The notes under the pieces: generated by a model
What the model was told of the DNA's origin: nothing
Seen by the model: only the letters and a program-made list of their open reading frames with translations
Databases searched by the model: none
Shown: positions 1-64,000 of the stretch, piece after piece
How the letters are laid out: every line of letters begins with the position of its first letter
How positions within the stretch are numbered: the first letter of the stretch is position 1
Sequence record: PZ445447.1
Source of the DNA: a phage
DNA: 64,000 nucleotides
Reading direction: 5' to 3' (one strand)
Program-made: the position numbers and the translations under genes

Positions 1-4
1 AAGC

Positions 5-397
5 GTGATGAAAAATATTTGGGATATCGATATCTTTGAAGCCTCTAAGCTTGATGGTGCTGATGGAGTGATTATGGTGTCTGATGGCAAGGCAACACTA
101 ACTTCTGGGGATATCATCTATGCCTTGGACGAGCTGGCGCTTCTGAAATCTACCGGTAACACTTTAGAGGAGCGTCTTCAAGGCTTCGCCTTCAAAGAAG
201 GCACAAATACCGCCATGATGTGCACCACACGGACAGTTCAAGTTGGTAACGGTGTCTATATGATCATTGCTGTGTGTCCTAAATTCAGCAACGTCAACAA
301 AGATGATGCTGACGCTGTCAACGATGTGGTTGTTCTCTTCGTGGGTGACGCTATGGCAGATCTGATGAATGCAGGAGAAGCAGCAAATGAAGACTGA
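5..397 (+). CDS. hypothetical protein (true start may lie upstream of window)
   Basis: ORF from track in the co-directional gene array; no recognisable motif. Confidence 0.35.
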   Translation: MMKNIWDIDIFEASKLDGADGVIMVSDGKATLTSGDIIYALDELALLKSTGNTLEERLQGFAFKEGTNTAMMCTTRTVQVGNGVYMIIAVCPKFSNVNKDDADAVNDVVVLFVGDAMADLMNAGEAANED

Positions 398-689
398 AAA
401 CATCACCCCCGCAGGGTTCTTAAAAGTATACCGTGAACTGCTATATACTACAGAGGACAGTGTTCTAGAGTATCCAGAATATCTTTTGCTGTATAAGTAT
501 CTGCAGGAGGCTGGTGAAAATCTGCCAGTTAGTGCAGAAGGTGGTCCGAACTGGATATACAGCGCATGGAGAAAGGTTGACATTCTCCCCGACCCAGGTA
601 AAGATATGGTAGTTTGGCAGCTTATTAACAACATCGGGATTCCAATCTTTGATGAAGCTGTTAAAATCTATTTTGAACTTGACGATTAA
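369..689 (+). CDS. hypothetical protein
   Basis: ORF in co-directional array; start overlaps upstream gene end; no motif recognised. Confidence 0.4.
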   Translation: MQEKQQMKTENITPAGFLKVYRELLYTTEDSVLEYPEYLLLYKYLQEAGENLPVSAEGGPNWIYSAWRKVDILPDPGKDMVVWQLINNIGIPIFDEAVKIYFELDD

Positions 690-706
690 TATCAGGAGAC
701 CTTAAG

Positions 707-952
707 ATGACTGAAGTAGTTGCTCGCGCAGGACAGAAAGTACGTTGTGTTGAAGTAGGTTTTGGTGGCAAAGGGTGTCAAAACTTGACTCAAGGTAAGG
801 AATACGCTGTTATTTCTGGTGGTGGCGACGAAAGTATTGTGTTCGAGGGCCACATCCTGGATGCTGAAAACTTTGAAATCTTTGACGACGATGGGGATCC
901 GATCACCTGCCTGCTGGACGGGAATTGGGGAACTTTCGAAGTGATTGGCTAA
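707..952 (+). CDS. hypothetical protein
   Basis: ORF preceded by AGGAG-like RBS (aggagacc) about 8 nt upstream of ATG. Confidence 0.5.
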   Translation: MTEVVARAGQKVRCVEVGFGGKGCQNLTQGKEYAVISGGGDESIVFEGHILDAENFEIFDDDGDPITCLLDGNWGTFEVIG

Positions 953-1035
953 CAAATACCTATTGTAATTTACAGAAGGGGATGCTAAAATAGTGTCTCC
1001 TTCTATGTTGTTCAAATAAAATCGGAGATTCCATA

Positions 1036-1401
1036 ATGGAACAAATGAACGATCAAGCGTCGGTTGCGATGAACGAGCAAGAACAACCTCAAGAATTTTT
1101 CTTAGGGTTAAGTAAAGATCAAGTGTCTCTTTTGCTAGTGCTTTCTTCTTTCATGGGAAGACTTCAGGAGCTCACACAACAACCGGAGGCTGAACAATTA
1201 TTTCAGGCTCTGCGTGAAGAAGAAAAATATCGTCGTTTGGACTATGCCTTAGGTTGGGTAGCTCAACAACGAGATATGCTGATGGCCCTCTCTGGGACCA
1301 CAAGTTTTGCAATGGGCCTGTTGGCTCAAGTTCAGGACAAATTAATTCAAGCAGGGTTTGCACACACGGCAAACACTAACGAAGAACAAGGAGACAAATA
1401 A
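1036..1401 (+). CDS. hypothetical protein
   Basis: ORF with purine-rich RBS (cggagatt); stop overlaps next start (TAATG). Confidence 0.5.
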   Translation: MEQMNDQASVAMNEQEQPQEFFLGLSKDQVSLLLVLSSFMGRLQELTQQPEAEQLFQALREEEKYRRLDYALGWVAQQRDMLMALSGTTSFAMGLLAQVQDKLIQAGFAHTANTNEEQGDK

Positions 1402-2672
1402 TGAGCGTTATTCAACAATTCGCTAACCCGATGAATCCGCGTGAAACTGTTTTACTGGCTCACGGCATGATTAAACGCGTCAGCATCAAGCCTATCAAAG
1501 GTGCTGATCCTACAACAGGTATTAAAACCACTGTGTGGCAAGGTAAGAAAATTGAGTCCAGCCACACCATCTCTTTACTGATTTCTGAACTGGATTCCTC
1601 TGATAACCTGCTTCAAGGTGGTGAAGAAGTCTGGATCAGCATGGGTGATAAACTGCTTAAACCGGGTCATCAAGACTCTGTCTCTGTTAAGATTGATGAC
1701 AAGTGGGAAACCGTAACGCCAGGATGGATCGTAAATATCCCTTTGAAGGCAAACGAGCATAACGGTAAGACCTACTACAAGGGCTCACTGGCTAAGATGG
1801 TTAAGCTGGGTGCAGGAGAGGCTCCAGCAGCGACTCAGCAGCAAAAACAGCAACAAGGTGCACAATCACAAGGCCAGAAGCAGAAACCTCAGCAGAATGC
1901 CAATCAGGACGTTTTACGCATCTATGGCGATGTGACTCAGATTGTTGGCAACGTGGTTACTGTTAATGACCACAAGATTGGCGAAGGTGCTATGGTTGTC
2001 ACTGATGAGCAGCTTAAAGACCTGGTGGTAGGTGGTCGTGTTGCAGCCATTGTTGACAAAGACACCGGAAACATTATCAGTGGTTTCAAAGCCTACCCAC
2101 CTAAGGCAGAGAACGGCACTCAAGGCTCTGGTGGCAAGCGTAAATCCTCTTACGACCCTATTGGTGTGGAGACGGGGCATAGCATCAATGCGTTGCAGAT
2201 CATCCTGGATCGCGGGTTTAAGGTGGACGACCCACTAGGCGTGGCTAAAACACTGCACGTAGTCACCATTGAGCTTAAGAAAGAGTATGCTCAAGCCACC
2301 AACCGAACTGAAGATGAGGTAGGTGCCAGTGTCGGTAATGCGGTGTTGAACGCTTGTCGCCGTATTGACAAGAAAACGAAAGTTGATGATTTTGCAGTGG
2401 CAATTACTGCAGAAGCAAAAGATGTCTTGACTAATCTGGCTGAGCCGTTGTACGATTGGATCAAGAACGGTGCTGGGTCCACTGACCATCAAGAACCTCA
2501 AGCTGCCAAACAGGAAGCTGCTTCACAGCAAAATACTGTAGACGCTCCTCCTGTAAATGACGAGGAAGATGACCCAATGGATCAGAATCCAGCACAGTAT
2601 GACTTCTGTGATGACATACCTTTCGCTCCGGTGGGTTTGCAATATGGCAAAAGTAGAATCCACGCATTGTAA
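1401..2672 (+). CDS. putative ssDNA-binding-like protein with SSB-tail-like DDIPF motif
   Basis: 423 aa; Gln-rich linker, acidic C-terminal region containing D-F-x-DDIPF 16 aa before the stop (bacterial SSB tails end ...DDDIPF); N-terminal OB-fold not verified. Confidence 0.45.
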
Positions 2673-3267
2673 GAGGTGCATCAAGTGTGGAGAGGTGAAA
2701 AACCTCTCCGAGTTCTACAAACATCCAAAGATGTCTGACGGTCATCTTAATAAGTGCAAAGAGTGTTGCAAGAAGGCCAGCAGGGAGGCTGACCAATTTT
2801 CCCACGACTCTTCAGAAAAAGGTGTGATCCGCGTGTTGTACAAGACTCAAAAGTGCAACAGTAAGAAGAGAGGTCACCCACCTCCGACTTACACCAAAAA
2901 AGAGTTTAAGGAGTGGCTATACCTAAACGGTTACAAAGAGTTGTATGATCAATGGGTAGCCAGCGGATACGACAAAAGGAAAAAGCCTTCTTGTGACAGG
3001 ATAGATGATTTCAAAGGGTACTCTTTTGATAATATCCGTTTAACGACTTGGGGAGAAAATAAAGACAAGCAGACAGAGGATATTCTGTTACATAGAAGCA
3101 CCAGCGGTAGACGGTGCAAAAATGTAAGGAGGTTGGACATGAATGGTAACGTTCTTAAAGAATGGGTATCCCACAATTCTTGCCGAAGAGAAACAGGGAT
3201 ATGTGTTGATTACTACATTCATGAAAAAATTCCAGCTCCCGATGGATACCTCTATGAATACTTCTAA
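2644..3267 (+). CDS. zinc-ribbon protein, possibly homing-endonuclease-related DNA-binding protein
   Basis: ATG at 2644 chosen over longer track ORF; N-terminal C-x2-C...F...DG...CKEC block paralogous to N-terminus of the Endo VII-like ORF at 63303; no catalytic motif recognised. Confidence 0.4.
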
Positions 3268-3282
3268 CATTTAGTTAACATA

Positions 3283-3311
3283 GCCCTGCCCGAAAGGGTG
3301 GGGCATTTTTG
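3283..3311 (+). terminator. putative rho-independent terminator
   Basis: GC hairpin (ccctgcccgaaagggtgggg) followed by cattttt. Confidence 0.5.
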
Positions 3312-3329
3312 TATAAGGAGATCTAAAAA

Positions 3330-3746
3330 ATGACATTAGAAGATATCATTGTTAAACCTGAGAACTATGACCAATACAACCTGTCAACTCAATCTGTAGA
3401 CCTTGGATGCGCCACGGTCAGTGCGTGGCTGGTTAACGGAAAAGAGCTGGATAAATGCTTAGAAGCTCACATGTCTATTAACAAGTTTCTGGATGAAAAT
3501 ACTCACTGGCTTGAGGGTGCAGGCGTATATGCTTCATGGTTGGAGAGTATGGGATTCGACTACCAATCTGAAGAGGGGTGGTGGAGCTATTTAGCTATCT
3601 GCCCAGAGACGCTGCAATGCTTCATGAAATATTCTGAAGATTTGGAGTACCGGGCGGTGGTTGATAGTGCTATTGCCCGTTATAGCCGTAAACCTTTTTC
3701 CCACGACATTAAAACTGTGGAAGAATTTGTTGAAGTTTTCTGTTGA
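3330..3746 (+). CDS. hypothetical protein
   Basis: ORF with AAGGAG RBS (ataaggagatc) upstream. Confidence 0.5.
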   Translation: MTLEDIIVKPENYDQYNLSTQSVDLGCATVSAWLVNGKELDKCLEAHMSINKFLDENTHWLEGAGVYASWLESMGFDYQSEEGWWSYLAICPETLQCFMKYSEDLEYRAVVDSAIARYSRKPFSHDIKTVEEFVEVFC

Positions 3747-3842
3747 CACAAGTTGAAAGGTGTGTAATTATAACTTCATAGAACGGGAGGACGTGATGAA
3801 CGAAGAAAACTGGGATGTATAACTAACAGGAGGCCACTGCCC

Positions 3843-4040
3843 ATGATTTATAGAATCCGTGTAAGAGAAGATGCACCAGGCTGTTACTTTGACTGGCGTG
3901 GGTGGTGGTTTCTCCACCCGATGGATGGACTCACAGATAGAATGCTGGATGCTGCCCTTTATACAGATACCGATATAGAATATAATCTCTATCTGAAGGA
4001 CGGTATAGATAACGGCCTATTTGAAGCAATTCCTGTGTAA
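3843..4040 (+). CDS. hypothetical protein
   Basis: ORF with AGGAGG RBS (caggaggcc) upstream. Confidence 0.45.
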   Translation: MIYRIRVREDAPGCYFDWRGWWFLHPMDGLTDRMLDAALYTDTDIEYNLYLKDGIDNGLFEAIPV

Positions 4041-4108
4041 GAAACTGTGATAGCCATGTTTTATGATCTTCCTGTAGCACCACCACCTGTTGAACCCGGA
4101 GAACTAAG

Positions 4109-4534
4109 ATGATCTATGAAATGCCAAAACTGATTCGTGATGATGCCCAAAACGCTCACACCATTATTATGGGCAAACGCATGGATATTATTTGTCATAA
4201 AGACTTCTGGGAAGGGAGTTACTTCACAGAGTATTTTGGTAAACTGGACAATGGTCTGCTGATCCAGTTCTACACCGATGCGGAAAACAACATTCACTGG
4301 GAGTTCGAAACTGAAGATATCCATAAACTTTTCACCTTCCTTGGTATTAAGGTTGAGGCCAAGTTTGAAGAAGGTGAGTGCGACGATTGTGGATTCTATG
4401 AGGTAACAGATTTCTACCTTCCAAGTGGTAAAAATCTCTACTACGAAAGCCATTTCGGCAACTCAAATATGCCACAGGGTTGGGATGAGTTTTTGGAAAT
4501 TGCAGAAGAGGAGCTGGAATACCGTGATTATTGA
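4109..4534 (+). CDS. hypothetical protein
   Basis: ORF with GGAG RBS (ccggagaac); acidic C-terminus. Confidence 0.5.
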   Translation: MIYEMPKLIRDDAQNAHTIIMGKRMDIICHKDFWEGSYFTEYFGKLDNGLLIQFYTDAENNIHWEFETEDIHKLFTFLGIKVEAKFEEGECDDCGFYEVTDFYLPSGKNLYYESHFGNSNMPQGWDEFLEIAEEELEYRDY

Positions 4535-4982
4535 TACTGTAAAGGGAGATCTAATCTCCATTTTCAAGAAAGGGTCAGGCCACATGATCCACGGTTGTAA
4601 CTGCTTTCACACAATGGGTGCAGGTATAGCGAAAGATATTGCCCGTGAGTTCCCTCAAGCACTGGCAGCCGACAAAGAGACTGCTTATGGTAATCTAGAC
4701 AAGCTGGGTATGTTTTCTTGTTGGGAGCATTTTGCCAAGGCCAGGGTCGTATATGGAATCAACCTGTATACCCAGTTCTACCCAGGGCCCAATGCTGAAT
4801 ACTTCTCAATCATGAAAGGTTTTGAGCGAGTCAACGAGGTATTCAAAGGTATGTCATTGCCGTTCTACATTCCTAAAATCGGATGCGGTATTGGAGGTCT
4901 AAAGTGGGAACATGTAGAAGATGTAATTAATCTTGCAACCACAGATATTGATGTGGTTGTAGTAGAGTACAAAAAGTGTTGA
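4521..4982 (+). CDS. macro domain protein (Poa1-like ADP-ribose processing)
   Basis: GDLIS...HMIHGCNCFHTMGAGIAKDIA matches the macro-domain N-terminal strand plus H/N-C-x-x-x-MGAGIA signature of Poa1-like macro domains; start assumed GTG 4521 overlapping the upstream stop. Confidence 0.6.
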   Translation, partial: TVIIDTVKGDLISIFKKGSGHMIHGCNCFHTMGAGIAKDIAREFPQALAADKETAYGNLDKLGMFSCWEHFAKARVVYGINLYTQFYPGPNAEYFSIMKGFERVNEVFKGMSLPFYIPKIGCGIGGLKWEHVEDVINLATTDIDVVVVEYKKC

Positions 4983-5233
4983 CGACCATCTTCTGAGGTG
5001 ATATAGTTTCCACAACAACTAAGAGAGGAGAGCACTGTGGAGACTAAAATCTTAATTCTTGCTGTGGTAGATACAACCGAAGGAGCTATATTCGAATCTG
5101 CAGGAGGGTATTTCTACCTACCATACGGAAAAAGAACTTCCGAGCCAAGTAAAGATTCAATCCTCAAAGTGTTCCCGTGTGCTTTCTGGCTGGAGATTTT
5201 GGTATAAGATTGCAGATGATTTGGGAGAGAATT

Positions 5234-5428
5234 ATGAGAAACAAGAAAGAACTTTACTCTGGTGAGTGGATCAACGATCAACAGGTGGGAGAGGTAACCT
5301 GCTTCCGATGTTTTACCAGGTACAATCTTAAAACTGCACCAAAAAGTGTTCCAAAGACTGATGGTTATTATATAAAAGAACCTCATTGCCCAAAATGTAA
5401 ATGCCGATTGTACTGGAGCAATCTGTAA
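5234..5428 (+). CDS. small zinc-ribbon protein
   Basis: ATG 5234 after gggagag RBS; CFRCF...CPKCKC cysteine pairs. Confidence 0.45.
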   Translation: MRNKKELYSGEWINDQQVGEVTCFRCFTRYNLKTAPKSVPKTDGYYIKEPHCPKCKCRLYWSNL

Positions 5429-5491
5429 GAGGTTGACATCTGAAAACTGCAGTGTATAATATACGCATAAACTAACAGAGAGCGATGTATT

Positions 5492-5683
5492 ATGGTAATT
5501 TTTAACCGGGATGGTATCATAGTTAGACAGCACCCGTTCCTTGAATACTATCAAATTGAGCAATGGTGCTACGGGGATTGCAGTCACTCCTATGGGCAAA
5601 GTTGGGGATATCGTACAGTTTTTGAATCAACAGACCTTGACAAAGTAAGACAGAAAGTTTTAGAACTTATTAACAACAAGTGA
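5492..5683 (+). CDS. hypothetical protein
   Basis: ORF in array; weak RBS. Confidence 0.4.
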   Translation: MVIFNRDGIIVRQHPFLEYYQIEQWCYGDCSHSYGQSWGYRTVFESTDLDKVRQKVLELINNK

Positions 5684-5692
5684 GTATGATAT

Positions 5693-6025
5693 ATGGTAAC
5701 ATTAGAAAGACGTAAAGCTATCGCTGCCACACTGGCAGACATCTTTTGGGATTGTAATTTAAAATCTACCCGAAATTGTGGCGCATCTGTAGATGTATTA
5801 TTCCCACGGCCTACTATTGTTGCAATGGGCAACCTTCTTGATGTGGTATATGGAGCATGGGACAAGGAAGGTGGATTCTATATCTGGCAACCTGACTACG
5901 GGACTTGGAAAGAGGTTAGTGGTTCTACGGACTTCACTCCTGCAGTGGCTAAAATGGATGGCTGGAAAATCTATGTCGGTAACGACATGGAACTGAAAGG
6001 CGAAATTGTTTACTGGTTACCTTAA
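5693..6025 (+). CDS. hypothetical protein
   Basis: ORF in array; no motif recognised. Confidence 0.5.
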   Translation: MVTLERRKAIAATLADIFWDCNLKSTRNCGASVDVLFPRPTIVAMGNLLDVVYGAWDKEGGFYIWQPDYGTWKEVSGSTDFTPAVAKMDGWKIYVGNDMELKGEIVYWLP

Positions 6026-6045
6026 GAAAGTGCAGGGGATAAAGT

Positions 6046-6291
6046 ATGAACAAAGGGTGGACATTTGTAGACGGCGTTGAAAACATGCCTCTAGGAAAGT
6101 ATATTGTAGCCATGGCAGATGAGAATGGCAAGGTTGATTTCGGAGCTTGCGAGATTGTTCTTGCAGGATCTGGTGACCATGTGCACAAAACTGGGATAAT
6201 TAACGGTCATTTCTACTTTGATTACAACCCTGTTGTGGCGTATATGGCTATGCCAGAGTTAGAGCTCCCAAAGGAGGGTGCAGATGTTTAA
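6046..6291 (+). CDS. hypothetical protein
   Basis: ORF with purine-rich RBS (gcaggggataaagt). Confidence 0.5.
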   Translation: MNKGWTFVDGVENMPLGKYIVAMADENGKVDFGACEIVLAGSGDHVHKTGIINGHFYFDYNPVVAYMAMPELELPKEGADV

Positions 6292-6481
6292 GCTTAAATC
6301 TGCATGGAACATCGCTGTGGGGGATGAGATCCGCATCCCAGGTGGAAAGACCATTATGAAGATATCACGTATCGAGTATGAAGGTGATCGTGTATTTCAT
6401 ATCTTTGCAGAAGATGGTCGAGAAATTTATATACAGGCAGGCTCTCACATCTATATTCGTAAGAAAGGGGACGACAAATGA
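6278..6481 (+). CDS. hypothetical protein
   Basis: ORF with AAGGAGG RBS; overlaps neighbours by a few nt (translational coupling). Confidence 0.5.
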   Translation: MQMFKLKSAWNIAVGDEIRIPGGKTIMKISRIEYEGDRVFHIFAEDGREIYIQAGSHIYIRKKGDDK

Positions 6482-6810
6482 CAGAGATCATCGTTTCAAC
6501 TGCAGGGTATGTATTCCTGACAATCATTGCGTTGGCTATTCTGGTGGCGGTGTATGGATTTGTTATCCTGCCTATTCTTGAGACATTTAGCTTGTGTCGG
6601 TGTTGGAGAAAAGCTTACGGACCACAACCGTGGAAAGACTGGTTTCATTTGGTGCGTATAGCGTTCTCTTATGCCTATGATCACTCCAGCAGTGCATGCG
6701 TAACCGGGTACCATGCCTACAACTGGAACTGGGAAGGGCTTGGGAGATGGACTGTTACAAAAACTATACCCTTACGGTTGTATAAAGGAAAGAACACACT
6801 GGGAGCCTGA
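6478..6810 (+). CDS. membrane protein (one predicted TM helix)
   Basis: hydrophobic stretch YVFLTIIALAILVAVYGFVILPIL near N-terminus. Confidence 0.5.
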   Translation: MTEIIVSTAGYVFLTIIALAILVAVYGFVILPILETFSLCRCWRKAYGPQPWKDWFHLVRIAFSYAYDHSSSACVTGYHAYNWNWEGLGRWTVTKTIPLRLYKGKNTLGA

Positions 6811-6845
6811 TATTTTAAGTTATCAGATTGCCAGAGATCAGGAGG

Positions 6846-7300
6846 ATTTCTAAAATGGATTTCCTCCTTTTGATATTTTACCTACCAGGATATTTTAAAA
6901 TCCTTAGAAAATCAGAAAATGGATCGAAAACTAAAATGGATTTTTCAGAGCAGGCACGACGAGATGAACCACTCATCCTATCGTCTGCACCATATTCCAG
7001 ACCACCATTACAGATTTCCCGCACATGCTCACATCCTTCTACTAGAACTTCCCCCACTTACCCTTGACCTTTTATAGTAATAATCCAACCACTACCTTGA
7101 AGTTGTGGCGCAGCTTTCCAAGTACTCGATCTGTTTTTCGTTTCAAAGATTGAATTTTCTGAAAATTTTTCTCGATAAATTTCTCAGTACTCGATCTGTT
7201 TTTCGTTTTCTGAATCGGATTTTCTGGAAATCGTTCCGGCTCTCGACCTGAAATTTTTGGGGACGAAATCGATTTTTCGTTTTCAGAAATGGATTTTTAA
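6846..7300. repeat. AT-rich iteron-like direct repeat array
   Basis: agtactcgatctgtttttcgttt occurs at 7121 and 7186; aaatggat(t) at about 6854, 6917, 6936, 7288; gattttctg(r)aaa three times. Confidence 0.6.
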
Positions 7301-7414
7301 AATTTCTATATGGGAATATTTTAGTGGATACTATTTTATAGGAAATTGTTACGGAGGGTAATTAGCGTGCTAATTAAATTTATTAAATGCGAGGAGTTCT
7401 CATTTAGAATTTTG

Positions 7415-7745
7415 AATGATAATCATTCTCGTTTGCAGAATAACGGGCAGGCCCGGTGATTGTCTCCCGGCCCCTACTGCCCCGGCTTGTTATTATAGTA
7501 ACACACAGGACAAAGAAAGCAAGAAGTTTTTGCATAAATTTTTAGACGATAATGATAATCGTTCTCATTTCATGCAGCGCCCATCCCCGGTGGTTGTCTC
7601 CCCCGTCACCGGTGCCTGCCGTCCTTTCGATAGGTATATTTTGCCACCTGGCGGGGCCGCTGTCAACACTTTTCAAAAAAAAAAAAATTTCTAACCTGAT
7701 GCGCTGACCGCTGCAACCTGGCGGGGCCAGCCTGGCAGGGCCTAA
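7415..7745. repeat. GC-rich motif repeats (non-coding)
   Basis: gataatc(a/g)ttctc(g/a)ttt...gcag twice; ccggtgrttgtctccc twice; cctggcggggcc twice; A13 tract at about 7670. Confidence 0.5.
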
Positions 7746-7830
7746 CTGACCAGGTAGGAGAGAATGAAGGCTTGCAAACCTGGTGGGCCTATGCTATAGG
7801 ATAGGTAACAATTGAAGAGGAGGTACAAAA

Positions 7831-8007
7831 ATGGAAGGTAATATGATCCCCCTGGAAAATGTAGCTATTAATGACGCTGAGGCTATCGCCCTGGTTGAAA
7901 AGGCTATGGCGGGAGCGTTGGAACATAAAGAAGAGTACGAAAAAATGGTGGTTAACCTGGCAGGGGCGGCGGCTGGAGAATTCTACCCAAAAAATAATTT
8001 TAACTAA
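7831..8007 (+). CDS. small hypothetical protein (58 aa)
   Basis: ATG 7831 preceded by gaagaggagg RBS; below the ORF-track length cutoff. Confidence 0.4.
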   Translation: MEGNMIPLENVAINDAEAIALVEKAMAGALEHKEEYEKMVVNLAGAAAGEFYPKNNFN

Positions 8008-8092
8008 TGGTTGACAGCTCGGACAGTTCTTGTTATTCTTATCCTCGCAAGGTGAACAACACCACACCAATTAACAGAGAGGATAAAAAATC

Positions 8093-8290
8093 ATGAACGC
8101 CTACGGAATTAAAGTACGTCGCAACACTCGCCAGGTGGTCACCAATCAAGTGATTTGCCGGGTGGATGTAACCATCAACAACGGGCAAGGCCTTTATAAA
8201 TTTCGTCGCGGTCATAGCTATACCCTGCAACAGCTTAACCGTTGCGCCCTGACAAAAGGTCAGATCAACCACTGGTTTAATAAAAAATAA
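8093..8290 (+). CDS. hypothetical protein
   Basis: ORF with agaggataaaaaatc RBS; upstream TTGACA at about 8011. Confidence 0.5.
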   Translation: MNAYGIKVRRNTRQVVTNQVICRVDVTINNGQGLYKFRRGHSYTLQQLNRCALTKGQINHWFNKK

Positions 8291-8353
8291 TGTTGACATA
8301 TGGTCTGACACAAAATACACTGAAATCACAAAAGACACTAAGAGGATAAAATC

Positions 8354-8752
8354 ATGAAAACCACTACCTTTAATTTTGATAATGCGGACTTTTCTTTTTC
8401 TGATGTCAAGAACTGCCGCCGTGATCGTGGATTTTACAAGGCTTATAATCTGGTGGGCCTGGACGATGACAATAATTTGCACGAAGTAGCTGAGATCCGG
8501 TATTATGCCGCCGCCAGTGGTAACACTCACTACTGCGTGTTTTGGATTCACGACAACAAGAACAATAAGTACGGTTATACTGGCGGCAAGGCGAGCGGTC
8601 ACGGTTACGATAAAGCTAACGCAGCACTTGAGAGCGCATTAAATGCTATGGGGATCACTGCCGACGGCTGGATCTACGAAGAAGAGTTTTTGTCGGCACT
8701 TGCTGACCACCTGGGCTATAAAAAGCACATTGTGACATGCGCCCACGAATAA
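8354..8752 (+). CDS. hypothetical protein
   Basis: ORF with taagaggataaaatc RBS; upstream TTGACA at about 8294. Confidence 0.55.
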   Translation: MKTTTFNFDNADFSFSDVKNCRRDRGFYKAYNLVGLDDDNNLHEVAEIRYYAAASGNTHYCVFWIHDNKNNKYGYTGGKASGHGYDKANAALESALNAMGITADGWIYEEEFLSALADHLGYKKHIVTCAHE

Positions 8753-8755
8753 AAA

Positions 8756-8817
8756 TCATTGACACGCTGCAAAATTTAAGTAAACTAGACACAAAAGGCG
8801 GGAATGTTTCCCGCCAG
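8756..8817 (+). promoter_or_regulatory. promoter plus 5' stem-loop cassette
   Basis: TTGACA 8757, -10-like taaact, then hairpin ggcgggaa-tgtt-tcccgcc before the RBS of the next gene. Confidence 0.5.
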
Positions 8818-8835
8818 CACAAAGGAAAAAAGATC

Positions 8836-9231
8836 ATGAATAAGAACGTACGCCGCATCATGAACGAACTGGCAAACGATGAAAAAATTATTGACATGCA
8901 TTTAGTCAACATTTGCCGCCGTTGTGTAACATATAACAACCGCGCCGCAAAAGCGCGTGAGATGAACGCAAAAGGCACCTTAAAGCCCTTTCAGGTGGTT
9001 GTAAAATCTATAACCAGTGCAGCAGGCCAGGCGCATGACCACAACAACGGGAGCACTAATATTGATCCGTCTTACGTAATGAAACGGATCCGGACTTGCA
9101 AGAATAAAGAGCAGGTGTATAATGTCATAGACTGGTTGGATTCTATGGGCGATGTGGTTTACAATAGGTTTTCTGCAGCTATCGAGATCCAGCTTGACAG
9201 GTTGGACGGTAAAGTACTGAAAACTTACTAA
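8836..9231 (+). CDS. hypothetical protein
   Basis: ATG 8836 after aaaggaaaaaagatc; in frame with longer track ORF. Confidence 0.55.
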   Translation: MNKNVRRIMNELANDEKIIDMHLVNICRRCVTYNNRAAKAREMNAKGTLKPFQVVVKSITSAAGQAHDHNNGSTNIDPSYVMKRIRTCKNKEQVYNVIDWLDSMGDVVYNRFSAAIEIQLDRLDGKVLKTY

Positions 9232-9280
9232 GATTATTTTTAGATGGCCTTGACTTCAGGGCCATCAATAAAGTAAACTA
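9232..9280 (+). repeat. repeated terminator/promoter stem-loop cassette (copy 1 of 3)
   Basis: gattatttttagatggccTTGACTtcagggccatcaataaagtaaact; inverted repeat gatggcc/ggccatc encloses a -35-like TTGACT; near-identical copies at 9863 and 13603. Confidence 0.55.
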
Positions 9281-9311
9281 ATCCCAGTTAAGCGAAAAAG
9301 GAGGCTTGAAG

Positions 9312-9431
9312 ATGAGCACTGCACGCCAACACACAAAGGTAACGATTATCGTTTGCATCATTGGTTACATCCTGGCGCAAATGTTGATGGGTAGCGCCAA
9401 TGATTTCGCAAAATTTTTCTTAGACTTTTAA
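9312..9431 (+). CDS. small hydrophobic peptide (39 aa)
   Basis: ATG after aaaaaggaggc RBS; hydrophobic core IIVCIIGYILAQMLM; below track cutoff. Confidence 0.3.
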   Translation: MSTARQHTKVTIIVCIIGYILAQMLMGSANDFAKFFLDF

Positions 9432-9459
9432 TTGACAAGCTAACTTAAATCAGTATAAT
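9432..9459 (+). promoter_or_regulatory. sigma70-type promoter
   Basis: TTGACA (9432) - 16 nt - TATAAT (9454). Confidence 0.6.
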
Positions 9460-9511
9460 ACTAAGCACATAAACGGGAAAACTTCCCAGAACACCAAAAG
9501 GAGAAAACATT

Positions 9512-9862
9512 ATGAATACTTCCATCACTATGACCGCCGAAGAAAAAGCCCTGCAGATCGCCGCTCTGAAAAAACAGATTGCAGAACTTGAAGACAAGAT
9601 CGACAATTTTGAAATCGACGAAGACAAGTACGACGATAAATATGATGAATGGTTAGACGAGATCTACGGCGAAATTATGATCGGAAACATCTCTTTTCTT
9701 CCGTCGCGTATCCTCAAGGAGCTAGATCCTATCGCTTACCGCTGCGGATTTAGCGACTACATCGACAGCCTGGATATTGAGGACGATGAAGAATACCAGG
9801 AATTACAGACAGAGTTAGAAGAAGCAAAAGAAGAGCTTGCAGAACTGGAAGAAAACGAGTAA
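9512..9862 (+). CDS. acidic coiled-coil protein
   Basis: aaaaggagaaaacatt RBS; D/E-rich heptad-like sequence. Confidence 0.55.
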   Translation: MNTSITMTAEEKALQIAALKKQIAELEDKIDNFEIDEDKYDDKYDEWLDEIYGEIMIGNISFLPSRILKELDPIAYRCGFSDYIDSLDIEDDEEYQELQTELEEAKEELAELEENE

Positions 9863-9910
9863 GATTATTTTTAGATGGCCTTGACTCCAGGGCCATCAAT
9901 AAAGTAAACT
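9863..9910 (+). repeat. repeated terminator/promoter stem-loop cassette (copy 2 of 3)
   Basis: gattatttttagatggccttgactccagggccatcaataaagtaaact directly after the stop of the upstream gene. Confidence 0.55.
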
Positions 9911-9951
9911 TTATACTGTTAACACTGAACTAATGCATAGGAGTTAAAACC

Positions 9952-10197
9952 ATGGCAGCACTAATCACCAAATATTATGCCCCTACCAACACCAAAAGCG
10001 CCCGTATCATGGTAAAAGGATTCGGACGTAAAAAGGTGTACACCTGGGATTATGCCTTAGACACGGAAGACAACTACACCAACGCGATGACCGATTTTAT
10101 TAATGATCTGAACACGCGGATCTTGACAAATTATAAAATTACCGATATTGCCTATATAGGGGAAGGCGGGATCTGTTTTGTCGGTATCGTCAAATAA
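9952..10197 (+). CDS. hypothetical protein
   Basis: ORF with taggagttaaaacc RBS (same RBS string recurs at 14551). Confidence 0.55.
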   Translation: MAALITKYYAPTNTKSARIMVKGFGRKKVYTWDYALDTEDNYTNAMTDFINDLNTRILTNYKITDIAYIGEGGICFVGIVK

Positions 10198-10272
10198 GCT
10201 GTTTTTTCGGTGGTCCTGGTAGCAGGGCCATCTATAAAGATAGTTTATCAATACAATGAAAGGAGAAAGTAC

Positions 10273-10626
10273 ATGATCAGCGGGGCAAGTTTTATTATTG
10301 GCGCTATTGCTACGGCTTTAATTGTAAACAAGATCCAATCTAAAAACGAAAAAGATAGCAACGCCCTTACAGAATACCCGTTTTGGGTATTCAACGACAA
10401 TGAAGACTATATTATCAAGTACAAGAATGAGAAGGGCGACCAGGTAACACCGCGACCGATCCCGGCTTACAAGATGCAAGAAACACTATACCGCCTAAAG
10501 GCTGGAGGCGCAAAAATCGTAGACTTTTGGGGATACGATCACACAGATCAGGAAGTTATAAAGCGCCGTATCCGGGCTATTCAGGCCAATATTGAAGTTA
10601 GCAAGGGGGGAATATATGAAGATTAA
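10273..10626 (+). CDS. membrane-anchored hypothetical protein
   Basis: ATG 10273 after gaaaggagaaagtac; N-terminal TM helix ISGASFIIGAIATALIV. Confidence 0.5.
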   Translation: MISGASFIIGAIATALIVNKIQSKNEKDSNALTEYPFWVFNDNEDYIIKYKNEKGDQVTPRPIPAYKMQETLYRLKAGGAKIVDFWGYDHTDQEVIKRRIRAIQANIEVSKGGIYED

Positions 10627-10813
10627 TTTTGAGAAGATTGTAAAGCGATCTCATGCTTCCGAAGAGCTGCCGGAACGCCGCCAGCGCAACAATAAACTGA
10701 ATAAGCCAAAAAGATTTGGGAAGATCTGGCGGAATCATTATGATCGCAAATTACCGGGCCTGCTTTTGGAACGTGAACGACAGGCGGAACGATACCGCCA
10801 CAAAGGCAAATAA
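10616..10813 (+). CDS. basic hypothetical protein
   Basis: ATG 10616 after aagggggg; Arg/Lys-rich. Confidence 0.4.
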   Translation: MKINFEKIVKRSHASEELPERRQRNNKLNKPKRFGKIWRNHYDRKLPGLLLERERQAERYRHKGK

Positions 10814-10821
10814 CAACCAAC

Positions 10822-10850
10822 GCCCCGCCATTGTGCGGGGCTTTTTATTT
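10822..10850 (+). terminator. rho-independent terminator
   Basis: hairpin ccccgc-cattgt-gcgggg followed by ctttttattt. Confidence 0.65.
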
Positions 10851-10984
10851 CTATCCTACAAATAGCGCCCCTGGTTGGCCCTGTAAGCGCCAAAAAGGCC
10901 CCACCTATGCAATCGCCCCCCTTTAACCTGAAAACATCGCTTAGGGCCGTTTTATGGCGTTAAAAATATCATTGACAGTGATTT

Positions 10985-11012
10985 TATTTAAAGCTTGACA
11001 TCTTAAACAGGT
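10985..11012 (+). promoter_or_regulatory. sigma70-type promoter
   Basis: TTGACA (10985) - 16 nt - TATACT (11007). Confidence 0.55.
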
Positions 11013-11054
11013 TAGCTATACTAACCACATCAAAGAGAGAAAGGAGTAAACGCC

Positions 11055-11315
11055 ATGCGTAAATTAAAAAATTTTGATAAAGTTGATGTTGTCCTGAATA
11101 ATTTTTACTACTGCAACAACAAGGCCATTTGGTGGCGTGATAGTTCCACCGATAAAGTCAAGGCGCGCTTTCTCCAGGGGCACTGGCAAGGCCGCCCAGT
11201 GATTAAAATCATGGGGCAATTGGTAGCGTTTAAAAATTGCCGCCGTGTTGATGACGTTGAAGAGATCTTGAATATTTTACGCCACAATAATTTAAAAAAT
11301 AGTGTTGACAAGTAA
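11055..11315 (+). CDS. hypothetical protein
   Basis: ORF with gagaaaggagtaaacgcc RBS. Confidence 0.55.
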   Translation: MRKLKNFDKVDVVLNNFYYCNNKAIWWRDSSTDKVKARFLQGHWQGRPVIKIMGQLVAFKNCRRVDDVEEILNILRHNNLKNSVDK

Positions 11316-11389
11316 ATCTCAATAAGTATACTTAAGCACACAGGCGGGAAGTTTTCCCGCCACTAACAAAGAAAATAGGAGAAAATATC

Positions 11390-12013
11390 ATGACCACCGT
11401 TAACATTACCACAGGTTGCAATTTATCTTTCGACGTGCTGACCGACGAACAAAAAGAAAAAGCTATTGAAATGGTCCGCGAAAGAGAAGAACACAGCGGA
11501 GAGGATTTTTTCGCAGAAAGTGTAATTGAATATTATAAAGAACAAGTTTTTCCAGAGTACGGCCTTGAAGATACCGATGTACATTGGTCCGGCTTTTGGT
11601 GTCAAGGCGATGGCGCGTCAATTAGTGCTGAAAATGTAGACTTAGAGAAATTCTTGCGTAAAGTCAAGGCCCTGACCAAGTTCCGATCAATTCGTCACTT
11701 GTTCGGCACAATGCACGATGGCGAACTATCAGCCAGTGTTGAACGCGACAAGTACAGCCATTACAGCCATGAAAACACTGTAAGCGGATATATTGATACT
11801 ACCTGGCTAGATCTGACCGCAAAACAAGAAAATAAAGTAGAAGATCTGGAAGAGCTGATCACCGAGACGGTACGGGAGCTATCCCGCAAGGTTTATGTAG
11901 ACCTGGAGGAGGCCTATCTTGAACAGTTTACTACCGAAAACCTGATCGGCCTTATTGAAGCCAATGATTGGCGGTTTGATGTGGATGAATATGGAGAAAT
12001 GAGTTTTTCATAA
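11390..12013 (+). CDS. hypothetical protein
   Basis: 207 aa; aataggagaaaatatc RBS; upstream TTGACA (11301) and hairpin gcgggaagttttcccgcc. Confidence 0.6.
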   Translation: MTTVNITTGCNLSFDVLTDEQKEKAIEMVREREEHSGEDFFAESVIEYYKEQVFPEYGLEDTDVHWSGFWCQGDGASISAENVDLEKFLRKVKALTKFRSIRHLFGTMHDGELSASVERDKYSHYSHENTVSGYIDTTWLDLTAKQENKVEDLEELITETVRELSRKVYVDLEEAYLEQFTTENLIGLIEANDWRFDVDEYGEMSFS

Positions 12014-12104
12014 ATAAAGTGTTGCAATAATCTAAAAACCTGCTATATTAAAACTTAAGGGGGCGAGATGACTTGCCCCCACACAAAACAAAGAGGAAAA
12101 CATC

Positions 12105-12485
12105 ATGAAAAACACTACTAAAGCTATTGACACCGTTATGTTTAACCTGGTTACATTCCGTGAAGATATGAAAGATCTTCCACGTGAAACAGTGTGCGAC
12201 CATATCGAAAACTATCGCAAACTAATCAAAGAGTTGCCTTTAAAACGTGACCAGTACGCGGCTAACGCTATGCTTAACGCCATGATCAAGAAAATGATTC
12301 AGTGCGATTTGACTTTAGCTTATGATTATGCAGGTGGTCGTTTTGCAGTATACAATCAGCCCGTGCCTGGTATGAGCACCACAGAAGAATTGCACGCGTT
12401 AAATCTAAAACAAGACGTATGGGATAACATGCCCCGCGTGGTGGTGTGGGCAGAAAGCGGAAAGATTTACGGCGATAATTTTTAA
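12105..12485 (+). CDS. hypothetical protein
   Basis: ORF with aagaggaaaacatc RBS; upstream hairpin gggggcgagatgacttgccccc. Confidence 0.55.
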   Translation: MKNTTKAIDTVMFNLVTFREDMKDLPRETVCDHIENYRKLIKELPLKRDQYAANAMLNAMIKKMIQCDLTLAYDYAGGRFAVYNQPVPGMSTTEELHALNLKQDVWDNMPRVVVWAESGKIYGDNF

Positions 12486-12494
12486 TCAGGTAAC

Positions 12495-12522
12495 AGGCGG
12501 CATATTTGCCGCCTTATTGTTA
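12495..12522 (+). terminator. putative rho-independent terminator
   Basis: hairpin aggcggca-tatt-tgccgcct followed by T-rich tail. Confidence 0.5.
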
Positions 12523-12549
12523 AACAGAACTGCAAAAGAGGTACATAGA

Positions 12550-12921
12550 ATGGAATTTATTATTTTGGCTGTAGTAGTTGCCTTGTTCAACGCCTGGATC
12601 GCTGGCAAGATGGGTAGATCCGCTTTTCTATGGTTTGTTATATCTATTTTCCTGGGAGTGGTTGCAACTATTGTATTGGTTATCCTTGCAATTGTTGACA
12701 AGGGGAATAATAGAAAGGGTAAAGTATTTTCAGACCTGTACGACGCTCAAACGTTTGTCAACGCCTATTATAGTGATCTTCCAGTCTCCCTACGTTGCAG
12801 CCTTGCACAACAGGTTTTCGATGAAGCTAAAACCAGAGATCACGCCCATGAGATTTGTTTAACTGAGGCGGATCGCCTATTTGAGAGGAATAGAAAATAT
12901 GTGGACCAGCCGTTTAAATAA
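12550..12921 (+). CDS. membrane protein (two TM helices)
   Basis: ATG 12550 after aaagaggtacataga; two hydrophobic helices in first 50 aa. Confidence 0.5.
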   Translation: MEFIILAVVVALFNAWIAGKMGRSAFLWFVISIFLGVVATIVLVILAIVDKGNNRKGKVFSDLYDAQTFVNAYYSDLPVSLRCSLAQQVFDEAKTRDHAHEICLTEADRLFERNRKYVDQPFK

Positions 12922-13399
12922 TGCCACGTTAATTAACCCCTTTAGTGAAGATTTGAAGCCAGCCGCCTGGCGGGATGGATTCAATAACGAAAGCTTTATT
13001 TTCAGGCCTGATCTTAAGGAATTTTATAACAATGGATCGAACAACGACAGAGATAATTTTTCTTGTAATGTGCGTGGTGATAATACTCCTGGGGGCCATT
13101 GCAAACCACGTCACTGCTAACAGGAGGAAAGGGGGAGACGATGACACCCAAGGATAAGCCCCGCACCGATAAGGCGCGCCGTGTTATGGTATGGCTTGAG
13201 ATCATCGCCCTTGAAATATTGTTAGGCGTAGGGATGTATTTTATCGCTGTAAGTAACTGATAACGGCCCCGATCCCTGGGGCCTAACTTTTCAAATTTTT
13301 TCTCCCTGAGTGTTGCAATCCGATCCAGAATATGGATAATAACAATCAACGGGGAGACACTCCCCACCGCATAGACAAAGTTCCAAAAGGAGAAACAAA

Positions 13400-13600
13400 A
13401 TGAGCAACAATATCCGCGTTATTAACTTCAAAAAAGAAGAAAAAATTGCCGTGCTGATTGACGGTCAAGAAATCTTTAAAGGTGATTATGAAGATCATCA
13501 AACGGCGATTAGTATCACTCGCGTGATTGGTTACCATAATTTTTACCCTCAAGGCGCTGAGGCAGCAGTAAAACGAATTAAAGAGATTGTAGGCCTGTAA
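13400..13600 (+). CDS. hypothetical protein
   Basis: ORF with aaaaggagaaacaaa RBS. Confidence 0.55.
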   Translation: MSNNIRVINFKKEEKIAVLIDGQEIFKGDYEDHQTAISITRVIGYHNFYPQGAEAAVKRIKEIVGL

Positions 13601-13602
13601 AA

Positions 13603-13650
13603 TTTATTTTTAGATGGCCTTGACTCCAGGGCCATCAATAAAGTAAATTT
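13603..13650 (+). repeat. repeated terminator/promoter stem-loop cassette (copy 3 of 3)
   Basis: aatttatttttagatggccttgactccagggccatcaataaagtaaattt directly after the upstream stop. Confidence 0.55.
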
Positions 13651-13691
13651 AAACCCTGTTAAAATAATCAGTGCAAAAAGGAGTAATGATC

Positions 13692-13991
13692 ATGTTTATC
13701 CAGGCTAATAATCTTTATTTCTTTGATGGTCAGATCGTAGACGGCGTGGAGGTGGAAATCACCGGGTGCCCTGGCGGTCAGGTTATGACTTTTCGGAATA
13801 ATGCCTTTGATGATTCTCATATCGTTATGAGAATGGAAGTTAGTAAGCTGGATGACAAGAAAACACTTATCGACTATTCCGTCAAAGATCATCCAGACTA
13901 CCACATGATCTATGGTGATTTGTGCATTGTTGACCGTGACAAGGTGGGCGGCATTGTGATCGCTATTGTGAACGATGTTTTCTCAAACTAA
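13692..13991 (+). CDS. hypothetical protein
   Basis: ATG 13692 about 10 nt after aaaaaggag RBS. Confidence 0.5.
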   Translation: MFIQANNLYFFDGQIVDGVEVEITGCPGGQVMTFRNNAFDDSHIVMRMEVSKLDDKKTLIDYSVKDHPDYHMIYGDLCIVDRDKVGGIVIAIVNDVFSN

Positions 13992-14008
13992 TTTCAGCAG
14001 GTGATTTT

Positions 14009-14359
14009 ATGAAAGTAAAACTATATTACCTTAATGAGCTTAACCCCCTTGCCCAGGTCCGCGCCCTGGCTAATACCTTGATTTGTGAGAAATCTGTATA
14101 TTGTGTTGAGCTTAACGCCATGCGTGAACGTCTCAAAGGTGGTTACTTTGACATCCATGCTGCAATCAACGGCCTGAATATGGAATTTATCCGCTTACGT
14201 AACAGCCGCCAGAATCTGGCAAGAATGGAACAAGATCCGGCCCACCTTCGTAAGCTGGTTATTGAAAATCATCTGATGTTTAATGCCGATGGTGATTATT
14301 ACCATTTTCACCGTAAACGCTGGTACCGTAGCGGCAATATAGGAAAGAATGCAAAATAA
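14009..14359 (+). CDS. hypothetical protein
   Basis: ORF with gcaggtgatttt RBS. Confidence 0.55.
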   Translation: MKVKLYYLNELNPLAQVRALANTLICEKSVYCVELNAMRERLKGGYFDIHAAINGLNMEFIRLRNSRQNLARMEQDPAHLRKLVIENHLMFNADGDYYHFHRKRWYRSGNIGKNAK

Positions 14360-14394
14360 GGCCCCTGGCAGGGCCTGCAGCGATATAATCACAT

Positions 14395-14428
14395 AAAGGC
14401 TATGCGGTTGCATAGCCTTTATTATTTT
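14395..14428 (+). terminator. putative rho-independent terminator
   Basis: hairpin aaaggctatgc-ggtt-gcatagccttt followed by attatttt. Confidence 0.55.
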
Positions 14429-14565
14429 GGCGTTACAGCGGCCCCCAAGGCGCTTAAAAAATTTTTAAAGAAGTACTTGCATCAAGTCCTACAATATGGA
14501 TAATAAAGGGTGTCGGGGGGCGGGGAGGCCTCCAATCATTAACCGGATAGATAGGAGTTAAAACC

Positions 14566-14850
14566 ATGGCTATTGTTACCGTTGGCGATGTAATAGAAAT
14601 GGAAGCCAAATACTTAAAAGCTGGTATGCATATCATACGGAATGATCAAGAATTGTTATTAACCATGGTTGAATATAATCCCGGTCAGGATTATCCAAGC
14701 ATTGACTACTTTTTCCAGTATGTTGATGAAGAATTAAAAGAGGATGAGGCTTATCAGGGTGAATTTTGTAATTTCTTTTGCTCTGATGAGGTTGTAAAAG
14801 TTATCTATCAACCTGGCGTACCTTTCCCGCTGCACGCTATCAATAAATAA
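14566..14850 (+). CDS. hypothetical protein
   Basis: ORF with ataggagttaaaacc RBS. Confidence 0.55.
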   Translation: MAIVTVGDVIEMEAKYLKAGMHIIRNDQELLLTMVEYNPGQDYPSIDYFFQYVDEELKEDEAYQGEFCNFFCSDEVVKVIYQPGVPFPLHAINK

Positions 14851-14906
14851 ACCTGGCGGGGCCGAAAAGGCCCCCCAATTATGAAAATAAAGAGAGGCAA
14901 ATCATC

Positions 14907-15140
14907 ATGATGGAACAAATTAAACGCGCCGAGGCTATTAATGGCAACGTGATCTATTTTGTCAGCAAAAACGAAAAAGGCGTACCCTATGCGGCTGTAA
15001 TAGTACAGCCTGACGGCGATTATTGGTGCACTGTGTACGGCGCTTATTCTTTTGGGCGTCCAGTGCATGATAAAATTTTGAAAGTAGCGAACCCTACCGG
15101 GAAAAATATTACAGCAGAAAAATTTTTTGAAAATAGTTGA
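14907..15140 (+). CDS. hypothetical protein
   Basis: ORF with aagagaggcaaatcatc RBS. Confidence 0.55.
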   Translation: MMEQIKRAEAINGNVIYFVSKNEKGVPYAAVIVQPDGDYWCTVYGAYSFGRPVHDKILKVANPTGKNITAEKFFENS

Positions 15141-15215
15141 CATGACCTTATAAGACTGTAGAATATAAATCAAAGGGGGCAACAAGCCCCACCAACCACA
15201 AAGAGGATAAAAATC

Positions 15216-15395
15216 ATGGCTATTATTGCAAAGACTGAGATCGTAGGCTTAGATTCTATTCTCCTCGCATATGAGGAAGCTATAGAAATGTATGTGGTTT
15301 CCTATGGTGAATATATCCGTGAATATAAATCTATTGATCTAGCTTTTGAATGTTATATTCGCCAGGTCAATAAAGCATATGATGATTATCGTTAA
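15216..15395 (+). CDS. small hypothetical protein (59 aa)
   Basis: ATG after aagaggataaaaatc RBS; upstream TTGACA at about 15137 and hairpin gggggcaacaagcccc. Confidence 0.4.
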   Translation: MAIIAKTEIVGLDSILLAYEEAIEMYVVSYGEYIREYKSIDLAFECYIRQVNKAYDDYR

Positions 15396-15813
15396 AATAG
15401 TTTGACAACAGTCAACAATCTGGTAAAGTGTACTACATAGCGCGGGAATACTTCCCGCCATTAATGAGGGTAATTTAATGAAAACTTTCAACGCAACAGC
15501 CTCGACAATTGGTTATATTATTACAGTACAGGCCGTGGATCTGGTAGCAGCAGCAAACAAGATTAAAAAGATGATTCCGCCAGGTAGTGAATTTTCCGTT
15601 TGGGAAGTAAAATAAATCTTGACAATAGTTTATTACTTGATAGACTGTATTTCGTAGGGCGGGGCAATAAGGCAACGCCCATTAATGAGGGTAGAATCAT
15701 GTTAGAGAAAATTTTCACGGTTGTAGTAGTTGGCCTGGCATTATCGGTTGGAGTGGTTGCAACTATGGCTAACATGATCCTATCTTCCCACGGTATCGGT
15801 TAAGGTGAATCAA

Positions 15814-16029
15814 ATGATCACGAATAAGACAGGTAAAACAGAATTTTTACGCGGCTTGCAAATAGGTAAGCCTGAGATCTGGCATTGCACTAAAACACCA
15901 CGTGACGAAATGAAAGACTTCACCGCCACGCTGCAACGGGTAAAGATATCCATCACGCAGAAAAAGGCCTTGATAGTGGTGGAAGGTGAGATCCCTCAAA
16001 CCGTTGTTATAGTTGAGCGTACAGCATAG
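15814..16029 (+). CDS. hypothetical protein
   Basis: ATG 15814 after aaggtga RBS (track ORF begins at an upstream GTG). Confidence 0.45.
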   Translation: MITNKTGKTEFLRGLQIGKPEIWHCTKTPRDEMKDFTATLQRVKISITQKKALIVVEGEIPQTVVIVERTA

Positions 16030-16120
16030 TTTAATTTATAGCGATACCTGAAAATTAACCAATAAATCATAAACAGGCGGTTACCGCCGCCTTAAACGTA
16101 GCAGAAAGAGGCTAGACACA

Positions 16121-16405
16121 ATGAAAAAGATGATCGCAGTAGTTGCCCTGGTTGTTGGACTTAATGCGCCTGTAATGGCTAAAGAGCTGGCAAAAGAGGT
16201 TAATCTAACGGATATCCATGCCGTCAATCAAATCGGGGTTACTTATCGCTTATGCCTTGCCGCTAAAACTTTTAATGACGGCACAACAGAGTACTACGGA
16301 TTCGAGGGTATCCGGTGCGGTGAGCTTGCTCGCGACCTTAAGGAAGATCCAGACCTGGAAGATCTGCCCATCACCGTAAACGGTAAAGCTTACGTAAACC
16401 GTTAA
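16121..16405 (+). CDS. secreted/periplasmic hypothetical protein
   Basis: N-terminal signal peptide MKKMIAVVALVVGLNAPVMA; agaaagaggctagacaca RBS. Confidence 0.6.
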   Translation: MKKMIAVVALVVGLNAPVMAKELAKEVNLTDIHAVNQIGVTYRLCLAAKTFNDGTTEYYGFEGIRCGELARDLKEDPDLEDLPITVNGKAYVNR

Positions 16406-16554
16406 CCGTGAAAAAGATAATCATTACCTTGGGGATTGTGGCGGGATCGCTGGCGCTCTTTCCCCTTATGGTTAGATATGTGCTGATCAGTATTGTCCTG
16501 GTGGTCAGTGATCTACTAGAAACGGTTGGCACCTTGTTTTAAAGAGCGATAAAA

Positions 16555-16746
16555 ATGAATGTTGAACAAGTTAGAAAGGTATTGGCGGTACTGCGTTATC
16601 ATAATCATAGAAAGGTCATAGACGATCCTGATTATGTTGATTCAAGTCTGGAAGAGGATACACTACAAGCCATAAGTAACATGCAAGAATTGCTAAAGCG
16701 CATGACAGAGAAAAACCGACCGGACTACATAGGCGAAAAAATATAA
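16555..16746 (+). CDS. hypothetical protein
   Basis: ORF in array; weak RBS. Confidence 0.45.
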   Translation: MNVEQVRKVLAVLRYHNHRKVIDDPDYVDSSLEEDTLQAISNMQELLKRMTEKNRPDYIGEKI

Positions 16747-16957
16747 TCCTTATTAACTAGAAAACAGGGCTTGCAATGGTCCTGTTTTTTGTTATACTTA
16801 TTACACGGCAGGCACCTGGCGACGGGGGGAGACAATCACCGGGCCTGCCTGTCATATAAGAACTATAAAAACCGTTGACATCTGCCAGGTGGTGGGGTAA
16901 CATTTATCTTGAAGGGGCAAAAGTGCCCACACAACAACCAGAAGAGAGGAAAACATT

Positions 16958-17230
16958 ATGTCAAGCTGGATTAATCAAGAAGTCGAATCACGTTTTAATG
17001 CTATTTGGGATCTCATCGAAAAAGAGGACGGAACATCAAGCCCTTATCTCAATAATCTTGAATTCCATTTCGTGGAAGCGATGAACGCAGAACATGATCA
17101 CGAAGGTGGTGCGGATGAGTTCGCTAAAGGGTATGGCTTCAACAATGCCAACGAAATGATCGAGGCGGTTGTACTCCAGGCTGAGGAAGATTATCAATTA
17201 AAAACGCTTGAATTCTGCCGCCGTAAGTAA
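16958..17230 (+). CDS. acidic hypothetical protein
   Basis: ORF with gaagagaggaaaacatt RBS; preceded by TTGACA (16877) and hairpins. Confidence 0.55.
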   Translation: MSSWINQEVESRFNAIWDLIEKEDGTSSPYLNNLEFHFVEAMNAEHDHEGGADEFAKGYGFNNANEMIEAVVLQAEEDYQLKTLEFCRRK

Positions 17231-17290
17231 TAAGATAATGACACGGGCCAAAAGGCCCACTAATCAGAACCACACAAAGAGAGAAAGAAA

Positions 17291-17509
17291 ATGACAACCC
17301 GTAAAATTAAAGTTGTTTGCATTGAATCGACTGGGGGCGCTTTTGTAGTTGGTCAGGAATATAATGCGGTTTTAATGGGTACGGATTGGAAGGTTAAAGG
17401 CCTTAATGGTTACGAGTACGGCACTACTTGCGGCTTGCGTGGTCGAATCGGATACGTGAGTTTAGACAACAAAGAAAAATTTGTTTTCGACACCGTTGTG
17501 AGTAAATAG
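17291..17509 (+). CDS. hypothetical protein
   Basis: ORF with aaagagagaaagaaa RBS. Confidence 0.55.
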   Translation: MTTRKIKVVCIESTGGAFVVGQEYNAVLMGTDWKVKGLNGYEYGTTCGLRGRIGYVSLDNKEKFVFDTVVSK

Positions 17510-17587
17510 CATGAATTGCTAAAGACTGATCTGCGAACTGCTGTATTATCAACTAATCAAAACGAACCGCATAAAGAGGAAAACATC

Positions 17588-17851
17588 ATGAAACGTCTGG
17601 ATCAGCTTAAATTAGTTCAGTACATGGCCTACAGAATTCTTGAAGTCCAAAAAGGTAGCAAAAAAGAGGTTTGCGAGAAAGCTTATAAGATCTTTACTCG
17701 CAAAAAAGATGACTGGATGCTACGCCAGACCAAAAAATCCGATATCCTGGGGTACCTGGAAGAAGAGATCCGGCTTGAAGAACAAGAAGAGATCCGCCGC
17801 AGTGAGGCAGATTATCAGGCAGCTTGGGAAAACTGGATGAGCAACAAATAA
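17588..17851 (+). CDS. hypothetical protein
   Basis: ATG 17588 after cataaagaggaaaacatc RBS. Confidence 0.5.
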   Translation: MKRLDQLKLVQYMAYRILEVQKGSKKEVCEKAYKIFTRKKDDWMLRQTKKSDILGYLEEEIRLEEQEEIRRSEADYQAAWENWMSNK

Positions 17852-17995
17852 TACAACAAGTTACGGTCAGGGGGGTAATAAAGCCCCTTGATCACATAAA
17901 AATTATGCTATCCCTGGTTGACAGGGATCGGCAGTTTTGCTATATTCTTTTTTGAAGGGGAGTTGTAAGAAAATTAACTAAGAGGTAAAAACACC

Positions 17996-18415
17996 ATGAA
18001 CATTAAATCTAATAATCCGGCATATAGCTTTGATAACGCTTTTTGTCACGGTCCGGCGGCGAAAGGATTCGAAATCGATGGTAAACTAATTATTGTCAAT
18101 GTTGACGGGGAAGAGGTTGCAGTATATCCGGTGGCAGACGTTAAAAGCCGTCTACAATGCCGCATGGATGTTACCGCCTATCAGCTTGATCCGGTCCGCA
18201 TAGTTGCCCTGGTCCTGGAAGAAGAAATTAAAGCCATGCACCATAGCAACAGATTTATTGGTGACGCGCAGGATAATATGAAAGTATGCCGCCATAAAGT
18301 TAATGAAGTGCTTAAAGAGTACGGCTATAAAGATCTTATGATCAAACGCGAGGAAAAATTCCGCTACCGTAACGACCTGGCAAATCGGATTTTTGAAATA
18401 TACGAATCATTATAA
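17996..18415 (+). CDS. hypothetical protein
   Basis: 139 aa; ctaagaggtaaaaacacc RBS; promoter TTGACA (about 17920) - 17 nt - TATATT with the -35 inside hairpin ccctggTTGACAggga. Confidence 0.6.
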   Translation: MNIKSNNPAYSFDNAFCHGPAAKGFEIDGKLIIVNVDGEEVAVYPVADVKSRLQCRMDVTAYQLDPVRIVALVLEEEIKAMHHSNRFIGDAQDNMKVCRHKVNEVLKEYGYKDLMIKREEKFRYRNDLANRIFEIYESL

Positions 18416-18434
18416 TTTTTTAACTGAATTATCA

Positions 18435-18459
18435 AGGGGCTTAGGCCCCTTTCTTTTTG
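18435..18459 (+). terminator. rho-independent terminator
   Basis: hairpin aggggc-ttag-gcccct followed by ttctttttg. Confidence 0.6.
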
Positions 18460-20927
18460 TCTGCTCTTCCCCCTACCATAAACGGCCCTACCTGGCAAGT
18501 GGAATAATTGACGAGCCATCAATCCCACACACTGTACAAACATACATATAAAATAACTATTGCATAATTTTTCATTGTGTGGTAGCAGGGCCATTTTTAC
18601 ACGTTTTTCCTTCCAAAATTGCACGTAATGCAGCATTTGCACAAAATTTAACCTGATGCATATATTCAATAGCTTGTCAACAACTAAAAATCTTTATAAG
18701 TCATACACTTACATAACTACAAAAGCGTTTTCTACGTGAAAAATCGAGTATAACTATAGCCGCCAGATCTCAGAATTTACGTACGCTCGCCATTCTATAG
18801 CCTGCTAAGCATTTATTCCAACCATAGAATAACGGAATAGTCAATACCTGCATAAAATAATTATTCGTGTAAACTGCATAACATAAATCGGCCCAGGTGT
18901 CAACATTTTTCGTAAACAGTCTGGAATTGTCACGTTAGGTTACCATAAGCAGAGAAATCTTCAGTCGTCTAATGTTTACTGTACGTTACTATATTAACTG
19001 AAATCATTAGATGACTAATAGAAAGATAAGAAATAATTAACAATACAATTATTTTATCTGTAACAATAAGGCAACTATGCAAACGAATGGCATGGCGCGA
19101 CGGAGTCGCGACATAATATAAAAGCAGTAACCATCACCCCCGTGATAGTTTGTCTGCAAACTATTAATCAGATCATAGTTGCCTTGTATTTAGTTAATCA
19201 TGACATAACAAGCAAGGCAACTATAGATCTGCTAATAGTTGCCCTGCTTTTATATTATGTCATGCTAATTATAATCAGTGCGATTATTGTCATGTATAAT
19301 TATTGTCATGCAAACGAATGGCATGGCTGATTATCGGTGTGTAAACAGTCAATCATGTAAATGGTTAGCATGTGAACAATCAGGAATGTAAACAATCCAG
19401 TGTGTAAACTAATAGGTGTGTAAAAGTGTCATGTTGTGTCAGTTAGGTCACATTATGTCAGACAAGTTTTTCTCCTCTTTGTCAAGTGCTGCATGAAAAA
19501 TTTACAAGCTTGTATGGTAGCATTTTTGCGGCCCTGTTTACATTCAGGAGTGTATGTATAATCCTTGGTGTGTGGGCGTTTAGACGTCTGGACGGTAAGA
19601 AGTCTGCAGGTTAATATCTAATCTATCGGCTGCTAACTATATCCCACACAAATAGTAAGAAATATAATTGTTATGTGCGTAAACAGTAACCCATGTTATC
19701 AATCCCTGTATGTATCGCCAGTGGTGCGCATAATGGGTATTATGTTAAATTGCCCGTAATGATAAAGGTTCTCACAATGATAGGTATTCTCATTCACCCT
19801 CACAAAATAGATTGCAAATGTTGTGCCACTGTGTGAACGGCCTCACCTATTAATTTGCCTCACTGCCTCGATATTTGAGAATTATTATAAGAATGAGAAG
19901 TATTCCCATTTCGTCCGCCTGGCAGCACTCCAGTCGCTACGGCTCATGACAGGGCAGCACTCCTGTAGGTCAGGTCAAAATCGTGGTAGAATTGGGCCTG
20001 TTCAGATATTTCTGGCTGACTCTTCAGGTCTGTGTGGGAAAAGCCAACCTCTCCGGCGGGGCAGGGGGTCATGACGGGAAAATTGCAGGTCAATTAAAAA
20101 ATTTACGTGGTGTATGAAGCGCTCTTCAGGTAAGGCAGGTATTAGAGGATGAAACCCTCTTCAGGCAATGATATTTGTGGGTGTGATATTTGCTGGAAAG
20201 CCAGATATGACGGGACTCCCGGCGGGGATGGGGTAGTACAGACAGGGAAAATATGGGGATGTAGTTGGGTAAATTGATCAGGCAGGTAGAGTATGGATTA
20301 TGTTACAGGTATGTTAAATATGGAGGTTGAATATCTGTAAGATTTGTGTGTAAAATCAAAGACTTAAGTGGTGTTGTGGTATTTTCTATAAATAATTCAA
20401 GTTTAATAGGTAATATTTGTCTCTATCCACTTTGTGTGGTAAACAGATTCAGATGAAATTGGTTTACAAGTGTATACATAATATACAAATTAAAGATACA
20501 AGAAACCCCCCTCCCCTTCGGCTACCATTCACCTTTTCCTCTGACTGGTACTTAAACACTTATTCAGACTCTTCAGGTTATCACCCATATATCATATGGC
20601 AGTGACTGGTGTCCTCCGGCCCCTCTTTCGTCACCCGTCCGCTTCGCCATGCTAATGCCATAGCCAATGGTTCGGTTGTTCACCCTGTTCACTCAGGTGT
20701 ATCTCCATACCCCTTCAAACCGAAGAGAACAGAAAACCCGAATTACTCGGTAAAAGAAAAGAGAAGAACTTAATTTTATCAAGATAGGCAAGAATGTCAA
20801 GGCATGACTGCTCACTAAACAAGCAAACAGTCATGTGTGGGAGGTAAGTGATTGTGGTTGTAGGAAATTTAGTTGAAAGATGTGTTATAGGTGCTTCCAG
20901 CACTTTAGCCGGGTAGCTAATTGTGTG
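18460..20927. repeat. repeat-rich non-coding zone between converging gene blocks
   Basis: no convincing ORF; gcaaacgaatggcatggc at 19079 and 19310; ggcaactat in direct and inverted copies around 19067-19240; tgtaaaca-type motif four times in 19340-19420; ctcttcagg four or more times in 19990-20570. Confidence 0.6.
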
Positions 20928-21143
20928 TCAGTCCAGCGGTTCATCCTCTACTTCACTGAAATCAATGTTCATGGTCTCTTCCCAACCATCGATCTCAGCA
21001 CAAGAGTGGAGTTCTTTAGGGTTTACTCCCAAAGCCTCAGCAACAGAGTCTATATTTAACACCTCTGGCAGGTATGATTCATCGAATTCAAGGTAAATCA
21101 GGCCACGAGTGTTGTCAGCTCCACCAAATATCTCTATCTTCAT
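20928..21143 (-). CDS. small acidic hypothetical protein
   Basis: 71 aa ORF, D/E-rich, starts MKIEI like neighbouring small genes. Confidence 0.5.
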   Translation of the reverse strand: MKIEIFGGADNTRGLIYLEFDESYLPEVLNIDSVAEALGVNPKELHSCAEIDGWEETMNIDFSEVEDEPLD

Positions 21144-21264
21144 AAAATCTCCTCTGGGAATGAAAGTGTGAACAGGGTTTTATACGTTCTAATGCACAGG
21201 AATTATACACGTTTGCCTCTTCAGGCCATGCTTTAGCATGAGGAACCTGTGTGGGCTCGGTGCT

Positions 21265-21504
21265 TCATAGTCTACCACCTCTGAACTCTTCGTGCTCAGG
21301 CATAATAGAGAACCAGATATCTACGATGTCCTCCCACGTCAGGTCATCAGCCTCAGGATCTATCTGGGACGAAGATGAAGAGTCCTCAGAATCTAAGTTT
21401 TCCTCTTTAACTGGCTCAGCCAAGGGACACATGGTCACTCCTTTGGATGTCTCTTCAGATGCATGTGTGTGTTGATCATGTTCCACCCGTGAGTATTCCG
21501 GCAA
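21265..21504 (-). CDS. small highly acidic hypothetical protein
   Basis: 79 aa ORF with D/E/S-rich run EENLDSEDSSSSSQIDPEADD. Confidence 0.45.
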   Translation of the reverse strand: MPEYSRVEHDQHTHASEETSKGVTMCPLAEPVKEENLDSEDSSSSSQIDPEADDLTWEDIVDIWFSIMPEHEEFRGGRL

Positions 21505-21839
21505 CAGCTGCTATGGACGTAATGATCATCAGGATCACCACCAAAACCTCTGACAATGTTTTCATTGTGTATCCCATATTCTCCAAATGATGTGTGGATA
21601 TTATCACTGGAGCGGTAATGTGTCAACAGAAACGCCGCGAGGGTTTGGTTAAAATCCGAGCGTATGGTGATTTGGGTCAAAACGGACGTGCGTTCTCGCT
21701 ACGCTCGAAAGAGAGACTTGTTTGTAGAAAGCTCTTAAACGCTCTGTAACGAGATTATCTGTCCAAGGTATGCAATCGTGCACCAGATAAAGAAAAGGAC
21801 GCCACAGAGCGTCCTAGGTGTCTTAAATTTGATATTTTG

Positions 21840-22151
21840 CTATACCCATGAGGGCTTATCAAGGTTGGAGTAGCTGAAAGGTGTCAAAAGGTGACTGTCA
21901 AAATCTCTCAAACTATCCAAATCTTTTTCCTCGTCCTGACACCATCTGTGCCTACATTTATTGTTGTAGTGCATAGAATGCATAGCGTTCTGCAACTTAA
22001 CAGGTACAAGTGATTCAGGAGTAGATAGTATTGTTGGGTATGCCAGAATCACCTCAAACAGTGGAAACACATCGAAACTAAAGTCTACCTCTGCAGAGGT
22101 TGATGGCATATAGGAGTATTTAGCCGCCTTTGTAGACATAATCCACCTCAC
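21840..22151 (-). CDS. hypothetical protein
   Basis: ORF; start overlaps stop of upstream gene (coupled). Confidence 0.5.
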   Translation of the reverse strand: MRWIMSTKAAKYSYMPSTSAEVDFSFDVFPLFEVILAYPTILSTPESLVPVKLQNAMHSMHYNNKCRHRWCQDEEKDLDSLRDFDSHLLTPFSYSNLDKPSWV

Positions 22152-22474
22152 ACAGGTTTGATAATACCTTTACCGAATAATTCTTCGTATCTAATCTTAT
22201 CCGGATCCCATTCTTGGATAATTTCGAAGACAATATCCAACCCAGGGATAATCACTTCTCCAGTGTCAAGTTTGGCAAGAACAAAACCAGAAGGCTGAAT
22301 GGTTTCCCAGTTGCGCCGATTGGAATAGAAGACCTCGAAAATATCGCCGACCTTTATCTGTTGATCAAGATGTTCAAGATTCTCTTTCATATAGACGCAG
22401 CGGATTTTTCGTGCAGGCCATAGACCACCTGCATCACGTTCATTTAGCTCTTTTACAGTAATCGGTATACCCAT
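22148..22474 (-). CDS. hypothetical protein
   Basis: ORF with purine-rich sequence upstream (gaaggagatttgag on the minus strand). Confidence 0.55.
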   Translation of the reverse strand: MGIPITVKELNERDAGGLWPARKIRCVYMKENLEHLDQQIKVGDIFEVFYSNRRNWETIQPSGFVLAKLDTGEVIIPGLDIVFEIIQEWDPDKIRYEELFGKGIIKPV

Positions 22475-22499
22475 CTCAAATCTCCTTCATAGATAGTAA

Positions 22500-22528
22500 A
22501 AAGAGGGGCCCAAGCCCCCCTCTTTGTC
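22500..22528 (-). terminator. putative rho-independent terminator
   Basis: minus-strand hairpin agagggggg-cttgg-gcccctct followed by ttttact. Confidence 0.5.
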
Positions 22529-22529
22529 A

Positions 22530-22835
22530 TTATTCTACAGAGCGTTTGAACAGAATGTCTGCCTCAGACATGTGCTCAACCTCTTCTTCGATTTTAGCGC
22601 GACGTTTTTCAGCCTCATAGCGAATATCGAACTCGGTAGCCACCAGAGATTTGATGAATTTAGGAGAATACAGGTGATCCTGCTTCTCAACGAGAATGAT
22701 ATCCTTAATGGCATCTTTCAGATCTTTAATCTGAAGTTGGAGTTCTACCAGTTCTTCGATTGTTTTGCGAAGGCGATCACGCTCTGCAGTGTCAGAAGGA
22801 AGAGAGGTGAACAGTTCAACTTTAGATTTAGCCAT
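22530..22835 (-). CDS. hypothetical protein (coiled-coil)
   Basis: 101 aa ORF, charged heptad-rich; purine-rich sequence upstream. Confidence 0.55.
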   Translation of the reverse strand: MAKSKVELFTSLPSDTAERDRLRKTIEELVELQLQIKDLKDAIKDIILVEKQDHLYSPKFIKSLVATEFDIRYEAEKRRAKIEEEVEHMSEADILFKRSVE

Positions 22836-22863
22836 AGTAAGAGTCTCCTTATGTTGTTTTAAA

Positions 22864-23181
22864 TTAACGTTCTACAAAAATACCGTTCAGTTCAATAACC
22901 AGGAATTTCTGGTCTTCACTATCGTCTCGTGCCAGCACCTCACAGACGTATCGGTCATCCCCATCATCATCGCAGTCAAATACAAGACTGAGGACTTTAT
23001 CATGGTAAACCTTCGCCACTACCGCCTCGTAAGTATTGCCGATTGTGAATCCAAGATAATCTCCGATGCATTTGACAACAACATGGTCTCCAGCATTTAA
23101 GTCAATCTTCGTCATTACTGCGCTCCTTGGGTAATAATACTGTATGTAAAACTTTAACCAGAGATGTGAATAACGCCCCAA
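22864..23181 (-). CDS. hypothetical protein
   Basis: ORF; true start may be the internal MTKIDL. Confidence 0.5.
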   Translation of the reverse strand: MGRYSHLWLKFYIQYYYPRSAVMTKIDLNAGDHVVVKCIGDYLGFTIGNTYEAVVAKVYHDKVLSLVFDCDDDGDDRYVCEVLARDDSEDQKFLVIELNGIFVER

Positions 23182-23270
23182 AACACACCGATAGCGCTAA
23201 AACAGACAAGGCCATCATTAAAGCTTCAGTAAAATCAGTCATTCCTCACCTCTTGTTAGTCACTATACTA

Positions 23271-23534
23271 TCATTTATCCTTGTCGTCAAGAACTTTTTT
23301 AAATCTTTCAGGGATATCTCCCGTTCTTAGATAGTTCATGACCTCGCAAGGTTCCCACTTGAATTTCTTACAGAGCAGGGCGGCTGAGATTGTTTCATTG
23401 CGAAAAGAAAGGATATTAATATCCCACTCTGAGAACCCCAACTTCCGAAGGGTAGCTACAGAAATCCTCACCGCAACCCAGCAGCAAAAACATGCAACAA
23501 ACGCCACTGCTACAACCCACATCAGGATGTTCAT
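23271..23534 (-). CDS. small membrane protein
   Basis: N-terminal hydrophobic helix MNILMWVVAVAFVACFCCWVAV. Confidence 0.5.
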   Translation of the reverse strand: MNILMWVVAVAFVACFCCWVAVRISVATLRKLGFSEWDINILSFRNETISAALLCKKFKWEPCEVMNYLRTGDIPERFKKVLDDKDK

Positions 23535-23623
23535 ATAAGCACCTTACTGAAATACAAGACACAGTGTTAAGGTTACTGACCAGCAAATAATTAGCAGGAC
23601 CATTGCAACCTTGGCAAGATTTA

Positions 23624-23911
23624 TCATAGTGCCTCTAAGATTTCATATCCTTCAGGTCGAAATACAAGCCACTCCGTGGCTCCGTTTGGTCGATACGCTT
23701 TATACAGAACAACCTGGTCTCGGCACATGCACATGGCTACATAGTTTTCATCCACACCTGCAGCCTGCATTGCATCTTCTTCTCCGGCAACTGCTTTGCT
23801 TACAACTTCCTTGGTAGGCAGGTGTGCGATCAGCTCGTCACCATCATTAATTCCAAAATGGCTGAGTTCGCCGTTGGTATCTTTAATCTTAATCTTAACC
23901 AGATCTTTCAT
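23624..23911 (-). CDS. hypothetical protein
   Basis: ORF in tight co-directional array. Confidence 0.5.
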   Translation of the reverse strand: MKDLVKIKIKDTNGELSHFGINDGDELIAHLPTKEVVSKAVAGEEDAMQAAGVDENYVAMCMCRDQVVLYKAYRPNGATEWLVFRPEGYEILEAL

Positions 23912-24240
23912 TAGTCTTCCCCCAGGTTCAAAGGTCCTAAGATTTCATATGCCAGATTAGAAGTTACAAGAGGGTCTTCTGCGTCTTTAGTATTATACCA
24001 CCCGTGAATAACCAGAGTCCCACTTTGTTTCATGTCCAACTGGAACTCTTCTGCCGTTTCCTCATCCAGCTCCAAGATTTCCATAAGGTATTTGATGTTA
24101 GGGAGGTATGCAGCTGTTACAGTCCCCTCTACCAGACCTTCAGGCCAACCTACATCTGGATGACAAGTAGGAACCAGGTTGGTCAGCTTAATGGTGTACG
24201 CTTTTTCTGCACGAGCCTTCAGTAACGGGTCAATCTTCAT
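23911..24240 (-). CDS. hypothetical protein
   Basis: ORF; stop/start overlap with neighbours. Confidence 0.5.
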   Translation of the reverse strand: MKIDPLLKARAEKAYTIKLTNLVPTCHPDVGWPEGLVEGTVTAAYLPNIKYLMEILELDEETAEEFQLDMKQSGTLVIHGWYNTKDAEDPLVTSNLAYEILGPLNLGED

Positions 24241-24590
24241 TATTCGTCCTCCTCTTCGGTACCTGCTTCCAGTAATAAGTTAAGAATATCTTCTGCACAA
24301 GGTTCATAGAACTCTTGGCCTTCATTATCGATGATTTTGTAGTCATCTCCACGAATAATCAGGGGATCACTCTCAAAATTATCGAGACCTTTAACAACGA
24401 CAACACGATCGATTGCCATCATTGTAAGAACTTTATCGACATCTTCCTCTGCTACACCATACTGCAGCAGAATGTCTTTGGTAGGAGGAACAGCATCCAC
24501 CACAACGCCGTTACCAAAACCTTCTGGAAGTTTAGCTAAAATATCTTCCGGAACCACATTCACATCAAAACCGGTAATTTCTACTTTCAT
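24240..24590 (-). CDS. hypothetical protein (MKVE start, acidic C-terminus)
   Basis: 116 aa; possible divergent member of the small paralog family. Confidence 0.55.
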   Translation of the reverse strand: MKVEITGFDVNVVPEDILAKLPEGFGNGVVVDAVPPTKDILLQYGVAEEDVDKVLTMMAIDRVVVVKGLDNFESDPLIIRGDDYKIIDNEGQEFYEPCAEDILNLLLEAGTEEEDE

Positions 24591-24851
24591 TTACAGCACC
24601 TCTTCGTCAACTACTTCATAAAAATGGCCTGGGATTGCAATAGCGTTCTCACCTTCACCTACAAACACAGTTCCGTCAAGAATCAACATCATAAGAATTT
24701 CTGTAATATCCTCTTCCGGAACATTGCCAAAACCTTTAATCAGCTCGTAGGTTGGAATATTTACCTCTAAGATGTCACCATCTTTAGAACGGAAATCAAC
24801 ACCGTCCTGAATCTCTGCCGTTTCAAGGTTTTTCAATTTAATCTTCATCAA
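24591..24851 (-). CDS. hypothetical protein (MKIK start, acidic C-terminus)
   Basis: 86 aa; ends ...YEVVDEEVL as in paralog family. Confidence 0.55.
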   Translation of the reverse strand: MMKIKLKNLETAEIQDGVDFRSKDGDILEVNIPTYELIKGFGNVPEEDITEILMMLILDGTVFVGEGENAIAIPGHFYEVVDEEVL

Positions 24852-24927
24852 TCGGTCCCCTGTCTTGTTAAGATGAAGGTATTATTTCACACAGGGTTGG
24901 CGTTGTCAACACCTGTGTGCAAGAAAA

Positions 24928-25323
24928 TTACTGAAACAGTGCGGATAAATTACCTTCTGGTGGGAACTTATCTGCCAAAAACGGTGTTAGCACAGTAGCC
25001 TTCTGAAGATCTGGGGTCCACTCGTTGTTCAGAACATCCCAGTAGTACGCAATGTTGCTGTGTGGGTGCCGCATTACGAACTTTTTCCCTTCGTAGTCAT
25101 CTGAAACCTCTACAGAAGAAATAACAACAGAATCTTCAAGGGTTTCTTCATAGAAGGATCCACCTTCAAATTTCCAACGAGATGCAAGAGCCCCTGCCTT
25201 GAACGCTGCAGATAACGGACTGTCGGCAAGAACATACATTTCTTGCACTCTGTCGCTGCGATCTTTGCTTCTTACGTTGTATACAGTATCTGAGCTATAC
25301 TTAACACGGTATAGGCTTACCAT
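24928..25323 (-). CDS. hypothetical protein, 131-aa paralog copy A
   Basis: shares FV.xHPxS....YW......WTP block with 27135..27533. Confidence 0.55.
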   Translation of the reverse strand: MVSLYRVKYSSDTVYNVRSKDRSDRVQEMYVLADSPLSAAFKAGALASRWKFEGGSFYEETLEDSVVISSVEVSDDYEGKKFVMRHPHSNIAYYWDVLNNEWTPDLQKATVLTPFLADKFPPEGNLSALFQ

Positions 25324-25682
25324 TACCGCACCTCCTCAATAACTTCCACATCTGAACCTACCACAAATGCAAAAGGACAGGTTTCATGAAAGATATCCGG
25401 ATCGCCGCCAAGCTTGCTAACAATTTCTCCACCACTAATAAACACAAGCTCACCGATATTCATCAGATTGCTGAAATAGTACCCATAATGATTAAAGAAT
25501 GCAGCAGGGTCAGGTAGACTAGTAGCCTCAAGCACTACATCGGTTGAGGTTACTTTCTTATCATAACCTCTCGCCTTTTGAGATGCAAGATCTGCAGAAT
25601 CCTCAGGCGACCGGAGATGCACAGGAATTGTTTCACCAATAAAGCGTACTTTCATATTATCACCCAACAACCATAGCTTCAA
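25323..25682 (-). CDS. small paralog-family protein
   Basis: LVFISGGEIVSKLGG...VVGSDVEVIEE resembles 27546..27800; start probably the internal MKVRF. Confidence 0.5.
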   Translation of the reverse strand: MKLWLLGDNMKVRFIGETIPVHLRSPEDSADLASQKARGYDKKVTSTDVVLEATSLPDPAAFFNHYGYYFSNLMNIGELVFISGGEIVSKLGGDPDIFHETCPFAFVVGSDVEVIEEVR

Positions 25683-25923
25683 AAGGAGTCATGAACGAAT
25701 AAACGGCATCATCATCTGCTTCAGGGAATGCTCCCAAAGACTTCATATCTGAGCCCTTGACAAATACAAGGTTTTGATCAAAGGCTTCTTGGGGGTCAAT
25801 CCGATACATATTTCGTAAAATATCGCTTACCTCCTCATCAAGAGGTGAGTATGCTGTGCACGTTTTTCCGATCAAGCTTTGAGAATCAGGGTATCCACCT
25901 GAAGTTTTAAAATAAACAATCAT
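25660..25923 (-). CDS. small paralog-family protein
   Basis: VFVKGSDMKSLGAFPE block resembles 27790..28017 and 29585..29818. Confidence 0.5.
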   Translation of the reverse strand: MIVYFKTSGGYPDSQSLIGKTCTAYSPLDEEVSDILRNMYRIDPQEAFDQNLVFVKGSDMKSLGAFPEADDDAVYSFMTPFEAMVVG

Positions 25924-26014
25924 ATAGTATCACCTCTGGTAAGAGATTGGGACTCCTTTCCCACAAATAATTACAAATCTTCCTTAGCGAGGAAGTATGC
26001 TAATCCAAGCAGGA

Positions 26015-26284
26015 TTATTCCTCTACAATCTCATACACATCAGGAGTTACAATCAACTCTTCTCCGTTACCCGGTGCAACAAACACCACCAAACCTTCAG
26101 GTGTGTGCTTTTTAGCCATCTCGATAACATCTTCTCGCAGAGCTGGCTCCATAAGATCAAAACCTTCACCTAGGGCATCACGAACCACCTTCATATAGTC
26201 CACTGGTTGTGCTTCAACAATCATGCCTTCAACCAGTCCACAATTTTTGTCTGCCAGCTCAGTTTGGAATAATTTAATTTTCAT
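26015..26284 (-). CDS. hypothetical protein (MKIK start, acidic C-terminus)
   Basis: 89 aa; ends ...YEIVEE. Confidence 0.55.
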   Translation of the reverse strand: MKIKLFQTELADKNCGLVEGMIVEAQPVDYMKVVRDALGEGFDLMEPALREDVIEMAKKHTPEGLVVFVAPGNGEELIVTPDVYEIVEE

Positions 26285-26421
26285 TTAGAGGTCTCCTCAA
26301 TTATTTGATATTAATAGCCGTAACCTAACACATTAACTACAACTGCGATTGCAAACATAATTTCAAAGCATGCAATCTCTACATTTGGGACTAATTTCTT
26401 AATCACACCCATTGTAGCACC

Positions 26422-26742
26422 TCATTCTCCAAAGTCAATCTTTACTTTGCCTTTCCCCTTACCTTTCTTTCCACCGCATTTAGCCAGCTGACGTGCTGCA
26501 ACATCTACCATACGGTCAGTTGCCTCGTAAGCATCACTGCCTTTAGCCTTGGCAATAACTTCTTTTCCAGAATTGTCAAAAATGAACGCCATAACTTCCT
26601 GGTGATCATTTTCAACTTTTACACTCACACGTGCATAGTTAACAGAGGGATGTAAACGCTCCAGCTTGGACATTTTGCGGGAAATAAAAGATACCATACC
26701 TTCTGTGATTTCTACATTGTTGCCAGTGATTTCAATCTGCAT
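26422..26742 (-). CDS. hpf: ribosome hibernation promoting factor / RaiA-family protein
   Basis: MQIEITGNNVEITEGMVSFISRKMSKLERL... aligns with E. coli HPF MQLNITGNNVEITEALREFVTAKFAKLEQ...; Lys/Gly-rich C-terminal tail. Confidence 0.8.
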   Translation of the reverse strand: MQIEITGNNVEITEGMVSFISRKMSKLERLHPSVNYARVSVKVENDHQEVMAFIFDNSGKEVIAKAKGSDAYEATDRMVDVAARQLAKCGGKKGKGKGKVKIDFGE

Positions 26743-26826
26743 AACGTGTTCCTTTTAAGGAAGAGGGAATAACTATCTCTCTTTGAAAACAATGATACTA
26801 AATCTGAAGCGTTGTGTCAACAGTTT

Positions 26827-27117
26827 TTACAGCTTGTTGTCGATAGTTTTTAAAATATCCACAGCAAGATCTGCCATTTTTCGAACATACTCTGCAAACT
26901 CAACAGGATCCTTGATCAAAGAATTCACAGGGTCGTACCCTAGAGCGTTTAAAATGGCTGCAGCATCTACAACCTTCTCATCATTTGCGAAGATCTCTCC
27001 GTCAAACTTGTAGGTCCATTTTGAGTCAACCTTAGCAGAGCAGGGTTTGTCCATGCTTGTTACACCATCGTCTTTAAACTCTCCTGCGTTATCAATATTT
27101 AGAATTAAATCCATCAT
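26827..27117 (-). CDS. hypothetical protein
   Basis: 96 aa acidic ORF. Confidence 0.5.
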   Translation of the reverse strand: MMDLILNIDNAGEFKDDGVTSMDKPCSAKVDSKWTYKFDGEIFANDEKVVDAAAILNALGYDPVNSLIKDPVEFAEYVRKMADLAVDILKTIDNKL

Positions 27118-27134
27118 GGTGACACCTCACTGTT

Positions 27135-27533
27135 TCAGTTTAGCTTTTCTTCAACAACCCCATAACTTGGGGCAGAGTCAAGAGCTTTCTGGTTTAAAAG
27201 TGGCGTAGCAGAATCTGCAAACGGTGTCCAAGTTTTTGTTCTGGCATTCCAGTAATGCTTCACTCTGGAATCTGGATGCACTATAACAAAAACTTTTTCA
27301 CTTGTCAACACATTAATTTCTTCTACACCCTTGCTGATAATTTCTCCGTCATAGCCCCCAGTCTGGTATCCTTCGTACCAGGTTCTTGCATAGGCATAGC
27401 CAGCCTGCCAGCATGCAGCCTCCTCCGAGGTGGAGACTACGTAGAAGTCTTTCTCAAATTCTGGAATACGCCCTTGCTTTACGCTCCAAGCCCCGCGAAT
27501 TTTCATTGTAACTTTAAACAGTTTATTTTTCAC
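27135..27533 (-). CDS. hypothetical protein, 131-aa paralog copy B
   Basis: FVIVHPDSRVKHYWNARTKTWTP matches copy A FVMRHPHSNIAYYWDVLNNEWTP. Confidence 0.55.
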   Translation of the reverse strand: MKNKLFKVTMKIRGAWSVKQGRIPEFEKDFYVVSTSEEAACWQAGYAYARTWYEGYQTGGYDGEIISKGVEEINVLTSEKVFVIVHPDSRVKHYWNARTKTWTPFADSATPLLNQKALDSAPSYGVVEEKLN

Positions 27534-27545
27534 AACGGTTACCCA

Positions 27546-27800
27546 TCACAGCTCTACAATATCTGCATCTGACCCTACCCCAAAGGCATAGTAGGACTCT
27601 TCCCCGAAATAATATTCAGGTGCACCAGCGGTGATCAGGTCTGATCCCAAGATAAACACCACGTTGTGGCCTACATAACTGTGATGTTGCCGCACAGGAT
27701 CATCCCACGGCAACCCTTCAAAGTATACCGCAGGAACGACCTTTCCATTCAGGAAGGATTGTCCCAAGTAGACGTTAGAATCAAGAATTTTAACCTTCAT
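27546..27800 (-). CDS. small paralog-family protein
   Basis: MKVKILDSNVYLGQ... shares N-terminus with 27790..28017. Confidence 0.55.
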   Translation of the reverse strand: MKVKILDSNVYLGQSFLNGKVVPAVYFEGLPWDDPVRQHHSYVGHNVVFILGSDLITAGAPEYYFGEESYYAFGVGSDADIVEL

Positions 27801-28017
27801 GATCGTCCTCCACTACCTCTACATCCTCACCTAGGGCAAAGTTATAGGTCCACTGACTGTCAAAGCATTCCTGAGATGCACCAGCGGCAATAAGATCTGC
27901 TCCTTTTATTTTTAAAAGGTCAGGGTAATCTTCGTTATGGACAGCAGTAAACACTTTTCCTACTAAAGGCTCCTGACCAATATAGAAGCTTGAATCTAAA
28001 ACTTTAACTTTCATCAA
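27790..28017 (-). CDS. small paralog-family protein
   Basis: MKVKVLDSSFYIGQ...KIKGADLIAAGA...VEVVEDD. Confidence 0.55.
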   Translation of the reverse strand: MMKVKVLDSSFYIGQEPLVGKVFTAVHNEDYPDLLKIKGADLIAAGASQECFDSQWTYNFALGEDVEVVEDDHEG

Positions 28018-28301
28018 CGGTCTCCATCAGGTGGTTGTGGGACGTAAACACTGTTACGAATATCGTCAGCAGTGTAGTAATAAGTGGTTCCAACCCTGTC
28101 TCGGGCTGCAATGTACTCTGCTATACCAATAAGTGCCATTGATTTGGTGGCGTATCTTCCCCACTCGTTAGCTCCCCAGTAGAATTTAGACCAGTAAGGA
28201 ATAAGACCGAACAAATATACCTTTTGACGAACTTCCCAGTAAGTGCCTTTTCCGACAAGTTTAAACTCGACTTCACTACTGTTAATCTTTTTCATTATCA
28301 A
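28014..28301 (-). CDS. hypothetical protein
   Basis: 95 aa, aromatic-rich. Confidence 0.5.
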   Translation of the reverse strand: MIMKKINSSEVEFKLVGKGTYWEVRQKVYLFGLIPYWSKFYWGANEWGRYATKSMALIGIAEYIAARDRVGTTYYYTADDIRNSVYVPQPPDGDR

Positions 28302-28382
28302 TCTCCCTCTACCGTGGTAGGATTGTCAGTAAGAAATTGAGCATTGGCTGGAGGCACGTTTTTACATATTTAACAAACATCG

Positions 28383-28586
28383 TCACCCCTCATCGCACGT
28401 CTGATATAGCCACTCTATAAAATCTTGATACCATTCGCCCTCTGAGCGCTCCGTAGGCCAATAATCTTCACCCTCTCGTGCATTAAAATCTGAGTATTCA
28501 ACTTTCCACTCCTTTACCAGCTCGTGGAGAAGGTTTTCAGCCTGCTCTAAAGATTTATTTTTTACCATTGCTGTCTCCTTTTTCAA
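28383..28586 (-). CDS. hypothetical protein
   Basis: probable start at internal ATG (MVKNKSL) after aaaaaggagacagca RBS. Confidence 0.45.
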   Translation of the reverse strand: MKKETAMVKNKSLEQAENLLHELVKEWKVEYSDFNAREGEDYWPTERSEGEWYQDFIEWLYQTCDEG

Positions 28587-28787
28587 GATAGTTATACATC
28601 AGAACTGCACCACCTAAGATGGCTACCAGTAACAATACCCCAGATAGCATCTCAATAAACATGGCTTGAAACACTGGAAGGCCTCCCTAAATTAACGCAC
28701 CATTTTAAATACATGCTCTTTTCCCATAAAGGTGCCTGGCTAAGATCTGCGTAGAACGCAATCTCTTTAAGAACAGTATAAACAGTT

Positions 28788-29024
28788 TTAGGTGCGGTCT
28801 CCATCCCTACCCTCCTTTTTCTCCTTACGGATATTCTTGTAGTAATCAACCAGGCACATTATCACGATGAAGATAACAACAGGCCAAAAAGGTGCAGCAG
28901 TGATGATGGTGATAAAATCATCAAACTTCACCCTTCGTCTGGACACGATGCATACACCTGTCAAGAATACCGCTGTTATAACGGACATTACCAGGTAACC
29001 TATTAGCACAACATTTATACTCAT
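28788..29024 (-). CDS. small membrane protein (two TM helices)
   Basis: two hydrophobic helices then basic tail; holin-like topology, unproven. Confidence 0.5.
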   Translation of the reverse strand: MSINVVLIGYLVMSVITAVFLTGVCIVSRRRVKFDDFITIITAAPFWPVVIFIVIMCLVDYYKNIRKEKKEGRDGDRT

Positions 29025-29054
29025 TGGTCCTCCCTTTGTAGGTTAAACTGTATA

Positions 29055-29588
29055 CTACAAATGGCAACTGAGGGTGTCAAGAAAATTATCCCGTTCTTTC
29101 TCAGAGTTTTCATGGGTGTAGCTGAAAAACATATCGAGAATAACCTTATTGATATATTCCAGCTCCTCTGTGTTCAGATGCTTAGCAGGATCTACAATGA
29201 CATCCCAAATATCATACAGACCACACTCATGATACCCATAACGCCACTCAATTGTCAAGCTGAGCGGCAAATCTTTACCGTCACAAACAACCTTCCATCT
29301 ACATATGTTGGTATCTGGTCGTATCTGTGCACGGTACACCTGTACAAAATCCAATTTGAATTTGAGGTACTCGTCATACAATTTAAGCACAAAGCTCTCG
29401 ATTTGTGGAGACACTTTTGCAGCAAACTGTGCGTATTTGTACTTGCACTGGATGATCTTTCTGCGTTTTGCAGTTAAATTTTTTGCCGCCAGTTGTTCTT
29501 CAGTGTATCTCCACCTACGATCAACAAACGCAACAGGGTCTTTGTCCCCATAGAGGTCTTCCCAGTTAATCAGAAGCATACCTGTCAC
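29055..29588 (-). CDS. hypothetical protein
   Basis: 177 aa; no motif recognised. Confidence 0.55.
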   Translation of the reverse strand: MTGMLLINWEDLYGDKDPVAFVDRRWRYTEEQLAAKNLTAKRRKIIQCKYKYAQFAAKVSPQIESFVLKLYDEYLKFKLDFVQVYRAQIRPDTNICRWKVVCDGKDLPLSLTIEWRYGYHECGLYDIWDVIVDPAKHLNTEELEYINKVILDMFFSYTHENSEKERDNFLDTLSCHL

Positions 29589-29818
29589 TCCTCCACAACT
29601 TCAAGGCCTTTACCGCCTCGCTCTGGCAGATTACTTAAAGATAGGTAATACATATAATCAGGAGAGATCCTGCCAGACTCTGCACCTGCAGCTAGTAAAT
29701 CCTTCCCTTTAACCAGGACAACATTCTCGTTTGCAGATAGCCGTTTTGCTTCCACAATTTTACCAACACAGTCAACCAAGGAAGGGTACCCTAAATCTGT
29801 AAGAAATTTAACTTTCAT
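29585..29818 (-). CDS. small paralog-family protein
   Basis: MKVKFLTDL...VLVKGKDLLAAGAE...GLEVVEE. Confidence 0.55.
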   Translation of the reverse strand: MKVKFLTDLGYPSLVDCVGKIVEAKRLSANENVVLVKGKDLLAAGAESGRISPDYMYYLSLSNLPERGGKGLEVVEE

Positions 29819-29857
29819 GCTACCTCCTGCTTCTACCGTCCCCGGTAAGATAAATTA

Positions 29858-30256
29858 TTACTGAACAGAGCGCGGAGCTGGGAAGGATAACTCTTCTAAA
29901 GAGAAGATTTCATTCCCCACAATCCATGTTGCAGGATCATCTGGGTTGACTGGATAGATAATCATCACCTCGTCAGTGTTACATACCCGCTTTTTACCTG
30001 TGGAGTCATCAGCAACCAGCATGCGCGGTTCTTCAGAAATGCACAGGTAGCCTCCTCGGCCCACTGTTCCTTCCACAGGATCTTGTCCTTTGATCACGAT
30101 GATTATCTTCTCTCCTGAGGTGATATTACCTTGCACACTCACCGTTTGACCAACTTTAGATGTGCCGAACTTGGTGGTTTCAAACATTAAATCTCGAATT
30201 ACTGTTGCATAGTCTCCAGACACTTTCTTACCTTCTTTAGTGATCTCAATCTTCAT
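29858..30256 (-). CDS. hypothetical protein
   Basis: 132 aa, MKIEIT start. Confidence 0.55.
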   Translation of the reverse strand: MKIEITKEGKKVSGDYATVIRDLMFETTKFGTSKVGQTVSVQGNITSGEKIIIVIKGQDPVEGTVGRGGYLCISEEPRMLVADDSTGKKRVCNTDEVMIIYPVNPDDPATWIVGNEIFSLEELSFPAPRSVQ

Positions 30257-30519
30257 ACACTGGGCTCCTTAAATGAATCTATGTAATCAATTAAATCCCA
30301 AGCATCCCTATGACCTGTCAGAGGGTATACTTCTCCAAGAGGGATCATAGCAATAAGTCTATCAAAAACCCAAGCTGGACGCAACATTTTATGGTGATAC
30401 TCCCACTCACCCTCTACAGATTTTTTCTGAGTAATCAGGATCTCTGTGTAGTGTTTCGCCTGTCTTGAGTAAATTGAAAATGACTTGTACATAAATGACC
30501 CCCTTGTTGATAACAACAA
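30253..30519 (-). CDS. hypothetical protein
   Basis: 88 aa; start uncertain. Confidence 0.45.
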   Translation of the reverse strand: MLLSTRGSFMYKSFSIYSRQAKHYTEILITQKKSVEGEWEYHHKMLRPAWVFDRLIAMIPLGEVYPLTGHRDAWDLIDYIDSFKEPSV

Positions 30520-30526
30520 TACACAA

Positions 30527-30880
30527 CTACCAGGTTACTGTCAAGTAGGCAACCGTGTTATTTTTCTCTGGAGAGATGCCAACAACATCTACCTGCAGAC
30601 CTCCTGCCCTCAAATCCCCAACAATATGCGGGAAGTAATCTGAGAGATGTGAGGGTAGATTTATCGAAAATCCGCATCCCAGAAAGCCTGCTAACGCTTT
30701 ATTTTGTATCTCCCCTACAATCGCATCATAAATGGAGTTAAGCTCGTCAGGGAGCGTTACAGGACGTTTTAGCGCTAACTGGTGCAACTTGTCCTTAGCA
30801 CTCATTTTCATTTCAAATCTGCCTCTGGTGGTGCCAACCACATAAATGGCGGCAAGTCTAGACGGTTTTTCTTGTCCCAT
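30527..30880 (-). CDS. hypothetical protein
   Basis: overlaps 3' end of upstream methyltransferase; real start probably the internal MKMSAKDK. Confidence 0.4.
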   Translation of the reverse strand: MGQEKPSRLAAIYVVGTTRGRFEMKMSAKDKLHQLALKRPVTLPDELNSIYDAIVGEIQNKALAGFLGCGFSINLPSHLSDYFPHIVGDLRAGGLQVDVVGISPEKNNTVAYLTVTW

Positions 30881-31341
30881 ACAAAATATGCATATGCCTG
30901 ACCATCCGTTCTACCATTGGATTGGAATGACGGGCGCTTAGATATTGTGATCACAGTGGTAGGTGCATTATCAAGCCACCATTCAAATCTGGCCTTGCTT
31001 TCCAGAAAATTAAGACGCAAAAGCATAATAACTACGTCGGCATCTTTCAACGCCTTGTCTACAAACTCACGAGCCAGACTGTATGGTGGGTTGGTGATAA
31101 TACAGTCAACATGGTTGTATTCTGTATTCAGATAGTCAACACCTTCTTGGATTTCTCCCCATGCAGATCCTAACGGCATACGGGAGTAGAACACACCTGA
31201 GGCACTATTCCTGCAAGGCTCTAAGTAGGTCCAGTCTTCTGGGAACGGAATAAGGTCATACAGCCCTTCTGCACACCACTCCGGTGTTACATACTCATCG
31301 TAGGCGTTACGTTGTTCATCAGGTTTTCTAGCACAAGTCAT
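30808..31341 (-). CDS. DNA methyltransferase (NPPY motif, amino-MTase type)
   Basis: catalytic motif IV DCIITNPPYS; small single-domain MTase. Confidence 0.7.
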   Translation of the reverse strand: MTCARKPDEQRNAYDEYVTPEWCAEGLYDLIPFPEDWTYLEPCRNSASGVFYSRMPLGSAWGEIQEGVDYLNTEYNHVDCIITNPPYSLAREFVDKALKDADVVIMLLRLNFLESKARFEWWLDNAPTTVITISKRPSFQSNGRTDGQAYAYFVWDKKNRLDLPPFMWLAPPEADLK

Positions 31342-31354
31342 GCAAATCTCCAGA

Positions 31355-31385
31355 TCATAAAAGCCCTCCGAAGAGGGCTTTAGAA
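31355..31385 (-). terminator. putative terminator/attenuator
   Basis: minus-strand hairpin aaagccctc-ttcg-gagggcttt followed by tatgatc. Confidence 0.45.
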
Positions 31386-31392
31386 TTAATGT

Positions 31393-32442
31393 TTAAGCTT
31401 CTTCGACAATTCCTGCACCCAGGATTTTTTCATTGAGCTCTTTTGCTGTTTTAATAATATTGTCCACCAGACGCTTGCGCGTCTTATCTTTCACCTTAAC
31501 CTCTTCACCGCCGTTCAGAGTAGTCTTCAATTGAGACAGAATATCCTGAAGTTCAACGACAGAGAATCTCTGCAGATCTTCTGAAGTAATCTCACTCAGG
31601 GCAATTCTGACAGTCTCGCCACTTTCCATCTGCAGATTCAGGAACACAGTGTGAACATCACCTTTCGAACCACCCGCTTTTGCAGATTCAACAGCATGAA
31701 CTAACTCATCTAAAGATGTGCACTGGTGAATCTCCGGAAGACCTGCTTCACCTAACACGCCTTCTTCATCACCTTTTGCCAAAAGCTTTTTCGGTTTTTG
31801 TCCGTTCTGGATGCGTTGTATGTTGCCTTCATCCAGAATAATAGCTCCAGTGCGTGCTGCCAGCTCTTCTCCGTCCAACCACACTTCGCCACCAGCTGTG
31901 ATGGATGCGATCTCATCTTCTGTCAGCACCCCACCGTAGTATTTTTCGATCAGGCGTTCAAAACGTTTTTTCCAGTAGCTGACCTGAGTATTCATGTTCA
32001 CACCGTTACCATAAGTGCCACCTTGATAGTAGTGGAACATAAACTCTGTGTCCGGAGCCACAGTACGTTCTTTACAACCAAGCCATAAGATTGTTCCAGC
32101 AGAGCAGCACATCCCTTCAGCATGTGCAACAACGCTTGCCTGAGACTCGCGGAATGCCTGCAGATAAGCCATTGCAATGTGCACGCAACCCCCAGGACTA
32201 TTGATGATCACCCGAATGCTTTCTTCCGGCTGAGCCATACGGATCGTCTGCAGACGAGACATATGATCTTGTAAGTCTTCCAAATCGTCGATATAAAGAA
32301 CGTGGTCAACAACAGGTGTTGGGTAGCTGTATGTTTCCATAATACCACCCGGCATACCAAACATTTTATTACTCATAGGTTCGAAACCGTTCTGTTTTTC
32401 TTTCATGCCGTGTACCATGGTGCTGCGAGGTGTTAAATTCAT
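31393..32442 (-). CDS. ClpP-like serine protease with C-terminal extension
   Basis: INSPGG and GMCCSAG (Ser nucleophile context) plus FMFHYY (His) resemble the ClpP/S14 catalytic triad region; about 150-aa acidic C-terminal extension. Confidence 0.6.
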   Translation of the reverse strand: MNLTPRSTMVHGMKEKQNGFEPMSNKMFGMPGGIMETYSYPTPVVDHVLYIDDLEDLQDHMSRLQTIRMAQPEESIRVIINSPGGCVHIAMAYLQAFRESQASVVAHAEGMCCSAGTILWLGCKERTVAPDTEFMFHYYQGGTYGNGVNMNTQVSYWKKRFERLIEKYYGGVLTEDEIASITAGGEVWLDGEELAARTGAIILDEGNIQRIQNGQKPKKLLAKGDEEGVLGEAGLPEIHQCTSLDELVHAVESAKAGGSKGDVHTVFLNLQMESGETVRIALSEITSEDLQRFSVVELQDILSQLKTTLNGGEEVKVKDKTRKRLVDNIIKTAKELNEKILGAGIVEEA

Positions 32443-32502
32443 GAGAAATCCTTAATATTGGAAGTTGAAAGCTATTTATTTAAACCTGATTCACATTTAC
32501 CT

Positions 32503-32814
32503 TTATTTAGCAATCACTAGGGAATACTTACGATTGTCAGAAGCATCACAGCTCAATGATTGCCAGTCTACCACATACCACGTATCATTGTCAACAATTA
32601 CTTTATCGCCTGTTCTGTAGCAGGTGCTGCTTTCAATAATCCGAGACTCGATAAAGAATCTGTGTCGGCGCTCACGTAGCAACGCTAAGTTGATTATATT
32701 ACCACCACTGTCCTTGATCCACACATTCTTGGATCCTTTATTTGCCAAAATTGTCTCGCCGTTATAGACAAACAGGCAGTATATTTTATTCAGTCTCTCT
32801 TGTATTGTAGCCAT
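32503..32814 (-). CDS. hypothetical protein
   Basis: 103 aa; no motif recognised. Confidence 0.5.
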   Translation of the reverse strand: MATIQERLNKIYCLFVYNGETILANKGSKNVWIKDSGGNIINLALLRERRHRFFIESRIIESSTCYRTGDKVIVDNDTWYVVDWQSLSCDASDNRKYSLVIAK

Positions 32815-32917
32815 ACTATCTCCTTCTACTTGTCTTGTCCGATAATAATATCTAAATCTTACCTGTTTGTCAACAACTGTTTTAGATATTTAAGGGTGGA
32901 ATAACCACCCTTCTGTA

Positions 32918-33706
32918 TTACTCGGAAACAGGGGTCCAAATATGATTTGCACGATCCTCGATAAGATTGAGTGCAATCTGACGACCCAACCCGGAACGAA
33001 CGACATCATCTGGACTATCAAAGCTGATCATTCCAACCTCAGGATCTGGATGGCGAGTAAAGAAATCCGTCACCCATGCAAGGCCAGATTTACCAGGGAT
33101 GTCACGTTGGCTATTATCACCCATAATTACAAGGGTGGCTTGATCAGAGATCCTTGTGATAATTGACAACATTTCTTCAGGGTTAGTTTGCTGTGCCTCG
33201 TCAATCAGGACAAAGCATCGCTCATCGAAACTACGACCACGAATGCTTTCAACTTCACAAATCTCGATACGACTGTTCTGACCGTCTCCCAGCATTGCGG
33301 CAAAAGCACCTTTGCCAACACGGAGACAAATCGTGTCCATCATGCTTCGAAGATAGGGCCACAGTTTCTGCATTGCATTTCCAGGTTTAAATCCTGAAGT
33401 CTTTCCTGTCTGAACGTAAGGGCGTGCAACAATGATCTTATCAATCTCGTTCTTACGCAGAAGATCACCTGCATATGCAGATGCCATGAACGTCTTACCA
33501 GACCCAAACACACCGTTTACAATAATAATCTTACGTGACCCTAGATAATCAAGATACTTTTGCTGCTTCTTGTTCATTGGTCGGAGAGCTGGAGCGGTGT
33601 GCTCTCTTTCGTCAGCAAATTTCTCAGCAGCCTTACGCAGGCGATCAGATTTTCTAGCCTCTCTAGCTTCATCACGCATGCGTTTTGTTTCTTTAGCTCG
33701 ACCCAT
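32918..33706 (-). CDS. phoH: PhoH-like ATPase
   Basis: Walker A GVFGSGKT, Walker B-like FVLIDEAQQ, typical PhoH length. Confidence 0.8.
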   Translation of the reverse strand: MGRAKETKRMRDEAREARKSDRLRKAAEKFADEREHTAPALRPMNKKQQKYLDYLGSRKIIIVNGVFGSGKTFMASAYAGDLLRKNEIDKIIVARPYVQTGKTSGFKPGNAMQKLWPYLRSMMDTICLRVGKGAFAAMLGDGQNSRIEICEVESIRGRSFDERCFVLIDEAQQTNPEEMLSIITRISDQATLVIMGDNSQRDIPGKSGLAWVTDFFTRHPDPEVGMISFDSPDDVVRSGLGRQIALNLIEDRANHIWTPVSE

Positions 33707-33744
33707 GTTGGGACTCCTTTCAGATTGAGATGTGCCAAGTACTT

Positions 33745-34095
33745 TTACTGCAACAGTTTTTCAATAGCCGCTTCCATGCTGCTTGCAACAGCCTGAACTC
33801 GGATATTCATCTCTTCTTGGTGGATCAGCTCCTTAAGCTCTTTAATGGTAAATTCTTTAGAGAAACCTTCCACCATAATCTTGTGTAAGGCTTCTTGCGT
33901 GTCTACTTGCAAGAACTTTTCCAGTTTGTTGGCAGAGGCTTCTAAATCAGCCCGAATGCGAGGGTCATCTGTGCGATTCAGCATTAGGCGTAAGCCATCA
34001 AGATTAGTAGAAATAGCGTCTGCATGTTGAGTAACTAACCGTGGCAAAATGAGATCTACAAACTTATTAGCCAAATCGATACGTTCTTGTGTCAC
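33745..34095 (-). CDS. hypothetical protein
   Basis: 116 aa helical ORF; start likely GTG overlapping the upstream stop. Confidence 0.5.
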   Translation of the reverse strand: MTQERIDLANKFVDLILPRLVTQHADAISTNLDGLRLMLNRTDDPRIRADLEASANKLEKFLQVDTQEALHKIMVEGFSKEFTIKELKELIHQEEMNIRVQAVASSMEAAIEKLLQ

Positions 34096-34206
34096 TGTTG
34101 CACCCCCTCTTCATCCTCATGATGTTTCTTTTCACGCTTGTGTTTTTTCTTGAGCTCAAGCGCAATTTCTTTTTTGTACGCCTTCTTCAAGGCTTTTTTA
34201 GCCATT
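34096..34206 (-). CDS. small Lys-rich protein (37 aa)
   Basis: ATG 34206 after GGAGG RBS (gcagaggaggtgccaa); MAKKALKKAYKKEIALELKKKHKREKK...; below track cutoff. Confidence 0.3.
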
Positions 34207-34269
34207 TGGCACCTCCTCTGCTTTCATTTTACGATAATTATACCTATCTGAACAAAGCTTTGTCAACAG

Positions 34270-34743
34270 CTAGTCTACCTGGACCCAACCGCCTGATACT
34301 TTTTTAAACATTCTTTGGTTATCGCTGCCTCGGAACGGTTTCTTGGTTGGTAAATCTTTTACATACTTACCGTCAATGATGATATCAGCCAGTTTAAGAA
34401 CATCACTAGAGATATGGTCAAATGTGAACCCAGTATATACAAGAATAGTTTTCTTGTCACCAAATTTTTCCTTAATTTTCTCCATCAGGCTAATAATATC
34501 TGGCTCATTATAGTATGCTAAGGGTTCTCCACCCAGCAGAGAGATACCGCACACAGACGGGTTATCTAAATCTGACAAGATTTTTTGCAAGTCTTCTTCA
34601 GTAAACTCTCTCCCCTTATCTTTTGACCAAAATGCCTGATTAAAGCAACCAGGGCAAGCGTGTGGGCACCCAGATACCCATAAGGCAGTTCTAATACCTG
34701 GCCCTTCGGTGTAAGATATTTCTGTGTATCCGGCAATATTCAT
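34270..34743 (-). CDS. nrdG: anaerobic ribonucleotide reductase activating protein (radical SAM)
   Basis: CPHACPGC radical-SAM-type cysteine cluster near N-terminus; 157 aa; directly downstream of nrdD. Confidence 0.8.
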   Translation of the reverse strand: MNIAGYTEISYTEGPGIRTALWVSGCPHACPGCFNQAFWSKDKGREFTEEDLQKILSDLDNPSVCGISLLGGEPLAYYNEPDIISLMEKIKEKFGDKKTILVYTGFTFDHISSDVLKLADIIIDGKYVKDLPTKKPFRGSDNQRMFKKVSGGWVQVD

Positions 34744-34856
34744 AGATACTCCGCATCACATTTAGGGCAATGCCAAATAAAATCGTCCAGTGCCTTGCAC
34801 CAACGAAGATTGCAACGACAACCACACTTGCAAATTTTATAAATACCTGTAGACAT
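34740..34856 (-). CDS. small zinc-ribbon protein (38 aa)
   Basis: ATG after GGAGG RBS (gctaggaggtacagt); MSTGIYKICKCGCRCNLRWCKALDDFIWHCPKCDAEYL; stop overlaps the nrdG start (ATGA). Confidence 0.4.
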   Translation of the reverse strand: MSTGIYKICKCGCRCNLRWCKALDDFIWHCPKCDAEYL

Positions 34857-34919
34857 ACTGTACCTCCTAGCTCACTGTATGTCAATAATATGCCACATCC
34901 TTGTGGCTTTTGTCAAGTA

Positions 34920-36128
34920 TCAGCAACCACAACTTCCGTAGTGCTTAACCCGTTCTATAACTTCCGCTTGCTTACCTTTATTGTAAGGACGGGAGTTTGG
35001 ACTAGACAGGTACCCGGATACACGTCTGATCACACTGATCGTTCCCTCTTCATGGTTTCCACACTCTGGGCATACGAATCCCTTAGCTGTTGCACTGAAC
35101 TCACCAGAGAAACCACACTTAAGACATTTATCCACAGGCTGGTTGATACCAAAATACATAATGTGTTTATATCCGAAATCAACAAGAGCTTCCAAAGCAT
35201 CTAAGTTGTTTTTCAGATTTGGTGTCTCTACGTATCCGATGTTGCCACCAGAGGATATCATAGCAAAACCTTCTTCATACTCCCACTTATCAAAAGGAGA
35301 GCTATTGATCCATACTGGCTGATGGAAACTGTTGGTGAGATATTCATGCTCGTGCTTCAACACTTCAGGATATTCACGATCCAGACAGGTTGCAGCTTTA
35401 TAGCATAGACTCTCAGAAGGGGTGCCGTACAAACTAAACGCTAGTCTACTTTTCTTCTTGTATCGCTCACAAGCATCTCTCATGTGCTGAAGTATTCCAA
35501 GAGCTAAAGCCTTGTCACCCTCTCTGCCCAAAATCTGACAGGTTTCATACACACCAATATACCCAATACTGATGGAAGCGTACCCGTCATAGAAGAGTTT
35601 ATCAATACTCTCTTCAGGATCCAGGCGAGCAAGAGCGCCTTCACACCACATGATAGGGTTCTGCCCTGCCTTAGTGCCTTTCAGACGGTTAACCCTTACA
35701 AGGTGAGCTTCATATGCCAAATCCAGATACTCGTCAAGAACGGAAAAGAAATCAACACCTTCCGTCTTAGCTTTTGCCGCAATCATTGGCAGGTTAAGAC
35801 TAACAACACCCAAGTTGAATCTGCCGAGGTATTTCTCCTCACCTGTTTCCAAGTCATTGTATTTGCTAAGAAAACTCCGGCAACCCATGCTCGTTACTTT
35901 ACCATCTGTCGAGCCTGTCACTTTACGATTTAGTGGAACAGAAACAAAGTCAGGATAAATCCGCTCTGCAGAGCATTCCAGAGCTAATCGTTTCAAATCA
36001 TAGTTAGGATCTCCAGGGTTCATGTTGACACCCTCTTCTAGGAAGAACAACACTTTAGGGAACACAGGTGTGATACGTTCTTCACCAAGACCCATTTTGT
36101 GGACTTTCAAGTAGTTTTTGGTAATCAT
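34920..36128 (-). CDS. nrdD: anaerobic ribonucleoside-triphosphate reductase, C-terminal part (exon 2 or split-gene half)
   Basis: C-terminal zinc ribbon CLKCG...CPECG followed by the glycyl-radical motif RRVSGYL; N-terminal boundary depends on the intron 3' splice site. Confidence 0.8.
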   Translation of the reverse strand: MITKNYLKVHKMGLGEERITPVFPKVLFFLEEGVNMNPGDPNYDLKRLALECSAERIYPDFVSVPLNRKVTGSTDGKVTSMGCRSFLSKYNDLETGEEKYLGRFNLGVVSLNLPMIAAKAKTEGVDFFSVLDEYLDLAYEAHLVRVNRLKGTKAGQNPIMWCEGALARLDPEESIDKLFYDGYASISIGYIGVYETCQILGREGDKALALGILQHMRDACERYKKKSRLAFSLYGTPSESLCYKAATCLDREYPEVLKHEHEYLTNSFHQPVWINSSPFDKWEYEEGFAMISSGGNIGYVETPNLKNNLDALEALVDFGYKHIMYFGINQPVDKCLKCGFSGEFSATAKGFVCPECGNHEEGTISVIRRVSGYLSSPNSRPYNKGKQAEVIERVKHYGSCGC

Positions 36129-36979
36129 TCTACCAAAGACTGAGGTGTCCAGACCTAAACTTAATGTGATGAATGGAGTCTGCTGTCTCCTCCCTGTGTT
36201 TCCACAGGGCCAGACTATCTCTTACTCTACTTCAATAAGATAATAACCCTTTATTGTGAGATGCTTACCTTCGGCATTTCCTTCGATAGCCCTATGAACG
36301 TTACCTACGTTCAAATTTAAGGCTTTTGCACAGGCATAGAGTGAAGGATATTCACCCACCAAGGTTTTACCTTTGTATGCCTGCACTTTCCTATAGCACT
36401 TACCTGGACAAAGTCCTGTTCGGAAAGCATGTCTCTTATTATCTTCCGGCAAAACCCACTCTAGGTTAGACGGATGATCATTCAATGTATTGCCATCTTT
36501 ATGATTCACTTCCCAGTTTTCAGGGTCTACTGGGACATCTGGCAAACAATACAAGGCAACAACCCTTGAGGTTTGGATTCGAATCTTTTTGCCTTTGTGG
36601 TTGAAAGAGTACATATAACGGCGTTTAACATGCTTGTTACCTTTTCCATAACCTCCCCACAATATTGGGTGCAGCATTCCACGTTTTCCGTATACGTTTC
36701 CAACCTCATCAATCACATAGTTTGATTCTTCACCATTAAGAATGATCTTTTTCATAGAGCCTCTCCATTTCGAAGTTAGCATTTCAACTAACCCCTACAC
36801 TACTTGGTTCAGAAATGTTTGTCAAGCATCTCTGCCTTTCGTTAGTCGTTACAACCGTTCCAACTCCTGTAAGAACTAGTCACGGGATTGGCATAGCTTT
36901 CGCCTTAGCGTTCCCCGTTAGCCGGATTTACCGACCCCTCTTATGAGGTTAGGAGAGTTTTACAACGGCCAGTTTGTTA
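36129..36979 (-). mobile_element. putative group I intron carrying a homing endonuclease gene, inserted in nrdD
   Basis: upstream reading frame stops immediately after ...NG (ggt|taa); exon end caacggU can pair with gccgttG 10 nt downstream (P1 with U.G at the splice site); GNRA-capped hairpin ccctgtg-gaaa-cacaggg near the 3' end; HNH ORF inside. Confidence 0.5.
36222..36782 (-). CDS. HNH homing endonuclease (intron-encoded)
   Basis: motif NHKDGNTLNDHPSNLEWV...EDN typical of phage HNH endonucleases; probable start at internal ATG (MKKIILNG) after ggagagg RBS. Confidence 0.7.
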   Translation of the reverse strand: MLTSKWRGSMKKIILNGEESNYVIDEVGNVYGKRGMLHPILWGGYGKGNKHVKRRYMYSFNHKGKKIRIQTSRVVALYCLPDVPVDPENWEVNHKDGNTLNDHPSNLEWVLPEDNKRHAFRTGLCPGKCYRKVQAYKGKTLVGEYPSLYACAKALNLNVGNVHRAIEGNAEGKHLTIKGYYLIEVE

Positions 36980-37840
36980 ACCGTTGACAGAAGTTAACGT
37001 ATTGATTTGATAGAGCAAAGTCTGCATGCTGTCAAATACGTCTTTATCTGTCATTTGCATTGCAACAGTCTCAGCATCTGGCAACCAATGTTCCTGGCAA
37101 AATTTAAGGTTCTTCTCATAGGTCGCTTCAGCATACTGTGCCAGATAATGATCAATATGGCTCATAGTCTGACCACCATATTGAGCACTAGCTACTGCAC
37201 TAGAGATTTGGCTAAGGATTGTTGTTGCAACCCCTATTGACTTCGGCTTACTGACATGGGCGTTACCAATGTTGAATCCGTTTTCCAACATATCTGGATA
37301 ATTTACCAAACAACAGTTTGTTAACGGACTGATCAAGTAGTCAAGATCATGCACATGGATGAAGCCCCTATTGTGCTCTTCTGAGACACGGTCTGGCAGG
37401 ATCTGTGTTGATGCAAGGTGTTTGCTAAGGATGCCTGCAAGCAGGTCACGATGAGTGTGTACATGATTGGTAGGCTTATTTGCGTTTTCTTTTGTAAATT
37501 CATCACAAGTTCGATCCAAGAAGCCACTAATATCTGCAAGCAGTTTTCCACCTGCCTCTCTGTTATTATCTCTTGTCTGTCTATACTGGATGTATTCTCT
37601 GGCTGCACATTTTAAACCCATATCCATAAGAGCGTCTTCAACAAGGATATGGATATTTTTTACAGAGATCGTGCACTGATCGGTTGGTAGATTGTTAGCA
37701 ACAACTTCATTAACCGCGCAGGCGATCCGGTAAGCTTCTTCTTCAGTATGTCCAGACTCAAGTAAGGCGGACTCTGCCGCCTTGATCACCTTAATTCCGT
37801 TATAGAACTCTTCTCTACCGTCCCGTTTTACAACTTTCAC
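36977..37840 (-). CDS. nrdD: anaerobic ribonucleoside-triphosphate reductase, N-terminal part (exon 1 or split-gene half)
   Basis: 287 aa beginning MKVVKRDGREEFYNG (ATP-cone-like N-terminus); continues class III RNR architecture with 34920..36128. Confidence 0.8.
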   Translation of the reverse strand: MKVVKRDGREEFYNGIKVIKAAESALLESGHTEEEAYRIACAVNEVVANNLPTDQCTISVKNIHILVEDALMDMGLKCAAREYIQYRQTRDNNREAGGKLLADISGFLDRTCDEFTKENANKPTNHVHTHRDLLAGILSKHLASTQILPDRVSEEHNRGFIHVHDLDYLISPLTNCCLVNYPDMLENGFNIGNAHVSKPKSIGVATTILSQISSAVASAQYGGQTMSHIDHYLAQYAEATYEKNLKFCQEHWLPDAETVAMQMTDKDVFDSMQTLLYQINTLTSVNG

Positions 37841-38115
37841 TTTTTCTCTCCAAAACCATTCTTAACAAAAGAGATGAAATCGTCGGCACCGCCTATATGG
37901 ACACTTTCAAGAGCGCTTTCTAAAAAGATCTGCGGCAACGTTCTGGGGACGATTGGACTACACTTCTCAATAAGCTCTTCTTTTGTGTAGCCCTCTCCAA
38001 GTGTCTTATATACAAAAGGTATACCTTTGCTGACTGCAAATTCTTTTGCTCTGACACAATGTGGGCAGTTATCCTTACCGTAGATGATGATGAAAAAAGA
38101 TTTTTCGCAGCTCAT
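37837..38115 (-). CDS. glutaredoxin-like redoxin (NrdH/NrdC-like)
   Basis: active-site CPHC in IIYGKDNCPHCVRAK; 92 aa; sits between nrdD and nrdB. Confidence 0.7.
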   Translation of the reverse strand: MSCEKSFFIIIYGKDNCPHCVRAKEFAVSKGIPFVYKTLGEGYTKEELIEKCSPIVPRTLPQIFLESALESVHIGGADDFISFVKNGFGEKK

Positions 38116-38118
38116 ATA

Positions 38119-39207
38119 TTAAAACTCCCAAATTTCTTCTTCAGCGTCGTTAACAGTTGTGTTGACGCGGTAGTCAGTGTTCGACATTTCTTGGTTTGCC
38201 GTCTGTTGCAATGAAGGTTTCATCCACACCTGCATAAACGGTAGCGGGTCCTTTGTTGGCGGCACAAAGTCTTTGTCGATGTCGTAGTAATCATAAATCG
38301 GTGAGCAGTTATAGTCAACCCATTCTTTAAGCAACGGTGAGTTAAGACCTATAATCGCTCTTCCTTCGCTGAAAATATAGTCACTCCAACCGTACTCTTT
38401 GGTTCGTACTTCATCAAGAATCTCTTTTAACTCCCCCTTTATCTCAAGGAAGCTTTTCTCCCATGCGGGATCATTAAGCAGGATATCAATGATGGCAAAA
38501 TCACCTTTCGAATGCAGCATTTCGTCAAGCATGATTTTTTGAACAAGCTGCGCCACCTGAACAAAGATACCCTGTTCAGCTACTGCGAAAGTGCATGCAA
38601 AACTTGCAATAAACTCAATACTTTCCAGGGCTAAAAGTGCAAAAAGCGCTCTAAGAATGCATTTCCGCACAATATCTTCTTCAACACTAGAAGGATCCAG
38701 TCGGTATTTTGCACCAATAACCTCAAGCTCTTGCATGTATTTGACAATAACGCCAGATCTGCTCAGAACGTTTTGGTTTTCCTGAATCTCTTCTATAATC
38801 TCACGGGCATTTGGGAGGCATTGTCTAACAATCTCTGAGTAAGTTAGTGCGTGAAGAACTTCAATCTCTGACTGTTTCATCAATAGAGTGAAAAGCTCAC
38901 TATTAGTGATGAATGGTGAAAAGAGGCAGATGATCGATCTTGCCGCAACGCTATCAGCCTCCCATTGCCACATCAAGGTCTGCACCATCACGTCATAAGT
39001 TGACTTGGAGCATGTTACAAAATCTGAAATAGATTGCGACAAATCCACTTCATCCTCTGCCCAATCTTGCTCTTTTTGTTTTTTGTATAGTTCAAACAGT
39101 TGTGGATATTTTTTGTTGATAGAGTCATACATACCCATTTGCTGTCCTAGAAACAGCGGATAGTCACCAGTTTTATGAGCGGTGTTCTCAGCATTAAATA
39201 CAGCCAT
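38119..39207 (-). CDS. nrdB: ribonucleotide reductase class Ia small subunit
   Basis: iron-centre region ESIEFIASFACTFAVAE (E. coli NrdB EAIRFYVSFACSFAFAE); 362 aa. Confidence 0.85.
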   Translation of the reverse strand: MAVFNAENTAHKTGDYPLFLGQQMGMYDSINKKYPQLFELYKKQKEQDWAEDEVDLSQSISDFVTCSKSTYDVMVQTLMWQWEADSVAARSIICLFSPFITNSELFTLLMKQSEIEVLHALTYSEIVRQCLPNAREIIEEIQENQNVLSRSGVIVKYMQELEVIGAKYRLDPSSVEEDIVRKCILRALFALLALESIEFIASFACTFAVAEQGIFVQVAQLVQKIMLDEMLHSKGDFAIIDILLNDPAWEKSFLEIKGELKEILDEVRTKEYGWSDYIFSEGRAIIGLNSPLLKEWVDYNCSPIYDYYDIDKDFVPPTKDPLPFMQVWMKPSLQQTANQEMSNTDYRVNTTVNDAEEEIWEF

Positions 39208-39246
39208 TATTCTAACCTCTAAAATGGGGCCGAAGCCCCTTTAAAA

Positions 39247-41562
39247 TTATAGTGCACAACTTTCGCAATACGGATCTTCAACCGAACTATCTGCAATCAA
39301 AGGGTAGTTCTTTCTGGTTTCATCTTCAGCCTGTTTCTTGGCATGAAGTTCCTCTGCCAATGAGTCACCAGCACCAACCCTGGAGTTTAAATAATACCAT
39401 GTCTTCATCCCGAATTTAGTGGCACGGATAAGGTACCCTAGCTGCTCCTTCATTGAAATTTTACCATCTTTCAACTTGGTGTAATCTATGTATAAATCCG
39501 CGCTGATTGCCTGACCTGTAAATTTTTGAATCACAGCATACATATCGATCATGTCGTTAGTATCAACGTCCCAAGCCGAGGTGTAATACTCTTTCAACTC
39601 ATCATAGTCAGGAACGATAAACAGCACCTGCCCTTGTGGCGACTTTTTAAAGATAATGTGCTCACGGACAGGATAAACCCCGTTAGTGGTGTTTGTTGCC
39701 AGCGAAGAGCTTTCATTAGGCATATATGCTTCAAGAACGCTATTACGTAGCCCACCATTCTCAATGATTTCTTTACGTAACCCTTCCCAATCCTGTTTAA
39801 GAGAAGGATCTTTCACCACGCTATCGACCTCTTTGTTATAGGTGTCGATTGGTAACCAACCTTCTGGATATTTTGTTTTATGCATCCACTCGCAGACACC
39901 ACGCTCTTTTGCCAACCGTAAACTTGCCTTATGCAAGCTGTAGCTGTGAAGTTCTGCAAGATCGTGAACGAGCTGTTTACTTTCAGGAGACCCGTAAGTA
40001 ACCTTGTGGCTGGCAATAAAATGTGCAACATTGGTAAGGCCAACCCCGATGGATCTGCGTTTTTTAACTGTGCTTTCCATATTTTCATACGGATATGTCA
40101 TGATTTCCATAACATTGTCAATCATAAGCACCGTATAGTATGCAACATCCTCATACTCCTCTGGAGTAACCCTCCCAGCTACAAGAGATGACAGGAAGCA
40201 CAATGCAACCTCTCCATCATCAGCATCGTACTTGAAGATATTACGCATATCTGAATAGCCTTTTGTCGGGAGGGCTATTTCTGCACACAGGTTGCTTGAA
40301 TAGATCACATCTTTAAAAGGTGTATGTCTATTCATCTCATCTGTCCAGTATACGTACAGCCTTCCCACCTCAGTGCGCTGCGTGATCAGTTCAACAGCAA
40401 GATCTCTAGCTCGGATCCATGTTTTAGGAATACTGTCATCTTTAGCAATACGATCAACCTCTGCATCAAACTCCTCCATAGACATGGTGAAGATACCCTC
40501 ATGCAGTTGAGGCGCGTGCTTATAAGAAACAAGCATCCAATCTAAATTCTTAGCCACACGGTTGATAAACGACCTATTAATACCGATGGAGTAGTCCATG
40601 GTGTTGATTCTTTTTGAAGCAACAGTCATAGGGTTTCTCAAACGGATTAGCTCATCAATCTGCGGGTCCAGTGCAAGGAATGATACTGTTGCAGAACCAC
40701 CACGTGATTGTTGTCTGTTCTCCTTAACCCCAGCATCAATACCTCGATAATATGGAATCTTACCCATATGTTTAATAGTGTTACCACGAACACCATCGCC
40801 TGCAGATCTTGAGGATAAGTAGTAGCCGATACCTGCTTGGTTAACCGTCATTGTGTACGCAACTTCACGTGCCACACCAATAGATTTTGCTGTATCGTCA
40901 GCTTTTATTACACAACAAGATGCATACCCTGTCTTACCTGTGCGCAGCCCGTTTAAGTACGGTGTTGGGGCATTGATCTTTAAGTCGGACAGATAAGTGT
41001 ATAATTTTACAACATCGTTGATACGACGTTCTTTCGGCATATTCTTCATGACAGCCATTGCTATCCCCATAAACATCATCTGGGGAGATTCAAACAAGGT
41101 GTCTTTAAGAGTATCCTTGATCCCGTATTTGTCGCGAAACTGTTTAAGGACTGCATAGCCATAACCGAGATCTTTACTGTGGTCAATAACAGCGTCTAAA
41201 GTGTTTAGCTCGGTAAAGCTATAACCCATATCCTCCCAATAACCTTTCTCAACCATGTCATTGTAAAATGATGGTAAGGAAGGGATCTTTGTAAACCCTC
41301 CAAAAGCCTCTTTATAGATCTGACCAATAAGAACACGACCAGCCATACGGGAATGTGCTTCGTCTTTACGGCTAACACAAGAGTCTATAATAGCTTGGTT
41401 AACTTCTTTGGTTGTACATCCATCATACAACCGCTTGTAGGCATCCAGTGCAATATGTGACCAATTGCCGTTACCATCGTCACCGAAAATAGCTGCCTTA
41501 TTTAAACGTTCTGGATCGAATGCCACTTCACATCCGTTGCTTTTAATTACCTTGGTGATCAA
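39247..41562 (-). CDS. nrdA: ribonucleotide reductase class Ia large subunit
   Basis: 771 aa; N-terminal ATP-cone; conserved SSNLCAEIALP active-site segment. Confidence 0.9.
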   Translation of the reverse strand: MITKVIKSNGCEVAFDPERLNKAAIFGDDGNGNWSHIALDAYKRLYDGCTTKEVNQAIIDSCVSRKDEAHSRMAGRVLIGQIYKEAFGGFTKIPSLPSFYNDMVEKGYWEDMGYSFTELNTLDAVIDHSKDLGYGYAVLKQFRDKYGIKDTLKDTLFESPQMMFMGIAMAVMKNMPKERRINDVVKLYTYLSDLKINAPTPYLNGLRTGKTGYASCCVIKADDTAKSIGVAREVAYTMTVNQAGIGYYLSSRSAGDGVRGNTIKHMGKIPYYRGIDAGVKENRQQSRGGSATVSFLALDPQIDELIRLRNPMTVASKRINTMDYSIGINRSFINRVAKNLDWMLVSYKHAPQLHEGIFTMSMEEFDAEVDRIAKDDSIPKTWIRARDLAVELITQRTEVGRLYVYWTDEMNRHTPFKDVIYSSNLCAEIALPTKGYSDMRNIFKYDADDGEVALCFLSSLVAGRVTPEEYEDVAYYTVLMIDNVMEIMTYPYENMESTVKKRRSIGVGLTNVAHFIASHKVTYGSPESKQLVHDLAELHSYSLHKASLRLAKERGVCEWMHKTKYPEGWLPIDTYNKEVDSVVKDPSLKQDWEGLRKEIIENGGLRNSVLEAYMPNESSSLATNTTNGVYPVREHIIFKKSPQGQVLFIVPDYDELKEYYTSAWDVDTNDMIDMYAVIQKFTGQAISADLYIDYTKLKDGKISMKEQLGYLIRATKFGMKTWYYLNSRVGAGDSLAEELHAKKQAEDETRKNYPLIADSSVEDPYCESCAL

Positions 41563-41867
41563 TTTGCTTCCTCCACTTCACTAACGTATTTATCAAGGCA
41601 GGTATCAGTATCTTGCTGGATAAAAGTATCCTCTTCTACAGAGATATTTATAATTTTACCTGTATACTCGTCATAATAGACATCATCATACATTTTAATA
41701 TCGTTTGTCAGGCCATTGAACCAAAGCCAACCAACATACTCTGCCCGACTTGCAAAACCAAGATCCTTCCACTTGGAGTTATGACTCATCTTCACCACCT
41801 TAGCTTTCAATACCGAATAATTTTTCCAGGCGATGCAGATCTTCAAAATTGAAAGGTTCATCAACAA
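41559..41867 (-). CDS. hypothetical protein
   Basis: start likely the internal MSHNSKWKD; coupled to nrdA. Confidence 0.45.
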   Translation of the reverse strand: MLMNLSILKICIAWKNYSVLKAKVVKMSHNSKWKDLGFASRAEYVGWLWFNGLTNDIKMYDDVYYDEYTGKIINISVEEDTFIQQDTDTCLDKYVSEVEEAN

Positions 41868-42300
41868 TATGAATATCTTCAGCCTTTTCAGATTGTTTTG
41901 TATACTTTCTTACATTAACACGATCCTCTACAGGGATATCATACGGGAGATCTTGAACAAGCATTGCCTCACCAGGTGCTTTATCTACATCTAAAATATC
42001 TACACCGTTATACATTTGTGGGTATCTAAAGTCTGCACGCATGACACCAGCAAATACATCTGCCTTTCGATAATGTGTTGGCTTATTTTTGCATCGAACG
42101 TTTTTTCCACGAAGAACATCAATACTTTTTAAATCAAACCCTACGGCAAAGAGTGCAGCTCGGAGACCGTTTCGTGTGCGAACGTTAAACCCGGGGACGG
42201 TAGATAGAAAATCTAAAGTAACTGAAATAAATGTCTTTTTAGGAATCATAACATTACTCATATCTGTCTCCATTTCTGGCTCACCAACAAAGTGAGCCAT
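41800..42300 (-). CDS. hypothetical protein
   Basis: 166 aa; no motif recognised. Confidence 0.5.
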   Translation of the reverse strand: MAHFVGEPEMETDMSNVMIPKKTFISVTLDFLSTVPGFNVRTRNGLRAALFAVGFDLKSIDVLRGKNVRCKNKPTHYRKADVFAGVMRADFRYPQMYNGVDILDVDKAPGEAMLVQDLPYDIPVEDRVNVRKYTKQSEKAEDIHIVDEPFNFEDLHRLEKLFGIES

Positions 42301-42359
42301 TATTATAGATTATCTAATACTATTAGTCAACACAAAAGTTACCTATCGCTGTGATAGGA

Positions 42360-43343
42360 TTAACCTTTCACGAAGTGGTTATTAAGCAGTTGTCTGTGCT
42401 GAACCCACCCACAAAAGTTGGCAGACCAGAATTTACCATCACGGTCTTGATGGGTTACACCTTCCTGCCAAGTACTGATGTCTTGTGTGATTTCACATGA
42501 AGACAGGTAGTAGTTTAAACGTTCCATTGCGTTATCGTGATCCATAGGTGTTGCCTGGTGCTCGTAAGGGCTTGCATGAATACGATCCCCACCAATCAAT
42601 TTTTTAGCCACACTATCTGCCTTTTCAAACGTGCTGTCAATATTTCGATAAGATACTTGTGCACAGCAACTAGCACTGATAGACAGAGCTTCTTTAGTAT
42701 CGAGAATGCAGAGCTTTCCTTCTGTGTCACGTACAGCGTAGTTAAACTCCCCGTCCAAATAAACGTGCTCTACATATGGAGTGTGCCATTGACCCGGTTT
42801 AAGGATTTCAGGAGTGCTATTCACAAGAGCCTCCCACATACAATTAGCTAACATCTGAATCGTAGGATCCGCATCGTGCCAGCAACGGAGGTGGAAAAAA
42901 TTATTCCACTCGGTGCTTGTTACAACTGTTTTCATGCGCTGAAAAGGCTCCACTAAGCGGTTACATACTTGCTTATGGTAACCAGCAAGGGCAAACTTCT
43001 CTGCATGCCAAGCGGCGTTTTTTGCAGCTTCTTTCCAAAACTCTTCCGGAGTTAGCTCCATATCAGTGTACTCTACACGGATCTTTTGATCGTGTTCCCC
43101 ACCATCTTCCATTCCTCGCTTATTTACACCGAAGCGAACTGGCATTGCCGGATTCTCCACAATCTGTTGCAGCATCTTTCCGACAGGCACTGCACGGGAA
43201 GACATGGCGTTTCGGCTGAACACTCGGTGCGTCATAAGCTCTGAGTGAATAATTCGAGGATACTCTAGCTCAAAAGTGGTGATGCGCTTACCTTTCTCGG
43301 AAATGCTGTCAGCAATGATCTTTGCAGTGCACAGTTTTAGCAT
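42360..43343 (-). CDS. thyX: flavin-dependent thymidylate synthase
   Basis: ThyX signature THRVFSRNAMSSRA (RHR-x7-S-x-R pattern); longer than typical ThyX, so extra domain possible. Confidence 0.7.
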   Translation of the reverse strand: MLKLCTAKIIADSISEKGKRITTFELEYPRIIHSELMTHRVFSRNAMSSRAVPVGKMLQQIVENPAMPVRFGVNKRGMEDGGEHDQKIRVEYTDMELTPEEFWKEAAKNAAWHAEKFALAGYHKQVCNRLVEPFQRMKTVVTSTEWNNFFHLRCWHDADPTIQMLANCMWEALVNSTPEILKPGQWHTPYVEHVYLDGEFNYAVRDTEGKLCILDTKEALSISASCCAQVSYRNIDSTFEKADSVAKKLIGGDRIHASPYEHQATPMDHDNAMERLNYYLSSCEITQDISTWQEGVTHQDRDGKFWSANFCGWVQHRQLLNNHFVKG

Positions 43344-43543
43344 TATTTAGCTCTCCTTGTTTTAATTTTGGAAATTTCGTCTGGGTTTATGTTGGCCTTA
43401 AATGCAAGGTATCTGTTGAACATATCGGAGCACATGTCTTGGGTGATCCTGGAGGCATACACCAGCTTACCTCCCAGATCATACACCTCTAGCCAGTCAC
43501 CGTATCTGACTACAGGATCGCCACCTTTAGAACATCTGCCCAT
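43343..43543 (-). CDS. hypothetical protein
   Basis: 66 aa; coupled to neighbours. Confidence 0.5.
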   Translation of the reverse strand: MGRCSKGGDPVVRYGDWLEVYDLGGKLVYASRITQDMCSDMFNRYLAFKANINPDEISKIKTRRAK

Positions 43544-43544
43544 T

Positions 43545-44138
43545 TCAAATACCTTCTAAAAACTTTCCTATTTTATACCAGCTATTAGCGGTATAGTCAA
43601 CACTGACCTTTAACTCCTCAAATTGCTCATAAGGCGTATCTTTTAGGATTTTAATAACTTCAGGGCGTGAAGCGAATTGGTTCAGGTATTCATGCCTGTC
43701 GTCAATTATAACATCTACAGCCACATTTCCCTTGAAATGCGTGGCGTAGAAGCCGTGACCCTGGGTGTGATCGTCCAGATCCATAAAATCACTAGTCCAA
43801 CGCTTTAAGAACCTTGATTTAGATGCAAGGTGACCTTTCTTGCATACCGAGATAAATGCAAGCTTGTGACCACGAGCCACCAAATCTTTCATAACCTCAA
43901 TAGCCCCCTCTTCAGGCTTAAGAAAGTCGTAGAGGAACGGGTCACTCCAGAAATCAAAAGGCCCTATGATGTTTTCTTTGGGGCGATCAGGCCAATACTT
44001 TGACAGATCGTAATACATCAGCCCATTAGAAGGTTTAGCGACTGTCTTACTGGCTGGACCATATAAACGCTCCAACCACTCCCACCATGCTGTTCCTGAA
44101 TCTACCAGTGTCAAATCTACATCAATACCGATTAACAT
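43545..44138 (-). CDS. HAD-family phosphatase, putative 5'-(deoxy)nucleotidase
   Basis: HAD motif I DVDLT near N-terminus and IIDD motif; nucleotide-metabolism context. Confidence 0.55.
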   Translation of the reverse strand: MLIGIDVDLTLVDSGTAWWEWLERLYGPASKTVAKPSNGLMYYDLSKYWPDRPKENIIGPFDFWSDPFLYDFLKPEEGAIEVMKDLVARGHKLAFISVCKKGHLASKSRFLKRWTSDFMDLDDHTQGHGFYATHFKGNVAVDVIIDDRHEYLNQFASRPEVIKILKDTPYEQFEELKVSVDYTANSWYKIGKFLEGI

Positions 44139-44749
44139 TCTTCTTGGGCCTCTTTAGAATCAATATACTTGCACACAATCTCCGATGCACATTCCCAAGG
44201 TGCACCTTCAGGGTTTACAACATCGAACTCAATTCCTTTTATTCCGTTCTTTTCCAGACTTAGATAGGTTCTGGAATCATTTCCCCAGTCATATCCGACA
44301 CGGTGAATACGGAACAACAACAGATCTCCACCTGTGCTGTACGCGTACTCGCTAAGGCATGCCAGCTCCTCTTTGAATCCACCATCGGAGTAAACAACAA
44401 CCCCTTTACCTTTAGGGAAATCTTTCTTCAAAGATGCGACTGCGGCTTTACCGAAAGCATCTTCACCAAAGATAGGTTTAATCAGATTTTCACTACAATG
44501 GATCATCCATTCTCGCGGAGAAACATGCTTGCCGTCTATCATTAAGAAAGGGCAAGGCTCTTCTTTGTAGTGGCGGTCATAAAGTGCATTCCAGATTTGA
44601 GGAGTTACGCCAGCTGCCTTAATTGCCACACTGAAGAGCATCTCCTTAACCTCACGGTGGTGTGAGTTAGGAATAGCTTCCAACAAGAGATCTGCAATGT
44701 GATCCTTACCACTGCTGGGTGGGGCGTTAAGAACAATAATATCCATCAA
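44132..44749 (-). CDS. P-loop kinase, putative deoxynucleoside monophosphate kinase
   Basis: Walker A NAPPSSGKD at N-terminus (GxxxSGKD as in phage dNMP kinases); adjacent to nucleotidase and thyX. Confidence 0.55.
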   Translation of the reverse strand: MMDIIVLNAPPSSGKDHIADLLLEAIPNSHHREVKEMLFSVAIKAAGVTPQIWNALYDRHYKEEPCPFLMIDGKHVSPREWMIHCSENLIKPIFGEDAFGKAAVASLKKDFPKGKGVVVYSDGGFKEELACLSEYAYSTGGDLLLFRIHRVGYDWGNDSRTYLSLEKNGIKGIEFDVVNPEGAPWECASEIVCKYIDSKEAQEEC

Positions 44750-44949
44750 AAACCTCCGTGGTATTCTTCAACTGCATCAATAATACTTTTACACTTATCT
44801 ACCAGCTCGTTAGCCACTACAGCATCGTCTTCCCAAACAGCTTCCTCGATCTGATCAAGTAATGATCGCATCTTACCCATCATTTCTGGGATAAAGTCTT
44901 CTGAAAAGCTGTCTGGAATTGTTAACTTTAGTGTCATTGCGGTCTCCAA
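44746..44949 (-). CDS. hypothetical protein
   Basis: 67 aa acidic helical ORF. Confidence 0.5.
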   Translation of the reverse strand: METAMTLKLTIPDSFSEDFIPEMMGKMRSLLDQIEEAVWEDDAVVANELVDKCKSIIDAVEEYHGGF

Positions 44950-44964
44950 TCATACTATGCGTTA

Positions 44965-45423
44965 TTAGAAGTTTGTTTTTACACGTCCCTTTTCATCAAC
45001 CTCGTTGTTGGCTAGAAGCGTTACAAAGTCTGTGAAACGGACATGAAGAACTCTTTTCTTATCAAGGTATCCTAAAGCCACCCCTGAGAAATTTAGCATC
45101 AAAGGGGCTAAAGAAGCTCTGGCACTGAAATGCTGTTGTTCTACCCTTCCAACACCCTTAGTGTAGGATGGGTTAAGATTGTAAGTTCTGAATCCCAGTT
45201 TTGTTGGAGCTTTAGAATTAAAAACAACTTTATAGCGTTTCTTACTCAACTTATGCTCCAGGATAAGCATTCCCTTATCACCCTTGATGAGTTGAAAATC
45301 TGTAAAGTGTTCTTTTAAGACAAAAGGTAGTGCCAGCCCCATCGCCTGCCCCCTTTGTACCGCTGTCTCACCAAAAGCTTTTGCATCAGTAAGTTCTTTG
45401 GTCAAGTCTATGCTTTTGATCAT
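44965..45423 (-). CDS. hypothetical protein
   Basis: 152 aa; no motif recognised. Confidence 0.5.
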   Translation of the reverse strand: MIKSIDLTKELTDAKAFGETAVQRGQAMGLALPFVLKEHFTDFQLIKGDKGMLILEHKLSKKRYKVVFNSKAPTKLGFRTYNLNPSYTKGVGRVEQQHFSARASLAPLMLNFSGVALGYLDKKRVLHVRFTDFVTLLANNEVDEKGRVKTNF

Positions 45424-46234
45424 ACCTAGTCTCCAAAATGTATTGTAGTTCTTTCTTACCTATACTCTTCATTCCAGCAGTCTTACCTGCTTCTTCTTGA
45501 AAAGAAGAATAGCATTCAGCAAACACTCTGTCAACACCGTCGACTAAAGATTTTATGAAATATGTCGATTCTTCAGATTTTGGATCATCATCCCCCAATA
45601 CTTTTCCAGCATTATACCCAACACGTCTTACACAGAAGTCGTAGTCATCTGGAGTGCTAAAAGAAAATAACTTATTCTCTCCAATCTCTACAGGATCCCT
45701 GTTGCACGCCTTTTTCTCCCAAATTTGGAAAACACACGGCACGTCATAAGGTTTGCCATTAAGTAGAAACGAGTTCTTAGGGCACCTTTCACTGTAGACA
45801 AGGTGCATCGACATGTCCAGTTTGTTTGCAAAAAATATTTTTTCAAATGTCCGTGGCAAGATGAAGGCTATAGCCCCTCCAAGCTCTAGCAATGATGCAC
45901 AATGGTTAAAGAATTTGCAAGCTAAAGATGAATTCTTGCCAAATGGTGGGTTACCTATGAAGACATCTGCCTTGGGATGCACCTCCAAGAAGTTTGCCTG
46001 AATGCACGGTGCTGGTCCTTCAAATTCAGGATCTGGTACTAGATCGTAAGACAGTATCTCTGAAAATAGTTTTGAAAAAGAACCCCTTCCAGCAGAAGGC
46101 TCAACGTATGCACAATTTCCATACTTATCTTTTACTTTACCAACAAGATATTCTGCATACTCAGGGTTTGTGTAATATTTGTCGTTGGACTCTTTCTTGC
46201 TCAAAGTGCCTCCAAAAGGAAAAGGGAGGCGCAA
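45386..46234 (-). CDS. DNA methyltransferase (NPPF motif, amino-MTase type)
   Basis: motif I VEPSAGRGSF and motif IV FIGNPPFG. Confidence 0.65.
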   Translation of the reverse strand: MRLPFPFGGTLSKKESNDKYYTNPEYAEYLVGKVKDKYGNCAYVEPSAGRGSFSKLFSEILSYDLVPDPEFEGPAPCIQANFLEVHPKADVFIGNPPFGKNSSLACKFFNHCASLLELGGAIAFILPRTFEKIFFANKLDMSMHLVYSERCPKNSFLLNGKPYDVPCVFQIWEKKACNRDPVEIGENKLFSFSTPDDYDFCVRRVGYNAGKVLGDDDPKSEESTYFIKSLVDGVDRVFAECYSSFQEEAGKTAGMKSIGKKELQYILETRYDQKHRLDQRTY

Positions 46235-46245
46235 GCCTCCCTATA
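46212..46245 (-). terminator. putative rho-independent terminator
   Basis: minus-strand hairpin gggaggc-ttgc-gcctccc followed by ttttcctttt. Confidence 0.5.
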
Positions 46246-46250
46246 CTTGA

Positions 46251-47240
46251 TTAGATTATCTGAATCAGGGTGTTTTTCATTTCTTCTCTGGTACGGATGT
46301 TGTTACGGTCACGAACAACAGATCCACAACCTTCGCAGCGATATGTTTTAAATGCACTCAGTTGAGTATACGCCAAAGCTTCTTCCTCGTGAAGGTGTTC
46401 TCCACCACAGCGTGGGCAACGAACTTTTGGCTCCTCATCCTGGTAGTACAATGACATGTTGGGGTGCTGCTTAGCAAACGGGCGTGCCAGCAAATACAGG
46501 CCTTCCAGAGATAGGATATCACCAACATTGTACTCCCGCATCTGTTTAAACGCCTCAAGATCACCATGAACACACTTGATCCACATTTCAAATGTGTGGT
46601 CAATCAGTTTCTGTCGGGCAAGTTGGAAGTATTTGCATGCATACTCCAAAGTGTTTGCATTCAAACGGAATGCCTTCTTGATCATTTTAAGGGTGTCAAC
46701 CTCTTTGTATGGGCTTGTTGGCGGCAACCCGTGAAATGCAAATCGTTGGTTTGCCCACCCACAGTCAAAACCTGAATTGTGGGCTACTGCGACATCACAT
46801 TTATCCAGATAATACCACAAGTCCTGAATCAATTCGAGGTCATTGTGAATATCCTCATCCCACATTTTGTAATCTGGAAGAGCGCAGTCAACCACACTAG
46901 GACTGTCTAACCACTTACCTGCGAAAGTTAGCATATAGGGCATAATTTCAATACCGCAGGTTTGAATGTTGGTCTTATAGTGCCCAAAGAACCAGCCGTT
47001 TGTTGGTGATGTTTCTGTATCATACACCCAAACTTTAGCTCCTTTGTGTTCTTCAAGGAAGCGCTCCGTTGCTTCTCCTACAATCTCTGACATATTCTCT
47101 TGTGCACGTTTAAGCTGTAGTCGGATCCAACTCTCACGTGACTCACGGCCTAAAAATTCACGAGCAATTTGTCTATTAGTGTATCCCTGCTGCTTTAGTG
47201 TTAAAATTTGCTCAAGAGTTAACTTTGTCATCATCGTCAA
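46251..47240 (-). CDS. DnaQ-like 3'-5' exonuclease with N-terminal HTH and C-terminal zinc ribbon
   Basis: Exo I VYDTETS, Exo II VAHNSGFD, Exo III YNVGD; HTH LTLKQQGYTNRQIAREF; CPRCGG...CEGCG. Confidence 0.65.
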   Translation of the reverse strand: MTMMTKLTLEQILTLKQQGYTNRQIAREFLGRESRESWIRLQLKRAQENMSEIVGEATERFLEEHKGAKVWVYDTETSPTNGWFFGHYKTNIQTCGIEIMPYMLTFAGKWLDSPSVVDCALPDYKMWDEDIHNDLELIQDLWYYLDKCDVAVAHNSGFDCGWANQRFAFHGLPPTSPYKEVDTLKMIKKAFRLNANTLEYACKYFQLARQKLIDHTFEMWIKCVHGDLEAFKQMREYNVGDILSLEGLYLLARPFAKQHPNMSLYYQDEEPKVRCPRCGGEHLHEEEALAYTQLSAFKTYRCEGCGSVVRDRNNIRTREEMKNTLIQII

Positions 47241-47246
47241 AATTCC

Positions 47247-47468
47247 TTAGTAAAACTGAAGAATGTCTTTTAAAGCGAAGTCACGATATTCGCCCTTGTC
47301 TACATCAAAGGCATGCATCAACCACTGCTCTTCTTTATGATACTCTGTAGAGCCAAACCATAAATTAGGCTCAGTAACGCAGCGATCTGCAACAACACCT
47401 TTACAGTTACGGTATTTCATCCTGATCAGGACTGAGTCGCAAGGATTGAATACCTTTTTCATCCCCAT
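47247..47468 (-). CDS. hypothetical protein
   Basis: 73 aa. Confidence 0.45.
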   Translation of the reverse strand: MGMKKVFNPCDSVLIRMKYRNCKGVVADRCVTEPNLWFGSTEYHKEEQWLMHAFDVDKGEYRDFALKDILQFY

Positions 47469-48012
47469 AGAAATCTCTCTCCTCAGTTTTCTTTATAAAC
47501 TCCTGCATGTAGAACTCAATAGCCTCATGCTTGGTGCACTCCGGATTAATGACAAGATTGAGATCTGATTCTGCTCGTGCAATGATCGTAGCTTTAGAGC
47601 ATCTCCTCAAGAACTTTGTCATATCATCTCTGTAGTTTTTGTGGAGCGGGAAGTCGCTGTAGTCTTTCTCCAAATAGTCAGCCATCCGGCGCAACGCCTC
47701 TGATAAACTGCAATCTGTATACTCGTTACAGTATTTCATCCAGTATTTAAGCACATACCCCTCAAAGGTATTAGTGCATTGAGACAAAACACCCCTGCAA
47801 CGACCAGTCAGATGATCATGATCTAAACAAGGCTTACGAAGTGGCTCGCACAAGATTGGATCAAGACCATCCTGCTCCTCTGACAATTCTTTTCGAAAGT
47901 TGGCTATGTCCTTAGAATCTTTTAACCACCCGTTATGAACGGGAGCTTTGACAGCTTTCTTTCTTATTTTACGCTTTGCGATAATCCCTCCAGATGCGCC
48001 CTGCCTATCCAA
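47407..48012 (-). CDS. Endo VII-like His-Me finger nuclease
   Basis: CLDHDHLTGRCRGVLSQCTNTFEG matches the endonuclease VII-type DHDH-x-TG-x2-RG-x-L-x2-CN core. Confidence 0.55.
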   Translation of the reverse strand: MDRQGASGGIIAKRKIRKKAVKAPVHNGWLKDSKDIANFRKELSEEQDGLDPILCEPLRKPCLDHDHLTGRCRGVLSQCTNTFEGYVLKYWMKYCNEYTDCSLSEALRRMADYLEKDYSDFPLHKNYRDDMTKFLRRCSKATIIARAESDLNLVINPECTKHEAIEFYMQEFIKKTEERDFYGDEKGIQSLRLSPDQDEIP

Positions 48013-48593
48013 TAAGCATCTGCAAGATCGGCCTTACCTTGTACCAAATTGATCCCATCTAGGAACCCAGGTTCAGATACTTCGCAGGCCTTAACCATCA
48101 ACTTTTTATCCATCGTAACAGGTTTCTTCACAGTATGCTCTTTACCTGTCCTTTTGTCAAGCTTTTTCTTCTCCTCAAAAGCAAGTTCCTCAGGAAGATG
48201 ACTACGAGCAAACTTTTTGGCAGTTGTTGGTGTCACTGTGTGGACCTTAAACAGGCCGTCATTTTCACAATCAGCTAAAGCATCCCAAAGCATAACTTCG
48301 AGACCGTAAAACAACCCAGCCAGTTCACGTGTGGCATCCCCGCGTGATCCAAAGGAAAGCCCTTCCATAACCACGGTGTCAACGTGGTGCGTGTGGATAT
48401 AATATCTGACCTGTTTGCAGATCCAGTCAATACGCTCAGCAGCTGTTGCAAAAGAAACCGTCCCTGGTTTCTTCTCTTTTGCAGATGAGCTTTGAGTTCG
48501 TAACACAACCTTGTGAACAGGCTTTCCATCGTCCCATACAACGCAAGCTGTGTGTGTCAACGACTGGTCTATGGATAATAGACGCTCTCTCAT
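47964..48593 (-). CDS. RuvC-like (RNase H-fold) resolvase/nuclease
   Basis: N-terminal LSIDQSLTHTACVVW (Asp in first strand), VVMEG and DLADAYWIG acidic residues consistent with RuvC-fold; not verified. Confidence 0.5.
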   Translation of the reverse strand: MRERLLSIDQSLTHTACVVWDDGKPVHKVVLRTQSSSAKEKKPGTVSFATAAERIDWICKQVRYYIHTHHVDTVVMEGLSFGSRGDATRELAGLFYGLEVMLWDALADCENDGLFKVHTVTPTTAKKFARSHLPEELAFEEKKKLDKRTGKEHTVKKPVTMDKKLMVKACEVSEPGFLDGINLVQGKADLADAYWIGRAHLEGLSQSVK

Positions 48594-48925
48594 GCTTCCT
48601 CATCCTCCTCTCCTTCATCAGGAGCATAAGCCTTATCTTTGAACAGGACGAGAGAGCAAAGCTTAACATCTGTTTCCACACTGGTGAACATGCATAACCG
48701 CTCACCCTCAATCAGCTCACAATCCTCTTTTAAAACAGCAGACCATACACGGTCATCTGCGTAATCATCCGTGTACAGGATGTATGAAATAGTGTCATCT
48801 TCATACAACCGCCACATACCTGTGGCAACAATAAATGTATTTTTTGTTTTAATGGTCCCTGTTGTATGATCATCCTCAAAAACAGCTTCCATAATTGCAT
48901 TATCTACAGAATTTTTAGTCATCAA
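48590..48925 (-). CDS. acidic hypothetical protein
   Basis: 111 aa, D/E-rich C-terminus. Confidence 0.5.
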   Translation of the reverse strand: MMTKNSVDNAIMEAVFEDDHTTGTIKTKNTFIVATGMWRLYEDDTISYILYTDDYADDRVWSAVLKEDCELIEGERLCMFTSVETDVKLCSLVLFKDKAYAPDEGEEDEEA

Positions 48926-50061
48926 ATTGCTCCAACATTTCTAAGAACGTTAACAAGTTTTGTTTGATCATTGAATGTTCGCTTCATATACAAACAGTCA
49001 AAAATTATACTCATCCATTGACCTACGGAAATTCTACGATCAACACCATTGAAGTCAGTATACTTAACAACACCTTTCGGGAACCACTTCTTGTACTGAT
49101 CAATAATAGCCACCCACATCTCCTTTGGAGTGCTGCACTGAGACAGTAGGTAGAATGCTGAGGCATCCCCGAACTTACCCTTACCGATAAGTCCTTGATA
49201 CGGCTTGATATTGTCAGCAGAGTCACCACACAGCATTTGGTATCCGAAGAACAGCATTCCGTAACCACCAACCTCTCCATTAGGCTTCATGAAGATGTTT
49301 CCCATACCGTTATCGATCAGCATAGGGGTTTCCCTTACAAAATCTCCCTTATCGTTTCGCATGGGATCGAACACAAGCCCCGGTAGTGTTCTTTGGTCCT
49401 TATCAATAGAGATAATAAACTTGTTGAACTTACCTGTTTTTTGGTAGTGGTTCCAACCTTCAAATTGCTGGATAGCTAACCAGTCGTCAGCCTCGATACC
49501 GTTGATCACTTGAGCATTATACTGCTTTTGGAGATACTGTCTTGCATCTCCAAGCAGCAGTGGTCGAAGAGTATTGTTACGGTTGGCTTTGTATCTTTCC
49601 GGCATGGGAAGATCTAGTCTGAAATTACCTGTGCCTCCAAGTACCCCCACGCACCGATCTTCCGGAATACCGAGATAATTAAGGACTGCATTAGCTTTAC
49701 ACTTAATTGTGTGCAAGCAGTTCTCTACAGGATCAGGGGTTTGGATATCCAAGACATCGAAATCTTCTCGTGTCCACGGAATAAACTCCTTGCCAGCCTT
49801 TTTACATGCAGCTTCACGGTTGGTATTCTCAGCTTTTAACCAACCACCAACGGTGTTCTTCTGCCGCCCCCAGAACTCTGTCCGTGTTTTAAACATCTTC
49901 TTACGTCCGGAGGCTTTGTGTGTTACCTCAATTGTCCTTTTTTCACAACTTGCTGCAGCTTGATATGCAACCTGATCGAAGTCATAATAAACTATAGCGT
50001 CAGGTTCAAGAAGATCAGCCAGACAATCTATGGACTCAATAAGTGGATATTCTCTACTCAA
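48922..50061 (-). CDS. FEN-family 5'-3' exonuclease / RNase H
   Basis: GIEADDWLA (EADD metal site) and H3TH-like CGDSADNIKPYQGLIGKGKFG. Confidence 0.7.
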   Translation of the reverse strand: MSREYPLIESIDCLADLLEPDAIVYYDFDQVAYQAAASCEKRTIEVTHKASGRKKMFKTRTEFWGRQKNTVGGWLKAENTNREAACKKAGKEFIPWTREDFDVLDIQTPDPVENCLHTIKCKANAVLNYLGIPEDRCVGVLGGTGNFRLDLPMPERYKANRNNTLRPLLLGDARQYLQKQYNAQVINGIEADDWLAIQQFEGWNHYQKTGKFNKFIISIDKDQRTLPGLVFDPMRNDKGDFVRETPMLIDNGMGNIFMKPNGEVGGYGMLFFGYQMLCGDSADNIKPYQGLIGKGKFGDASAFYLLSQCSTPKEMWVAIIDQYKKWFPKGVVKYTDFNGVDRRISVGQWMSIIFDCLYMKRTFNDQTKLVNVLRNVGAI

Positions 50062-50362
50062 AGACCCTCCTGTTAGTTATTCTGCAAGATGGTTGGATGC
50101 TGTAATGGAATGCATCATCACTTTCTGCAATAAGTGACTCAACATCCCAATACTTTTCAAAAAGGAACGGATTAGAACCCCAGTGATGAGTTATTTTCAT
50201 CAAGGAGTCTGGTATCAGATAACCAGAGATCTTAACTACATCGCCAGGTTGAATTGTGTTTTCATGAAGGTTGCTTGCCTTCTTCAGGATCATACCTTTA
50301 TGATTCTCGTTTGCATACAACTGGACAATATCTTTATCTTCAATAATAAAAATTTTAAGCAT
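50054..50362 (-). CDS. hypothetical protein
   Basis: 102 aa. Confidence 0.5.
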   Translation of the reverse strand: MLKIFIIEDKDIVQLYANENHKGMILKKASNLHENTIQPGDVVKISGYLIPDSLMKITHHWGSNPFLFEKYWDVESLIAESDDAFHYSIQPSCRITNRRVFE

Positions 50363-50421
50363 ATCTAGTTCTCCTGGTTTATAAATATCTGAACGATAAT
50401 ATCAGATTAATAACACTTTTG

Positions 50422-50715
50422 TCAAGACTTTTTAGTCTTTCTTGGAGAGCTTTTTGTTGATCTTTTCCTTTTGTGGTAGATTCCAAGTGCAGCGTTTTCT
50501 TGGGCGCACGTTTTAACAGTTCTCAGACAAGAACTTTCAGCTTTAGGCAGGTTTAACTCCCACCAACCAAGCCAGTAAAGTTCTGATTCAGACAACTGCT
50601 CAGATTCAGCCTTCCGATACAAGGCTTGCATACCTCTGATGATATCGTCCAGAGGTGTATCGAATACAAAAGCTGTCTTATCGAATTTCTCTTTTACAGG
50701 TCTCTTAGCCATCAA
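50422..50715 (-). CDS. hypothetical basic protein
   Basis: 97 aa, Lys/Ser-rich C-terminus. Confidence 0.45.
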   Translation of the reverse strand: MMAKRPVKEKFDKTAFVFDTPLDDIIRGMQALYRKAESEQLSESELYWLGWWELNLPKAESSCLRTVKTCAQENAALGIYHKRKRSTKSSPRKTKKS

Positions 50716-51220
50716 GGTAACCCTCTATCCACGAAAAGTCAGTCTTCCATTCTGGAACTTTACTAAGCTCACGCCACTCTGCAAAGCAGTCTCGGTAATA
50801 CGCCTCTGCCATACTCTTGGTGATCTTATTCACCTTAGCCAACTGATTAACTGCCTGAGCATACTTTCCACGGATATTTGCTAACCCAGGATGCACCGAT
50901 GTGTGACAATCCGGGCACAGTGCTATCAGTCCGACAAGCCGGATCACTCCCTCTTCGAAAGTGTAAAGTTCATGACACTCCACTGGGTGTTTGCTGCCTT
51001 TACCGCCGCACACCTCACAAGTGTAGTTGGCTTCTCTATAGCACTTCTTACGTATCTTATCCCACTCACTCTTCTTCACAGCGTTTCGGAGGTTATTATA
51101 CCAAGCTGTTTCTGGGATCAGTTGCACAATAAGCCTGCGTTCAGACTTCATTAAACGTCCGTCTTCCACGTGTTCTCCCTCATTCAAAGAAATGGGTGCG
51201 AGGGCAGGAACCTGCCTCAC
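50705..51220 (-). CDS. zinc-finger protein, possible HNH-like nuclease
   Basis: CEVCGG...HPVECHE...LCPDCH cysteine/histidine pattern; start probably the internal MKSERR (about 51151). Confidence 0.4.
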   Translation of the reverse strand: MRQVPALAPISLNEGEHVEDGRLMKSERRLIVQLIPETAWYNNLRNAVKKSEWDKIRKKCYREANYTCEVCGGKGSKHPVECHELYTFEEGVIRLVGLIALCPDCHTSVHPGLANIRGKYAQAVNQLAKVNKITKSMAEAYYRDCFAEWRELSKVPEWKTDFSWIEGYLDG

Positions 51221-51386
51221 CTTGTTTCACAAGCTCGTAGAGCTCACCTTGACTTGTCTCATAAAGGCAAATACGTTTACCATTGTCCCGATATACATCG
51301 ACAAGATACGCTGTTTCACCTGCAAACACGACACCACAGGACAGACATGCTACCATGAACAAAATTGCCAACAGAAAATCTTTCAT
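51180..51386 (-). CDS. small secreted protein or lipoprotein
   Basis: signal peptide MKDFLLAILFMVACLSCG with possible lipobox Cys; directly downstream of the endolysin gene. Confidence 0.5.
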   Translation of the reverse strand: MKDFLLAILFMVACLSCGVVFAGETAYLVDVYRDNGKRICLYETSQGELYELVKQGEAGSCPRTHFFE

Positions 51387-51449
51387 GGTTAAGCCCTCCT
51401 AAACATTTTATGAGGTAACAATACCACGTCCGTGTGGTTATGTCAATGA

Positions 51450-51920
51450 TCAATCAAGGACAACACCGCCTGCCTTTTTAAACACCTCGATCAACTTCTC
51501 GATCTTCTGTTCATGCTGACCATATCCAGCACCAGGTAACGAAGCCCAGCGGGAACGGCATTTATGGATAGCCTCGTGGATACGCCCTTCGTCAATGTCG
51601 GCGAGAGCCTTGCACTCACGGATCAGTTGCAACGCAATCTTGTCCTGACTGGCGGGGCCAAAATCTGGCAATCCTAACTGTTCCATGTAGTGTTTAGCAA
51701 ACTTCTCCAAAACCTGGTAACGACCAGCAGCGGAGGAGGTAAGTTTAGCATTTAGCTTAACGTACACACCTGGATGCTTGCTGTAATCGCTAAACAGCTT
51801 GCCACCAACTATGACATCGTATCCCCGATCCTTAGTGGGTTGCCTACCATTATCTGTGCCTTCCGAATATGCGATCATGTCCAAGAAAGCTTTTCGTTGA
51901 ACATTTTTATCAAGTTTCAT
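51450..51920 (-). CDS. endolysin, lambda R-like lytic transglycosylase
   Basis: QRKAFLDMIAYSEGTDNGRQ...GYDVIVGG...AGRYQ...WASLPGAGYGQ is near-collinear with lambda R (QRKAFLDMLAWSEGTDNGRQ...). Confidence 0.85.
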   Translation of the reverse strand: MKLDKNVQRKAFLDMIAYSEGTDNGRQPTKDRGYDVIVGGKLFSDYSKHPGVYVKLNAKLTSSAAGRYQVLEKFAKHYMEQLGLPDFGPASQDKIALQLIRECKALADIDEGRIHEAIHKCRSRWASLPGAGYGQHEQKIEKLIEVFKKAGGVVLD

Positions 51921-52043
51921 TTTTCATACTCTCCAGTTTACTCATAACTAACACGATCAACAACACTACACAGTGTGGTTATGTAGGTGCCGATTGAAAA
52001 CCATCATTCAATTGGCTACCGTTACCTACTGAACCTTCCTACA

Positions 52044-53327
52044 TCATTCAAGCACCTCCCAAGTGTCTGGGTTAACATTTCGGACGCAGATACCGACAGG
52101 GAATTGGTAGTTGTTGTCTTCTGTCCTTGCTTGGTATTTGAAGGTGACAAACTTGCCGATCATTTCCTGCATCCTGTCATAGCTACGCTCCTCGTGCGTG
52201 CCTTTCATCTTCATTTTAACAACAACACCTTCCTTGTCAACACAGATAAGAACACCTTCATCATTCTTATCTTTCTCAACGTCAATAACTTTCACCTCTG
52301 CGTCGTTGAACTTTTTCCATTTCAATGCTTCAGATGTTCGCTGACCATACTCATATTTACCGCAGAAATTACGCATGATAGTACCTTCATATCCTTCGGA
52401 CATGAATATACCAACAGATTCTTCGCAATGATCAACTGTGTACGCAAGCTCCGCGTCAACAACCTTGATATGATCAAGCATCAGAGTGGTAACGGTATCC
52501 TCTGCATCCATAAGATCCTTGCAGCGTCCAGACTCTGTTTCTGGATCCCACCACACCTTGTCGCTAGGAATATCAAAAATGTGATACTCCAGATCGTAGC
52601 TACAGTATCCACCGTAACGCAAATCATCACGAACAGGCTCAACATCGACAGGAATATCTACCTTGTTGAAGTTTTTGTATGTTGATAAGCCTGCCTTAAT
52701 TGCTGCATGACGGCGTTTTTTATCTGCCTCATAGTCTTTATCGATCTCGGCCTGAATCTCTTCCTGTGTGCGCCACCGTTTAGCAAGAGACACTATTTTC
52801 TGCAAAGGAAGACCATGAATGTATAGTTCCCCATCAAGTTGTTTAATCCCAGTGGTAGAATGGAAAGAACGAAGTTGCTCTAAAAGCTTTCCTTGAATAG
52901 GGTAGGACTTATTACCACGGGAAATAAATTTAGGCTCACCATTTTGGAAAACAACAAGCAGACGAAGGCCATCTAACTTACGCAAGATCCAGCAAGGTAA
53001 TTTAAGTGCCTTGCCACGCTTCAGGTAGTCATGCACCAGCATAGGTAAAAGATCAACACCCTGCTCGCAATCTTCCATGTTTTCAACATACCCCAGACGG
53101 ACTTGTTTTTCCCACTTGCTGATAGCCTCAAGCTCGGCCTGTTGCTCAGCTGTAGTCTCGTTGGCACGACCTACGTTTTTAGGTGTACATACCGTCTCTT
53201 TGTACTGCAATTTACCGTCAAGCTTGCCAAACTCTACGATAACCTTTTCGCCATCAGTGAATACTTTCCACTGTTGGTAGCTGCCATCTTTGTTCAGTGC
53301 GTACAGTGTTGTTTTGATTTGATGCAT
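52044..53327 (-). CDS. ATP-dependent DNA ligase
   Basis: nucleotidyltransferase motif I ILRKLDGLR (KxDGxR); 427 aa. Confidence 0.7.
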   Translation of the reverse strand: MHQIKTTLYALNKDGSYQQWKVFTDGEKVIVEFGKLDGKLQYKETVCTPKNVGRANETTAEQQAELEAISKWEKQVRLGYVENMEDCEQGVDLLPMLVHDYLKRGKALKLPCWILRKLDGLRLLVVFQNGEPKFISRGNKSYPIQGKLLEQLRSFHSTTGIKQLDGELYIHGLPLQKIVSLAKRWRTQEEIQAEIDKDYEADKKRRHAAIKAGLSTYKNFNKVDIPVDVEPVRDDLRYGGYCSYDLEYHIFDIPSDKVWWDPETESGRCKDLMDAEDTVTTLMLDHIKVVDAELAYTVDHCEESVGIFMSEGYEGTIMRNFCGKYEYGQRTSEALKWKKFNDAEVKVIDVEKDKNDEGVLICVDKEGVVVKMKMKGTHEERSYDRMQEMIGKFVTFKYQARTEDNNYQFPVGICVRNVNPDTWEVLE

Positions 53328-53596
53328 TACTCGGCCTCTTCCTTAAAAATTTTAAACATCTCTTCTTTACTCATTACCAACCAGTCTCCCATAAAGTCAA
53401 CTAACCAATCTCCCTGGTACAAAACCAAGTTGCCAAACGGCTCAACAAGCTCACACATGCGACGAATATCTCTGGTCCGAACAGGTGACGATGTAAACAC
53501 ACCTGTATCAATCCACCGTTGCAGATCAGATACTGATGAAGAGCTTCCATCAAACTGGTGTGCTTCTACAGGTTTAGCAAGATTAAATAACGGCAT
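53327..53596 (-). CDS. hypothetical protein
   Basis: 89 aa; coupled to ligase. Confidence 0.5.
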   Translation of the reverse strand: MPLFNLAKPVEAHQFDGSSSSVSDLQRWIDTGVFTSSPVRTRDIRRMCELVEPFGNLVLYQGDWLVDFMGDWLVMSKEEMFKIFKEEAE

Positions 53597-53891
53597 TGCA
53601 GTCCTCCTTCTGTAGTAGGTCTTTTATAGGATAAACAAGTAAGTGTGGATCGGAATAACGTATAGTCCTATTCTGCCACACTATGAACTTTATTACAACC
53701 AAATTTACAATATCTTTATCACCATGTAGCCCAACACACACATTTGTCCATATTTTGTGGTTGAAGATCTTGCTATCGATGTAGATTTTAGTGTCAAACT
53801 TATCTTCCATTCTACCTATAAGTTTGATCAGCTCCTTCATCTGGTCGCCAAACACAGCATCTTTTTCAAGATCTCTGGAATGCTTGTACAT
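53583..53891 (-). CDS. hypothetical protein
   Basis: 102 aa. Confidence 0.5.
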   Translation of the reverse strand: MYKHSRDLEKDAVFGDQMKELIKLIGRMEDKFDTKIYIDSKIFNHKIWTNVCVGLHGDKDIVNLVVIKFIVWQNRTIRYSDPHLLVYPIKDLLQKEDCNAVI

Positions 53892-53953
53892 AACTAACTA
53901 CCTCACTGCATACTTTCCATAATAAGTAAAGCCGGGTAATCCCGGCTATGTTG

Positions 53954-54667
53954 TTAAATATACTCTGTTACATCCTTGAAGCTCGAAGGCTTCATAATCT
54001 TACCTTTACTGTCAAGGAATATAATAACTTTATTACCGTTGTAGAACTCCTCTTTAGCAACGAAACCTTCGTAGCGACCACCAAAACGACGCTCAAGATC
54101 TTCAATCTCTAACTCTATGAGCAATTCAGTAGACATATCTGCACTGGCACCGTGAGAATATCGTAGATGGTTGATCCGTGCAAACTTGCTGTCATTAGAT
54201 TTGAGAACCTTCCGCATCATCCCACACACATCGCCGCGAAGCTGGAACAGCAAAGCTGTTGACAACTCCGCTAAGCGGTAAGCTGACGCTCTTTGCTTGG
54301 ATGTGTTTTTCGCAGCGATCAGTGTATCATAGAACTCACCGATCTTGAACTTAAGACCTCGTGGATTATCAAACAGGTTTGACCACTTTTCGTGATTATC
54401 ATTAACAAGATAAGCGGCATAACTTGTGACAACGTGAAGATCGCAGGCCTCTTTTAGCAGGTGATCTCCACCATCACCTTTCTCCAGCTCTTCCAAAACC
54501 TCATTGAACTCTTCCTCAATGAAGCTAAGCTGTAATTCGAATGGTGTGTATGATTTTTTCACTTTAGCTGCCACACGGTTCCAGTTTTCCACCCAGTTGG
54601 CAGACCAAAGGTAGTTTTCAGGCTGAGACAGTTTTTCCAGGTTGTCGATCAGTTTAGTATTCAGCAT
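53954..54667 (-). CDS. hypothetical protein, possible MazG-like NTP pyrophosphohydrolase domain
   Basis: EEEFNEVLEELEKGDGGDHLLKEACDLH loosely fits the MazG E-x2-E...E-x2-D metal-binding pattern; weak. Confidence 0.4.
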   Translation of the reverse strand: MLNTKLIDNLEKLSQPENYLWSANWVENWNRVAAKVKKSYTPFELQLSFIEEEFNEVLEELEKGDGGDHLLKEACDLHVVTSYAAYLVNDNHEKWSNLFDNPRGLKFKIGEFYDTLIAAKNTSKQRASAYRLAELSTALLFQLRGDVCGMMRKVLKSNDSKFARINHLRYSHGASADMSTELLIELEIEDLERRFGGRYEGFVAKEEFYNGNKVIIFLDSKGKIMKPSSFKDVTEYI

Positions 54668-54680
54668 TAAAGGTCTCCTT

Positions 54681-55442
54681 TTAAAGTTCCATAAAGTTTT
54701 CTACGGTCTCAATGAATGTTTTATCAGAGAAAGCGTCAACCGCCCCGTTAAACCAAACCGGGATGCCGCGATCCTCGTACTGGTAAATATCACTACGTGA
54801 AATGCCATTCTCCTCTAGATGCTGTGAGTCGTATTTGTTAACGATCAGCAGTTTGGTGCCCTTATTGCAGGCAGGGAATAGCTCCCAGTTAAAATTGATA
54901 ACTGTGTTGGAACACCCTACAAGGATAACCATATCATTGCTTGTAAGAGAAGTCAACAGGTCATACATGTCTGTATACTTCGGAGCTACTTCTCCGAAGA
55001 ACACCACATTAGGTTTAACCCAGGTATACTTTCCTGCATCTACCTCAGAGTATCCAATGTCCTTAATGACGTCACTTCCTTCATCGTCCTCATAGACTAT
55101 TTCTGGCAAATACCCGTGAACATGTAAAATATCTTCATGTTTTACACCAGCACGCTCCAGCAAATCATCTACATTGGTGGTAAGGTTGATCACACGACCA
55201 GACCAGCGGGAATACCACTCAGCGATCCGAAGATGTGCAAGGTTAGGCTCAACACCGCCTAGAGCTACACGACGTGCATTGTAAAAGTCATGCACCTTGT
55301 AGTAGTTCTTGGCAAAGGTGTGGATGTTGCACACCTCATCGATGCTGAAATTCTCCCACATTGCAGTGCTACCAGATCGGAAAGTGGGAATACCAGATTC
55401 AGCGCTCAAACCAGCACCGGAGATAATAATCAGTCGTCGCAT
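54681..55442 (-). CDS. Sir2-family NAD-dependent protein (sirtuin-like)
   Basis: NAD-binding signature ISGAGLSAESGIPTFRS, plus HG and VVFFGE; no canonical CxxC...CxxC zinc ribbon seen. Confidence 0.75.
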   Translation of the reverse strand: MRRLIIISGAGLSAESGIPTFRSGSTAMWENFSIDEVCNIHTFAKNYYKVHDFYNARRVALGGVEPNLAHLRIAEWYSRWSGRVINLTTNVDDLLERAGVKHEDILHVHGYLPEIVYEDDEGSDVIKDIGYSEVDAGKYTWVKPNVVFFGEVAPKYTDMYDLLTSLTSNDMVILVGCSNTVINFNWELFPACNKGTKLLIVNKYDSQHLEENGISRSDIYQYEDRGIPVWFNGAVDAFSDKTFIETVENFMEL

Positions 55443-55450
55443 AAGTGTCC

Positions 55451-55801
55451 TCAGTAGATGTTTTGTTTAATCTCTATTCCAAACTTTTTAAACGAGTCAG
55501 CTGCAAGCATGAATTTACGAGCCGCTGATGGGTTAGAAGTATGCACGAAAATCTTCACGTTGTCAACTACAGGGGGCTCACCAAATACAAATTTTTCCTC
55601 CAACATAGATAGGCAATCGTACCCTTCGAACAACTCTCCAAGGTCGTTGTCCATGTGCCACTCAGAAACGCGTCTGTAGAGCTTTCCCCTATCGTTAATA
55701 AAATCTATAAACTCGGAGGAATTCTTTAGCCAAATAGCGTCGGGGAGCCCATAATTTGACGGATCTCTCAAGTCATCCAGCCACACAATCAACTTCTTCA
55801 T
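55451..55801 (-). CDS. hypothetical protein
   Basis: 116 aa; coupled to the RNA ligase gene. Confidence 0.5.
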   Translation of the reverse strand: MKKLIVWLDDLRDPSNYGLPDAIWLKNSSEFIDFINDRGKLYRRVSEWHMDNDLGELFEGYDCLSMLEEKFVFGEPPVVDNVKIFVHTSNPSAARKFMLAADSFKKFGIEIKQNIY

Positions 55802-56733
55802 TGCATATAGTTCTCGTTGTGGAAATAGTAATCAAGTATCTCACGGCGTTCCTGCTCCAGGAGGCAGTTCCACACATCTTCTGTGTAATTGTTACGAATG
55901 AAGTTTACCATGCCGTAAAACTCTTCGTCAACACGTTTAAAGATATCATCATCCCAAATCTTCCAAGCTTTACCCCTCATTACGGCCTTTCGTGCCAGAT
56001 AGTATGGAGACTTGATCTTCAACTGCAGATCATAAGGGTAGTAAGGCTTACGAATCATATATCCTTCACCTCTTGTTTCTGCAGCTAACTCTTTTGCATA
56101 GCTGAACGGAATTTCACGCACAGTGTGAGGACGTTTTGCACCAAGGTATTTGGCAATCCCATCTAAAGCGGCTTCTGGTAGCATTATTCCAGAATCATTA
56201 TATCTGCAACCTATCAAATATGCGCCATGGTCTTCTTGAACAATATGCGGATCTGAAGGGTGACAAATTTCAAACATGAATGTCATGTTTTCATTGCCCA
56301 TAACCTTCTTGATAAGATCTAAATTACCACATTGCTCTTGGATGGTTTCCTTTGCAAGGTTACAATATGGAGAATCAAGAGACCCGGTTGTTGAGAACAA
56401 TAGGTCACCTTTATGAGATGATACCACACCAAGGAATCCGTTCTTTTTCTCTACCGCAGTCACAAGCTTATTGTCAGGCAGGTTGGTGGAGTTTTCTCCC
56501 AAGTTAAACACTTTTGTGAAGGGCCATGCCACAACATTTCCTTCATTACCGACAACAATGCCTCGGCACTCCAGTAATCGAGGAGACAAATGCCATAAGT
56601 TGTTGTAGAATACTTTTCTGGCATATTTATAGATCTTTAACCCAAGATCTGGGTAATATCTGCTGGTTACAAGACCTTTGTCAACTAGGTCGTCTGCATT
56701 AAAATACTTCATCATACGTTCCTCATTTGTCAT
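55798..56733 (-). CDS. RNA ligase (T4 Rnl1-like)
   Basis: WHLSPRLLECRGIVV...KVFNLGEN parallels T4 Rnl1 WLLPDALECRGIMF...KFFNLNEN; motif I VEKKNGFLGV (KxNG); FMFEICHP and LKIKSPYY blocks. Confidence 0.7.
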   Translation of the reverse strand: MTNEERMMKYFNADDLVDKGLVTSRYYPDLGLKIYKYARKVFYNNLWHLSPRLLECRGIVVGNEGNVVAWPFTKVFNLGENSTNLPDNKLVTAVEKKNGFLGVVSSHKGDLLFSTTGSLDSPYCNLAKETIQEQCGNLDLIKKVMGNENMTFMFEICHPSDPHIVQEDHGAYLIGCRYNDSGIMLPEAALDGIAKYLGAKRPHTVREIPFSYAKELAAETRGEGYMIRKPYYPYDLQLKIKSPYYLARKAVMRGKAWKIWDDDIFKRVDEEFYGMVNFIRNNYTEDVWNCLLEQERREILDYYFHNENYMQ

Positions 56734-56833
56734 TTTGTCCCTTTATCCTGCCACACAAATAACCTAGTGTCAACACTTGAAATTAACAAAACAGTTAGGT
56801 ATACTATCATCGAAATTAAAACGGAGGGTTACT

Positions 56834-57244
56834 ATGTCTAAAATGCTATATATCGTGCGTGGTCTACCAGGGTCTGGCAAATCAACACTGGCAAATGCGC
56901 TATCTTTAGAAGGTCTGTATCCACATTTTGAGAACGACATGTTCTGGTACGACGATGATGGAAATTACAACTGGGATGCAAGTAAAGTAACACTTGCAGC
57001 AAAATGGTGCAAAGATAACGTAGAAGATATGATGCGTATGGGATACGACCGTATCGTGGTAAGTAATACATTTACAAAAGAAAAATATGTGCAAGAATAT
57101 ATTGACATGGCGATCAGTCATGGGTATAGTTATACCGTAATCGTGGTTGAAAACCGCCATGGTAGTAAAAGCATTCATGATGTTCCAGACAGGGTTGTGG
57201 ATCGTATGGAACGCCAGCTTAAAAACTGCATTAAACTTAAATGA
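56834..57244 (+). CDS. P-loop kinase (polynucleotide kinase-like)
   Basis: ATG 56834 after acggagggtt RBS; Walker A VRGLPGSGKSTLA; 136 aa. Confidence 0.6.
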   Translation: MSKMLYIVRGLPGSGKSTLANALSLEGLYPHFENDMFWYDDDGNYNWDASKVTLAAKWCKDNVEDMMRMGYDRIVVSNTFTKEKYVQEYIDMAISHGYSYTVIVVENRHGSKSIHDVPDRVVDRMERQLKNCIKLK

Positions 57245-57251
57245 GGAATGT

Positions 57252-57806
57252 ATGAAATACTTTGTAACAAGCGACACACACTTTCTCCACCAGCGGGTCA
57301 TGGAGTTTGACTCATGTCAAAAACACAGATCTCAGTATGATCACAATCTTGACAGTATGAATGCGGGGATCATCACCAAGTGGAACTCTGTTGTGTCACC
57401 TGCAGACACTGTGTTTCACTTAGGAGATATTGCGTGCACTAATGATAAGAATATTAACAAATTGCTCCCAGATGTTCTAAATATGTTGAACGGACATATT
57501 ATTCTTGTTCGTGGTAACCATGACACAAGGACGACTGTCAGAATTATGAAAGAGTTCGGTCATGAGGTTGTAGATTATTACGAGCTTCGCCACAACAAGA
57601 ATTTGATCTGTATGAGCCATTACCAGTTTGCAAAGTGGAACAGAAAGCCTCACGGATCAGTCCAACTGTTCGGTCATGCTCACGGAACCACACAACAGTT
57701 GTTTGGCAGACAGTTTGATGTCGGTTGGGATGTGTGGGGGAGACTCTTACCATTAGAAGAGGCATACCGTATTGCAATGAGTTTTGCTATTGACAGCGGG
57801 GAGTAA
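57252..57806 (+). CDS. calcineurin-like metallophosphoesterase
   Basis: metallophosphatase motifs SDTHF, GDIA, GNHD, GHAH; 8 nt after the kinase gene. Confidence 0.7.
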   Translation: MKYFVTSDTHFLHQRVMEFDSCQKHRSQYDHNLDSMNAGIITKWNSVVSPADTVFHLGDIACTNDKNINKLLPDVLNMLNGHIILVRGNHDTRTTVRIMKEFGHEVVDYYELRHNKNLICMSHYQFAKWNRKPHGSVQLFGHAHGTTQQLFGRQFDVGWDVWGRLLPLEEAYRIAMSFAIDSGE

Positions 57807-57853
57807 TCCCTGCTATTTTAAAGAAAATTGCCACACAAGGAGAATCAGGAGAT

Positions 57854-58204
57854 ATGAAAGATGGGGATAAGCTGCTATATCTTAAAGTCCCCCTTGAAAT
57901 ACTATCTATGTCAAAAGTTTTGAATGACACAACTGGGGAGGTTGTTGTTCTTGACTTGTATGACAAGATCGTATACTGCTACCTGCACAACTGGTATAAG
58001 CTTGGAGGAAGTTCACGCTTCACACCCAGCACAAGGAAAATTGCAGCAGATGTTGGAATAAAGAAAACAAAAGCAGCAGCGTGCGTTAAAACTTTAGAAT
58101 GTGCGGGAGTGGTTGAAATATCCACACAAGGGAGAGGTAAAAGATGCACATTTTCCAAAGTTTTGCCACCAGAAGAAGTTATTCGAATGTCAACAACTGG
58201 TTAG
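57854..58204 (+). CDS. putative helix-turn-helix DNA-binding protein
   Basis: HTH-like RKIAADVGIKKTKAAACVKTLECAGVVEI; followed by the palindromic repeat array. Confidence 0.5.
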   Translation: MKDGDKLLYLKVPLEILSMSKVLNDTTGEVVVLDLYDKIVYCYLHNWYKLGGSSRFTPSTRKIAADVGIKKTKAAACVKTLECAGVVEISTQGRGKRCTFSKVLPPEEVIRMSTTG

Positions 58205-58276
58205 ACCAGTAAAAACTTAAATATCTGTACTATAAGGATTCGTATGTTTTATGTTCGCTCTGGAACAGAGGTTAGT

Positions 58277-58361
58277 AACTGTCCGTGATACGGACACTAC
58301 TGTCCGTCACGCGGACACATCTGCCCGTAATACGGACACTAACTGTCCGTGATACGGACAC
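58277..58361. repeat. four tandem 21-bp palindromic repeats
   Basis: units taactgtccgtgatacggacac / tactgtccgtcacgcggacac / atctgcccgtaatacggacac / taactgtccgtgatacggacac, each with inverted half-sites gtccg...cggac. Confidence 0.65.
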
Positions 58362-58489
58362 ATAAAGAATATAACTAAAATAACTAAATAATAAAAAATA
58401 AAAGATCTAGTACTTATGGTACTAAGTACATATACTTAACTTATGTAGAATATACTAGATCCTAAGTACCATGTTTTAAATTTATTACT

Positions 58490-58760
58490 TACTATGGGCA
58501 GTGTCGGCCCTTCATTGGCACTCGCCTACGAGGGGCGAGATGCCGGGCCTCCTTGGTGTACACAATAACAGAAGTGCATACATGCAGGTCTGTTAACATG
58601 TGTGGGAGCGAAGCGATAGCGCAGGCCAAAGGCCGAGCACTGATGTGGACCACCGACGAAAGCTTGCCAGCGCCGTAAGGAGTCGGTTGAGAGTCTCCCG
58701 CGCGAGCTTGGATGAAGTTTATGTGTGGAAACTGACAAGAAGGTCCCTAAATCGCTCCAC
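58490..58760. other. GC-rich structured non-coding island (candidate ncRNA)
   Basis: GC content well above flanks, several local inverted repeats, no credible ORF. Confidence 0.3.
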
Positions 58761-58864
58761 AGCCATATAAACTATACCAAGTAAGGCAATCGCACCAGTT
58801 TGATAGAAAAGCTCGTTACAAAGCGATACAGTGAGTTTTTCTATAACTTGAAGAGGAGGCAGCT

Positions 58865-59443
58865 ATGAGTCCACGCAAAGATGACCGTGAAAAGATTGCA
58901 AAACGTTATCAGAATGAAGAACAGATGGAGAAAACTTTCAAGTGGAAGCCAGGTTTCCAGCGTAATCATTCTAACGCTCGTGATCGTAAGCATCCGGATA
59001 AGTGGTTAACACCGCCAAATGATGGCATGCAGGTTGGGGATGAGAAGGAGCTGTCACCTGGAAAAGATGGCAACTACATTCGCACTAAGGAAGCAGGTCC
59101 AAAGGATGACAGCTATCTTGTAGATAAGGTTCTTGATGGTATTGATGTAGATGTTGACACTGCACGAAACCTTTTTCTTGGTTGGTATCGTACAGGGTTT
59201 TTCGACATCAAGGCTATTCGTCGTGTTTGTGATATTAAAAAGTCTGCATATGATGATGACTCTCTACATCGCACTCTGAGACAATACTCAGAGAGATACG
59301 GTCATCCAGTTATCACTCTTGACGATATTAACGAAGTGATGTATCATGCAGAGGTTGTTGCAGGTAGATTCGGTGATGCATATCTCGGTATTCTTTCTGC
59401 AAAAGATGAGGTAATGTTAAATAAAATTTACTATGAACGCTGA
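58865..59443 (+). CDS. hypothetical protein
   Basis: 192 aa; gaagaggaggcagct RBS. Confidence 0.55.
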   Translation: MSPRKDDREKIAKRYQNEEQMEKTFKWKPGFQRNHSNARDRKHPDKWLTPPNDGMQVGDEKELSPGKDGNYIRTKEAGPKDDSYLVDKVLDGIDVDVDTARNLFLGWYRTGFFDIKAIRRVCDIKKSAYDDDSLHRTLRQYSERYGHPVITLDDINEVMYHAEVVAGRFGDAYLGILSAKDEVMLNKIYYER

Positions 59444-59453
59444 GGAGCGCTTA

Positions 59454-59642
59454 ATGAACAACCCGGTAGCAAAGAACTGTAATAAGTTCAACAAGTCTGC
59501 AATTCACACTGACAGGAAAAAGAGCTGGTCTCCTGACATTGACGAGGAGCTTGAGAGTTACTTTGAAGACCTGGTCACTAATGCAGATGAGGTTGCGATT
59601 AAAGAATACGCAGACAGGAAGGATAAGGCCGGAATCTGTTGA
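59454..59642 (+). CDS. hypothetical protein
   Basis: ATG 59454 after GAGGAG RBS. Confidence 0.4.
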   Translation: MNNPVAKNCNKFNKSAIHTDRKKSWSPDIDEELESYFEDLVTNADEVAIKEYADRKDKAGIC

Positions 59643-59718
59643 CAAAAATAGTGTTACCTGATAAGATCTGCAATATGATGTGATGCAATTTTAACTTACG
59701 AGGTCTACAGGTAATGCT

Positions 59719-59961
59719 ATGTTTAAGGTTAAGCTCGTTTTTCGTTCCATGAATGAGGATTATTTAGAAGATGAAGGTGAATTTCGTGCACTGGATGATG
59801 CAATAGATTTTGCCAACGACTTAGCTTGTATGAATACAGGTTATGGGCTATGTTGTTGGGATGGTGGTGTTCAGATCGGTGATAGCAAGATCTTCTACTT
59901 CTACCCTGAGCCTGATAACAAACAAATTAAGTATGTTTTATTTATTTGTGCTTTACAATGA
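59719..59961 (+). CDS. hypothetical protein
   Basis: 80 aa; cgaggtctacaggtaatgct upstream; promoter-like TTGACA at 59640. Confidence 0.5.
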   Translation: MFKVKLVFRSMNEDYLEDEGEFRALDDAIDFANDLACMNTGYGLCCWDGGVQIGDSKIFYFYPEPDNKQIKYVLFICALQ

Positions 59962-60039
59962 GGTTGTTTTCGTGTATCATGATGAATATCCAATTTAAAG
60001 ATGAATTTGATGGCTTTATCTCTGGATGCTTTGAAACAG

Positions 60040-60250
60040 GGTTCGGAGAAGACTGAGTTCCCCTTAGAGGGCTTGATAGTGCACCACACTTAAAATGGTA
60101 GGGGCAGCCAGCACATGACGATGTGACCCCAGCCAACCTGTAACAAGGTCGAGCCGAAGCGCGGGTAATAGGCCTCTGGTAACCCACTTGTTGGGTCTTG
60201 CTGGCCCAGGACGCTGGACAAGTCGCAGGGAATACCACCCTGCGGCGAAC
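60040..60250. other. GC-rich structured non-coding island (candidate ncRNA)
   Basis: GC-rich with multiple inverted repeats between two plus-strand genes; the only ORF here is a low-complexity antisense one. Confidence 0.3.
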
Positions 60251-60279
60251 TTGACAATCAGTATTTGCTATGATAAAAT
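60251..60279 (+). promoter_or_regulatory. sigma70-type promoter
   Basis: TTGACA (60251) - 17 nt - TAAAAT. Confidence 0.5.
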
Positions 60280-60307
60280 CCACCTATCACGTGATAATGG
60301 AGGAAAC

Positions 60308-60646
60308 ATGGCGGATACAACTAAAAAGCGTCGCCGTAGAGGCAGACCTCTGAAAGAGGAGTCCAACGCCATTCAGCTAGAGAAGAACATCCTTGATATG
60401 AAGGAATCTTTTATAGCGATGGTTCCAGAAGCTCACAAAGTTTTAAGAGAGCTGATGTTGGACCCGAAAACCAAACAAAATATTCGTCAAAGCATTGCAG
60501 AGTATGTTCTTGATAAGGCAGACCGAATGCAGGAAGAATATGATGAGATGTTTGGTGAAGAGGAAGAGGTGGTAGTGGAAGAGGCTGAAAAACCAGCACC
60601 TTTTATGCCATTTACTACAGAAATACAGCCTGTTAGCAATAGCTAA
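60308..60646 (+). CDS. hypothetical protein with basic AT-hook-like N-terminus
   Basis: ATG 60308 after ggaggaaac RBS; KKRRRRGRPLKE then acidic C-terminus. Confidence 0.5.
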   Translation: MADTTKKRRRRGRPLKEESNAIQLEKNILDMKESFIAMVPEAHKVLRELMLDPKTKQNIRQSIAEYVLDKADRMQEEYDEMFGEEEEVVVEEAEKPAPFMPFTTEIQPVSNS

Positions 60647-60655
60647 AATATTTTC

Positions 60656-60684
60656 TTGACAAACTTTGCTTAACAGTGTAATAT
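60656..60684 (+). promoter_or_regulatory. sigma70-type promoter upstream of tRNA cluster
   Basis: TTGACA (60656) - 17 nt - TAATAT (60679). Confidence 0.55.
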
Positions 60685-60742
60685 TGTAAACATGGTCTCC
60701 CACCTTTTCTGGCGGCTAAGGTGTAAAAGAAAGCCACCCAGT

Positions 60743-60817
60743 GCCCTGTTAGCTTAGTGGATAAAGCAGCGGCCTTCTAAGCCGTTGACACTGGTTCGAG
60801 TCCAGTACGGGGTGCCA
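60743..60817 (+). tRNA. tRNA-Arg (anticodon TCT)
   Basis: manual cloverleaf: acceptor gccctgt/acggggt, D-stem gctt/aagc, anticodon loop cttctaa, T-arm actgg-ttcgagt-ccagt, encoded CCA. Confidence 0.8.
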
Positions 60818-60821
60818 AATT

Positions 60822-60908
60822 GGGGAGTTATCCCGTAGAGGTAGCGGTGTAGACTGTAAATCTATTGTCATTGCGACTCGGGTGGTTCGACTCCACCACT
60901 CCCCACCA
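60822..60908 (+). tRNA. tRNA-Tyr (anticodon GTA), type II
   Basis: acceptor ggggagt/actcccc, anticodon loop ctgtaaa, long variable arm, T-arm ggtgg-ttcgact-ccacc, encoded CCA. Confidence 0.75.
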
Positions 60909-61022
60909 AATTTATATTTTTAGATGCATAAATAATACAGATAATGGCATTGATATTTATCGTCGTTTATACTAGTCACTAACTGCTCGAAAATCAGTGT
61001 CATTATCAGTATAATTTATAAA

Positions 61023-61113
61023 GGAGGGTAGGGAGCAATGGTGCTCAAGCGGTCTTGAAAACCGTCCCGTTGAGGATGACTCGATGATGGTTCGATTCCA
61101 TTACTCTCCGCCA
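61023..61113 (+). tRNA. tRNA-Ser (anticodon TGA), type II
   Basis: acceptor ggagggt/actctcc, anticodon arm gcggt-cttgaaa-accgt, long variable arm, T-loop ttcgatt, encoded CCA. Confidence 0.75.
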
Positions 61114-61211
61114 CATTGTTGACCTTGTAATTAAGCGAAAGCCGGAAGCAGAACCGGATTATCAAATGTTACAGTCGTCATCGCCGACTAGCAACATGGT
61201 CAACATACTGA

Positions 61212-61310
61212 GCTAGGTAAGCCCTTTGGCAAGGGCGAGGATTTTTAATCCTGAAAATAGACGAGGTAGTCGTTGAATACATAGGTGGTTCGATTCCATC
61301 ACCTAGCACC
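61212..61310 (+). tRNA. atypical tRNA-like gene (anticodon ambiguous, TTT if 7-nt loop)
   Basis: acceptor gctaggt/acctagc, D-arm gccc-tttggcaa-gggc and T-arm ggtgg-ttcgatt-ccatc are canonical, but anticodon stem is imperfect and 29 nt lie between anticodon arm and T-arm; 99 nt total. Confidence 0.4.
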
Positions 61311-61315
61311 TTTTT

Positions 61316-61391
61316 GCTGATGTAGCACAATCGGTAGTGCAATTGATTTGTAATCAATAGGTTGTAGGTTCAAGTCCTGCCATCAGCACCA
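61316..61391 (+). tRNA. tRNA-Thr (anticodon TGT)
   Basis: acceptor gctgatg/catcagc, D-stem gcac/gtgc, anticodon arm attga-tttgtaa-tcaat, T-loop ttcaagt, encoded CCA. Confidence 0.8.
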
Positions 61392-61392
61392 A

Positions 61393-61467
61393 GGCCCTGT
61401 AGCTGGAAGGTTCAAGCAAGCGACTCATAATCGCCAGACGGTGGTTCAATTCCACCCAGGGCCACCA
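61393..61467 (+). tRNA. tRNA with CAT anticodon (Met or lysidine-type Ile)
   Basis: acceptor ggccctg/cagggcc, anticodon loop ctcataa, T-arm ggtgg-ttcaatt-ccacc, encoded CCA; 3-bp D-stem and A.C at top of anticodon stem. Confidence 0.65.
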
Positions 61468-61478
61468 AATAGTAAATA

Positions 61479-61555
61479 CTCCGCGTAGCTCAGCTTGGTA
61501 GAGCGCCTGATTTGGGATCAGGAGGTCGAGTGTTCGAATCACTCCGTGGAGACCA
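61479..61555 (+). tRNA. tRNA-Pro (anticodon TGG)
   Basis: acceptor ctccgcg/cgtggag, D-arm gctc-agcttggta-gagc, anticodon arm cctga-tttggga-tcagg, T-loop ttcgaat, encoded CCA. Confidence 0.8.
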
Positions 61556-61601
61556 CTTTCAGTTATACTTTAAACATATATAAACAAAAGGAACCTTTAA
61601 A

Positions 61602-61871
61602 ATGTATACACTTAAAATTGTAGAGCGTGTAAATCCAACTCATACCGTAGATTTTCGTGACGATTTCAATCCTCTGGCTGTAAATCTTCGAGAGTCATAT
61701 CATGAACTCAGCTGCGATGCAGTGGTGGTCTTTTTTGAAGACAACTCTGAAGGGGCGGTAGCTTGTGTTGTTGATAGTGAGCAGAAGTTTTATATTTACA
61801 GAGATGTAGATGCATACTTGATGAATGAAAATGCAGTTACTGTTAGAATCATCCACCGAGTGCCTCGATAA
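61602..61871 (+). CDS. hypothetical protein
   Basis: 89 aa; caaaaggaacctttaaa upstream. Confidence 0.5.
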   Translation: MYTLKIVERVNPTHTVDFRDDFNPLAVNLRESYHELSCDAVVVFFEDNSEGAVACVVDSEQKFYIYRDVDAYLMNENAVTVRIIHRVPR

Positions 61872-61923
61872 GTATTAGTCTCCTTTTAGTTAGTTTCGAT
61901 CTATTTAGGTTACTCAATTTTAA

Positions 61924-61958
61924 CCCGCCCCGTTAGCTGTATAGCTGCGGGGTTTTTT
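61924..61958 (+). terminator. rho-independent terminator
   Basis: hairpin cccgccccg...cggggg followed by gttttttcg. Confidence 0.55.
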
Positions 61959-61976
61959 CGTTTCTGGAGCCTTAAA

Positions 61977-62375
61977 ATGATTTCAGTTTTAACATGGCTG
62001 AGCAGGTATAAAGGGATCATAAAAGGTTTAGTTTTTGCAGCTGCGATAGGTACAGCTTATCTTGGGGCCGTGTATTGGTTTAACTCTAAGCTTAATGATG
62101 CCTACCAAGAAGGTGTGTCAGCAACAGAGTTAAAGTGGGAACGGATCCTTGATCAGCAACAAAAGCAGGCCGACAAAATTAAAATGGGCCACGCAGAGGA
62201 GGTTAAAAACCTTGAAAAATCCCTTTCTGATCTGCAGGATAAATTAAATATAGCTGAGAAGGCAGGTAAAGAAAAGCAGATTATCTACCTCCAGTCACCT
62301 GAAGGCAAGAAGTCAACACTTCCTGATCAGCTTATAGATATTTATAATGAGAGTATCAATCAGGAGGATCAATGA
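61977..62375 (+). CDS. putative i-spanin (Rz-like)
   Basis: N-terminal TM helix GIIKGLVFAAAIGTAYLGAVYWF followed by charged coiled-coil periplasmic domain; overlaps next gene by ATGA. Confidence 0.55.
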   Translation: MISVLTWLSRYKGIIKGLVFAAAIGTAYLGAVYWFNSKLNDAYQEGVSATELKWERILDQQQKQADKIKMGHAEEVKNLEKSLSDLQDKLNIAEKAGKEKQIIYLQSPEGKKSTLPDQLIDIYNESINQEDQ

Positions 62376-62659
62376 GAGTTGCTACACTGTTTATTGTGTG
62401 CTTGTTATTATGTGGGTGTGCAACCAGCGTTGAGAGAGAATACAAGATTGACCCTCCTGATGTAGGAAGGTTGATTGTTAAACCCCCGGAAGGTGCCATG
62501 AAACCACCTGCTAAAGCTATGCCTTTGAAGAAAGGTGCGCCAGATGCAGTGAATTCTGGCATTATGAGGGATAATAATCTGTCTTGTAGCAATGATAGAG
62601 CTAAATTGATCATTTTGCAAGACTATATTAGAACACTTTTTCCAAAGGAGAGAGGTTAA
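62372..62659 (+). CDS. putative o-spanin (Rz1-like lipoprotein)
   Basis: signal peptide with Cys cluster (FIVCLLLCGCATS) and proline-rich mature region (DPPDVGRLIVKPPEGAMKPPAKAMP); lipobox non-canonical. Confidence 0.5.
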   Translation: MRVATLFIVCLLLCGCATSVEREYKIDPPDVGRLIVKPPEGAMKPPAKAMPLKKGAPDAVNSGIMRDNNLSCSNDRAKLIILQDYIRTLFPKERG

Positions 62660-63087
62660 TGTCTAAGATTTACGGACCGTGTTCTGAAAAGCAGAAGATG
62701 ATCCTAGAAAACGATGCAGATATTTTGGTAATCGGCGGTGCCGCAGGGTCTGGCAAGTCGTTCCTCTTGCAATTGATGCCACTTAAAATTATTGATGACC
62801 CCCACAGCTCTGTGGTTATGTTCCGAAGAACAACCCCACAGTTGGAAGGTGAGGGTGGATTATGGCCTAAAGCAGTAGCTATTTATAGTGATCTGCCTGA
62901 AAACATTAAGCCAAAGTTTAGAGAGAAGGATCATAAGTTCATTTTTCCACGGTTTGATCCGAACACTGGCAAGTGGGATAGAAGCAAAAAGGGAGCTGTT
63001 GTAAAATACTGCCACATGGAGTATGTACAAGATAAGCTTAACCATCAGGGGCTTGAGTACACCATGGTTTGCTTCGATGAGGGTTAA
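62659..63087 (+). CDS. terminase large subunit-like P-loop ATPase, N-terminal fragment (gene interrupted)
   Basis: Walker A ILVIGGAAGSGKSF and Walker B-like MVCFDEG; the frame stops immediately after the Walker B at 142 aa. Confidence 0.5.
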   Translation: MSKIYGPCSEKQKMILENDADILVIGGAAGSGKSFLLQLMPLKIIDDPHSSVVMFRRTTPQLEGEGGLWPKAVAIYSDLPENIKPKFREKDHKFIFPRFDPNTGKWDRSKKGAVVKYCHMEYVQDKLNHQGLEYTMVCFDEG

Positions 63088-64000
63088 TTTGTAGCTCTCG
63101 TAAAACCTCCCTAATTGCGGGGAAATCTTTATTATTGACACCACCAACCTGTCATGGTAACATGACAGAGGCTTCGAAGAGAGATCGAAGGTATGGTAAC
63201 AGTGTGTTAATTTAGATAATCCGCAGCGAAGCATCCGAGAGGATGAACGTTCAACGACTAGTCGAAAGACGTAGAATCAAGCGATTCGAAACGGGAGGGT
63301 GAATGTGTAATACTAAGAAATGTATGGATTGCCAAAGAGTTCTACCTATTGATGATTTCTTTTTATCATCTAAGAGCAAGGATGGATACTCAGGTACATG
63401 CAAGGAATGCTATATGTACTACAGGAAGGGTGGATCTCGTAAAAACAAAAATATGGTTAAGAGAGATGATGCAGCATTGTTTATTCAAGACTTGCTGAAG
63501 AAAGGTGAACTTTTTGAATGCAAATCTTGTCATGAAAGTATGCTCGCTGATAGTTTTTACACAAAACGTGACTATGGTAAAGTATATCTGGTTACGAACA
63601 GGTGTAAGATGTGTGAAAAGTTTTATCAGATTGAGAAGAAATTTCACATAACAAAAGATGAATACTATCGTCTACTCTCAGATCAAGATCATAAGTGTGC
63701 CATTTGTAGAATATCCCTTGATGAGTATAGGACGCAAGGGTATAGAGATTTCTTTTGTGTTGATCATGACCATAAAACTGGTGCTGTAAGAGGGTTGCTT
63801 TGTGATAAATGCAACAGAGCTTTAGGTTTCTTCCAAGAGGATGAGGAAACTATTCTTAGAGCGGCAGAGTATTTACACATTCATAAGATATAGTCTGGTC
63901 TGCATGGAGACATGCAGCTGCCTGAAAATGGCGGGGCAAGACTAGCGACCTTGCCCGAACATAAACGACACAATTCGAATGGGAGCAGATAGACTACCTG
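63088..64000 (+). mobile_element. putative intron or homing-endonuclease insertion (runs past window end)
   Basis: structured sequence with GNRA-capped hairpins (ctgtcatg-gtaa-catgacag; ctgcatg-gaga-catgcag) flanking an Endo VII-like endonuclease ORF right after the truncated terminase-like frame; 3' boundary not in window. Confidence 0.4.
63303..63893 (+). CDS. Endo VII-like HNH homing endonuclease with N-terminal zinc-ribbon domains
   Basis: C-terminal HKCAICRISLDEY...VDHDHKTGAVRGLLCDKCNRALGFF is a textbook endonuclease VII core; N-terminal CMDCQ...DG...CKEC zinc-ribbon repeats; gggagggtga RBS. Confidence 0.7.
   Translation: MCNTKKCMDCQRVLPIDDFFLSSKSKDGYSGTCKECYMYYRKGGSRKNKNMVKRDDAALFIQDLLKKGELFECKSCHESMLADSFYTKRDYGKVYLVTNRCKMCEKFYQIEKKFHITKDEYYRLLSDQDHKCAICRISLDEYRTQGYRDFFCVDHDHKTGAVRGLLCDKCNRALGFFQEDEETILRAAEYLHIHKI

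Follow-up and report, generated by a model that had tools for sequence, protein, structure and literature searches.

Organization of the locus

The window, by which we mean the whole stretch of 64,000 nucleotides analysed here (record PZ445447.1), is 100% identical to Escherichia phage MaxBurger (Bas54), a Vequintavirus related to rV5, and close relatives of the rV5 type share ~98% DNA identity with it across the stretch. The initial annotation of this DNA had proposed an RNA-repair gene set made up of an RNA ligase, a kinase and a phosphoesterase. A check of the open reading frames found all three genes in place (Table 1), and the Pfam and profile searches described below upheld the family to which each had been assigned. 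The ligase frame can be read as 311 aa (55798-56733, minus strand) from an upstream in-frame ATG at 56733. The GenBank start at 56715 gives a protein of 305 aa; GAGGAA lies just upstream of this start, and the alignments with homologues begin there.

The ligase is divergent from the other two genes, and the intergenic region measures 100 nt from the 311-aa frame or 118 nt from the annotated ligase start, in agreement with the divergent promoter region of about 100 bp that had been proposed for it. It contains a promoter-like TTGAAA-17-TATACT at 56777-56805 (plus strand) and, 5 nt before the kinase ATG, a GGAGGG Shine-Dalgarno sequence, both recognized as matches to consensus only. In the rV5 record a promoter is annotated under the homologous stretch. 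On the plus strand, the phosphoesterase gene starts 7 nt past the stop codon of the kinase gene.

On the ligase strand, the initial annotation had overlooked three further genes. The minus-strand operon runs ligase, cREC, Sir2 and MazG-like, the last being the final gene of a tight run, in which the stop codon of the ligase and the start codon of cREC overlap as ATGA. The Sir2-family protein keeps the motifs GAGLS, TTNVDD and HVHG, with no Cys pairs past the catalytic His. The gene arrangement as such is already known: GenBank carries the names RNA ligase, polynucleotide-kinase-type kinase and calcineurin-like metallophosphoesterase, and the arrangement has been described for phage V5 (PMC9503650).

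Table 1. Genes and other features of the locus, with two further genes of the window mentioned in the text.
Feature	Position	Strand	Assignment
bas54_0209	55798..56715	-	Rnl1-family ATP-dependent RNA ligase, predicted sealing enzyme; PF09511, phrog_562
bas54_0210	56834..57244	+	P-loop kinase, 136 aa, one domain, polynucleotide-kinase clade; predicted to act on 5'-OH RNA
bas54_0211	57252..57806	+	184-aa binuclear metallophosphoesterase, aq_1665 family; predicted 3'-end healing (2',3'-cyclic phosphodiesterase and/or 3'-phosphatase)
Intergenic region separating the divergent ligase operon and kinase-phosphoesterase pair	56716..56833	.	Promoter-like and Shine-Dalgarno consensus matches
bas54_0208	55451..55801	-	cREC (cyclic-phosphate-processing receiver-like) domain protein; Pfam PF20274, E 9.8e-15
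bas54_0207	54681..55442	-	Sir2-family protein; Pfam SIR2, E 5.5e-27
bas54_0206	53954..54667	-	MazG-like nucleotide pyrophosphohydrolase; phrog_671, E 5.7e-22; without Pfam match
ATP-dependent DNA ligase	52044-53327		2.5 kb downstream in the window
dNMP kinase candidate	44132-44749	-	phrog_139, E 1.3e-44

The ligase carries the catalytic motifs of the Rnl1 family

The ligase scores 55.3 bits against Pfam RNA_lig_T4_1 (PF09511; gathering cut-off 28.3, E 1.1e-14) and matches phrog_562 with an E of 2.3e-66. Searched as a single sequence against the PDB sequences, it gave no match, and the same search with the kinase returned nothing useful. Since single-sequence searches were uninformative for both proteins, family profiles were needed. 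The ligase family profile found T4 Rnl1 as its sole match in the PDB (2c5u, E 4e-13), in an alignment that covers LECRG, FTKVFN and motifs I, III, IV and V. The likeness to T4 RNA ligase 1, including motif I, that had been read from the letters is thereby confirmed, although at the level of sequence it is remote.

Among 31 homologues with 41-50% identity, the residues R51, K68, F70, K90 and G93 (motif I), E149 (III), E217 and G218 (IV), and K233 and K235 (V) are invariant, in the numbering of the 305-aa protein. In T4 Rnl1, the importance of the upstream, Rnl1-specific residues R54, K75 and F77 is known from established mutational work. By these alignments, bas54_0209 is an Rnl1-family enzyme with every Rnl1 catalytic motif intact. 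Lys119 of T4 Rnl1 is not conserved, its place being taken by T110 within STTGS. The C-terminal tRNA-specificity domain of the T4 enzyme was not detectable in the ligase: the profile alignment goes no further than motif V (T4 residue 250), after which the protein has just ~70 residues. Against the NCBIfam equivalog for T4 RnlA (TIGR02308) the protein scores 38.7 bits, far under the cut-off of 242, and we therefore rejected the label of T4 RnlA orthologue. Likewise rejected was 'tail fiber attachment catalyst', a label carried over from T4; plaques form without the gene.

The kinase is a single-domain relative of polynucleotide kinases

The kinase has the P-loop GLPGSGKST and matches Pfam AAA_33 with an E of 3.4e-10. 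When its family profile was searched against the PDB, the full-length matches at E <= 0.001 were the RNA and polynucleotide kinases Pnkp1, PSTK, T4 Pnk and CthPnk; two chains that scored higher, labelled just 'kinase', matched essentially at the P-loop alone. The structure model is closest to T4 Pnk, CthPnk and Pnkp1, and the invariant D35 aligns with D35, the general base of T4 Pnk. The protein thus combines a P-loop domain of the Pnk fold with the catalytic Asp. A fused C-terminal HAD (DxDxT) 3'-phosphatase domain is absent from this 136-aa protein, and the absence of the HAD phosphatase has also been recorded for the Pakpunavirus homologue (PMC12846349).

The phosphoesterase belongs to the aq_1665 family

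The motifs SDTHF, GDIA, GNHD and GHAH attributed to bas54_0211 are present, and both Pfam Metallophos and Metallophos_2 score over their cut-offs. The structure model is confident: the ligand motifs DxH, GD, GNH[DE], H and GHxH are found on the MPE fold, and all seven metal ligands are present and invariant in the family alignment. The protein shares 95.7% identity with the phosphoesterase of phage V5. It is a member of the aq_1665 family and not of the lambda-phosphatase/CthPnkp clade, whose marks (GDxxDR with its Arg; lambda-phosphatase or CthPnkp as closest structure) were not found in it. The comparison of this protein with the phosphatase of bacterial Pnkp (CthPnkp) made in the initial annotation consequently fails at the level of the clade. 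The closest characterised structural relatives of bas54_0211 are LpxH, MJ0936, YfcE and an MPE nuclease, enzymes of diverse substrates.

A three-gene core recurs in variable gene orders

We assembled 80 IMG/VR loci, picked on ligase similarity alone, together with 8 GenBank loci. After dereplication, 45 ligase clusters had 3 kb or more of flank, and in these we counted the genes found within 3 kb of the ligase. Of the 45 clusters, 40 had the kinase near the ligase, 39 had the phosphoesterase and 35 had the two together, as against 6 with cREC and 7 with Sir2. In addition, 12 loci encode kinase and ligase as one polypeptide of ~432 aa (AAA_33 plus RNA_lig_T4_1). Judged by the partner counts and these fusions, the core is a predicted three-protein heal-and-seal set. 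The fusion loci are without the phosphoesterase; beside the fusion gene at one of them (L065), a Pfam search for a substitute 3'-healing enzyme found just DUF3307 and a weak Pyr_excise match.

The synteny of the three genes extends over many phage lineages that are not related to one another, among them Mydovirus, Justusliebigvirus, Pakpunavirus, Thalassavirus (Demerecviridae), an Ackermannviridae phage and a Nitrincola phage, with a gene order that varies. Only the Vequintavirus-type loci (L001, L009) have the divergent layout; elsewhere the genes are co-directional, in the order phosphoesterase-ligase-kinase or kinase-ligase-phosphoesterase. The proposal of a healing and sealing set of separate proteins, with a calcineurin-type rather than a HAD phosphatase, holds as a bioinformatic reading of motifs, kinase structure and synteny, but the divergent layout that accompanied it is a local rearrangement.

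In GenBank phage records the ligase and kinase counts run parallel at genus level. The phosphoesterase family is wider (1401 records against 813 for the ligase family): it is common in phages of Staphylococcus, Listeria, Enterococcus and Bacillus, for which the top-genus counts show the ligase seldom or not at all, and it can be found apart from both this ligase and this kinase, as in a Staphylococcus Kayvirus (L007). Being wider than the ligase and also occurring alone, the phosphoesterase family is not dedicated to the pathway predicted here. This distribution would also suit a reading that we hold to be quite improbable, namely that neither healing protein works on RNA ends, the phosphoesterase acting on second messengers or small phosphoesters and the kinase on a nucleotide or metabolite, and that their place beside the ligase is a matter of ordinary early-gene clustering. 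It would fit, too, that the nearest structural relatives of the phosphoesterase, aq_1665 aside, are small-molecule phosphodiesterases and LpxH, that NAD-salvage genes lie close by in several relatives, and that Iyer et al. label the kinase just 'nucleotide kinase' (PMC9503650). Against it speak the kinase-ligase fusion proteins, the structural proximity of the kinase to polynucleotide and tRNA kinases with the catalytic Asp aligned, and the fact that the trio has stayed together in six or more phage groups although its gene order was reshuffled; the separate dNMP kinase candidate, already pointed out in the initial annotation and now matched to a protein family (Table 1), argues in the same direction.

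In 19 of the 45 clusters a DNA ligase lies no more than 3 kb from the RNA ligase, and there is one downstream in the window as well (Table 1). This raises the alternative that the kinase and the phosphoesterase serve this ATP-dependent enzyme in DNA repair or replication, by healing 5'-OH and 3'-phosphate ends of DNA. DNA is also a substrate of T4 Pnkp, and DNA nucleases are found among the MPE relatives. However, the partner to which the kinase is fused is the RNA ligase and not the DNA ligase, and the linkage of the DNA ligase falls well below that of the kinase and the phosphoesterase. The DNA ligase gene, moreover, is itself dispensable on E. coli K-12. We regard a DNA-end role as highly improbable.

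A predicted RNA repair pathway

Taken together, the locus is probably a phage module for the repair of RNA breaks, most likely in tRNA, with a three-protein heal-and-seal pathway at its core. In the predicted pathway, bas54_0211 would strip the cyclic or 3' phosphate to leave a 3'-OH, the small kinase bas54_0210 would phosphorylate the 5'-OH, and bas54_0209 would adenylylate the resulting 5'-phosphate through Lys90 and close the nick. In Vequintavirinae and their relatives, the cREC, Sir2 and MazG-like genes would be an add-on, probably for 2'-phosphate ends and NAD-derived by-products. Counterpoints to the heal-and-seal model are the breadth of the phosphoesterase family and the diverse substrates of its relatives, the fusion loci that do without it, the replacement of Lys119 and the failure to detect a T4-like C-domain in the ligase, and the unchanged behaviour of the three genes in the transposon comparison given below.

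A different order of events follows from the sirtuin-centred neighbourhood that Iyer, Burroughs, Anantharaman and Aravind (2022, Viruses 14:1977, PMC9503650, section 3.7.3) predicted to serve NAD-linked RNA repair, with Escherichia phage V5 and Proteus phage Mydo as its prototypes. All six genes of such a neighbourhood, including the MazG-like gene listed for the V5 type, lie within 53954-57806. In their proposal, which resembles the fungal Trl1/Tpt1 pathway, cREC, a family predicted to open cyclic phosphates, would turn the 2',3'-cyclic phosphate into 3'-OH/2'-PO4, the kinase would phosphorylate the 5' end, and the ligase would leave a 2'-phosphate at the junction. Sir2, as a KptA-like enzyme, would then move this phosphate to NAD+, and MazG and the phosphoesterase would only clear the ADP-ribose cyclic phosphate by-products (PMC9503650). 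The tight co-directional run from ligase to MazG-like gene is consistent with such a route, as are the NAD-binding and catalytic His motifs retained by Sir2. Pfam PF09511 also takes in the ligase domain of fungal Trl1. The counts point the other way, cREC and Sir2 being found in far fewer clusters than the phosphoesterase. Further, the 7 Sir2-bearing clusters all have the phosphoesterase as well, while more than 30 phosphoesterase clusters are without Sir2, so that the phosphoesterase cannot be a mere processor of sirtuin by-products. The ligase profile reaches T4 Rnl1 and, at E <= 1, no Trl1 ligase structure in the PDB; no sirtuin is known to transfer a 2'-phosphate from RNA, and what cREC does is itself a prediction. 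As the account of the locus, the NAD-dependent route is in our opinion unlikely, and it may run beside the core pathway and not in its place.

Returning to the heal-and-seal reading, we also consider a broader version of it, which seems to us conceivable but short of probable. Here aq_1665-family metallophosphoesterases would be an unrecognised class of RNA 3'-end healing enzymes. The tRNA-repair pathway that they would form with the ~130-aa kinase and a short Rnl1-type ligase would be more widespread in phages than any other, being present in Vequintavirinae, Stephanstirmvirinae, Pakpunavirus, Thalassavirus and many uncultured phages, and in Vequintavirinae it would be joined by an NAD-consuming branch of cREC and Sir2 for 2'-phosphate ends.

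Defences that cleave tRNA are common and include PrrC, RloC, PARIS, retron Eco7, HEPN and Schlafen proteins and the collateral cleavage by Cas13. To our knowledge, no phage repair answer other than T4 Pnkp with Rnl1 has been tested. Our literature searches for experimental work on RNA repair in non-T4 phages found none, the Schlafen paper having RNA ligase in its references only. With its ligase family in 813 GenBank phage records, the module appears to be a widespread non-T4 solution to tRNA cleavage, and we infer that it would counter anticodon nucleases. In published HIDEN-SEQ transposon data, bas54_0209, bas54_0210 and bas54_0211 are all non-essential on E. coli K-12, as expected if they are accessory counter-defence genes. 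They are not among the conditionally essential genes of that paper, and one Bas54 resampling table, which compares K-12 with a clinical isolate, gives no significant change for the three (q 0.75-1).

Should the predicted activities be true, they would give the aq_1665 metallophosphoesterases a function, the first for this family, and would establish a minimal polynucleotide kinase, ~130 aa in length, that could be of use as a reagent. The Sir2 protein would possibly be the first sirtuin acting on RNA, and it would become clear whether a sirtuin and a receiver-like domain have a part in RNA repair.

Comparison with known systems

T4 Pnkp (PseT) and Rnl1 (RnlA) repair tRNA-Lys and so counter the anticodon nuclease PrrC. 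The Bas54 locus shares with them the predicted logic of a 5' kinase, 3'-end healing and an Rnl1-family ligase, as well as the ligase catalytic motifs and the kinase fold with its catalytic Asp35. It differs in that the kinase stands alone, without the HAD domain, and the predicted 3' healing enzyme is a binuclear metallophosphoesterase unrelated to that domain. Also, T4 rnlA is intolerant of insertions in its N-terminal domain, whereas bas54_0209 is dispensable.

Compared with the bacterial Pnkp/Hen1 systems (Clostridium thermocellum Pnkp; Capnocytophaga Pnkp1-Rnl-Hen1), Bas54 has three separate proteins, with no fusion and no Hen1 methyltransferase, and its ligase is of the Rnl1 family and not of the Pnkp ligase family. 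Aquifex aeolicus aq_1665 (PDB 1XM7) is a structural-genomics metallophosphoesterase without known substrate or role, so kinship with it gives no clue to the function of bas54_0211.

With fungal and plant Trl1 (ligase-kinase-CPD) and its companion Tpt1/KptA, the locus has in common an Rnl1-type ligase domain and a P-loop kinase, the kinase-ligase fusions of its relatives and the NAD-consuming step proposed for Sir2 (PMC9503650). In contrast to Trl1, the phage fusions are ordered kinase to ligase, and there is neither a 2H cyclic phosphodiesterase nor KptA.

The V5/Mydo neighbourhood has the same T4-like tRNA ligase, cREC, nucleotide kinase, sirtuin, MazG and calcineurin-like phosphoesterase, in the same phage genus. 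The published account is centred on the sirtuin and calls the phosphoesterase 'occasional' (PMC9503650); when the loci are viewed from the ligase, kinase and phosphoesterase are the constant partners, and it is sirtuin, cREC and MazG that are specific to one lineage.

Gene identity and prior description

Positions 55400-58300 match Escherichia phage MaxBurger (Bas54, MZ501093.1; Vequintavirinae, Vequintavirus) at 100% identity and rV5-type relatives at ~98%. The three ORFs lie where the initial annotation had placed them, and the profile search that it had proposed, run against Pfam, matched each of them to a family. GenBank already names all three ('RNA ligase', 'polynucleotide kinase' and 'putative phosphoesterase' for bas54_0209, 0210 and 0211), so these identifications repeat existing annotation; the gene set is already known, from GenBank and from the 2022 description for phage V5 (PMC9503650). 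For the ligase, GenBank annotation and homologue alignment favour a start at 56715, which GAGGAA precedes. The ligase-kinase intergenic stretch (100-118 nt) carries, as consensus matches only, a promoter-like TTGAAA-17-TATACT and GGAGGG ahead of the kinase ATG, and 7 nt separate the kinase stop codon from the phosphoesterase start.

Features of the window discussed in the text
Feature	Position	Strand	Evidence
RNA ligase (bas54_0209)	55798-56733	-	Pfam RNA_lig_T4_1, 55.3 bits (cut-off 28.3)
Kinase (bas54_0210)	56834-57244	+	P-loop GLPGSGKST; Pfam AAA_33, E 3.4e-10
Phosphoesterase (bas54_0211)	57252-57806	+	SDTHF, GDIA, GNHD, GHAH; Pfam Metallophos/Metallophos_2
cREC (bas54_0208)	55451-55801	-	PF20274, E 9.8e-15; start codon overlaps ligase stop codon
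Sir2 (bas54_0207)	54681-55442	-	E 5.5e-27
MazG-like pyrophosphohydrolase (bas54_0206)	53954-54667	-	phrog_671, E 5.7e-22
ATP-dependent DNA ligase (bas54_0203)	52044-53327	-	Pfam: C-terminal end only of adenylation domain, plus OB domain
dNMP kinase	44132-44749	-	phrog_139, E 1.3e-44
HAD-type NT5C-like nucleotidase	43545-44138	-	DxDxT motif; Pfam NT5C, E 4.4e-6
tRNA cluster	60743-61555		ARAGORN, 7 tRNAs
tRNA-Ser-tga	61023-61113		ARAGORN
Atypical tRNA-Lys, 97-99 nt	61212-61308		Rfam tRNA, 35.5 bits only
Gene-free stretch, 2.5 kb	18416-20927		GC dip to 0.388

Matches to this coliphage stretch include 18 records labelled 'Campylobacter phage' (host C. jejuni); two of them, A112b and A141, are among the tblastn matches listed, with ligase proteins 97-99% identical. 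Host mislabelling or contamination seems likely. The coordinate offset between MZ501093.1 and the window is 74370, which puts the record end (136346) at window position 61976. The final ~2 kb of the window (61977-64000) therefore lies past the end of linear MZ501093.1 and presumably wraps to its start or comes from a differently permuted assembly.

Relation of the ligase to T4 Rnl1

As a single sequence the ligase had no match among PDB sequences, and T4-like phages are missing from both the organism breakdown and the tblastn matches listed, so its similarity to T4 Rnl1 is remote. A family profile built from 31 homologues that share 41-50% identity with the window protein had T4 Rnl1 as its sole PDB match (E 4e-13), aligning LECRG, FTKVFNxxE and motifs I (KxNG), III (FE), IV (EG) and V (KIKS), and bearing out the resemblance to T4 RNA ligase 1, motif I included, that the initial annotation had noted. 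Family-wide, R51, K68, F70, K90, G93, E149, E217, G218, K233 and K235 are invariant. Judged by its sequence, bas54_0209 is an Rnl1-family ligase with its catalytic residues intact. Orthology to T4 RnlA was rejected (TIGR02308, 38.7 bits against a 242-bit cut-off). Unlike in T4 Rnl1, Lys119 is substituted, and because just ~70 residues also follow motif V, the T4 tRNA-specificity domain is unrecognisable.

Conservation of the gene neighbourhood

We picked 80 IMG/VR loci on ligase similarity alone and screened them with HMMs that had been built iteratively from each of the window proteins. Dereplicated at 80% ligase identity, the loci fell into 54 clusters, of which 45 had flanks of 3 kb or more on each side. 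The kinase lay within 3 kb of the ligase in 40/45 clusters, the phosphoesterase in 39/45 and both in 35/45; the figures for cREC, Sir2 and MazG were 6, 7 and 1. The conserved unit is ligase, kinase and phosphoesterase, to which the Vequintavirinae lineage specifically adds cREC, Sir2 and MazG. The phosphoesterase is present in all seven Sir2-bearing clusters, and since more than 30 clusters without Sir2 also pair it with the ligase, it cannot be just a processor of sirtuin by-products. An ATP-dependent DNA ligase lies within 3 kb in 19/45 clusters, which leaves some small probability to a role of the gene set at DNA ends; RNA repair is the best-supported reading of the predicted gene set.

Ligase and kinase homologues adjoin phosphoesterase homologues in unrelated phages, including Klebsiella Mydovirus KNP2, Justusliebigvirus ECGD1, Pakpunavirus JG004, Vibrio Thalassavirus GRLPWR (Demerecviridae), Ralstonia RSP15 (Ackermannviridae) and Nitrincola phage 1M3-16, and GenBank phage counts of ligase and kinase run parallel by genus (Escherichia 200/198, Pseudomonas 177/173, Klebsiella 39/36, Acinetobacter 26/24). 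The phosphoesterase family is the larger (1401 GenBank phage records vs 813 for the ligase) and also turns up where ligase and kinase are both absent, as in a Staphylococcus Kayvirus locus (L007). Among the loci compared, the divergent layout is confined to two of Vequintavirus type (L001, L009), the others having phosphoesterase-ligase-kinase or kinase-ligase-phosphoesterase on a single strand. In 12 loci, forming two clusters, kinase and ligase are a single ~432-aa polypeptide (Pfam AAA_33, residues 16-115; RNA_lig_T4_1, 184-367). These are IMG/VR contigs of uncultured phages (L049, L050, L054, L056, L057, L059-L061, L064-L067); the aq_1665-type phosphoesterase is absent from them, and Pfam recognised no substitute 3'-healing enzyme in the one checked (L065).

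RSP15 ORF097 (L004, 5531-6499) is annotated 'metallophosphoesterase' but is clearly homologous to the Rnl1-family ligase (E 4.1e-44), and the kinase homologue that flanks it is annotated 'ATPase'; by sequence its label is probably a mis-annotation. Annotated nicotinamide/nicotinate phosphoribosyltransferase and ribose-phosphate pyrophosphokinase genes, of NAD-reconstitution type, lie no more than a few kb from the trio in KNP2, GRLPWR, ECGD1 and JG004, and also close to the lone Kayvirus phosphoesterase (L002, L003, L005-L007); none is annotated in MaxBurger across window positions 1 to ~62000.

The ligase operon and transposon data

The initial annotation overlooked a tight minus-strand run headed by the ligase and continuing with cREC, Sir2 and the MazG-like gene. 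Iyer et al. proposed that the sirtuin works on 2'-phosphates in the manner of KptA, and that cREC and other phosphoesterases resolve cyclic phosphates or ADP-ribose cyclic phosphate (PMC9503650). In HIDEN-SEQ of Bas54 on E. coli K-12, bas54_0206, 0207, 0209, 0210, 0211 and the DNA ligase bas54_0203 were non-essential and bas54_0208 intermediate; in one K-12-versus-clinical-isolate resampling table the trio was unchanged (log2FC +0.3 to +0.4, q 0.75-1.0) (bioRxiv 10.1101/2025.11.20.689424). Such dispensability is compatible with an accessory role in counter-defence against a nuclease that the tested strains lack, a fit that stops short of positive functional evidence. It argues against an essential, T4-like role in tail-fibre attachment.

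Elsewhere, the gene-free stretch at 18416-20927 separates plus- and minus-strand gene blocks, with a GC-skew sign change around 20-22 kb; the HIDEN-SEQ authors found that it tolerated no transposon insertions (bioRxiv 10.1101/2025.11.20.689424). The stretch may act as an origin or as an essential non-coding element.

Nucleotide kinase and tRNA genes

The separate dNMP kinase of the initial annotation was confirmed. Its ORF (GenBank 'putative P-loop NTPase') overlaps by 7 nt that of the downstream NT5C-like nucleotidase ('hypothetical'), in a kinase-then-HAD order that mimics the T4 Pnkp layout; the families point to nucleotide metabolism.

Some 3 kb downstream of the predicted repair genes lies the tRNA cluster, in which ARAGORN found Arg-tct, Tyr-gta, Ser-tga, one undetermined, Thr-tgt, Met/Ile-cat and Pro-tgg; GenBank lists six, leaving out Ser-tga. 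The element that GenBank calls tRNA-Lys has an odd 4-base anticodon in ARAGORN, and its position beside a predicted tRNA-repair module could link it to evasion of anticodon nucleases.

Discussion

The trio would supply the three activities that repair of 2',3'-cyclic-phosphate/5'-OH breaks requires; the kinase has no phosphatase domain, which points to the phosphoesterase as the best-fitting candidate for healing 3' ends. We regard the predicted three-step heal-and-seal core as reasonably probable, and predicted RNA repair in general as more so. Residual interest lies in a function for the aq_1665 family, a putative minimal Pnk and a part that the sirtuin and receiver-like domain may play on RNA. 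The logic of the trio is that of T4 Pnkp plus Rnl1, and whereas Iyer et al. treat the phosphoesterase as occasional (PMC9503650), our counts make it a core partner of the ligase.

What the first reader, a model, noticed from the sequence alone, without database searches (positions are those of the whole stretch)
57854..58480. HTH protein gene followed by four tandem 21-bp palindromic sites and an AT-rich palindrome
Immediately after the stop of a putative helix-turn-helix protein (57854-58204) lie four head-to-tail 21-bp units (58277-58361), each an imperfect palindrome with half-sites gtccg...cggac, the first and fourth identical. They are followed by an AT-rich segment with its own inverted repeats (agtacttatggtactaagtac). 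A DNA-binding protein next to an array of its probable binding sites and an easily melted AT-rich region is the classic layout of an initiator with its origin, or an autoregulated operator.
Basis: partly seen in the sequence, partly recalled or inferred. Interest (0 to 1): 0.5.

Follow-up and report, generated by a model that had tools for sequence, protein, structure and literature searches.

The report
Probable replication origin of rV5-like phages
A small DNA-binding protein gene followed by four palindromic repeats and the most easily melted stretch of the region is most likely the so far unmapped replication origin of the rV5-like E. coli phages, built like the phage lambda origin but with a stripped-down initiator.

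Summary
The window is Escherichia phage MaxBurger, an rV5-like Vequintavirus. A 116-aa winged-helix ORF (57854-58204) is followed, after 72 nt, by four 21/22-bp units with the core TGTCCG-N5-CGGACA. This is the only tandem array in 64 kb. Next comes a 130-bp tract of 81% A+T, the least stable stretch of the window.

Three results favour an initiator plus origin:
- Arrays of the same GTCCG-N5-CGGAC core, spaced 21-23 bp, occur in at least 120 viral contigs. In 75 of 76 contigs with a nearby HTH_36 "O-like" gene the array lies inside that gene, just after the winged-helix domain, and is followed by an A-rich tract. This is the lambda-origin layout.
- Across 13 diverged Vequintavirus genomes the array and the AT tract vary 4-8 times less than third codon positions.

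It differs from lambda: the protein is only the DNA-binding domain, and the iterons lie outside the gene. Nothing has been tested by experiment, and an added operator or roadblock role is not excluded. I rate it a new variant of a known kind, of moderate interest.

The parts
57790..57819 (+). Sigma-70-like promoter (TTGACA, 18 nt, TATTTT, with TG) upstream of the winged-helix gene. Transcripts from it would run through the array and the AT tract.
   Evidence: The same position is annotated as promoter P76 in the rV5 record. No terminator-like site lies between it and 58865.
57854..58204 (+). Gene for a 116-aa single-domain winged-helix protein (rV5 gp075 homologue, Bas54_0212), the putative origin-binding initiator.
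   Evidence: phrog_12838; HTH_36 22.8 bits and DUF6945 24.9 bits, both below cut-off. AF2 model pLDDT 82.9. Best PDB match is 4RO3, the PLE RepA N-terminal domain.
58205..58275 (.). Fast-evolving spacer between the stop codon and the array.
   Evidence: pi = 0.112 across 13 genomes, higher than third codon positions.
58276..58361 (.). Iteron array: four 21/22-bp units, each with a 17-bp palindrome TGTCCG-N5-CGGACA (58280-58296, 58301-58317, 58322-58338, 58344-58360).
   Evidence: The half-sites are invariant in 13 genomes, and the only changes lie in the central 5 nt, in the linkers, or move towards the consensus. Phage navn keeps only 2 units.
58362..58403 (+). A-rich tract next to iteron 4, the proposed DNA-unwinding element. 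It contains ATAACTAAA twice (58371-58388) and is A-rich on the gene-sense strand.
58404..58491 (.). Second, nearly invariant part of the AT-rich region. It has short dyad symmetries, two GATC sites (58404, 58458) and the box TAAAAGATCT (58399-58408), which is shared with sister genera.
58506..58549 (.). GC-rich imperfect hairpin or palindrome directly after the AT-rich region. It is invariant in 13 genomes except for three changes at unpaired positions. Its role is unknown; a structural boundary of the origin or a single-strand initiation signal is conjecture.
58492..58790 (+). GC-rich conserved element of unknown nature between the AT tract and the next CDS. It is listed because it is contiguous with the origin region; whether it belongs to the origin is not shown.

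Best explanation
This is most likely the replication origin of Vequintavirus (rV5-like) phages together with its initiator, built on the lambda-origin plan. The proposed mechanism is as follows. Early transcription from the promoter at 57790-57819 makes the 116-aa winged-helix protein. Dimers of it bind the four palindromes TGTCCG-N5-CGGACA. The 21-22 bp spacing equals two helical turns, so the dimers sit on one face of the helix and can form a cooperative, DNA-bending complex like the lambda O-some. That strain, probably helped by transcription running through the region, melts the adjacent A-rich tract at 58362-58403. The phage's own replisome then loads there: rV5 encodes a gp4/DnaB-type helicase-primase and a Pif1/RecD-type helicase. 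Replication proceeds in both directions, co-oriented with the diverging gene blocks. What the sequence shows directly: the layout of the locus, its uniqueness in the window, its low duplex stability and its conservation. What rests on homology: that this protein binds these sites. What is inferred: strand opening, helicase loading and bidirectional replication.
For: (2) Sites. They form arrays of 2-7 copies spaced mostly 21-23 bp. In 75 of the 76 loci with an HTH_36-like ORF nearby, the array lies inside that ORF, typically about 300-390 nt after the start codon (range 239-889). Here the array starts 427 nt after the ATG. Relatives of these ORFs are annotated as replication protein O or O-like and are followed by P-like loaders or DnaB helicases.
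(3) Polarity. In those loci the first 40 nt beyond the array, on the side away from the gene start, are 19% richer in A+T than the locus mean and are A-rich on the sense strand. The window has the same polarity.
(4) Parallel case. An unrelated 169-kb viral contig (L071) has the same detached layout: a 120-aa ORF with a sub-threshold HTH_36 hit, then its stop codon, then three TGTCCGTTCAnCGGACA sites and a fourth near-copy (aTCCGTTCACCGGACA), then an A-rich tract starting CATAAC, then a GC hairpin.
(5) Stability. 58362-58491 is the least stable DNA in the 64 kb.
(6) Selection. pi is 0.018 for the array and 0.0105 for the AT tract, against 0.076-0.089 at third codon positions and 0.112 in the spacer. 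The half-sites never vary.
(7) Position. The locus lies 1.5 kb from the divergent strand switch and the cumulative GC-skew minimum. The same switch was seen in rV5 at 66.7 kb (PMC3606486).
(8) Copy number. Phage navn is viable with two units. This fits lambda, where two iterons plus the AT tract suffice for unwinding (PMC7466680).
(9) Sister genera. Mydovirus, Seunavirus and Henunavirus keep a homologous 105-107-aa gene (38% identity over 48 aa) next to a roughly 110-bp AT-rich tract and their own, different repeats at the same strand switch.
Against: There is no experimental origin mapping for any Vequintavirus, and the rV5 paper could not define the origin. GC skew is confounded with transcription direction. 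The protein has no domain beyond the winged helix, so nothing explains helicase recruitment, and a 116-aa winged-helix protein is also the typical format of a transcription factor. Its Pfam hits are below threshold. Its recognition helix (IKKTKAAACVKTLE) is not similar to those of the O-like proteins that carry the same DNA core, so shared specificity is not demonstrated. In sister genera the two repeats lie directly upstream of the gene's ribosome-binding site, a classic autoregulation position. No DnaA or IHF consensus site is present. Large virulent phages can also rely on several origins or on recombination-dependent replication.
Confidence: 0.62

Rival explanations
1. The protein is a transcription regulator and the four palindromes are its operator or a roadblock array. 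Bound protein would control read-through from its own promoter into the downstream genes (the CDS at 58865 and the tRNA cluster), or would control an unrecognised promoter in the AT-rich tract. No origin function is involved.
For: The format, a small winged-helix protein with palindromic sites, is typical of repressors, and many GenBank records call it a putative transcriptional regulator. In Henunavirus, Mydovirus and Seunavirus two palindromic or direct repeats lie directly upstream of the homologous gene. There is no terminator between the gene and 58865, so bound protein could modulate read-through.
Against: The sites lie downstream of the gene's stop codon, and no sigma-70-like promoter exists anywhere in 58205-58865. 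The closest structural relative is an initiator domain. Arrays with the same core sit inside O-like initiator genes, not at promoters. This reading does not explain why the adjacent 130-bp tract is both the least stable DNA in 64 kb and almost invariant.
Confidence: 0.2
2. The palindromes act at the RNA level. They would form four 6-7-bp hairpins in the 3' untranslated region that stabilise the mRNA, serve as processing sites, or bind an RNA-binding protein.
For: The region is probably transcribed, since there is no terminator. The single strand folds well (z = -6.45). In two genomes a T-to-C change in unit 2 completes a pair.
Against: No U-tracts follow the hairpins. The same cores occur on either coding strand inside initiator genes of many phages, at spacings that break any reading frame. 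The helical-repeat spacing and the extended symmetry TGTCCG/CGGACA fit binding by a dimeric DNA-binding protein. A change in unit 4 of one genome breaks the seventh pair.
Confidence: 0.05
3. The locus is a packaging (pac) site with a small terminase subunit, or a centromere-like partition site with its binding protein.
For: Small terminase subunits and centromere-binding proteins are also small DNA-binding proteins that recognise repeat arrays near their own genes (my own knowledge). The large terminase gene lies 4.3 kb downstream, at 62659.
Against: No terminase or partition family is hit in Pfam, PHROGs or NCBIfam. No terminase or ParB/ParR-like fold appears among the top structural matches. 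No ParA/ParM-type gene is adjacent; the neighbouring P-loop protein is a polynucleotide-kinase-like AAA_33. The comparative set links these arrays to O-like initiators that are followed by helicase loaders.
Confidence: 0.04

Closest known systems
Phage lambda origin (ori-lambda) with O protein, and the wider set of lambdoid O-like initiators carrying an N-terminal HTH_36 domain
   Same: Both have four tandem repeats of about 20 bp, each an imperfect inverted repeat, followed on one side by an AT-rich tract that is unwound. The order along the sense strand is the same: winged-helix coding region, then iterons, then A-rich tract. Two iterons can suffice. (Lambda facts from PMC7466680; the O-like set.)
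   Different: In lambda and in 75 of 76 O-like loci the origin lies inside the initiator gene, and the protein has a C-terminal half (in lambda it recruits P-DnaB). Here the ORF stops 72 nt before the array and the protein is the DNA-binding domain alone. There is no hit to Pfam Phage_rep_O, and no P-like loader gene is adjacent.
Vibrio cholerae PLE RepA (RepA_N-type initiator) and its origin
   Same: It is the closest solved structure and the only significant sequence match in the PDB. PLE RepA binds semi-palindromic iterons in a non-coding region. It has no helicase or primase activity of its own and depends on a lytic phage's replisome, including an SF1B helicase (PMC7145576). rV5 also encodes a Pif1/RecD-type helicase (PMC3606486).
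   Different: PLE RepA has an additional C-terminal domain. Its iterons have longer arms that converge on a poly-A tract, and it belongs to a satellite rather than to the phage itself. There is no Pfam RepA_N hit here.
Staphylococcal multiresistance-plasmid RepA (pSK41, pTZ2162) and the DnaD N-terminal domain
   Same: The same winged-helix N-terminal fold class (4pql, 4pt7, 5kbj, 4pta, 8ojj and 2vn2). RepA_N initiators bind iterons as dimers (PMC7145576).
   Different: Sequence identity is only 13-23%. Those are two-domain proteins of Gram-positive plasmids, and the DnaD N-terminal domain does not bind DNA.
The homologous module of sister Vequintavirinae genera (4MG gp255, Mydo gp177, GAP31_179, pEp_SNUABM_01 gp227)
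   Same: A homologous 105-107-aa winged-helix gene sits at the same strand switch, next to a long AT-rich tract containing TAAAAGATCT and short tandem repeats.
   Different: Those have two repeats of a different sequence (TCAATTTGAGnnTAGGCT, 23-bp spacing), placed between the AT tract and the gene's 5' end rather than after its 3' end. The recognition helix differs (LSRATVARCV against IKKTKAAACV).

Membership tests
Lambda-type phage origin (O protein, iterons, AT tract) | Tandem array of repeats of about 19-22 bp, each with internal dyad symmetry | tested here: met
   Four units spaced 21, 21 and 22 bp, with a 17-bp palindrome core.
Lambda-type phage origin (O protein, iterons, AT tract) | Easily melted AT-rich tract directly flanking the iterons on the side away from the gene start | tested here: met
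   58362-58491 is 80.6% A+T and the least stable stretch in 64 kb. Its polarity matches that of 68 O-like arrays.
Lambda-type phage origin (O protein, iterons, AT tract) | Origin embedded in the initiator gene, between the N- and C-terminal domain coding parts | tested here: not met
   The stop codon is at 58202-58204 and the array starts at 58276. By contrast, 75 of 76 O-like loci have the array inside the ORF.
Lambda-type phage origin (O protein, iterons, AT tract) | Initiator has a C-terminal domain that recruits a helicase loader, and a P-like loader gene follows | tested here: not met
   The protein is a single 116-aa winged-helix domain. The next CDS (192 aa) has no family hit and no similarity to neighbours of O-like genes. 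Its model is unusable (pLDDT 49.6).
Lambda-type phage origin (O protein, iterons, AT tract) | Initiator binds the iterons and unwinds the AT tract | not testable with these tools
   This needs a gel shift or footprint and KMnO4 or P1 nuclease probing.
Pfam HTH_36 (PF13730) | Score at or above the gathering threshold (25 bits) | tested here: inconclusive
   22.8 bits, E 8e-5. Precomputed Pfam lists PF13730 for the 97% and 87% identical cluster representatives P0001 and P0003. A profile of the family hits array-bearing O-like ORFs at E 1e-6 to 1e-4.
Pfam DUF6945 (PF22182) | Score at or above the gathering threshold (28 bits) | tested here: not met
   24.9 bits. The Henunavirus homologue passes with 32.2 bits.
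RepA_N-type initiators (PLE RepA, pSK41 RepA) | N-terminal winged-helix fold of the RepA_N/DnaD-NTD type | tested here: met
RepA_N-type initiators (PLE RepA, pSK41 RepA) | Match to Pfam RepA_N (PF06970), and presence of a host-specific C-terminal domain | tested here: not met
   No RepA_N hit at E up to 1. The protein ends after the winged helix.
Autoregulated repressor with operator | Binding sites overlap the promoter of the regulator's own gene or of a target gene | tested here: not met
   The sites are 72-160 nt past the stop codon. The own promoter is at 57790-57819, and there is no promoter-like site in 58205-58865. Only sigma-70-type promoters were scanned.
Intrinsic terminator array | GC-rich hairpin followed by a U-tract | tested here: not met
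   No terminator-like site in 57410-60770 on the + strand. The units are followed by CTAC, CATC, CTAAC and CATAAAG.
Small terminase subunit with pac site | Homology to a small terminase subunit family or fold | tested here: not met
   No such hit in Pfam, PHROGs, NCBIfam, PDB or BFVD.

The most novel reading that the evidence does not exclude
A stand-alone 116-aa origin-binding domain, with no helicase-recruiting part, is the initiator of a 136-kb virulent myovirus. Origin recognition and melting would then be separated from replisome recruitment, which the phage's own gp4-type or Pif1-type helicases would have to accomplish directly on the opened A-rich tract. In addition, GTCCG-N5-CGGAC arrays would define an iteron class reused by very divergent winged-helix initiators in phages of hosts ranging from 29% to 74% GC.
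Probability: 0.35. Interest if true: 0.55.

Novelty: new variant of a known kind. Interest (0 to 1): 0.42.

Why it matters
rV5-like phages are among the most frequently isolated E. coli phages and are candidates for therapy, yet their origin of replication has never been located; the rV5 genome paper tried skew analysis without success. A defined origin plus initiator gives a concrete target for marker-frequency mapping, for engineering (shuttle or reporter constructs, conditionally replicating phages) and for studying how defence systems or satellites might hijack or block replication. The minimal one-domain initiator raises a testable question about how a phage replisome is loaded without a recruiting domain. 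The wide reuse of one palindrome core by divergent initiators offers a data set for studying how winged-helix domains recognise iterons.

Tried and rejected
- Rfam scans at gathering and at E-value thresholds found only tRNAs, and nothing credible in 58150-58900.
- The protein has almost no sequence relatives. There are 5 clusters in the 5.8-billion-protein index and 10 representatives with E <= 1e-3 in the exhaustive search, of which the distant ones are HTH_36 or DUF6945 proteins. One of these could not be read in context.
- An exact 21-mer from the junction of array and AT tract is absent from IMG/VR.
I did not analyse it further.
- The idea that the GC-rich element 58492-58790 is a decayed C-terminal half of an O gene was rejected. 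None of its six frames shows similarity to O-like proteins, and its substitutions show no 3-nt periodicity.
- The idea that the same element is a structured RNA is unresolved: fold z = -3.3, but essentially no covariation and several broken pairs.
- The downstream 192-aa protein has no family hit and gave an unusable model (pLDDT 49.6), so no fold search was run on it.
- No DnaA-box or IHF consensus is present, and GATC is not enriched.
- The L071 protein has no relatives among deposited phages.
- Named O-like phages that I checked (SfV, Pseudomonas phi2, Stenotrophomonas CUB19, Acinetobacter Ab31) have the same architecture but different iteron sequences.

Full report
**Identity of the window.** The region 57000-60000 is 100% identical to Escherichia phage MaxBurger (Bas54, MZ501093.1; Vequintavirus, rV5-like) and 90-99% identical to 119 other records. 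The finding's ORF is rV5 gp075. GenBank records name it "putative transcriptional regulator" and RefSeq names it "replication initiation protein". One record (phage inoa) marks the repeats as an uninterpreted repeat_region. The rV5 genome paper states that skew analysis did not define the origin; it found only orientation switches, one of them at 66.7 kb (PMC3606486). That switch corresponds to window position about 56.75 kb, 1.5 kb from the array.

**The observation.**
- The ORF 57854-58204 (116 aa) is real.
- Tandem Repeats Finder and the repeat finder both give four units of 21/22 bp at 58276-58361, with units 1 and 4 identical.
- The 17-bp core TGTCCGTnnnACGGACA occurs with at most one mismatch only at these four positions in 64 kb. 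None of 100 shuffles reaches the observed count.
- It is the only tandem array in the window.
- The array begins 72 nt after the stop codon.
- The following 130 bp (58362-58491) are 80.6% A+T. At window sizes of 60, 100 and 130 bp this is the most AT-rich and thermodynamically least stable stretch of the whole window.
- The small inverted repeats in that tract exist, but the segment folds no better than shuffled sequence (z = -1.1).

**The protein.**
- Pfam gives only sub-threshold hits: DUF6945 at 24.9 bits against a cut-off of 28, and HTH_36 at 22.8 bits against 25.
- PHROGs place it in phrog_12838 and, more weakly, in three other "replication initiation protein" families.
- It is nearly an orphan by sequence. 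The few distant hits carry HTH_36 or DUF6945 domains.
- An AlphaFold model (pLDDT 82.9) is a winged helix with an N-terminal beta-hairpin.
- 4RO3 is the N-terminal domain of the Vibrio cholerae PLE RepA protein. RepA binds semi-palindromic iterons in the PLE origin, is required for PLE replication, and relies on the replisome of phage ICP1 (PMC7145576).
- The next matches are the staphylococcal RepA_N initiators, the DnaD N-terminal domain and generic winged-helix regulators.
- Viral structural neighbours include proteins named replication protein or initiator, and DUF6945 proteins.

**The sites elsewhere.**
By my rough estimate, chance would give on the order of one hit in that collection.
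- In these contigs (GC 0.29-0.74) the palindromes form arrays of 2-7 copies. In 112 of 120 contigs the array lies inside an ORF.
- Eight of ten such ORFs tested have an N-terminal HTH_36 domain above threshold.
- With a profile built from these, 76 loci have such an ORF within 1.5 kb. In 75 of them the array is inside the ORF, typically starting about 300-390 nt after the start codon (range 239-889), just after the winged-helix domain.
- In the window the array starts 427 nt after the ATG.
- Across 68 distinct arrays the dominant spacing is 21-23 bp. The centre of the N5 spacer is A in 72% of units, and it is A in all four window units.
- The first 40 nt beyond the array, on the side away from the gene start, are 19% richer in A+T than the locus mean. 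The next 50 nt are A-rich on the sense strand (A 0.36, T 0.16) and often contain short repeats such as AGAACCNTCA.
- The window shows the same polarity (A 0.66, T 0.22; ATAACTAAA twice).
- Relatives of these ORFs in deposited phages are annotated as replication protein O or O-like and are followed by P-like loaders or DnaB helicases.
- Several of these relatives (SfV, phi2, CUB19, Ab31) carry different internal palindromic iterons in the same place.
- This is the lambda-origin plan: the origin sits in the middle of gene O, the iterons are 19-bp imperfect inverted repeats, an AT-rich tract is unwound, and two iterons plus the AT tract suffice (PMC7466680).

**A second detached example.** A 169-kb viral contig (L071, GC 0.40) encodes a 120-aa protein with a sub-threshold HTH_36 hit (21.2 bits). 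Directly after its stop codon come three TGTCCGTTCAnCGGACA sites and a fourth near-copy (aTCCGTTCACCGGACA), then the A-rich tract CATAACAATATAATATAAC..., then a GC hairpin. The protein has no pairwise similarity to the window protein. The stand-alone layout is therefore not unique to Vequintavirus, but it is rare in this set.

**Selection.**
- I aligned 13 Vequintavirus genomes chosen for divergence.
- Nucleotide diversity is 0.018 in the array and 0.0105 in the AT tract.
- It is 0.076-0.089 at third codon positions of the flanking genes and 0.112 in the 71-nt spacer.
- The TGTCCG/CGGACA arms never vary. Changes fall in the central five bases, in the linkers, or move towards the consensus: unit 3 GCCCG becomes GTCCG in EduardKellenberger, and unit 2 gains a seventh symmetric pair in two genomes.
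- Phage navn lost two units through a 43-bp deletion and remains a viable isolate.

**Sister genera.**
- Henunavirus, Mydovirus and Seunavirus carry a homologous 105-107-aa gene (38% identity over 48 aa to the window protein).
- It sits at the same divergent strand switch, next to a roughly 110-bp AT-rich tract and two 23-bp-spaced repeats of a different sequence, which lie directly upstream of the gene.
- The recognition helix differs as well, as expected for co-evolving protein and site pairs.
- The box TAAAAGATCT is invariant in those AT tracts and occurs once in the window, inside its AT tract.
- The upstream position of the repeats in these genera is also what an autoregulatory operator would look like.

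**Interpretation.** The best-supported reading is an origin of replication with its initiator. It works like a lambda or RepA_N iteron origin: dimers bind four sites that are phased two helical turns apart, and the complex strains and opens the adjacent A-rich tract. Read-through transcription may help, because there is a promoter at 57790-57819 and no terminator before 58865. It fails two defining features of lambda-type membership: the origin is outside the gene, and the protein lacks any second domain. How the helicase is loaded is therefore unknown. rV5 encodes a gp4/DnaB-type helicase-primase and a Pif1/RecD-type helicase, and PLE RepA likewise depends on a phage SF1B helicase, so direct loading on the opened tract is a reasonable inference and no more than that. 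The left-hand neighbours are nucleotide-metabolism, ligase and RNA-repair genes. The polymerase and helicase genes lie outside the window.

**Caveats.**
- Nothing here is experimental.
- GC skew coincides with gene orientation.
- The recognition helix is not conserved between the window protein and the O-like proteins that use the same DNA core. Binding is therefore inferred from adjacency and family, not from a shared recognition code.
- A regulatory role (operator or roadblock) may coexist with, or in the worst case replace, the origin role.

**Rivals considered.** An operator or roadblock (0.2), RNA hairpins (0.05), and a pac site or centromere (0.04). The reasons are given in the rival entries.

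**Unexplained neighbour.** The GC-rich 300-nt element after the AT tract begins with an invariant 44-nt hairpin (58506-58549). It is neither clearly coding nor clearly a structured RNA.

**Verdict.** It is a new variant of a known kind, of moderate interest (0.42).

Noticed in passing
window 58492-58790 (hairpin 58506-58549): A GC-rich element (far above the 42% window average) lies between the AT tract and the next CDS. Its substitutions show no 3-nt periodicity, it has no Rfam hit, and its RNA fold has z = -3.3 but almost no covariation. The first 44-nt hairpin is invariant in 13 genomes apart from three changes at unpaired positions. An 18-nt indel (58563-58580) separates two groups of genomes. 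Some records annotate it as small hypothetical CDSs (rV5 gp074).
   Followed up: partly
window 61212-61310: ARAGORN calls a 99-nt tRNA with a four-base anticodon (atcc). GenBank records call it tRNA-Lys (MaxBurger) or tRNA-OTHER (inoa), and Rfam scores it at only 35.5 bits. It may carry an intron or be an unusual or suppressor-type tRNA within the seven-tRNA cluster 60743-61555.
   Followed up: no
PLSDB record CP057073.1 (137,565 bp), homologue at 102789-103136: An E. coli 'plasmid' from cattle faeces encodes a 97% identical copy of the winged-helix protein and has the size of an rV5-like genome. It is probably a phage genome assembled and filed as a plasmid.
   Followed up: no
GenBank MG0656xx records (for example MG065654.1 and MG065666.1): Eighteen UNVERIFIED 'Campylobacter phage' records are about 98% identical to E. 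coli Vequintavirus over this region. The host label looks doubtful.
   Followed up: no
window 61976/61977: The window runs past the end of the MaxBurger record into its start (spanin-like genes, with the large terminase at 62659). It was therefore taken from a circularised or permuted representation.
   Followed up: no
window 58399-58408; L258, L259, L260 and L006 intergenic regions: TAAAAGATCT occurs once in the window, inside the AT tract. It is invariant in the AT-rich region next to the homologous gene in Mydo, 4MG, GAP31 and pEp_SNUABM_01. It may be a conserved origin box containing a Dam site. On its own, one occurrence is not significant (21 of 100 shuffles have one).
   Followed up: partly
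IMG/VR loci L008-L127 (for example L082:4317-4480, L053, L078, L120): In O-like HTH_36 initiator genes the last iteron is followed by ACTAAC-like sequence and by A-rich repeats of 10-11 nt (AGAACCNTCA). Phages with different iterons (CUB19, phi2, SfV) have these too. This looks like a conserved unwinding-element repeat of lambdoid-type origins.
   Followed up: partly
window 54681-57806: Sir2-like deacetylase, RNA ligase 1, a polynucleotide-kinase-like P-loop protein and a metallophosphoesterase flank the strand switch next to the putative origin. Together they look like an RNA (tRNA) repair set, a few kb from the tRNA cluster.
   Followed up: no

Follow-up and report, generated by a model that had tools for sequence, protein, structure and literature searches.

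Phage tRNA clusters are viewed as a counter to host tRNA-targeting defences, and they are the home of the structured RNAs ROOL, GOLLD and T4 species 1 and 2. The two T4 species, rnaC and rnaD, are short structured RNAs of unknown function at the end of the T4 tRNA cluster. ROOL and GOLLD are phage-encoded RNAs of unknown function that are tied to tRNA islands and supported by covariation; many GOLLD RNAs are longer than 800 nt, and the RNAs of both classes assemble into multimeric cages (PMC12286853). The three-way-junction (3WJ) motif that we describe here is also phage-encoded, lies near tRNA genes and is supported by covariation, but it is a 48-nt junction in a unit of about 100–200 nt, and neither the ROOL nor the GOLLD model of Rfam matches at E ≤ 10. 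With rnaC and rnaD it shares the niche, being co-oriented beside tRNA genes at several loci (L114, L077, L092 and others). Across the T4 tRNA region, however, our covariance model R1 of the motif reaches at most 10.1 bits with filters off, and BLAST with the motif-bearing element finds nothing there.

The window, a 64,000-nt stretch of phage DNA, is matched by MaxBurger (Bas54) at 100% identity, which makes the phage an rV5-like Vequintavirus and not of the T4 type that the sequence-only reading had named. Two segments stand out from it: GC content is 0.559 at 58500–58760 (island 1) and 0.573 at 60040–60250 (island 2), each more than 3 SD above the window mean of 0.425 (sd 0.039, 200-nt windows). 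A GC content of at least 0.54 is reached by just 0.39% of the 200-nt windows, and tRNA genes are among the remaining top-GC windows. The high GC content that had drawn attention to the two segments (56–57% against 42.5%) is genuine, as is their intergenic placement, on the + strand and 5' of the tRNA cluster. The features are collected in Table 1. On balance we think it probable that both islands are structured non-coding RNA domains on sigma-70 early Vequintavirus transcripts, belonging to two unrelated families, with the motif and origin roles proposed below. Transcription of both islands is inferred only from promoter-like sites and gene orientation; the processing, partners and functions that we assign to the two elements are putative. 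No terminator-like site (GC-rich hairpin plus U-tract) was found on the + strand in 57700–61100.

Table 1. Features in and around the two islands (positions in the window; a point marks features without a strand).
Feature	Position	Strand	Remarks
Sigma-70 early promoter, consensus	57790..57819	+	TTGACA-18-TATTTT, extended -10 TG
Winged-HTH (wHTH) gene	57854..58204	+	annotated as transcriptional regulator or replication initiation protein
Four iterons, 21–22 bp	58276..58361	.	each a palindrome, TGTCCGTnnnACGGACA
AT-rich tract	58362..58490	.	long imperfect palindrome 58392-58487
Island 1, structured non-coding element	58500..58770	+	conserved in 119/119 Vequintavirus records
Island 1, domain D1	58506..58549	+	GGCCC...GGGCC around hairpin GGCACUCGCC/GGCGAGaUGCC
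Island 1, variable hairpin D2	58567..58594	+
Island 1, core, 68 nt	58643..58710	+	sole part common to all 13–15 kb plasmids
Core, P stem	58652-58657 with 58682-58687	+	island 1
Core, invariant 24-nt loop		+	GAAAGCUUGCCAGCGCCGNAAGGA; contains GNRA hairpin 58673-58680
Core, tail		+	GAGAGUCUCCCGCGCG; in core 58643..58710
Early promoter, consensus	59639..59667	+	for ORF75 (59719-59961)
Island 2, multi-hairpin structured element	60040..60250	+
Island 2, 5' domain	60058..60103	+	CCCUUAGAGGGCUUGAUAGUGCACCACACUUAAAAUGGUAGG
Helix P1	60101..60130	+	GGGG/CCCC around CACAU-GACG-AUGUG
3WJ core motif, 48 nt	60129..60176	+	inside island 2
P2 of 3WJ	60132-60135 with 60169-60173	+	one bulge; closes junction
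P3 hairpin	60136-60149	+	ACCUGUAACAAGGU; 3WJ motif
P4 of 3WJ	60153-60162	+	short G-N-N hairpin
3WJ junction strands		+	J3/4 CGA; J4/2 G-GGUAA
3' hairpin ACCCA/UGGGU	60182-60196	+	island 2
3' hairpin GCCCAG-GACG-CUGGAC	60204-60219	+	compensatory C-G to U-A in FV3
3' hairpin GCAGGG/CCCUGC	60225-60243	+	island 2
Promoter, consensus	60251..60279	+	for ORF74; TTGACA-17-TAAAAT; between island 2 and next gene
tRNA cluster	60743..61555	+	Arg, Tyr, Ser, one odd tRNA, Thr, Met, Pro

Island 2, which carries the 3WJ motif, would be the 3' untranslated part of the ORF75 transcript; no U-tract follows its three 3' hairpins. The density of structure noticed before is visible here only by comparison with relatives: the single-sequence fold is unexceptional (z = -0.65, no better than shuffles), while RNAalifold on rV5-like sequences recovered P2, P3 and P4 independently, with compensatory changes in 15 of the 44 predicted pairs. 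The single-sequence fold of the unit at locus L114 is equally uninformative. The 5' domain is invariant between the rV5-likes and the more distant L117, L121 and L122 phages. P1 takes the form GGAAC/GUUCC around CUACG-GACG-CGUAG in L121. We assign this helix only tentatively, since in the consensus fold part of its CCCC strand pairs instead with a GGU 3' of the junction, and that pairing shows compensatory changes as well.

The P3 hairpin of the motif is ACCUGUAANAAGGU (ACCU-GUAANA-AGGU), and the invariant nucleotides lie in the loop of this hairpin and in two junction strands, C-N-A and GGUAA; model R1 scores the copy in the window at 57.3 bits (E = 4.5e-15). Standard pairs fill 85% of the cells in the seed set (n = 26), whose covariation score of 0.285 is equalled by none of 500 shuffles (0.093) and compares with 0.078 or less for slid registers; the pair beside P3 occurs as A-U, C-G, U-A or U-G. 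In a second set of 35 distinct further sequences, kept out of the derivation of the structure, 92% of the cells are paired and covariation is 0.46 against 0.12 for shuffles (0 of 500). Each P2 pair shows three to five pair types in this set, and the second pair of P4, which lies outside the model, occurs as C-G in 22, U-A in 9 and G-C in 2 sequences. Across both sets slid registers score 4–10 times below the motif. These comparisons argue strongly that the 3WJ is a structured RNA motif whose pairs are kept by compensatory substitution beyond controls. Covariation, which the sequence-only reading had proposed as a check, is seen for this motif, and also for the P stem of island 1, there with few independent events. 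In the surroundings of the T-even motif a long-range helix AAAGN/N'CUUU covaries; the helix UCUGAGUG/CAUUCGGA around it was discarded, as it is lost in L026 and CF1. The string CUGUAAN of P3 equals positions 32–38 of E. coli tRNA-Tyr. Mimicry of an anticodon loop was nevertheless rejected, because in that register the flanking bases do not pair as an anticodon stem, and because the covarying stem turns the loop into a hexaloop.

Matches to R1 are found in T4-likes, rV5-likes, 46-kb phages, contigs of about 90 kb and a 360-kb jumbo phage. The motif lies on the tRNA strand in all of the 22 tRNA-bearing loci and within 38–570 nt of the tRNAs in 20 of them; in the window the tRNA cluster starts 567 nt 3' of it. 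Its place relative to the tRNAs varies: it is upstream of the clusters in rV5-like and 46-kb phages and downstream in L114, L092, L089 and L077. At L114 it comes last in a 10-tRNA operon, 38 nt past tRNA-Ser, with an intrinsic terminator behind it. In T4-likes the motif is always found in the 150–190 nt leader of vs.8. The T4 copy (69.4 bits with R1) lies upstream of this gene, at 64.9 kb in T4 and about 6 kb from rnaC and rnaD, and BLAST matches of island 2 in T4 are confined to the denV–vs.8 interval. The Klebsiella phage K65 holds a second copy between internal-protein genes. Among 5,426 complete E. coli genomes no match to island 2 was found.

We propose that the 3WJ motif is an RNA gene module in its own right, which phages maintain within or next to their tRNA operons. 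It would be co-transcribed with the tRNAs, then freed or stabilised as a small RNA about 80–200 nt long, and would finally act in trans, using its invariant loop and junction surface to bind a protein or RNA partner linked to tRNA or RNA metabolism; it would not be a cis-regulator of one gene. The rival to this proposal is a cis-acting leader. It could be an aptamer of the riboswitch type or a signal for processive antitermination of the put or boxB kind, and it would guard long tRNA or early operons, which are untranslated, against Rho, or else regulate the gene that follows. Several features fit such a leader: the unpaired invariant nucleotides look like a binding pocket, the P3 hairpin, closed by U-A and capped by a GNRA-like loop, resembles boxB, and the motif precedes the tRNA clusters of rV5-like and 46-kb phages. 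The vs.8 leader position in every T4-like makes a cis role compatible with the data in that group, and it is within the T4-likes only that the motif sits in the 5' UTR of related genes; elsewhere it is found before, between or after tRNAs. A leader is, however, hard to reconcile with the copies 3' of tRNAs, one of them directly before a terminator, or with the second copy in K65. Moreover, the adjoining ORFs are unrelated from locus to locus and, in the window, ORF74 has a strong promoter of its own between it and the motif, so that the motif is not tied to one gene. We therefore consider a cis-acting leader distinctly unlikely and retain the trans-acting module as our proposal.

Known RNA families offer no counterpart. 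We searched Rfam 15 with 4227 models, including tRNA, tmRNA, RNase P, 6S, riboswitches, ribozymes, ROOL, GOLLD and group I and II introns. At the gathering threshold only the tRNAs pass in the window, so the scan for known families suggested earlier did not place either island; at E ≤ 10 over 58200–60700 nothing was found within the structured core of either, which leaves the earlier idea of intron remnants or ribozymes without a match. The lone weak match is to rli43, at 22.9 bits where the threshold is 100; it covers the iterons and the AT-rich tract but only the first ~85 nt of island 1. Rfam gave nothing relevant on the other motif loci or on the plasmid described below. Neither ARAGORN nor the Rfam tRNA model detected a cloverleaf in either island or at the 3WJ motif elsewhere. 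The 3WJ motif is thus new relative to Rfam and has no matching family. Literature searches on the T4 vs.8 leader, on RNA motifs of phage tRNA clusters, on capsid-encoding E. coli plasmid satellites and on the exact core sequences returned nothing relevant.

Island 1 lies next to an origin-like module. The closest promoter upstream of it (Table 1) has an equivalent named P76 in the rV5 record, and the product of the wHTH gene matches PHROG 12838 ‘replication initiation protein’ with E = 8.5e-80, in addition to weak Pfam matches to HTH_36 and DUF6945. Four repeats 21–22 bp apart, a wHTH gene and an AT-rich palindrome are found together here, as in an iteron origin, and this arrangement points to a putative Vequintavirus replication-origin module beside island 1. 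The AT-rich tract resembles a DNA unwinding element; in L013 its AT-richness is kept and its sequence is not conserved. The sequence UGUGUGGG was tried as a DnaA box and is a poor match. Tandem Repeats Finder reported only the iterons and AT-rich repeats, none of them inside either island.

The structure that the sequence-only reading had seen in island 1 is apparent from the single sequence: the predicted fold of -106.1 kcal/mol has z = -3.4 against dinucleotide shuffles, 0 of 200 of which are as good, and the minus strand folds nearly as well (z = -3.1). Compensatory changes occur in D1 of plasmid NZ_CP020521 (two, G-C to U-A) and in D2 of L013 (A-U to C-G). Since rV5 and Pr121LW lack 18 nt (58563–58580) in the D2 region, the 5' half of D2 is gone in these phages. 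Within the core, pairing in the P stem is complete (100%); 3 of the 6 pairs are compensatory between the phage and plasmid lineages, two phages have a G-U, and the tetraloop changes from GUAA to GGAA with GNRA retained. Apart from a few wobble changes, the covariation in island 1 comes down to essentially a single split, phage against plasmid. From sequence inspection, the loop of the ~68-nt core could pair with the 3' tail in a nested pseudoknot, as in HDV-like double-pseudoknot ribozymes; the pairings GCGC:GCGC and GGAG:CUCC are possible, and these candidate pairs never vary and hence show no covariation. An HDV-like threading was rejected all the same: the topology is possible, but P4 is absent and the fixed G-U of these ribozymes is replaced at the stem base by A-U, G-U or G-C. 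Unlike small ribozymes, the core matches no Rfam ribozyme model. A hammerhead reading of CUGAUG...GAAA was also dropped, as CUGA is not conserved in the plasmids.

In the databases searched, the core is restricted to Vequintavirus and to capsid-encoding E. coli plasmids of 13–15 kb. Four small plasmids were the sole island 1 matches in 5,426 complete E. coli genomes, a scan of IMG/VR and metagenomes gave rV5-likes and 13–15 kb contigs and nothing else, and a scan of GTDB genomes gave only chance coding matches. A search for distant relatives through the neighbouring 192-aa ORF led no further, this ORF being limited to Vequintavirus. The core is the single sequence that plasmids and phage have in common. 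In the plasmids it again follows directly on iterons and an initiator-like gene, and the promoter type is the same as in the phage; no similarity was found between the phage wHTH protein and the Rep-like protein of the plasmid, or between island 1 and any plasmid outside the 13–15 kb family. No terminase is annotated on them, and they look like phage satellites with a putative helper relationship. Island 1 is an element beside a putative origin, with a very narrow distribution, and not a tRNA-cluster element, and the suggestion that both islands are small RNAs of the kind found beside T4 tRNA genes stands for only part of what it covered: both are conserved, structured and non-coding, and the motif of island 2 is tied to phage tRNA clusters.

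Satellites and helpers that share sequence are exemplified by the cos sites of P4 and P2, and RNA mimicry by the pseudo-ToxI of phage phiTE, itself an rV5-like phage. As in such pairs, a short non-coding element alone links a large lytic phage to small capsid-encoding episomes. Unlike pseudo-ToxI, the island 1 element is not a tandem repeat and has no evident toxin partner; tandem near-identical short repeats of the ToxI or pseudo-ToxI type were found in neither island. Structured origin transcripts and primer RNAs are known from ColE1 (RNA II) and from the T4 oriF and oriG R-loop primers. The candidate RNA of island 1 would likewise be transcribed through an initiator gene, iterons and an AT-rich tract, but the origin there is putative, and no RNA–DNA hybrid or processing site is evident.

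We suggest that the island 1 RNA is part of a transcript that would run from the wHTH gene over the iterons and the AT-rich tract, and that its pseudoknot-capable core forms an RNA element associated with the origin. A Vequintavirus factor would recognise this element, for example to prime or control replication, and the satellite-like plasmids would have copied the core to exploit this factor. The core may instead act at the DNA level, as a single-strand initiation or primosome-type hairpin at the origin or as the pac site of the Vequintavirus terminase, a site that the plasmids would need for replication or packaging by the helper. That the core alone is shared, that it adjoins the iterons and the AT-rich tract in phage and plasmids, and that the latter carry no annotated terminase all agree with such a site. 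Because the minus strand folds similarly, no promoter lies directly upstream and covariation is about one split, island 1 may be single-stranded DNA that folds at the origin, or an inverted repeat to which a protein binds. UUCG and GNRA loops, however, stabilise RNA and not DNA. The retention of GNRA in the changed loop and the abundance of C(UUCG)G loops and GNRA-capped hairpins in the plasmid arrays thus speak against a DNA site, as do the G-U wobble tolerated at the stem end on the + strand and the location inside a + strand early transcription unit without a terminator. Pac sites, moreover, usually lie in or beside terminase genes, and the large terminase gene is more than 4 kb away, past the tRNAs and spanins. 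Weighing these points, we regard a DNA-level site as unlikely and prefer the RNA element.

Protein-coding islands, with the small annotated or antisense ORFs as genes, or functionless GC-rich remnants of horizontally acquired DNA are in our view highly improbable. The MaxBurger and rV5 records do annotate ORFs of 31–56 aa within island 1, all three indels within the Vequintavirus island 1 are multiples of 3, and the T4 reference record gives the 3WJ motif as coding, namely the N-terminus of Vs.8. Variable sites are nevertheless spread evenly over the codon positions of the two small + strand ORFs of island 1 (3/6/4 and 9/8/9), both ORFs are disrupted in L013, the most divergent relative, and neither has a Shine-Dalgarno sequence. 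In island 2, indels of 1 and 2 nt separate close relatives, and between rV5 and T4 a 1-nt indel shifts the frame with nucleotides conserved on either side. A conserved frame with third-position excess is found in neither island, in agreement with the earlier statement that credible ORFs are absent, and compensatory base-pair changes would be unexpected for coding sequence and for junk alike.

Taken together, one may speculate that the 3WJ is an undescribed, widespread class of trans-acting phage RNA and that the island 1 core is an RNA ‘password’ for Vequintavirus and its satellites, a joint reading that we hold only tentatively. If it were true, the 3WJ RNA would target the tRNA- and RNA-processing machinery of host or phage, for instance by decoying or inhibiting an RNase or a defence directed at tRNAs, and the class would travel with tRNA clusters across unrelated phage lineages, T4 included. 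A new family of plasmid-borne, capsid-encoding satellites would hijack a helper replication or packaging factor through the island 1 core. From T4-likes to jumbo phages, the 3WJ motif offers a small, tractable handle on what tRNA loci do beyond tRNA supply. As it is present in T4 and in phages of the BASEL collection, it is open to deletion, mutation and pull-down in standard E. coli systems, and it corrects the annotation of T4 vs.8. The structured element shared through island 1 is a likely point of molecular parasitism by possible new extrachromosomal satellites.

The two islands are unrelated to each other. Paralogy was considered and rejected, as R1 has no match in island 1 and the architectures differ; a string GCC..GCGC..GUAA..GG is common to both.

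Over the 2.1 kb around both islands the phage matches Escherichia phage MaxBurger (BASEL Bas54) at 100% identity and about 120 Vequintavirus (rV5-like) records at 90–99%. Because of these identities we assign it to the rV5-like phages and not to the T4-type phages, with which the sequence-only reading had drawn its analogy. Eighteen GenBank records (MG0656xx) named 'Campylobacter phage' match E. coli Vequintavirus here at 98–99% identity; mislabelling or contamination is the probable explanation. Almost every small gene cassette of the early region is headed by a near-consensus sigma-70 promoter that has an extended -10 element (57790, 59639, 60251 and 60656), and no intrinsic terminators were found between these promoters. 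The tRNA cluster holds an odd tRNA-like gene of about 97–99 nt (61212-61310), for which ARAGORN gives an anticodon of four bases (atcc). It scores just 35.5 bits with the Rfam tRNA model; in related phages the gene goes under tRNA-Lys or tRNA-OTHER.

Features of the region around the two islands, in window positions
Feature	Position	Strand	Remark
RNA ligase gene		minus	first in order
Polynucleotide kinase gene, then phosphoesterase gene		plus	after RNA ligase
Promoter	57790	plus	
Winged-HTH gene	57854-58204	plus	
Gap of 660 nt		plus	after winged-HTH gene; holds island 1
Four palindromic iterons	58276-58361		21-22 bp spacing; just upstream of island 1
AT-rich palindromic tract			just upstream of island 1
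Island 1	58500-58770	plus	GC-rich segment
D1 hairpin	58506-58549		island 1
Core of island 1	58643-58710		
ORF77, ORF76		plus	after the 660-nt gap
Promoter	59639	plus	then ORF75, then island 2
Island 2	60040-60250	plus	GC-rich segment
5' domain of rV5 element	60058-60103	plus	invariant even in the more distant L117, L121, L122
P2	60132-60135 with 60169-60173		junction-closing helix, one bulged base
P3	60136-60149		hairpin ACCU-GUAANA-AGGU
J3/4			C-N-A
P4	60153-60162		short hairpin G-N-N...N-N-C
J4/2			GGUAA
Promoter	60251	plus	then ORF74
Promoter	60656	plus	then seven tRNA genes
Seven tRNA genes	60743-61555	plus	

Both islands are indeed GC-rich, as had been noticed from the sequence: the GC content is 0.559 at 58500-58760 and 0.573 at 60040-60250, against a window mean of 0.425 (sd 0.039, 200-nt windows), and just 0.39% of windows reach at least 0.54. 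The claim that both are highly structured holds for island 1 by folding (-106 kcal/mol, z = -3.4 against shuffles), with the minus strand folding nearly as well. Island 2 as a single sequence folds no better than shuffles (z = -0.65), and its structure is seen by comparison and covariation. We also confirmed that credible ORFs are lacking. The variable sites in the island 1 ORFs of 31–56 aa annotated in some GenBank records are spread evenly across codon positions (3/6/4 and 9/8/9), no Shine-Dalgarno sequences precede these ORFs, and both are interrupted in the most divergent relative, while in island 2 indels of 1 and 2 nt separate close relatives. Additionally, the pairing is kept in relatives, which the sequence-only reading had proposed as a check: the island 2 motif covaries above shuffles and island 1 shows compensatory stem changes, though few independent ones. 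We think it rather probable that both islands are parts of early transcripts that fold as structured non-coding RNA, with the roles proposed below. Their conservation, non-coding character, covariation, distribution and context were shown directly, whereas transcription, processing, partners and function are inferred; that both structured elements are real we hold much more confidently than their functions.

The central element of island 2 is a three-way-junction (3WJ) motif. In a seed of 26 sequences, standard pairs are found in 85% of cells and the covariation score is 0.285, compared to 0.093 in shuffles, none of 500 of which attain it, and no more than 0.078 when the register is slid. With the covariance model R1, built from this seed, the window yields a single copy (57 bits), island 1 and the plasmids described below yield none, and loci fetched afterwards yield 39 more. 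In 35 distinct new sequences, which were left out of the structure derivation, 92% of cells pair and the covariation rises to 0.46 versus 0.12 in shuffles (0/500). Here each P2 pair occurs as 3–5 pair types, and the second P4 pair, absent from the model, is C-G in 22, U-A in 9 and G-C in 2 sequences. RNAalifold recovered P2, P3 and P4 independently from the rV5-like sequences. A further helix P1, GGGG/CCCC around CACAU-GACG-AUGUG (in the relative L121 GGAAC/GUUCC around CUACG-GACG-CGUAG), is no more than a tentative candidate, drawn by eye: in the RNAalifold consensus it is missing, and part of its CCCC strand pairs instead with a GGU that lies downstream of the junction, also with compensatory changes. 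The 3' side of the rV5 element forms three hairpins, one of which shows a compensatory change in FV3.

Sensitive BLAST with island 2 gave 119 full-length rV5-like matches and about 466 T4-like records that match over 43 nt only (60125-60172, 86–88% identity). In the T4-likes this piece always lies in an interval of 150–190 nt directly upstream of vs.8. In the T4 reference record vs.8 is given 219 aa and takes in this interval, motif included, as its N-terminus (NC_000866, ~64.86-64.90 kb, minus strand; L073 2357-2403). In other T-evens the vs.8 start lies about 110 nt downstream of this one, at MRTFL, and comparison of the sequences suggests that the T4 start codon is probably mis-annotated. 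Between T4 and rV5 a 1-nt indel changes the frame with conserved nucleotides on either side; thus the core is conserved at the nucleotide level. IMG/VR pattern scans detected the same core in 46-kb contigs, in one 75-kb contig, as a tandem pair in one T4-like phage and in dozens of additional contigs that range in length from 4 to 360 kb. The core (60125-60172) has two alleles within the rV5 group (L019 Aya, L016 versus T4 L003), one of them identical to that of T4 in 43/44 nt, a likeness suggestive of exchange during co-infection by T4-like and rV5-like phages. The motif is present twice in some phages: in tandem in L038 (5093-5250), L098 (830-961) and L100 (9021-9179), and in Klebsiella phage K65 (L022 714-760) between internal-protein genes, with about 500 nt separating the copies.

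The motif lies on the tRNA strand in all 22 fetched loci with tRNA genes, and in 20 of them within 38–570 nt of a tRNA gene. It stands upstream of the cluster in rV5-likes, 46-kb phages, L094 and L123, between tRNAs in L084, L095, L099, L108, L110 and the 360-kb L077, and after the last tRNA in L089, L092 and L114; in the latter it follows the tenth tRNA by 38 nt and precedes the intrinsic terminator of the operon. The neighbouring protein genes are unrelated across loci (endolysin, HNH endonucleases, terminase, capsid-like genes), and between the motif and ORF74 the window has a consensus promoter. Because of this variable position, the unrelated neighbours and the promoter, the niche fits an independent small RNA gene co-transcribed with tRNAs better than a dedicated cis-regulator, although the fixed position in the vs.8 leader leaves a cis role open in the T4-likes. 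Most likely the RNA would be transcribed with or next to the tRNAs and then act in trans.

For island 1, the alternative to an RNA is a DNA element, namely a single-strand origin signal or a packaging site. The core consists of a 6-bp stem around an invariant loop GAAAGCUUGCCAGCGCCGNAAGGA and a tail GAGAGUCUCCCGCGCG with possible loop pairing GCGC:GCGC and GGAG:CUCC. Between phage and plasmid 3 of the 6 stem pairs differ on both sides with all cells pairing, and the stem end is G-U in two phages. The D1 hairpin shows two further compensatory changes in one plasmid and the hairpin domain D2 one in L013, the most divergent relative. A loop change from GUAA to GGAA keeps GNRA, and the plasmid arrays abound in UUCG- and GNRA-capped hairpins. 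Because of these features we favour an RNA. The DNA site stays a serious rival, since the independent covariation events are few and the fold is almost as good on the minus strand.

The sequence-only reading had proposed a covariance-model scan for known RNA families; Rfam 15 gave no match for either element, for island 2 at any threshold tried, and full-text literature searches, exact core sequences included, turned up no description of either. Phages are known to carry small structured RNAs next to their tRNA genes, and among these the 3WJ motif is a new family, unusual in its broad distribution and its concealment inside an annotated T4 gene. The stable, tRNA-adjacent T4 rnaC and rnaD are not homologous to it. 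Nearest in kind are phage tRNA-island RNAs of unknown function such as ROOL and GOLLD (PMC12286853), compared to which the motif is much smaller. In the 46-kb phages (L029 5104-5960, minus strand; L033, L040, L045, L101) an untranslated leader of about 850 nt runs from a consensus promoter to the tRNA cluster; it is made up of several long hairpins, whose bases are conserved (CACAACAGGUAA...UUUCCGUUGUG), and one 3WJ unit closed by GUUGUGAC/GUCACAAC.

Island 1 is 88–100% identical in all Vequintavirus records. PHROG names the winged-HTH gene upstream of it 'replication initiation protein', and together with the iterons and the AT-rich palindrome this makes 58276-58490 a candidate Vequintavirus replication origin, which seems to lack annotation other than the generic repeat_region features of some records. 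Directly at island 1 there is neither a promoter nor a terminator, the nearest promoter being that at 57790. Outside Vequintavirus, relatives occur only in 13–15 kb circular E. coli plasmids (L005/L007, NZ_CP020521; L006, L014, L015, L059, L064) and matching metagenome contigs, and the core is the sole phage segment common to all these plasmids. They encode a major capsid protein (just ~22% identity to those of ~140–150 kb myoviruses), a baseplate protein, a tape measure and a Rep-like winged-HTH protein with weak PHROG matches to replication initiators; no terminase is annotated. Moreover, they carry about 2.9 kb of non-coding sequence, lineage-specific iterons and promoters of the rV5 early type (TTGACA-17-TAAGAT/TAAAAT). 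They have the appearance of a family of extrachromosomal Vequintavirus satellites that is so far undescribed. Island 1 would be an origin-proximal RNA whose core the satellite-like plasmids have copied, most likely so as to engage a replication factor of Vequintavirus or some other factor of the helper; this sharing of the core between phage and plasmids also seems undescribed.

One plasmid record is a 3x concatemer of 39.6 kb. The plasmid non-coding region (L005 1000-1320 and its equivalents in L059, L064, L014 and L015) is built of small hairpin clusters arranged as modules in an array; in several clusters a short stem closes three hairpins, and the loops are UUCG, UAC or GNRA. The set of modules varies from plasmid to plasmid. 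Each cluster is preceded by UGUGUGGG, and the same heptamer stands ahead of domain D3 in island 1 (58600).
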